A stretch of 16,649 nucleotides of DNA from Candidatus Hodarchaeota archaeon (GCA_029856365.1 JAHQWW010000082.1:1-16649); one strand, 5' to 3'; positions 1-16,649 are shown, counted from the first letter of the stretch. Made by a program: numbers and translations. Notes: generated by a model not told the origin, from the letters alone.

Positions 1-864
1 AATCCTGTCTGTATTTTATTAGTTACCACACTTTTAGTATTTTCACATATAGTTATCCAACAACAGAAGCTCCGAAAAATAAATGAATGCTGTATCTGTA
101 GAAGAAGTATTACGAAAAATGAAGAAATAGTCATTTGTTCAGATTGTCAAACGATTTATCATCATAAACATTTATCTCTATGGTTGAAAATAAGAAAACA
201 ATGTCCTATATGTAAAAGAAGAATTGGAAATCATAATATATATTCTTTTGACGATATCAAAGCCTTTCATTCCGCAATTAGCAAAGATATCTCAAAAAAC
301 CGTATTATTTCAAATCAAAGGAAACAGAAAGGAAAAATTCGACCATCCTATATTCGTGGGGATTCTTTTGTATTAGAGTGTCCCCATTGCAAAAATATCT
401 TAGATTCACTAACTTATAAGGGCTTAAGTCAATGTCAAATGTGTGGTTCACGTATATCATGGATAAATGATCTTGTATCAAGTATTAAAAATCTAAATAA
501 CCTAACTCATGACAAAAAAAAGAGAATTAGAATAAAGAACTTTTGCGGAAATAGAGGAAAAAACGATAGAAGAATAAGCTTTCGAAATATTCAAAGGCAG
601 AAAGAGAGAAAACGAAAATTTTTTCAAAAAGAATTACAGAAACAAGCAGAAATGGAATCGCAAGATCAAATACTTTTACTCAATAAAGATTACTTAAAAA
701 GACAAACACAACTACTAGGTCATAAACAATACATTCCCTTGAGAATAATAGAATTTGAGGATAAAAAAGAGAATTTGAGAAAAACAAATTTTTTTGAACT
801 AGAAAATGTTATGATGCTTATAATGGTTATAACACTCATAATTTTTGTTACTATTTTGGTTTAG
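1..864 (+). CDS. RING-variant zinc finger protein with a second Zn ribbon and a C-terminal membrane anchor (5'-partial; putative E3 ligase)
   Basis: Frame 1 is open from base 1, so the ORF-track start at 184 cuts through the domain. Bases 88-213 translate to CCIC-x12-CSDC-x4-HHKH-LSLW-x6-CPIC. A CPHC-x14-CQMC pair lies at 379-444, followed by a basic/charged helix and a hydrophobic C-terminus (VMMLIMVITLIIFVTILV). Confidence 0.8.
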   Translation, partial: NPVCILLVTTLLVFSHIVIQQQKLRKINECCICRRSITKNEEIVICSDCQTIYHHKHLSLWLKIRKQCPICKRRIGNHNIYSFDDIKAFHSAISKDISKNRIISNQRKQKGKIRPSYIRGDSFVLECPHCKNILDSLTYKGLSQCQMCGSRISWINDLVSSIKNLNNLTHDKKKRIRIKNFCGNRGKNDRRISFRNIQRQKERKRKFFQKELQKQAEMESQDQILLLNKDYLKRQTQLLGHKQYIPLRIIEFEDKKENLRKTNFFELENVMMLIMVITLIIFVTILV

Positions 865-962
865 TTATTATACTTCAATATTGATTTACGTCAAAGAAGG
901 CGAGATCTACTAGAGAAAAGCTATATTCAGGTATTTAATCAATAAGTAAGAATATAAATGAT

Positions 963-2435
963 ATGAAGTACCTACTCGTCAAAGTGGTGAATATTCACTT
1001 GAATGGATCAATATACGATGTTATAATAATTGGAGCTGGGATGGGAGGTCTAGGGGCTGGGATATACCTACAAACTAAAAATTCGAATTTAAAAACAGTT
1101 ATTCTGGAACAACACACCCAACCAGGGGGATATGTCACAGGTTTCAAGCGGAAAGGCTTTTACTTTGATGGAGGAGCAGAAGGAATTATGGGAATGGATG
1201 ATTCGGGAAGCTTAAGACTAGCTTTAGGGGAATTAGGGTTTGAACATAAATTTTTAAGAGAAGATCCACTGGAGCATTATTATTACGAAGATAAAGAATT
1301 TTCATTGTATACAACTAGAGAAGCTCTTTTGAAAGAGATCGAAATTCAATATCCAGATCAGAAGGAAGGGTTTGAACGTTTTTTAAAGAGATGTAAATCA
1401 ATAATACAAGAACAACAAAACGGAAAGCCAGTTCCAGAGCAAAACAAGCCTTATATTGAGTTTATCAAGGAGTTTGTGACTTCTGAAGACATCATTGATG
1501 CTTTCAATCTGTTTTGTTTATGGTTTGGTGCAACCCCAAGTGAAACTCCAGCTATTCACATAGCCCACATTATAATTGGGGTTCTTGAAGAAGGAGTATT
1601 TTACCCTAAAGGTGGTATGCAAGCGTTTTCCGATCATTTAGCTGATTTCTACGTACAAAAAGGGGGAAAAATAGTTTATAAATCAATGGTCAGAAAAATT
1701 ATTATGAATAAAGGAAGAACAGTGGGTGTCAAACTGCTTGATGGAATAACTTTTGAAGGGAAATTCATAATATCTAATGCAGACGTAAAAAAGACTATTT
1801 TACAATATGTAGGAAAACAATACTTTCCAGAAGAGTATTGGCAATCGATTGACGAATTAAGACAATCAGTAACAGGAATAATGCTTTTTTTAGGTGTTGA
1901 TGTAGATTTATCCAAGTATCCTTCTCATTTCCAAATTGGTTGCGATTTAAATGTTGTAGAAAAGGTAAATAACAATGAATTCACGCTAGATAAATTGGCA
2001 ATAAGAATACCAAGTAATATTGATCCTTCGCTAAAAAGCCAGAAAGGGGATTCTTTACTAGCATTTATTTTTCAACCCTATAATTGGGAAAATTATTGGC
2101 GTGCTGGACCAAATCTCGTAAGAGGAGATGAGTACAACAGTTATAAAGAGGAGTTGACTGATAAACTGATAACGAAAATTGAATCAGTTATTCCAAGATT
2201 ACGAGAACATATTATAGTGAAAGAATTGGCCACTCCATTGACATTTGAACGGTATGTTCAAGTAACAGATGGCGCGTGGTTCGGTCCATTTAGCTTTCAA
2301 GAACTTCCAAGTTTTAAAACGCCAATTGACAATCTCTTTCTCGTGGGGTCGAGTATAAAAGGAAGCGGCGTTCCCTCAGCACTGCGATCAGGGCTTGAAG
2401 TAGGAAAATACTTACTTGAAAAACATCTTAGCTAA
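963..2435 (+). CDS. FAD-dependent oxidoreductase, phytoene desaturase (CrtI)/retinol saturase-like family
   Basis: Motifs: YDVIIIGAGMGGL dinucleotide-binding motif, LEQHTQPGG, FKRKGFYFDGGA, YPKGGMQ, IISNAD, ATPLTFERY, and C-terminal TPIDNLFLVG...GVPSALRSG. The true start may be a downstream GTG/TTG (about 984-999). Substrate cannot be assigned. Confidence 0.88.
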   Translation: MKYLLVKVVNIHLNGSIYDVIIIGAGMGGLGAGIYLQTKNSNLKTVILEQHTQPGGYVTGFKRKGFYFDGGAEGIMGMDDSGSLRLALGELGFEHKFLREDPLEHYYYEDKEFSLYTTREALLKEIEIQYPDQKEGFERFLKRCKSIIQEQQNGKPVPEQNKPYIEFIKEFVTSEDIIDAFNLFCLWFGATPSETPAIHIAHIIIGVLEEGVFYPKGGMQAFSDHLADFYVQKGGKIVYKSMVRKIIMNKGRTVGVKLLDGITFEGKFIISNADVKKTILQYVGKQYFPEEYWQSIDELRQSVTGIMLFLGVDVDLSKYPSHFQIGCDLNVVEKVNNNEFTLDKLAIRIPSNIDPSLKSQKGDSLLAFIFQPYNWENYWRAGPNLVRGDEYNSYKEELTDKLITKIESVIPRLREHIIVKELATPLTFERYVQVTDGAWFGPFSFQELPSFKTPIDNLFLVGSSIKGSGVPSALRSGLEVGKYLLEKHLS

Positions 2436-2910
2436 GAGATGAAAGCCAAATCTAAAAAATTAAATCCTACAATAGGTTCGTAAAAAGTAACTCTGCATTC
2501 TTTGTTGTTATTGTAGATATCTTCATTGTAATCTGCCACAATATGAAGATGAGAATTATCTAAATATCTTTTTAACTCCTCTAAAATATTCCTCTGATAA
2601 GGTTACCAGGTTTAAGTATAAAAGAAAAATCTACCACTGATTTGAAGTTTCTTTACTAAGTACTTTTTGGAAATTAATTTAATATCAGAAAGAAATGACT
2701 TCTTTATTTCTGCTGTTTCTACTTGGAGGTATGGTTTTTAAAAGATAATAAATTAAAGGTATAGAAGGACATGTTAAGACGAAGCCTGTGATTCCACCTG
2801 CAAATCCAAGGTAAAAAAGTGTTAAAAATTGGTTCCAGTGACTCATACGAACATGGGTTTAGCAAAGAAAATTCTGATTTCTTTGAGGAATCGATTAAGA
2901 ACAAGGATTA

Positions 2911-3423
2911 ATGCGTTCTGAAATGCATCCTTTCATCACTTTAAAGATTAAGAACTGGGTTTTTAACTTGAACCGTTTGAATCCTAATAAACTACATGTA
3001 ACAATTTCGCCCCCAACAACCGCTGATTCACCTATAATACCTCGCTGCTATACATTAACACATTCAGATCGGACAGGAGATTTATTTTTAACCATTGCAA
3101 ATGAATTTATCAAAAAACAACTGAAAAGATGGCAAACACGAATAATGCGTGATGAGGTGTTGGCGGAATGGGTGAAAACCGAAGAAATATTTTCACTCCA
3201 TGTCTATTGTCAAATCAGTGGGGGAATTGGTCCAATAAAGTTTCGAGATAAAATTTTTCGTCAAGAATTACCCTTAGTGTTTGAAGCTTTTCGATATGGC
3301 GATCAGAAGTTATTCGCTGCCAATCCTTTCCTTGACAAGGCACAGATTTGGGTACACTTCCGATCAAAAAAGGAAAAATACAATAAAGTCGAAGAATGGG
3401 GAATTCCTGAAAATTATAAATAA
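2911..3423 (+). CDS. Staygreen (SGR) family protein, Mg-dechelatase homologue
   Basis: Family motifs: LNPNKLHV, PRCYTLTHSDRTGDLFLTI, RDEVLAEW, LHVYC, IFRQELPLVFEAFRYGD, IWVHFRS, YNKVEEWG. A more likely start is the in-frame TTG at 2968. Confidence 0.92.
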   Translation: MRSEMHPFITLKIKNWVFNLNRLNPNKLHVTISPPTTADSPIIPRCYTLTHSDRTGDLFLTIANEFIKKQLKRWQTRIMRDEVLAEWVKTEEIFSLHVYCQISGGIGPIKFRDKIFRQELPLVFEAFRYGDQKLFAANPFLDKAQIWVHFRSKKEKYNKVEEWGIPENYK

Positions 3424-3449
3424 CAAAAAGATCACGCTTCAATGGCACA

Positions 3450-3569
3450 CTTACTTTGACATATGTTGCTCAAAAATTGTAAAATACATGGCCAGCTATT
3501 ATCGCTCATGGATTGGCTAATGGATTGACGGTAATTGTGGTTGTTATTTTCGGTATTATTGGGGTATAA
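3450..3569 (+). pseudogene. C-terminal remnant of a CPBP/Abi (CAAX protease) family intramembrane metalloprotease
   Basis: Translates as LTLTYVAQKL*NTWPAIIAHGLANGLTVIVVVIFGIIGV*. It carries the WPAIIAHxxxN terminal motif, an in-frame TAA at 3480-3482, and no room for the N-terminal part of the gene. Confidence 0.7.
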
Positions 3570-3708
3570 TACTCACAAGAATTCTCTGAGTAAAAAAAAG
3601 AAATGCAAATTAAAACAATCTTACAAGAAAGTATTAATAAAATCACTGCTAATTAGATGAAGAATTGAGGTAATTTCACTAAGAAAATCATCCTATTTTT
3701 ATTAAAAC

Positions 3709-4296
3709 TTAGCTTGAAGCCAGTCTTAAACGTAGAAATTGAGCAACTTTCTTTAATCCTAACCCATTAACCATAGAAGTGGCAATCACATCGAATTGCC
3801 CGATTAAGTCCTTTTTGATAGATAAATGTAGTAATTTTTGAATGGACTCCTCAACTTCGTTAGTTAATTCATTGATTGGTTGTTTTTGATTTTTCTTATA
3901 TATTAAATCTAGTTTATTACAAATAATTATACAGGGTTTCTCCCCTAATTCTGGAAGAACGCGAGTATTGAATTCATCTCTCATCTCAAGATATCTGTCT
4001 TTATCATGCGTGTCTATGACGAAGATAACGGCATTCCCTTTTTCGAGATATGCTTTCCATTGCTTACGTAACTTCTCTTGTCCTCCTAAATCAAACACAG
4101 AAGCTGAAACTAATCCTCCTCTTATCGAAACACTTTCTAAAGTAGGTGATAGAGTAGGACTTAGATTTGGATTAAATTTGCCAGTTTTCCAACGGTAAAC
4201 AAGAGCAGTCTTTCCAGCAAAATCCAATCCACAAAGTACTAATTTTATAGGAGATCCAATTATTCGGGCTAAATGTTCAGGATTGACCATAATCAA
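3709..4296 (-). CDS. Arf/Arl-family small GTPase
   Basis: G1 GLDFAGKT, G2 PT, G3 DLGGQ followed by EKLRKQWKAY, AVIFVID, G4 NKLD, G5-like TSMVNGLGL. The likely start is the ATG at 4290. Confidence 0.95.
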   Translation of the reverse strand: MIMVNPEHLARIIGSPIKLVLCGLDFAGKTALVYRWKTGKFNPNLSPTLSPTLESVSIRGGLVSASVFDLGGQEKLRKQWKAYLEKGNAVIFVIDTHDKDRYLEMRDEFNTRVLPELGEKPCIIICNKLDLIYKKNQKQPINELTNEVEESIQKLLHLSIKKDLIGQFDVIATSMVNGLGLKKVAQFLRLRLASS

Positions 4297-4306
4297 TCAC
4301 TTATTA

Positions 4307-5833
4307 CTATCTAATCATATAACTACTTAAATGTATGACATTATTTCGATTTTTTTGAAAAATTTCTTGAAATTGAAGCAAATCAATCTCTACGTCACTA
4401 TCAAGTGTAGTAAACGTTGCAGGACGATTTCGTGATATCTCTTCAAAGTATGTTAAACTACTATTTTCAACTTTATATGTCATAATGATTATGTTTCCGT
4501 CTAGTGTCTCAAAAACTGGAAGAAAGACAACACTATCATCTGGAAGGATACCTCGCGTCATAAATTCTAATTGTGACTCTTTCTTTATGATATTGATGAA
4601 TTTATCTTTTAATTCTTCATTAACGATTAATTCAAGACGAAATTTTTTATTTATACTATCAATTATCCTTGGTAAGATAAATTCTAGATAACTGTCGTGG
4701 ATGATATTTATTCTAACATATTTCACATAGTTTAATTCCCTTTCTAACCTTTTAATAAAAGAATCATATGAATTTAAAGTTGATTGAAAGATTTCAGGAT
4801 CAATGAATTTTACGTACTTCATTGCATATTCTAAATGCTGAATATCGGCCTTATGAACAGAGTAAAACTCTCTAACAGGCTTATAAAGAGAATCTGCGAT
4901 CTCATCTAGTGATTTTACTAGTACAAGAGCAACAGTTGCTTTTGGATGACGTTCCTTCCCAGATTCGTGTCCTTTTGTCGAACCACTAAAAATAGTTTGA
5001 CAAAAGAGGCTTAAACCGCTCAAGATGATGTTAAAGTCCTTTTCTCCAGATATTGTTATTTGATTTCTTCCCTCTTCAAAAAATATTTTTATTTGAGTAG
5101 CAATTTTCGTTTGTTCAGTATTAGAATATCCTAAATAATTCAAATCTTTCTTTATCATTGAAGGATCTGTATGAATATCCTCTTTCTTAAAGGGTTTAAT
5201 TTTCTCTTTAAAGAAATTTCGTTTGGCTACATAACCCCCTTCATTGATTAAAGAAGCTAAAATGAAGCTTTCATTGCTCTGGAGAAATAGGGAGGAAAAT
5301 GCAAAATCCGTAAGGTGAAAAAGGGACTCAATGCGGTTTTTAAGAATCTTTAAATTCTGAAAATAATTAATCAGTGTTTTAAGACGGTTTTTTTCCTTAG
5401 GACTTATTATACATTTCTTGTGAATCCTATTTAGAAGATCGTGAGCATCTTGAGGAGTACCCAGAAGTTGAGAACCAAGCTTTTGAAGTGCTAATCTCTG
5501 GATTATATCCGATAATGGAGTGGTCAATATTATTGTTTTTGGACGGTGATGTGAGATCGATGTTAAACCAAGTGCTTCCAGAGTTGGAAGACCCGAAAGA
5601 AGACGATGTATCGTTATATCTAGATCTCTTGCTAAAGATGTTGTTTTCATTTTTCCCCCATGAAGAATTATTGATAACAATATTTGAGCTTCAAGGTCTG
5701 GTAATCCCGATTGAGTGAATAATCTTAATAAGCGAACCCTAAGAAAAGAATTAGCTGGAATTGGTTCTAAATATGCATTAGCAGGATTATTCTCTTTAAT
5801 AATTCGTACTGTTTTATCTCTGCGCCCTGACAT
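4307..5833 (-). CDS. TrmB-like transcriptional regulator with duplicated winged-HTH and a C-terminal effector-binding-like domain
   Basis: The N-terminal segment GLPDLEAQILLSIILHGG-KTTSLARDLDI-LLSGLPTLEALGL-HRPK-PLSDIIQRL fits the TrmB wHTH pattern. A second degenerate copy follows (LQSNESFILASLINEGG...ILSGL...HPK...SLDEIADSL). The C-terminal alpha/beta region resembles the PLD-like TrmB domain. GGAGT RBS at 5841-5845. Confidence 0.65.
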   Translation of the reverse strand: MSGRRDKTVRIIKENNPANAYLEPIPANSFLRVRLLRLFTQSGLPDLEAQILLSIILHGGKMKTTSLARDLDITIHRLLSGLPTLEALGLTSISHHRPKTIILTTPLSDIIQRLALQKLGSQLLGTPQDAHDLLNRIHKKCIISPKEKNRLKTLINYFQNLKILKNRIESLFHLTDFAFSSLFLQSNESFILASLINEGGYVAKRNFFKEKIKPFKKEDIHTDPSMIKKDLNYLGYSNTEQTKIATQIKIFFEEGRNQITISGEKDFNIILSGLSLFCQTIFSGSTKGHESGKERHPKATVALVLVKSLDEIADSLYKPVREFYSVHKADIQHLEYAMKYVKFIDPEIFQSTLNSYDSFIKRLERELNYVKYVRINIIHDSYLEFILPRIIDSINKKFRLELIVNEELKDKFINIIKKESQLEFMTRGILPDDSVVFLPVFETLDGNIIIMTYKVENSSLTYFEEISRNRPATFTTLDSDVEIDLLQFQEIFQKNRNNVIHLSSYMIR

Positions 5834-6070
5834 ATCTTTTACTCCATCTTTGACCTTAATAGATGTTCTTAAAAATTTTATTAATAAAAAAATTAAGATA
5901 ATATGTTTTAAGGCAAAAATAAAAATAACTTTAATTTGTTCATTCGTTCACAATTAGATTTCTTAGAAACTATTTTGAGAAGGAAAAGAAATGTATGTAA
6001 ATACGATATATTTCATGGTTTATTCTTTGTTGAATCGGATTAAATGTAATTCATAAGAGTGTAACTTGAA

Positions 6071-7021
6071 TTGTCACTGCAAAGGATTTTTCAACAGGTG
6101 TTTATTCAAACATTTATAGATTCTGGGCCTGTGATATTAGATTATTTTTCCACGGATCTTTTAGAAGAGAATCTAACTACTCTAGCATTACGACTTCAAC
6201 TGAGGGTGGTTGAGGGGTTAGATACAGAAAAACAAAAAACAATATATAACGAACTTTGCGGTCCTGACTCAGCTGTGACTGGGAATAGGACTATATGGTA
6301 TAATTGGCGGATTAATAATCAATTCTCAAATGATAAACGGATTTTGGAATATGGTACCCCGTTGTCTGTGTTTCTAATTTATGAGAGAGAAGATGAAGAT
6401 TTAATCAATACATCACGAGGGGTCATTGAGGAAGTTTTCAATAAATTAAGTATTGATCTTCGTTCAATTGATGAGATCTTGAAAAAAATTTTTGGTTCAA
6501 ACTATGATAATGCATTAAAATGCTATCAAGAGGTTATAAATAATCCACAATCCCGCTATTTTGCCAAAGACCTAATTGAAGTATTGACTCAGGCAATGAC
6601 TCAACATTACAAAGAGATATCTAAATCTTTGCCAGATACAACAAAGTTTAGGATTATATTACAAAGAATGGTATTCAAAGAGGGATTACCTGATGCTATA
6701 GAAAAGTCTCAAAGAAAAGATTATTGGCAAACAATTTTAGATCAACTTGATAAAATAATTAGACAACTGGAGAGTCATACCGAGGAGTTGTTTCTAAAAG
6801 AAGATTTATTACGAGTATATAAGTTACTTGCATCTCAACGAGTTTGGCGTGATCTACCAATAACAAGGATTCCAGATCATCGAATACAAGAAATTGATGT
6901 TTCAAATTTCTTTTTTTGGGCATGGTTAGGGCTTAAAGGAATAGTAAAAGAGAAATGGATTAGAAATCTTTATCGTGATCTACGAAATGACAAAATAGAT
7001 CTATTTGATCATTCTGAATGA
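6071..7021 (+). CDS. Hypothetical protein with a putative N-terminal uDENN/longin-like domain
   Basis: 316-aa ORF with a TTG start. It opens with strand-F-x-D-x-GP-strand (VFIQTFIDSGPVIL), then a helix, LCGP, the strand IWYNWRI, DKR, and the strand LSVFLIY. The C-terminal half is helical. The ORF is confident; the domain call is tentative. Confidence 0.55.
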   Translation: MSLQRIFQQVFIQTFIDSGPVILDYFSTDLLEENLTTLALRLQLRVVEGLDTEKQKTIYNELCGPDSAVTGNRTIWYNWRINNQFSNDKRILEYGTPLSVFLIYEREDEDLINTSRGVIEEVFNKLSIDLRSIDEILKKIFGSNYDNALKCYQEVINNPQSRYFAKDLIEVLTQAMTQHYKEISKSLPDTTKFRIILQRMVFKEGLPDAIEKSQRKDYWQTILDQLDKIIRQLESHTEELFLKEDLLRVYKLLASQRVWRDLPITRIPDHRIQEIDVSNFFFWAWLGLKGIVKEKWIRNLYRDLRNDKIDLFDHSE

Positions 7022-7194
7022 ATAAATTAGCACAGAGAATATTTAATTAACATATTTTTGCTTAAATCACTGATTTTTGATTTATATTGAATATATGCAA
7101 AATAAAAATTCTATTAAACAAGTTATGATTGTTGTTTACCACTTCTTAATTCACTTTTCTGATATAATATGACTAATAGACAATTATTACTTTG

Positions 7195-7215
7195 TTTTCG
7201 AAAACTTTATTAAAT
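7195..7215 (+). promoter_or_regulatory. BRE/TATA-like archaeal promoter element
   Basis: TTTTCGAAAACTTTATTAAAT; near-identical to the element at 10041-10060. It lies about 380 nt upstream of the 7594 ATG. Confidence 0.45.
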
Positions 7216-7593
7216 TTATCATTAATTATCTATATGTATTCATTATTAGCGTATAATAGATAAGAACAAGAATCAATGAAAATTGACATTGTATTATAGA
7301 TAAAAACTAACAATAAAGGAATTCTAGGTAAAAGTAATTGAAGAAGATAGATCAATATTTACAGAAATGTTTAATAACAATTTTACTTAGTTTTTTCCTT
7401 TTTTTAATATCGTCTGAAATCTTTTCTTTAAAGTATTAAAGGAATTCAAAAATCACAAAAATGCAAAACTTAAGATGGTGAAAAAAACCAAAGACGAATC
7501 ACAAAAATAATATTTTTCACTGATCAAATGTGCAAGGACAATATTATGAACATGGAGTGAAAAACAATTAAAAATTATTCCATTAATTCTAAG

Positions 7594-9900
7594 ATGATAG
7601 TTATATCTTGTCTGATAGCATTTTTTTTCATTCTAGAAGGGATAATCAGTTTTTATCATCCTTTGGTTTCTAATAATGAAACATCAGGACCTATTTCATT
7701 TATTAAAGATGAAACTACAAAATTCCCTCAACTCTCTGCTAGTGAGTGGAACATGGATATAAATCTAGGTAAAGTCAACGCCTCATTCATTGGGGAAAAA
7801 AGTGAGGATGTATCTGGATGGGCCGTGGCTGGTGTGGGTGATGTCAATAATGATGGTTATGATGATATTATTATTGGAGCAACATCAAATAATGAGGGTG
7901 GAGAAAACGCTGGAAAGACATATCTTATCTTTGGTCGTTCAACAGCTCTTTGGCAGATGGATATTAACTTGTCGGAAGCTGATGTCTCCTTTATTGGGGA
8001 AGATAGTCATGACAATTCTGGTTTTGCTGTAGCGGGGGCTGGTGATGTTAATAATGATGGTTATGATGATATAGTGATTGGAGCAAGCGGGGATGAGGAG
8101 GGAGGAAATGATGCAGGCCAGACATACTTGATTCTTGGTCGGCCGACAAATCAATGGCAAATAGATATAGACCTAGCTGAAGCTAATGCTTCTTTTATCG
8201 GAGAAGATTATGCTGATAGTTCAGGATGGTCCGTTACAGGAGTAGGGGACGTCAATAATGATAATTTTGATGATATTGTGATTGGAGCAAGCGGGGATGA
8301 GGAGGGAGGAACTGGCGCAGGCCAGACATACTTGATTCTTGGTCGGCCGACCAACCAATGGCGAATGGATGTAGACTTAGCTGAAGCCAATGCCTCCTTC
8401 ATTGGGGAAGATGGCTTTGATTATTCGGGATGGGCTGTGACAGGTGCTGGAGACGTTAATAATGATAGTTTTGATGATATTCTGATTGGAGCTTATAATG
8501 ATGAGGAGGGGGGACTTGGTGCAGGCCAGACGTACTTGATTCTTGGTCGCCCAACAAATCAATGGCAAATGGATATAGACCTAGCTGAAGCTAACGCCTC
8601 CTTTATCGGAGAAGATAACCTGTATAACTCAGGAAATGCAGTGGCAAGTGTTGGTGATACCAATAAAGATGGTTTTGATGATATTATAATTGGAGCAAGG
8701 GGTAGTTGGGAAGCGGGAAGCGGGTCAGGACAAGCGTACCTGATTCTTGGCCGTCCAACAAATCAATGGCGGGTGGACACAGATCTATCTGAGGCCAATG
8801 CTTCCTTTATTGGGGAAGATAATTATGATGCAGCGGGATGGGCTGTAGCAGGTGCGGGTGATGTCAATAATGACGGTTTTGCTGACATTTTGATTAGCGC
8901 TAGTGGGGATGAAGAGGGAGGAGAAAAAGCAGGTCAAACATACTTGATTCTACCCTATATACCTCCTAAGATAAACATTACTAGTCCAATTAATACGATA
9001 TATAGGCAGAAAAACGTCACTTTAACCTATACTGTATCCAATGGCAAAATCACATTTTACATTGATGGTATAAGAAACACTACAATCCTCCCTAGTGGAT
9101 CAATCCTCTCAAACTTACTAGATGGAATACATAATGTTACATTAGTAGTAGTAGACCAAGGTGAAAATGTGTATATTAACACCATTATCTTTACTTTGGA
9201 TAACACTCCTCCCATTATAACCATTAATTCTCCCACTCCAGGTACTTATACTACCAATATAATAACATTGAGTCTCTTCGGTGGTTCTAACCATTATTGG
9301 TATTATATAGAAGATGTCGACACAACGAATCAAACTTGGACCGCAATCACCGATCGAGCGCTTTCAGACGGGATTTATACTTTGCATGTGTATGGGAATG
9401 ATTCTATTGGGAATGAAGGACATGCAAGTGTAATATTCAGTATTGATACTACTCCACCTAATCTTGTGATTGATTCTCCATTACCAATGATTTATACAAC
9501 CAACACAATTAACATGAATTTCTCTGGTAATGCAGACAACTATTGGTATTATATAGAAAGTATCGATGACACAAATCAGTCATGGAATGAACTAATGAAC
9601 CGGACATTCTCAGATGGTACTTTCATTCTTCATGTATATGGAAATGACTCTGTGGGGAATGAAGCAGTTGTATCTGTGACTTTTACGATAAATACCAATA
9701 CAACAACGAATACACAAGACAGTAAAATAACCACCTCTATCACGAGAAACATTGGAGGAGACGAAATTGTACTTATCCTCAGTACTAGTATTCTAGGAGG
9801 TTTAAGTTTTATTGGAGTTCTTTCTCTAATAATTCGAAGGGAGCTATTGAAAAAAGGGGAGGAACTACCACCAGATAATTTACTTTCTCTTGATGAATAG
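7594..9900 (+). CDS. Cell-surface protein: FG-GAP (integrin-alpha-type) repeats, three Ig-like domains, Thr-rich stalk, C-terminal TM anchor
   Basis: N-terminal hydrophobic segment; six GDVNNDGxDDIIIGA...G.TYLI.G repeats; three PP.I.I.SP...DG...L...D..GN Ig-like units; many N-x-S/T sequons; TM segment IVLILSTSILGGLSFIGVLSLII followed by RR and a short tail. Confidence 0.92.
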   Translation: MIVISCLIAFFFILEGIISFYHPLVSNNETSGPISFIKDETTKFPQLSASEWNMDINLGKVNASFIGEKSEDVSGWAVAGVGDVNNDGYDDIIIGATSNNEGGENAGKTYLIFGRSTALWQMDINLSEADVSFIGEDSHDNSGFAVAGAGDVNNDGYDDIVIGASGDEEGGNDAGQTYLILGRPTNQWQIDIDLAEANASFIGEDYADSSGWSVTGVGDVNNDNFDDIVIGASGDEEGGTGAGQTYLILGRPTNQWRMDVDLAEANASFIGEDGFDYSGWAVTGAGDVNNDSFDDILIGAYNDEEGGLGAGQTYLILGRPTNQWQMDIDLAEANASFIGEDNLYNSGNAVASVGDTNKDGFDDIIIGARGSWEAGSGSGQAYLILGRPTNQWRVDTDLSEANASFIGEDNYDAAGWAVAGAGDVNNDGFADILISASGDEEGGEKAGQTYLILPYIPPKINITSPINTIYRQKNVTLTYTVSNGKITFYIDGIRNTTILPSGSILSNLLDGIHNVTLVVVDQGENVYINTIIFTLDNTPPIITINSPTPGTYTTNIITLSLFGGSNHYWYYIEDVDTTNQTWTAITDRALSDGIYTLHVYGNDSIGNEGHASVIFSIDTTPPNLVIDSPLPMIYTTNTINMNFSGNADNYWYYIESIDDTNQSWNELMNRTFSDGTFILHVYGNDSVGNEAVVSVTFTINTNTTTNTQDSKITTSITRNIGGDEIVLILSTSILGGLSFIGVLSLIIRRELLKKGEELPPDNLLSLDE
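7753..8955 (+). repeat. Six tandem 204-bp (68-aa) FG-GAP coding repeats
   Basis: Units start at 7753, 7957, 8161, 8365, 8569 and 8773 (exact 204-nt period). Example of identity: a 34-nt stretch at 8074-8107 matches 8278-8311. Confidence 0.92.
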
Positions 9901-10040
9901 ATTTCTACTTAAATAACGTTTCAATCAGACATTGTAACATTACTTTGTCGTCGATGACTACATAAATACAAATTAAGTCAGATAAAAAGTTTCTTCATAA
10001 TAACCCTTTAATGTAACCTTGCAATATATAGTTAGTATTT

Positions 10041-10060
10041 TTTTCGAAAATTTTATAAAT
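10041..10060 (+). promoter_or_regulatory. BRE/TATA promoter of the protease-fusion gene
   Basis: TTTTCGAAAATTTTATAAAT: a purine-rich BRE followed by TTTATAAA, about 60-85 nt upstream of the candidate starts at 10119/10143. Confidence 0.6.
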
Positions 10061-10118
10061 AGTTTAGTTATCATTATTTATGTCCCTTAAACGTGGTTTT
10101 TATTATTAAATAACATGT

Positions 10119-11321
10119 TTGGGACATAATGAAGGGATAGCTATGTCCTGTGTAAGTCTATACAGAAGCCAAAACAGGAAGGGCTATTACACCAAACTTG
10201 TCTGCATATCAGTCGTTGTAACTGTATTGATGGCTGTTCCATTTGTGCAAGCTTATTCAACACCTTCCATGACTCCCTTGATAGTCAACATGGATCATTC
10301 CTCCCCAGAAACACAAGTAACTGTCACAGAACTCCAAAAAGAGATTCCTGCAGTCACGGTAAATTACAAAAGTATACAATTCTTTATTGAAACTCTCCGT
10401 ACACATAGCATCATAATTTTTGTGGGTCATGGTAGTTCAAAAGGAATCCACACTGAAGGAGAAGTTGTATGTTACCAAGACCTTATTCTGAACATTGCAC
10501 CAGTTAATATCTTTGCAGCATGTTATTCATATGAAGCAACAAAGCTCAGCACAAAAAAAACCATCCTAGGTTTTAAAGGTCAAATTGATGGTATTCTTGC
10601 AGCTAATTCCATTAATTATTTTATTGGAAAATCTGCCCCTCAATTTGCCAAAAGTAATAATACACCAGAACGAGCAGCAAAAAACATTATTCACCGACTA
10701 GGCGCCCTTGAAGCTGGACAACCAGAAATGTCTTTAAGGTTTGTGTTGGATCCTGGCGGAGGTGGCAGCTCTACTAGTAGTAGCAGCAGCAGCTCTCCAT
10801 ATATGTCGAGTGAAGAGTGGTTATGGTTTGGAGTTAGCCTTATCATAACTATATGTGTACAAGCCCTTCTCATTTGGGGGATTTCTTGGGTTATAGCTAA
10901 ATATGGACAACGATTTGTCAGTGCGTTAGGTAATGCATTCAGTAAGATCTTCAAAAGAGGAGCTTCTGAAATAACCTGGCTCGCCCAAATTGCTCAAAAG
11001 ACCATCAGTGGTGTCACTATTGCTAGCATTGCTAACTGGGCATCTTTGATTTTACGAATCCTTTGTACTGGAGTCACAAAGGTCATAGAAGCAGTCATGA
11101 GTACCGCCAATTGGCTAGATTGGATTGTGGTAGGTGTTTCTATAGCAGCATCTATTTATGCAATATTTCAATCTGGAACAACATCTCTAGCTGTTGGTCT
11201 TGGTATTGCTGCTTGGCCAATTTATAAAGTTGTCATGAATGGAATCAAGAATTATCTTGACCCGGATGGAATTTGGAATCAATATTACTTTGCTTGGTTC
11301 AAGGTTCTGATGATGTTCTAA
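10119..11321 (+). CDS. Secreted clan CD (caspase/gingipain/CHAT-like) cysteine peptidase domain fused by a Gly/Ser linker to a hydrophobic multi-helix domain
   Basis: Signal peptide ending VQA-Y; IIIFVGHG (His codon 10428) and NIFAACYS (Cys codon 10521), then ILGF; linker DPGGGGSSTSSSSSSS; about 170 aa of TM/amphipathic helices. The likely start is ATG 10143, preceded by GAAGGGA. Confidence 0.7.
   Translation: MGHNEGIAMSCVSLYRSQNRKGYYTKLVCISVVVTVLMAVPFVQAYSTPSMTPLIVNMDHSSPETQVTVTELQKEIPAVTVNYKSIQFFIETLRTHSIIIFVGHGSSKGIHTEGEVVCYQDLILNIAPVNIFAACYSYEATKLSTKKTILGFKGQIDGILAANSINYFIGKSAPQFAKSNNTPERAAKNIIHRLGALEAGQPEMSLRFVLDPGGGGSSTSSSSSSSPYMSSEEWLWFGVSLIITICVQALLIWGISWVIAKYGQRFVSALGNAFSKIFKRGASEITWLAQIAQKTISGVTIASIANWASLILRILCTGVTKVIEAVMSTANWLDWIVVGVSIAASIYAIFQSGTTSLAVGLGIAAWPIYKVVMNGIKNYLDPDGIWNQYYFAWFKVLMMF
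10755..10796 (+). repeat. Low-complexity Gly4/Ser-rich linker with AGT/AGC triplet run
   Basis: GGC GGA GGT GGC AGC TCT ACT AGT AGT AGC AGC AGC AGC TCT. Confidence 0.7.
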
Positions 11322-12775
11322 GCTAAACCCTTTTTTTCTTTTTTTGGGGATAACTTGTAATTTTCGACTGAATGGATAGTATTTACCAAAATTGTGTTTG
11401 TTAGATTACTATTTGGTTGATCTTCAATCCAAAATGGTAGGGTGATAAAGGGTGTTTCTACCCATATTTTAGCAAGACCAGTCGATAAAGACTCAAGTAG
11501 AGGAAATACATCCCAGATGAGTGCATAAGGAATGTTTATATCGATTTTATTGAAATTTTGCCACTTCGTTCCAATTAAAAACTCATTTTCTGTCCACTGT
11601 AAGGTGGTTTTTCCAAATAACATCATTATTGAGACAAAAAGCAATCGAAATCCAGCAATAAATATAACAAGGAATAATCCACCGATTATCAGTACTTCTG
11701 CATTAAATCCATGGTCAAAACCCGCTTCGGGAAAAAAAACACTTTGATATCCAAGTCTGAGGTAATAGCTTGCTAATACTGCTGAAATAGGAATACAAGA
11801 TAATCCAATAATAGCGAACAAAATTGTTCCTATCTTTGTCCGATAGAATGCACCTCGTAAAGGATGAGATATTAATTTCTCATTTAATTGCTGATCTGAT
11901 GATGTATCAATAATTGATCTTTTACCTCGAGTCAATCGTGCAGTGGGGGGTAATGGGAAAGTTAATTCTTCTTTAATCTTATACCTTGTGAAAATACTAT
12001 TTTGTAGATAATCACCTAATTCCCGAAACCACTTGAAAGTTATTTTCTCATTATTAGATAGAGTTTGTACAACTTCAATCAAACTGTTCATCATAAGAAA
12101 AATGGGAGTTGTTGCAAGAGATATTTCATGGGTTTTAGTAAAAGTACCAAACCTAGTAATACTAATTTCTTGAGTATTTGTAAAAAGACGTTTAAAAGGT
12201 GCTGCTGCTCCGAATTCTATATCTGAAATATCCTTGAAATGAATACTTCGAGTTTCTAGATAGAGTGGATGATGAAACACTACGAGAAGCATTTGATTTG
12301 AAGTGTCAATTTTCCAAATAACTTTCCTCCTTTGAGACAGTAAAATTGCGAAGATCATCACTGTAACGATTTGAAAGGTCAGAAATCCAATTAAATATCC
12401 TAATTTCTCTGCAGAAGGAATTGCAGGGACAGGTTCTAGGAGATTGAAAGGTCTTGCTAGAATTAGCATGAAATCATTTTCATTTACTATGTAAAGAAAG
12501 AAGAATACAAGCCCAGGAATTAGAAATAGTAGAAACATCCACCTAACTGTTGTTCTAAATTTAACATTCCATTTCTTCGATTTATACATGAATATAGTAA
12601 TAATAGTTATTGCCATTGATAGAAATGCTGAGGTTAACAGTCCAAGAATAGGAACCAAATCTGCAGCAAGAGTTAACCACCCAATAAGGATTATAACGTT
12701 CACTAAATTCTTTAAGATATATTGTTGGTCAGATATTTGGAATACAATAGGGGATTTCATTATTTTTTTCACCAA
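11318..12775 (-). CDS. Polytopic membrane protein (about 6 TM) with two putative bacterial PH-like (bPH) domains
   Basis: Four N-terminal TM segments, a beta-rich unit (WKIDTSNQMLLVV...RSIHFKDISDIEF), two more TMs, then a second similar unit (TTLQWTENEFLIG...INIPYALIWDV). Its stop codon overlaps the stop of the convergent gene. Confidence 0.6.
   Translation of the reverse strand: MVKKIMKSPIVFQISDQQYILKNLVNVIILIGWLTLAADLVPILGLLTSAFLSMAITIITIFMYKSKKWNVKFRTTVRWMFLLFLIPGLVFFFLYIVNENDFMLILARPFNLLEPVPAIPSAEKLGYLIGFLTFQIVTVMIFAILLSQRRKVIWKIDTSNQMLLVVFHHPLYLETRSIHFKDISDIEFGAAAPFKRLFTNTQEISITRFGTFTKTHEISLATTPIFLMMNSLIEVVQTLSNNEKITFKWFRELGDYLQNSIFTRYKIKEELTFPLPPTARLTRGKRSIIDTSSDQQLNEKLISHPLRGAFYRTKIGTILFAIIGLSCIPISAVLASYYLRLGYQSVFFPEAGFDHGFNAEVLIIGGLFLVIFIAGFRLLFVSIMMLFGKTTLQWTENEFLIGTKWQNFNKIDINIPYALIWDVFPLLESLSTGLAKIWVETPFITLPFWIEDQPNSNLTNTILVNTIHSVENYKLSPKKEKKGLA
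11331..11345 (+). terminator. Oligo-T tract, candidate archaeal terminator for the 10119-11321 gene
   Basis: TTTTTTTCTTTTTTT starts 10 nt after the TAA. It also encodes the KKEKK tail of the opposite-strand gene. Confidence 0.4.
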
Positions 12776-12990
12776 TGGATTGTACTATGATAATTCTTAA
12801 ACCATTAAGAAAATTATGTACTTAGGAAATATCCTTTTAAATTTATTAAATCTTTGTCTGGATAATTTAATAGAAAACAAAGTAATATTTCCCTAGTTTT
12901 TTTCAAAGGGCTGGATTAACACTGGAAAAAAGAAGAAGTTAGAAATATTCAAAGATCAGGGTAATACTTCGCTTCTAACTGATTTTATTG

Positions 12991-13620
12991 TTAAGTGAAA
13001 AATCTGATAAAGTCAATATAAGCACTGTAGCCTAACATATTCCCATCTGTTTTGGCAAAGCTGAAAACGACATAATCAACCTTAAAATGCTTTGGGAACC
13101 AAATCCAATTTGGCCAAAAGAGTTTTCTAGTATGCATTCCTTCTTTTACTGACTTTGTTTCAGAGATCCCATTTGTATAATGAACTGTAATTTTAAAAGA
13201 TCCATCTACATCCTTTAAATTCAATATATCCATTGAAAAACTCACTTGAAAAGACCGATACTTTATCTTATGAGCTAGGTTCAATCTTAATATCATACGA
13301 TGAGTTAATGTTGGAAAATTTCCAGAGGATTCAGTAACAAGACAAACGACATCACCATCATTAACCCATGTATTTGAAACATCGCCATAAACTGTTCCAT
13401 ATCCGATATAAACATAGTAACCATTTCCCCATACCTCTTCATATGGAGGGGGCACCCTCATACTATTTGCACAACCTATTGGACAACTACTACTCCTACT
13501 AGGAAATAAGTCTATTCGCATTGCCAGTCCAAGAGTTGGCAAAAATACTCCACCAGACAAAATAAGTAATCCAATTGTGAATAGAATATATTTTTTCATT
13601 ATTTTCAAATTATTTTTCAC
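12991..13620 (-). CDS. Hypothetical secreted beta-rich protein
   Basis: Signal-peptide-like MKKYILFTIGLLILSGGVFLPTLGLA (likely start ATG 13599), a CPIGC motif, and an aromatic beta-strand-rich body ending YIDFIRFFT. Confidence 0.7.
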   Translation of the reverse strand: MKNNLKIMKKYILFTIGLLILSGGVFLPTLGLAMRIDLFPSRSSSCPIGCANSMRVPPPYEEVWGNGYYVYIGYGTVYGDVSNTWVNDGDVVCLVTESSGNFPTLTHRMILRLNLAHKIKYRSFQVSFSMDILNLKDVDGSFKITVHYTNGISETKSVKEGMHTRKLFWPNWIWFPKHFKVDYVVFSFAKTDGNMLGYSAYIDFIRFFT

Positions 13621-13700
13621 CTTTAATGCTTTTCCTTTGTTTTTTTTCTCAAAATACCCTTTATTATGTTCGGAGCTTTGTCTATATAAAGAAACGATAT

Positions 13701-13720
13701 AATATATAAAGTTTTTGAAA
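13701..13720 (-). promoter_or_regulatory. BRE/TATA-like promoter of the secreted-protein gene
   Basis: The minus strand reads TTTCAAAAACTTTATATATT, 80-100 nt upstream of the start, and resembles the 7195 and 10041 elements. Confidence 0.5.
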
Positions 13721-14101
13721 GAAATATCATTACGATCTATAGTTAATATTTCTTCTTATAACTGTCATAAAAAACTTGAAAATCACCATTATCGAGAAAA
13801 GAAGGAATTTAGCTAAGTTAATGGGCCTGATACTTCTTTTGTGACGAAATTTAGAAATTTGTTATTATTTACCTTGATATCCTTGAGATCCCTATTCAAA
13901 CAGTACTACAGTGTTTATTTAATAATTAAATCACACAAGTAGAAAATACCACTTTATAAGAATGCTTAGGGCCTAGATTGGGATGGTCTATTACACTAAA
14001 AACAATCAAGCTGGATTAATTATGGAGATTATGCAAAGAATCATGTCATCTAGCCACAAAAGAAAGTTAAATGACTAGTTTTTTAACACTGAATTCCGTT
14101 T

Positions 14102-14386
14102 TTAACTCAAATATTCGATATTTTTATTTAATTTCTCAATTACTAATGCTAGCCTTTTAAGGAATTCTGTTTCTTTCCATAGATTCGATTGAATCATTTG
14201 TATACGTAATAATATTGCTTGATTTCGAATTAAACGTAATAAAAATATGGAATTAAAATTATTTTCAGATAATAATACGGATTTTGGTATTCCAAAATTG
14301 TTTGACGAGGAAGCTAATGATTCTAGCTCTTCCAATTCTCGTATTAGATATTCCAAATCTTTAGTCGTTTTAGGGGGCTTAAACAT
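14102..14386 (-). CDS. Small hypothetical helical protein
   Basis: 94-aa ATG-started ORF, 69 nt downstream of and co-oriented with the decarboxylase. Amphipathic helical pattern (LEYLIRELEELESL; FLKRLALVIEKL). Confidence 0.55.
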   Translation of the reverse strand: MFKPPKTTKDLEYLIRELEELESLASSSNNFGIPKSVLLSENNFNSIFLLRLIRNQAILLRIQMIQSNLWKETEFLKRLALVIEKLNKNIEYLS

Positions 14387-14455
14387 CTCATATTCTTCCT
14401 AGGTCTATAATATTACTACTAAATAAGATTTAAGGGCGAATTTCCGACTTCCAGC

Positions 14456-15910
14456 TTAAATAATTGTATTTTCTAACTCATTTGCTTTTCTTTTCACTGC
14501 ATTGACAAAAATTTTGAGATCTTCCCTTTTTGTTCTATGATTTGTGATTGCTACCCTAATCGTATAATTACCATTTAATGTAGTATGGGAAGGTACTGCG
14601 AGACCCTGCTCCTGAAGTTGGAGTACAATTTCCTCATTCAATTTATTGAGTCGTTCCTGATCCATACCCTCTTTCTTAAATCTGAAACACACAATATTCA
14701 TTGAGGTTGGGGCTAATAATTCCAAATTTTCTTCATTTTTGATCAATTCTGTTAAATATTTAGCATGCTGAATATTCTGCTCAATCAATCGACCAAACTT
14801 TTCTAATCCATGTTCCTTCAGACTCATCCAGATTTTTAGGGCTTTAAACTCTCCAGATAATTCAATACCATAATCACTGAACCATATCTCAGCCCCTCCT
14901 ACTCCTCGAGTACTATGTGATAAATATTCTGGAACAAGTGCAAATGAGTCGTGATGATCTCTTTGACTTTTGACCAATACGCATCCAGCAGCGTAATTAA
15001 TATGCAACCATTTATGAAAATCTATAGCAATCGAATCTGCACGCTCTAAACCATCTGCAAGGTGATGTGATTCTGGTGTTAGTTTAGTTAAAGCACCAAA
15101 GGCACCATCAATATGAAACCACATGTGAAATTGTTCCGCAATATCTGCAAGAGAGTTAAGATCATCGATAGCTCCTGTATTTACAGTACCAAGATTACCA
15201 ATAACACAGATAGGCTTGTAACCCTTCTGTTTATCATTAGTAATCATTTTCTGCAATTCCTCAAGATTAATTTGAAAATCTTCATTAACAGAGATTTTCC
15301 TAAGATTTTTACTCCCGATCCCTAATAACTCTACTGCTTTTTGAAGACAACTATGCGCCTCAGTAGAGCAATAATATGTTAATTTGGTATTTATAGATTG
15401 TAAACCTTTTTCTCGTACATTAAATCCTGCTTTTGTGTTCCGTGCAACAGTCAGGCCAATAATGCTTGCCATGGAAGCACCTCTAGTTATTAATCCTGAC
15501 GCTTGCGCTGTATACCCTAACATTTGCTTAACCCATTCTATCACTTGTTGTCCCACATAATTGGCTACATGCTCTAATCCCCCAGAAGGTTGATTTAATG
15601 CTGAAGCGATTAAGTCTCCAAAAGCACCAAATAAGGTACCCGTACCTACAACCCATCCCCAGAAGTACGGATGGGTATTCCCCAACGTATATGGGATAAT
15701 ATTTTCTTTTATTTCATCGTAAATCGTTTCAATCGTCTGACCTTCTTTTGGTACTACTTCTTTAAAACTACTTTTCACTTCTAGTGGGATTGGTTGCCAT
15801 ACTGGTTGCTCACGTATATTCTTTAGATGTTCAATCATATCATCGATAATCTGATGACCTAATTTTCTCAATCCGTTCCAATTTTTAGGATCTAATGTCT
15901 CTTCTGCCAA
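14456..15910 (-). CDS. Group II PLP-dependent decarboxylase (aromatic-L-amino-acid/glutamate/DABA decarboxylase family)
   Basis: HPYFWGWV, AHSCLQKAVELLGIG, GTVNTGAIDDL, WFHIDGAFG, DFHKW (PLP lysine), NIVCFR. TTG start with GGAGG RBS at 15920-15924. Confidence 0.95.
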   Translation of the reverse strand: MAEETLDPKNWNGLRKLGHQIIDDMIEHLKNIREQPVWQPIPLEVKSSFKEVVPKEGQTIETIYDEIKENIIPYTLGNTHPYFWGWVVGTGTLFGAFGDLIASALNQPSGGLEHVANYVGQQVIEWVKQMLGYTAQASGLITRGASMASIIGLTVARNTKAGFNVREKGLQSINTKLTYYCSTEAHSCLQKAVELLGIGSKNLRKISVNEDFQINLEELQKMITNDKQKGYKPICVIGNLGTVNTGAIDDLNSLADIAEQFHMWFHIDGAFGALTKLTPESHHLADGLERADSIAIDFHKWLHINYAAGCVLVKSQRDHHDSFALVPEYLSHSTRGVGGAEIWFSDYGIELSGEFKALKIWMSLKEHGLEKFGRLIEQNIQHAKYLTELIKNEENLELLAPTSMNIVCFRFKKEGMDQERLNKLNEEIVLQLQEQGLAVPSHTTLNGNYTIRVAITNHRTKREDLKIFVNAVKRKANELENTII

Positions 15911-16177
15911 AAATGGGTTCCTCCAACATTTAGAATCGTTTTGTATCTAAAATGAGGTGATTCAGCAAAAATTAATGAACCTACTTAATTCAAGCTGGTT
16001 GGTATGTAAACATCGTCAAGTTTTGAGTGATACTAACTCTGGGATCTAAAATAGCTGGTTTAGAGAGAAAAAGTTTTCAACAATATTTTATTCTGATGAG
16101 ACGTCGTCGATGGCTGCTTTAAATATATTTGAGAAATAAATAGTAGTATTGAAAGGCTTCAGTAAGAAGGATTAATT

Positions 16178-16649
16178 ATGGAGAAAAATGAAAATTATTC
16201 TTTTGAAATTTTTCCTTACAGGTGGATTGTGTTAGTACTTTTCATGTTTGTTGGGATTCTGACCCAAATTATCTGGATAACCTTCGCACCAATAATGAAT
16301 GAAGTAACTAGTTATTATAATGTGAGTAGTGACGCGATTTTGTTACTAGCTGCTAGCTTTATGATTATCTATATTCCAGTGAATTTTCCTGCTTGTTGGT
16401 TAATAGAAAAATACGGTTTGAAATGGGGAACTGGAATAGGTGTCATCCTCACAGGTATTTTTGGCTTTCTAAGAGCATTTACTGGAACGAATTTTCTCTT
16501 TCTTTTACTTTGCCAGATAATGGTAGCTATTGGTCAGCCTTTCGTTTTGAATTCATTTACAAAACTTGCTGTCAACTGGTTCCCAGAGAAAGAGAAGGTC
16601 ACTGCTACCGGTTTAGGTACTATGGCATTATTTATCGGGATAATTATCG
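16178..16649 (+). CDS. MFS transporter, FLVCR/SLC49-like (3'-partial; absent from the ORF track)
   Basis: Open from ATG 16178 to the window end: MEKNENYSFEIFPYRWIVL...IIWITFAPI...FMIIYIP...WLIEKYGLK...AIGQPFVLNSFTKLAVNWFPEKEKVTATGLG. Confidence 0.9.
   Translation, partial: MEKNENYSFEIFPYRWIVLVLFMFVGILTQIIWITFAPIMNEVTSYYNVSSDAILLLAASFMIIYIPVNFPACWLIEKYGLKWGTGIGVILTGIFGFLRAFTGTNFLFLLLCQIMVAIGQPFVLNSFTKLAVNWFPEKEKVTATGLGTMALFIGIII

Follow-up and report, generated by a model that had tools for sequence, protein, structure and literature searches.

Co-inheritance of an Arf-related GTPase, a longin protein and a TrmB-like protein with two winged helices in one genus of Hodarchaeales

An Arf-related small GTPase, a longin protein, and a TrmB-like protein with two winged-helix (wHTH) domains are encoded by genes that are inherited together and only together in a single genus of Hodarchaeales. 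The genes lie in the window, the whole stretch of 16,649 nucleotides of DNA that was analysed, from Candidatus Hodarchaeota archaeon (GCA_029856365.1 JAHQWW010000082.1:1-16649), where a gene for a surface protein follows the longin gene. The features are listed with positions counted from the first letter of the window.

3709..4296, minus strand: Arf-related small GTPase gene; 195 aa if read from TTG 4296, but probably 193 aa, with ATG 4290 as start
4297..4306, minus strand: spacer of 10 nt from the stop of the 508-aa gene to the first possible GTPase start (16 nt to the ATG), read directly
4307..5833, minus strand: gene for the 508-aa TrmB-like protein, described from an AlphaFold2 model and fold matches
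5834..6070, no strand assigned: AT-rich divergent spacer of 237 bp, read from the sequence; presumed site of both promoters and any operator
6071..7021, plus strand: gene for the 316-aa longin protein, described from an AlphaFold2 model, Foldseek and VIA
7594..9900, plus strand: gene for the 768-aa surface protein, described from Pfam FG-GAP (E 2.7e-38) and Big_13 matches and hydrophobic segments
9865..9894, plus strand: motif LPPDNLLSLD(E) in the cytoplasmic tail of the 768-aa surface protein, one residue short of the stop

A preliminary description of this DNA had placed three open reading frames here, two of them separated by 10–16 nt and the third transcribed divergently across 237 bp, and all three, with both spacers, were found as described. 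TAG at 4309–4307 is the stop of the 508-aa gene; TTG 4296 follows ten bases on and ATG 4290 sixteen, and when ten orthologues are aligned, the ATG is the better-supported GTPase start. Each open reading frame has conserved protein homologues in other assemblies and is therefore a real gene. At the other loci the distance from the stop of the 508-aa gene to the GTPase start ranges from an 8-nt overlap to 23 nt, and is mostly 6–7 nt. This spacing, in the window and elsewhere, implies co-transcription, and the two genes are probably translationally coupled. The locus was also considered as a defence system, a reading that was rejected on the lack of a PADLOC match.

Of the 22 genomes in one GTDB genus, 10 carry the trio; the 377 other Asgard genomes searched have no copy of it. 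The linkage extends beyond this genome and, among the genomes searched, is confined to one genus. Identities to the window proteins are 41–88% for the Arf, 33–81% for the 508-aa protein, and 28–88% for the 316-aa protein. Because the arrangement recurs in the genomes of nine other species, and because the three proteins diverge in step, it goes beyond what chance would produce. The window Arf belongs to a distinct clade that is found only beside the 508-aa gene: a profile of this clade scores 282–328 bits in exactly the ten genomes with that gene, always at an adjacent position, and the next best GTPase in any genome reaches at most 99 bits. When each Arf of the module is compared with the roughly 57 small GTPases of this genome, the window Arf scores about twice as high as any of the others.

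The preliminary assignment of gene 1 to the Arf family is borne out. Judged by its sequence, the product is a true Arf/Sar-family GTPase, scoring 103.5 bits against Pfam Arf (PF00025; E 1.2e-29, cut-off 22.3), and among PDB sequences its best solved relative is Arf1, followed by Sar1, Arf4-6 and Arl (E 1e-19). All the Arf G motifs tested are present, namely the P-loop, DxGGQ with its catalytic Gln, the switch II Trp, NKxD, and the (C/A)TS of G5; G1 GLDFAGKT, G3 DLGGQ, Trp80, G4 NKLD and the ATS of G5 are invariant across the ten copies of the module. In Arf proteins an N-terminal amphipathic helix, myristoylated at Gly2 in eukaryotes, inserts into membranes in the GTP state. The N-terminal extension here comprises 12–15 residues, without Gly2, with a hydrophobic moment of 0.43–0.67 and a mean hydrophobicity of about 0.0–0.2; since it is short, lacks Gly2, and is of low hydrophobicity, membrane anchoring is not evident.

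The wHTH and longin folds expected of the two neighbours are both found in models. In the AlphaFold2 model of the 508-aa protein (pLDDT 70.8), wHTH 1 (about residues 28–121) is joined by a helical linker to wHTH 2 (about 169–273), which precedes a PLD-like α/β domain (about 278–505). The first of these domains resembles MarR/Zα-type wHTH domains, with Z 10–11 and rmsd 1.4–2.3 Å over 62 residues. TrmB and TrmBL2 are among the top Foldseek matches of the protein (probability 0.97–0.99, 205–214 residues aligned): TrmBL2 (5bpd) is matched at E 1.6e-3 with probability 0.99 and TrmB (3qph) at E 5.6e-3, and 214 residues of the latter align to residues 169–505 of the model with Z 9.1, but with an rmsd of 18 Å across domains. 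RPC62/RPC3, with its tandem winged helices, and ESCRT-II (3cuq) are also among the fold matches. FAM83 PLD-like domains match residues 351–504 (Z 9.3–9.8), and Foldseek also matches Zucchini and PPK1. At the level of fold, the protein has the PLD-like effector domain characteristic of the TrmB family. The HKD motif is absent from this non-catalytic domain, and no His or Lys within it is invariant.

Searches with the sequence of the 508-aa protein returned no match in Pfam or NCBIfam, and a PDB profile search with its family gave nothing meaningful. Within the family there are weak Pfam matches to BRO1 and EAP30, and one of 16 members, not the window copy, reaches 22.4 bits against Pfam TrmB (PF01978), below the cut-off of 25.6. 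The language-model look-alikes of the protein are archaeal HTH regulators (0.87–0.88, a weak lead). An S-H-x-R-P-K stretch, which we take to resemble the R-P-K wing of TrmB proteins, is invariant in the wing of wHTH 1, and the recognition helix of the same domain is poor in basic residues. The name "TrmB-like regulator" given in the preliminary description is thus supported by the wHTH folds and domain layout of the model but not by the Pfam score; the protein appears TrmB-like in its predicted fold, with sequence-level membership of the family below threshold. The 237-bp spacer across which the regulator and longin genes diverge contains only weak inverted repeats, and no conserved palindrome or operator was seen in comparisons between loci; the G011 locus, at 86% identity, is too similar to reveal a conserved site, and the type-2 loci are too divergent.

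The 316-aa protein is modelled with higher confidence (AlphaFold2 pLDDT 86) as a longin domain, residues 3–180, followed by an all-helical C-domain, residues 186–305; DSSP gives the topology ββ-α-βββ-αα. Its top Foldseek matches are a Lokiarchaeota longin (8yqg, E 1.8e-4), FLCN, NPRL2, Npr2, and Lst4, and solved longins align over 125–149 residues of the model. With VIA, the longin domain matches 8yqg at Z 11.9 (149 residues, 3.6 Å), Lst4 at 10.1, NPRL2/3 at about 9, SMCR8/C9orf72 at 8.8, and the FLCN complex at 8.8, and this order was unchanged in an unbiased search of 48,161 chains. The GP motif, G19-P20, is situated in the β1–β2 loop between β1 (7–16) and β2 (19–27). It is invariant in the 12 members that bear the N-domain, with G19 reaching 90% conservation or more in an alignment of 21 sequences. 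S86-x-D88-x-R90 is invariant in the β4–β5 loop, which by sheet topology adjoins the β1–β2 loop, and R73 is invariant at the start of β4. Judged by topology and by the FLCN/NPRL2 sequence, Arg90 may be the equivalent of the eukaryotic Arg finger. Alignment of the longin domain by hhalign with the Pfam-Folliculin longin family of this genome gave no signal (probability 0.6%), so that the finger is not mappable in this way.

None of the 21 members of the longin family has a Pfam match, Folliculin (PF11704) and NPR2 (PF06218) included; NCBIfam has no match for the 316-aa protein, and a PDB profile search with the family gave nothing meaningful. Pfam NPR2 finds no match in this genome, but control genomes are equally silent, which makes the result uninformative. 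The family is tiny, with 11 representatives among 1.84 billion proteins. This gene had been called "uDENN/longin-like". The longin half of that label holds, since the fold is of the FLCN/NPRL2/Lst4 class and carries the GP motif, but a DENN domain is absent: residues 186–316 are predicted to form helices only, with no strand, and match no Pfam DENN family, so that the label should read "longin". Other language-model look-alikes of the cassette proteins are Asgard hypotheticals (0.76–0.81, likewise a weak lead).

Two features were new to this analysis. The gene next to the longin gene encodes a surface protein, with a signal peptide, FG-GAP repeats, Ig-like (Big) domains, a single membrane helix near the C-terminus, and a short tail on the cytoplasmic side that ends in LPP[ED][DN]xLxL[ED]; its hydrophobic segments are residues 1–25 and 724–747. 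A counterpart lies 3' of the longin gene in all loci in which that region is assembled. The pattern [LIVM]PP[ED][DN]x[LIVM]x[LIVM][ED] has a single match among the 6,373 ORFs (at least 80 aa) of this genome, and the gene downstream of the longin gene encodes an LPPEDxLELE tail at five other loci and the variant KLPPIDPFDLE at G014:C307. The other new feature is a pair of fusions in relatives, in which either the longin domain is joined to a membrane protein or the C-domain of the longin protein to a Ras-like GTPase. One fusion (P0030) consists of a Ras-family GTPase, an insert, and the C-domain of the longin protein; in the other, at L020 (P0029 and P0037, from separate assemblies), a membrane protein joined to a longin domain is encoded directly upstream of TrmB-like and Arf genes. 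The constant presence of a surface protein with a conserved tail, and the fusion of longin to a membrane protein in one relative, weaken the earlier suggestion that the GTPase is coupled to a transcription factor rather than to membrane traffic.

We propose, tentatively and as something short of probable, that the cassette is a lineage-restricted signalling unit built around an Arf-family GTP switch, with the longin protein as putative regulator and the TrmB-like protein as putative output. The longin protein would set the nucleotide state of the GTPase, most likely as a GAP, because its GP motif and Arg-bearing β4–β5 loop are like those of FLCN, NPRL2, and SMCR8. Longins are more often GEF platforms, and eukaryotic longin GAPs are heterodimers of two longin proteins. 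The cassette has no second longin gene; the longin protein may be dimeric, and may dock on the tail of the surface protein. The GTPase, in its GTP- or GDP-bound form, would bind the TrmB-like protein, the likeliest site being the PLD-like domain that stands in place of the sugar-binding domain of TrmB, and binding would alter the interaction of the TrmB-like protein with DNA in the divergent promoter region, and perhaps at other sites too. The order of events would be surface input, longin regulator, Arf switch, and wHTH output, as has been proposed for actinobacterial conservons; GTPase control of transcription is an inference. A fuller version, which we regard as unlikely, is an outside-in pathway of eukaryote-type parts, in which an integrin-like (FG-GAP/Ig) receptor would recruit the GAP-type longin through the LPPEDxLxLE tail, the longin would set the state of the Arf, and Arf-GTP would be the ligand of the TrmB-like factor.

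The link to a surface protein would fit a membrane-centred role equally well. It is conceivable, if rather doubtful, that the TrmB-like protein is an ordinary local regulator that controls the cassette through the divergent spacer, possibly with a small ligand in its PLD-like domain, while the Arf, longin, and surface proteins work together at the membrane, where they might position, cluster, or turn over the surface protein, and the regulator is not a target of the GTPase. In prokaryotes, local control is most commonly arranged around a divergently encoded wHTH regulator, the effector domains of the TrmB family bind small molecules, and the fold matches TrmB. A role at the membrane is favoured by the constant link to a membrane-anchored protein with a conserved tail, by the one membrane–longin fusion, and by the nucleotide-dependent membrane binding of Asgard Arfs (PMC11914678), but with its short, poorly hydrophobic extension, without Gly2, this GTPase shows no evident membrane anchor. 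Also against a purely local regulator, the GTPase gene lies 3–23 nt behind the regulator gene, or overlaps it, in every locus, a spacing that suggests matched protein amounts and not a regulator–target relation, and the Arf clade never occurs without the regulator gene.

Winged helices need not contact DNA; in ESCRT-II and RPC62, for instance, wHTH domains mediate contacts between proteins. The 508-aa protein might thus be a non-DNA-binding scaffold or effector that works through its winged helices and PLD-like domain (compare ESCRT-II, RPC62, NPRL2/3, and FAM83), the four proteins forming a membrane-proximal complex on the tail of the surface protein. The matches to RPC62/RPC3, ESCRT-II 3cuq, and the protein-binding FAM83 domain, the weak BRO1 and EAP30 scores, the lack of an operator found in the spacer, and the basic-poor recognition helix of wHTH 1 are consistent with such a complex. 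We consider it distinctly unlikely, however, in view of the DNA-binding MarR/TrmB-type regulators that give the strongest and most numerous matches to wHTH 1 (Z 10–11), the invariant S-H-x-R-P-K wing with its presumed TrmB likeness, and the language-model lead to archaeal HTH regulators. It is most improbable that adjacency has no functional meaning, one of the small GTPase genes having come to lie beside a regulator and a longin by chance, even in a genome with about 57 matches to the Arf model and in a group whose GTPase genes do not as a rule share operons with longin or roadblock genes (PMC10933270). Gene order and spacing are the same in ten genomes across types that are 29–48% identical, the phyletic patterns match exactly, divergence runs in step among the three proteins, and domain fusions link the families. 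The low identities between types likewise exclude one recently transferred island.

A signalling unit organized around the GTP switch would be of interest for the matching of Asgard GTPases with their partners. Structure searches for an Asgard Arf GAP or GEF yielded none that was convincing (PMC11914678), the GTPase family served by GP-motif Asgard longins was left open (PMC12290439), and a regulator can seldom be assigned to an Asgard GTPase, since the two are not usually in the same operon (PMC10933270). In the cassette, a single Arf clade is paired by genomic context with a GAP-type longin, and it gains a candidate effector and a candidate membrane input; the proteins, small enough for expression and assay, form a set of matched partners for an Asgard Arf that can be put to the test. 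If the link from Arf to wHTH protein is true, an Arf-family switch would be wired to transcription in a prokaryote, and this would bear on the roles of Arf and longin proteins before eukaryotic endomembranes.

Among known GTPases, the Asgard ArfR/AArf proteins (Vargova et al., bioRxiv 10.1101/2024.02.28.582541; Zhu et al., PMC11914678) have in common with the window protein an Arf/Sar sequence with all G motifs and a Hodarchaeales host. The window clade differs in its short N-terminal extension of low hydrophobicity without Gly2. Gene neighbourhoods are not treated in those studies, which state that the native regulators are unknown. As for TrmB (3qph) of P. furiosus and TrmBL2 (5bpd), the 508-aa protein has the same N-terminal wHTH and PLD-like C-terminal domain, but it is roughly double their size, an internal duplication having added a wHTH unit, and its implied co-transcription with a GTPase gene has no TrmB counterpart in the papers searched.

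The longins C9orf72–SMCR8 constitute a GAP for ARF1 with an Arg finger (PMC8213707). The window longin has the same predicted fold as C9orf72–SMCR8 (Arf1), FLCN–FNIP (RagC), and NPRL2–NPRL3 of GATOR1 (RagA), the best eukaryotic matches, Lst4 included, having Z 8.4–10.1. The GP motif in the β1–β2 loop is common to all, the conserved Arg in a neighbouring loop of the window longin may correspond to their Arg finger, and, as for C9orf72–SMCR8, the partner gene encodes an Arf-family GTPase. In contrast to the eukaryotic proteins, a helical domain takes the place of DENN, there is one longin gene and not a heterodimer pair, the putative output is a wHTH protein and not the mTORC1/lysosomal machinery, and no sequence-level homology was found by Pfam, PDB profile search, or hhalign. 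A GP motif that closes the loop leading into the second strand marks this longin class (PMC12290439), and the "Folliculin/SMCR8-type" GP longins of Heimdallarchaeia (PMC12290439) and the Lokiarchaeota Roadblock-Longin 8yqg, the best match at Z 11.6–11.9, share the fold class and the motif. The window family differs from the Heimdallarchaeia longins in that neither Pfam Folliculin nor Pfam NPR2 detects it, and in that its gene is tied to one Arf-related clade by synteny and co-occurrence.

In the conservons CvnA-D, a sensor in the membrane is combined with a roadblock protein, a protein with an HTH domain, and a GTPase of Ras-like type, and these systems have been proposed to relay outside signals to gene expression (PMC8510531). 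All four families differ from those of the cassette, and no conservon family is present here by Pfam or NCBIfam: the GTPase is an Arf and not MglA-like, the regulator a longin and not roadblock/LC7, the HTH protein a 508-aa TrmB-like protein and not a 136-aa DUF742 protein, and the membrane component an Ig-like/FG-GAP surface protein and not a histidine-kinase-like sensor, with divergent gene order in place of a single operon. What the cassette has in common with the conservons and with MglA/MglB is its logic, in which a membrane protein, a regulator of the roadblock/longin superfamily, an HTH protein, and a small GTPase of the Ras superfamily are brought together.

The genes of the cassette were read as open reading frames at the following positions.

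3709-4296, minus strand: Arf GTPase
4307-5833, minus strand: 508-residue TrmB-like protein
6071-7021, plus strand: 316-residue longin protein

The preliminary description had placed the three frames here, with a gap of 10–16 nt between the first two genes and a divergent spacer of 237 bp between the longin and 508-residue genes, and re-reading of the positions found it accurate. The stop codon of the 508-residue gene occupies 4309-4307; a TTG follows 10 nt on and an ATG 16 nt on, and the alignment of ten orthologues favors the ATG as the probable start of the GTPase. No conserved operator was found in the divergent spacer when one was looked for, and PADLOC revealed no defense-system signature.

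Other genes of the window deserve brief mention. A 170-residue Staygreen-family protein (2911-3423, plus strand; Pfam PF12638, E 7.7e-50) is encoded convergently with the Arf gene, in a non-photosynthetic archaeon, with a flavin amine-oxidase/phytoene-desaturase-like gene (963-2435) nearby; the Staygreen family comprises plant Mg-dechelatases. At 1-864 (plus strand), a frame open from base 1 encodes a RING-type zinc finger (zf-RING_2, E 1.3e-6), a zinc ribbon, and a C-terminal hydrophobic helix.

The linkage recurs. The 508-residue family occurs in 10 of the 22 genomes of a single GTDB genus; a search of 377 further Asgard genomes yielded no member. Several genomes without the family reach 91–99% completeness, and the cassette is therefore accessory; the assembly containing the window has 204 contigs and a completeness of 83.6%. 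All loci with assembled flanks show the same order: longin gene, divergent spacer (147–263 bp), 508-residue gene, and Arf gene, the last two separated by anything from an 8-nt overlap to 23 nt. Synteny of the trio thus holds in other genomes of the genus and is not peculiar to the window's genome, though all cassette loci belong to this one genus and are not independent. With each module Arf as query, the window Arf scores 152–353 bits, versus 65–82 bits for the next GTPase of the same genome, and a profile of the Arf clade finds members (282–328 bits) in exactly the ten genomes that carry the 508-residue gene, everything else scoring 99 bits or less. The longin family is found in eight of these ten; the remaining two have contigs that break off within the 508-residue gene or immediately next to it.

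Other locus types are only 29–37% identical to the window in the longin and 508-residue proteins and 41–48% in Arf, compared with 62–89% for a conserved longin encoded elsewhere in the same genomes. Since these identities are low by that standard, and since one genome (G019) has two cassette types, the types are either old paralogues or fast-evolving, with the partners kept together. In another genome (G018), the module Arf gene is followed by a gene for a 147-residue ArsR/MarR-like HTH protein with a hydrophobic C-terminus (L009/L046:2183-2626, plus strand; HTH_20 E 3e-5).

Assignment of the GTPase to the Arf family, as first proposed, is secure: it matches Pfam Arf with 103.5 bits (E 1.2e-29), and its closest solved structures are Arf1 of several eukaryotes (E 1e-19), then Sar1, Arf4-6, and Arl proteins. 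It ranks sixth among approximately 57 matches to the Arf model in its genome. The sequences GLDFAGKT, DLGGQ, Trp80, NKLD, and ATS are invariant in all ten copies aligned. The catalytic glutamine is present and, as in other Arfs, there is no arginine in cis, so that a GAP with an arginine finger is plausible. The GTPase has a short N-terminal extension of low hydrophobicity and without Gly2; membrane insertion by this segment is not evident from its sequence. Switch I of the type-1 GTPases reads LSPTLSPTL, a tandem duplication of LSPT (4152-4128 in the window, minus strand; residues 45–53), and the type-2 GTPases have LKPTLASTM at this position.

The product of the divergent gene is recognized by neither Pfam nor NCBIfam, and only 11 relatives emerged when 1.84 billion representatives were searched exhaustively with its profile. 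The model, built from 21 sequences (pLDDT 86), has longin topology over residues 3–180: β1 7–16, β2 19–27, α1 35–48, β3 62–67, β4 73–82, β5 96–104, and helices thereafter. The leading structural match is the longin domain of a Lokiarchaeota Roadblock-Longin protein.

Structural matches of the longin model (Foldseek; second look with VIA; unbiased VIA search of 48,161 chains)
8yqg, Lokiarchaeota Roadblock-Longin longin domain: E 1.8e-4 (top); Z 11.9, 149/154 residues, 3.6 Å; Z 11.6
Lst4 longin: E 7.2e-2; Z 10.1; Z 9.8
NPRL2, NPRL3, and yeast Npr2: E 8.3e-3 to 5.8e-2; Z ~9; Z 8.4–8.7
FLCN-FNIP2 complex chains: E 7.5e-3; Z 8.8; Z 8.8
C9orf72-SMCR8 complex chains: absent among the matches listed; Z 8.8; Z 7.2–7.6

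A Gly-Pro (GP) motif just ahead of the second strand distinguishes the GAP-type longins FLCN, NPRL2, SMCR8, and C9orf72, adjoins the arginine finger, and also occurs in a class of Heimdallarchaeia longins (2025; PMC12290439). Gly19-Pro20 of the 316-residue protein lies in the corresponding loop before β2 and is invariant, as are Arg73 and the Ser86-x-Asp88-x-Arg90 sequence of the β4–β5 loop. Longin sheets have the strand order 2-1-5-4-3. Because this order brings the β4–β5 loop next to the β1–β2 loop, Arg90 would be the better candidate for an arginine finger. The preliminary reading of this gene as uDENN/longin-like thus survives in its longin half; there is no DENN domain, and residues 186–305 of the model are purely helical.

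In some relatives (P0025 and P0030, from other Hodarchaeales assemblies, and L045:5320-6600) the helical C-domain is separated from the longin domain, or from a GTPase, by an insert of ~100 residues with paired cysteines (C-x4-C ... C), possibly a zinc-binding module. Further longin-type genes lie elsewhere in the window's genome. One, of 346 residues (G000:C150:25773-26813, minus strand), is a distant relative with an ADTGP motif (E 1.8e-11 to the family profile), near which no GTPase or wHTH gene was seen. Another (locus L047, G000:C9:52650-53978, minus strand; 443 residues, Pfam Folliculin, 31.4 bits) has an HGP motif as well as the loop D-P-K-A-R-G-K-N-R and is conserved at 62–89% identity across the genus, where 20 of 21 genomes have it; profile comparison of its family with the cassette longin domain gave no alignment. 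On visual inspection a 164-residue ORF upstream of this gene seems roadblock-like, and an Arf-model match (C9:47503-48018) lies ~5 kb away.

The 508-residue protein matches nothing in Pfam or NCBIfam. Its AlphaFold2 model, of middling confidence (ten homologues, pLDDT 70.8), has four parts: a winged helix-turn-helix (wHTH, ~28–121), a helical linker, a second wHTH-like unit (~169–273), and an α/β domain (~278–505). Recurrence of the "GG-x3-K" signature of the first wHTH in the second unit points to internal duplication. The first wHTH superimposes on MarR/Zα-type DNA-binding domains (Z 10–11, 1.4–2.3 Å, 62 residues). TrmBL2 (5bpd, E 1.6e-3, probability 0.99) and TrmB (3qph, E 5.6e-3) are near the top of the Foldseek matches, as are the PLD-fold proteins PPK1 and Zucchini. 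In the unbiased structure search TrmB aligns over 214 residues to 169–505 (Z 9.1), with the high rmsd of multi-domain superpositions, here because the domains differ in orientation; FAM83 PLD-like domains match 351–504 (Z 9.3–9.8). The α/β domain has no invariant His or Lys and is therefore not a catalytic PLD. The proposed TrmB-like regulator is consequently upheld in its wHTH folds and TrmB-like layout and not in its sequence, the Pfam TrmB match being below threshold and confined to 1 of 16 members. A TrmB-like architecture with an added wHTH is supported at the level of the fold, not proven by sequence.

Fusions tie the longin family to GTPases and to membranes. In P0030, which comes from a Hodarchaeota MAG, the C-domain of the longin protein is fused to a Ras-family GTPase (Pfam Ras, E 8e-16), and in P0026 the longin domain is fused to an unassigned α/β domain. 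At one locus (G014:C369), a 525-residue protein has a signal/anchor segment, an outer part, a membrane helix, and a longin domain as its cytoplasmic end; its gene, which the NCBI and JGI annotations of separate assemblies each predict independently, lies directly before the 508-residue and Arf genes on the same strand.

Wherever the region downstream of the longin gene is assembled, the next gene codes for a type-I surface protein.

Surface proteins of the cassette loci
Window: 768 residues; FG-GAP and Ig-like domains
Type-2 loci: 220 residues; Ig-like; followed by a secreted and anchored protein of 880 residues
G014:C307: 352 residues; Y_Y_Y and PKD-like domains

BLAST found no relationship among the ectodomains, and yet the short cytoplasmic tails all end in LPP[ED][DN]xLxL[ED] (9865-9894 in the window), a pattern that in its strict form occurs once in the 6,373 ORFs of the window's genome. 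The only locus without the motif is that with the membrane-longin fusion, which suggests, as a minority reading, that recruitment of one of the cassette's cytoplasmic proteins may be the role of the tail. The large protein that follows the small tail-motif protein in the type-2 and G014:C307 cassettes has ~880–1276 residues and a signal peptide (L016:9191-11833, L019:9021-11699, L045:1-3830). These proteins had no Pfam match; the 880–892-residue copies share 60% identity and have a C-terminal anchor without the tail motif.

The demonstrated properties of the cassette are its three folds, the obligate inheritance of its genes together, their operon-type spacing, the fusions, and the motif of the tail. 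It is possible that the longin protein regulates the Arf GTPase; a GAP role is favored by the GP motif, the arginine loop, and the precedent of C9orf72-SMCR8, a GAP for ARF1 (PMC8213707). Arf in one nucleotide state would then bind the TrmB-like protein and alter its binding to DNA. Alternatively, the 508-residue regulator may merely control expression of a membrane-centered system of Arf, longin, and surface protein; the constant presence of the surface-protein gene speaks for this, and the operon-type spacing of regulator and GTPase against it. The 508-residue protein might also be a scaffold that does not bind DNA; in favor is that no conserved operator was found in the divergent spacer, and against it is the close resemblance of the first wHTH to DNA-binding domains.

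For the preferred reading, in which the GTPase acts on the regulator, the conservon offers the nearest prokaryotic parallel in logic. It combines a Ras-like GTPase and a DUF742 HTH protein with a roadblock protein and a membrane sensor, and a GTPase–HTH repressor complex has been proposed for it (PMC8510531). As a rule, according to one study, Asgard GTPases do not share operons with genes for longin or roadblock proteins (PMC10933270). Arf-related GTPases of Asgard archaea and longins with the GP motif have each been described, and the studies consulted do not treat their gene neighborhoods. In the window cassette the longin domain and the wHTH units belong to different proteins, and the cassette also has a TrmB-like PLD domain and a tail motif specific to the module.
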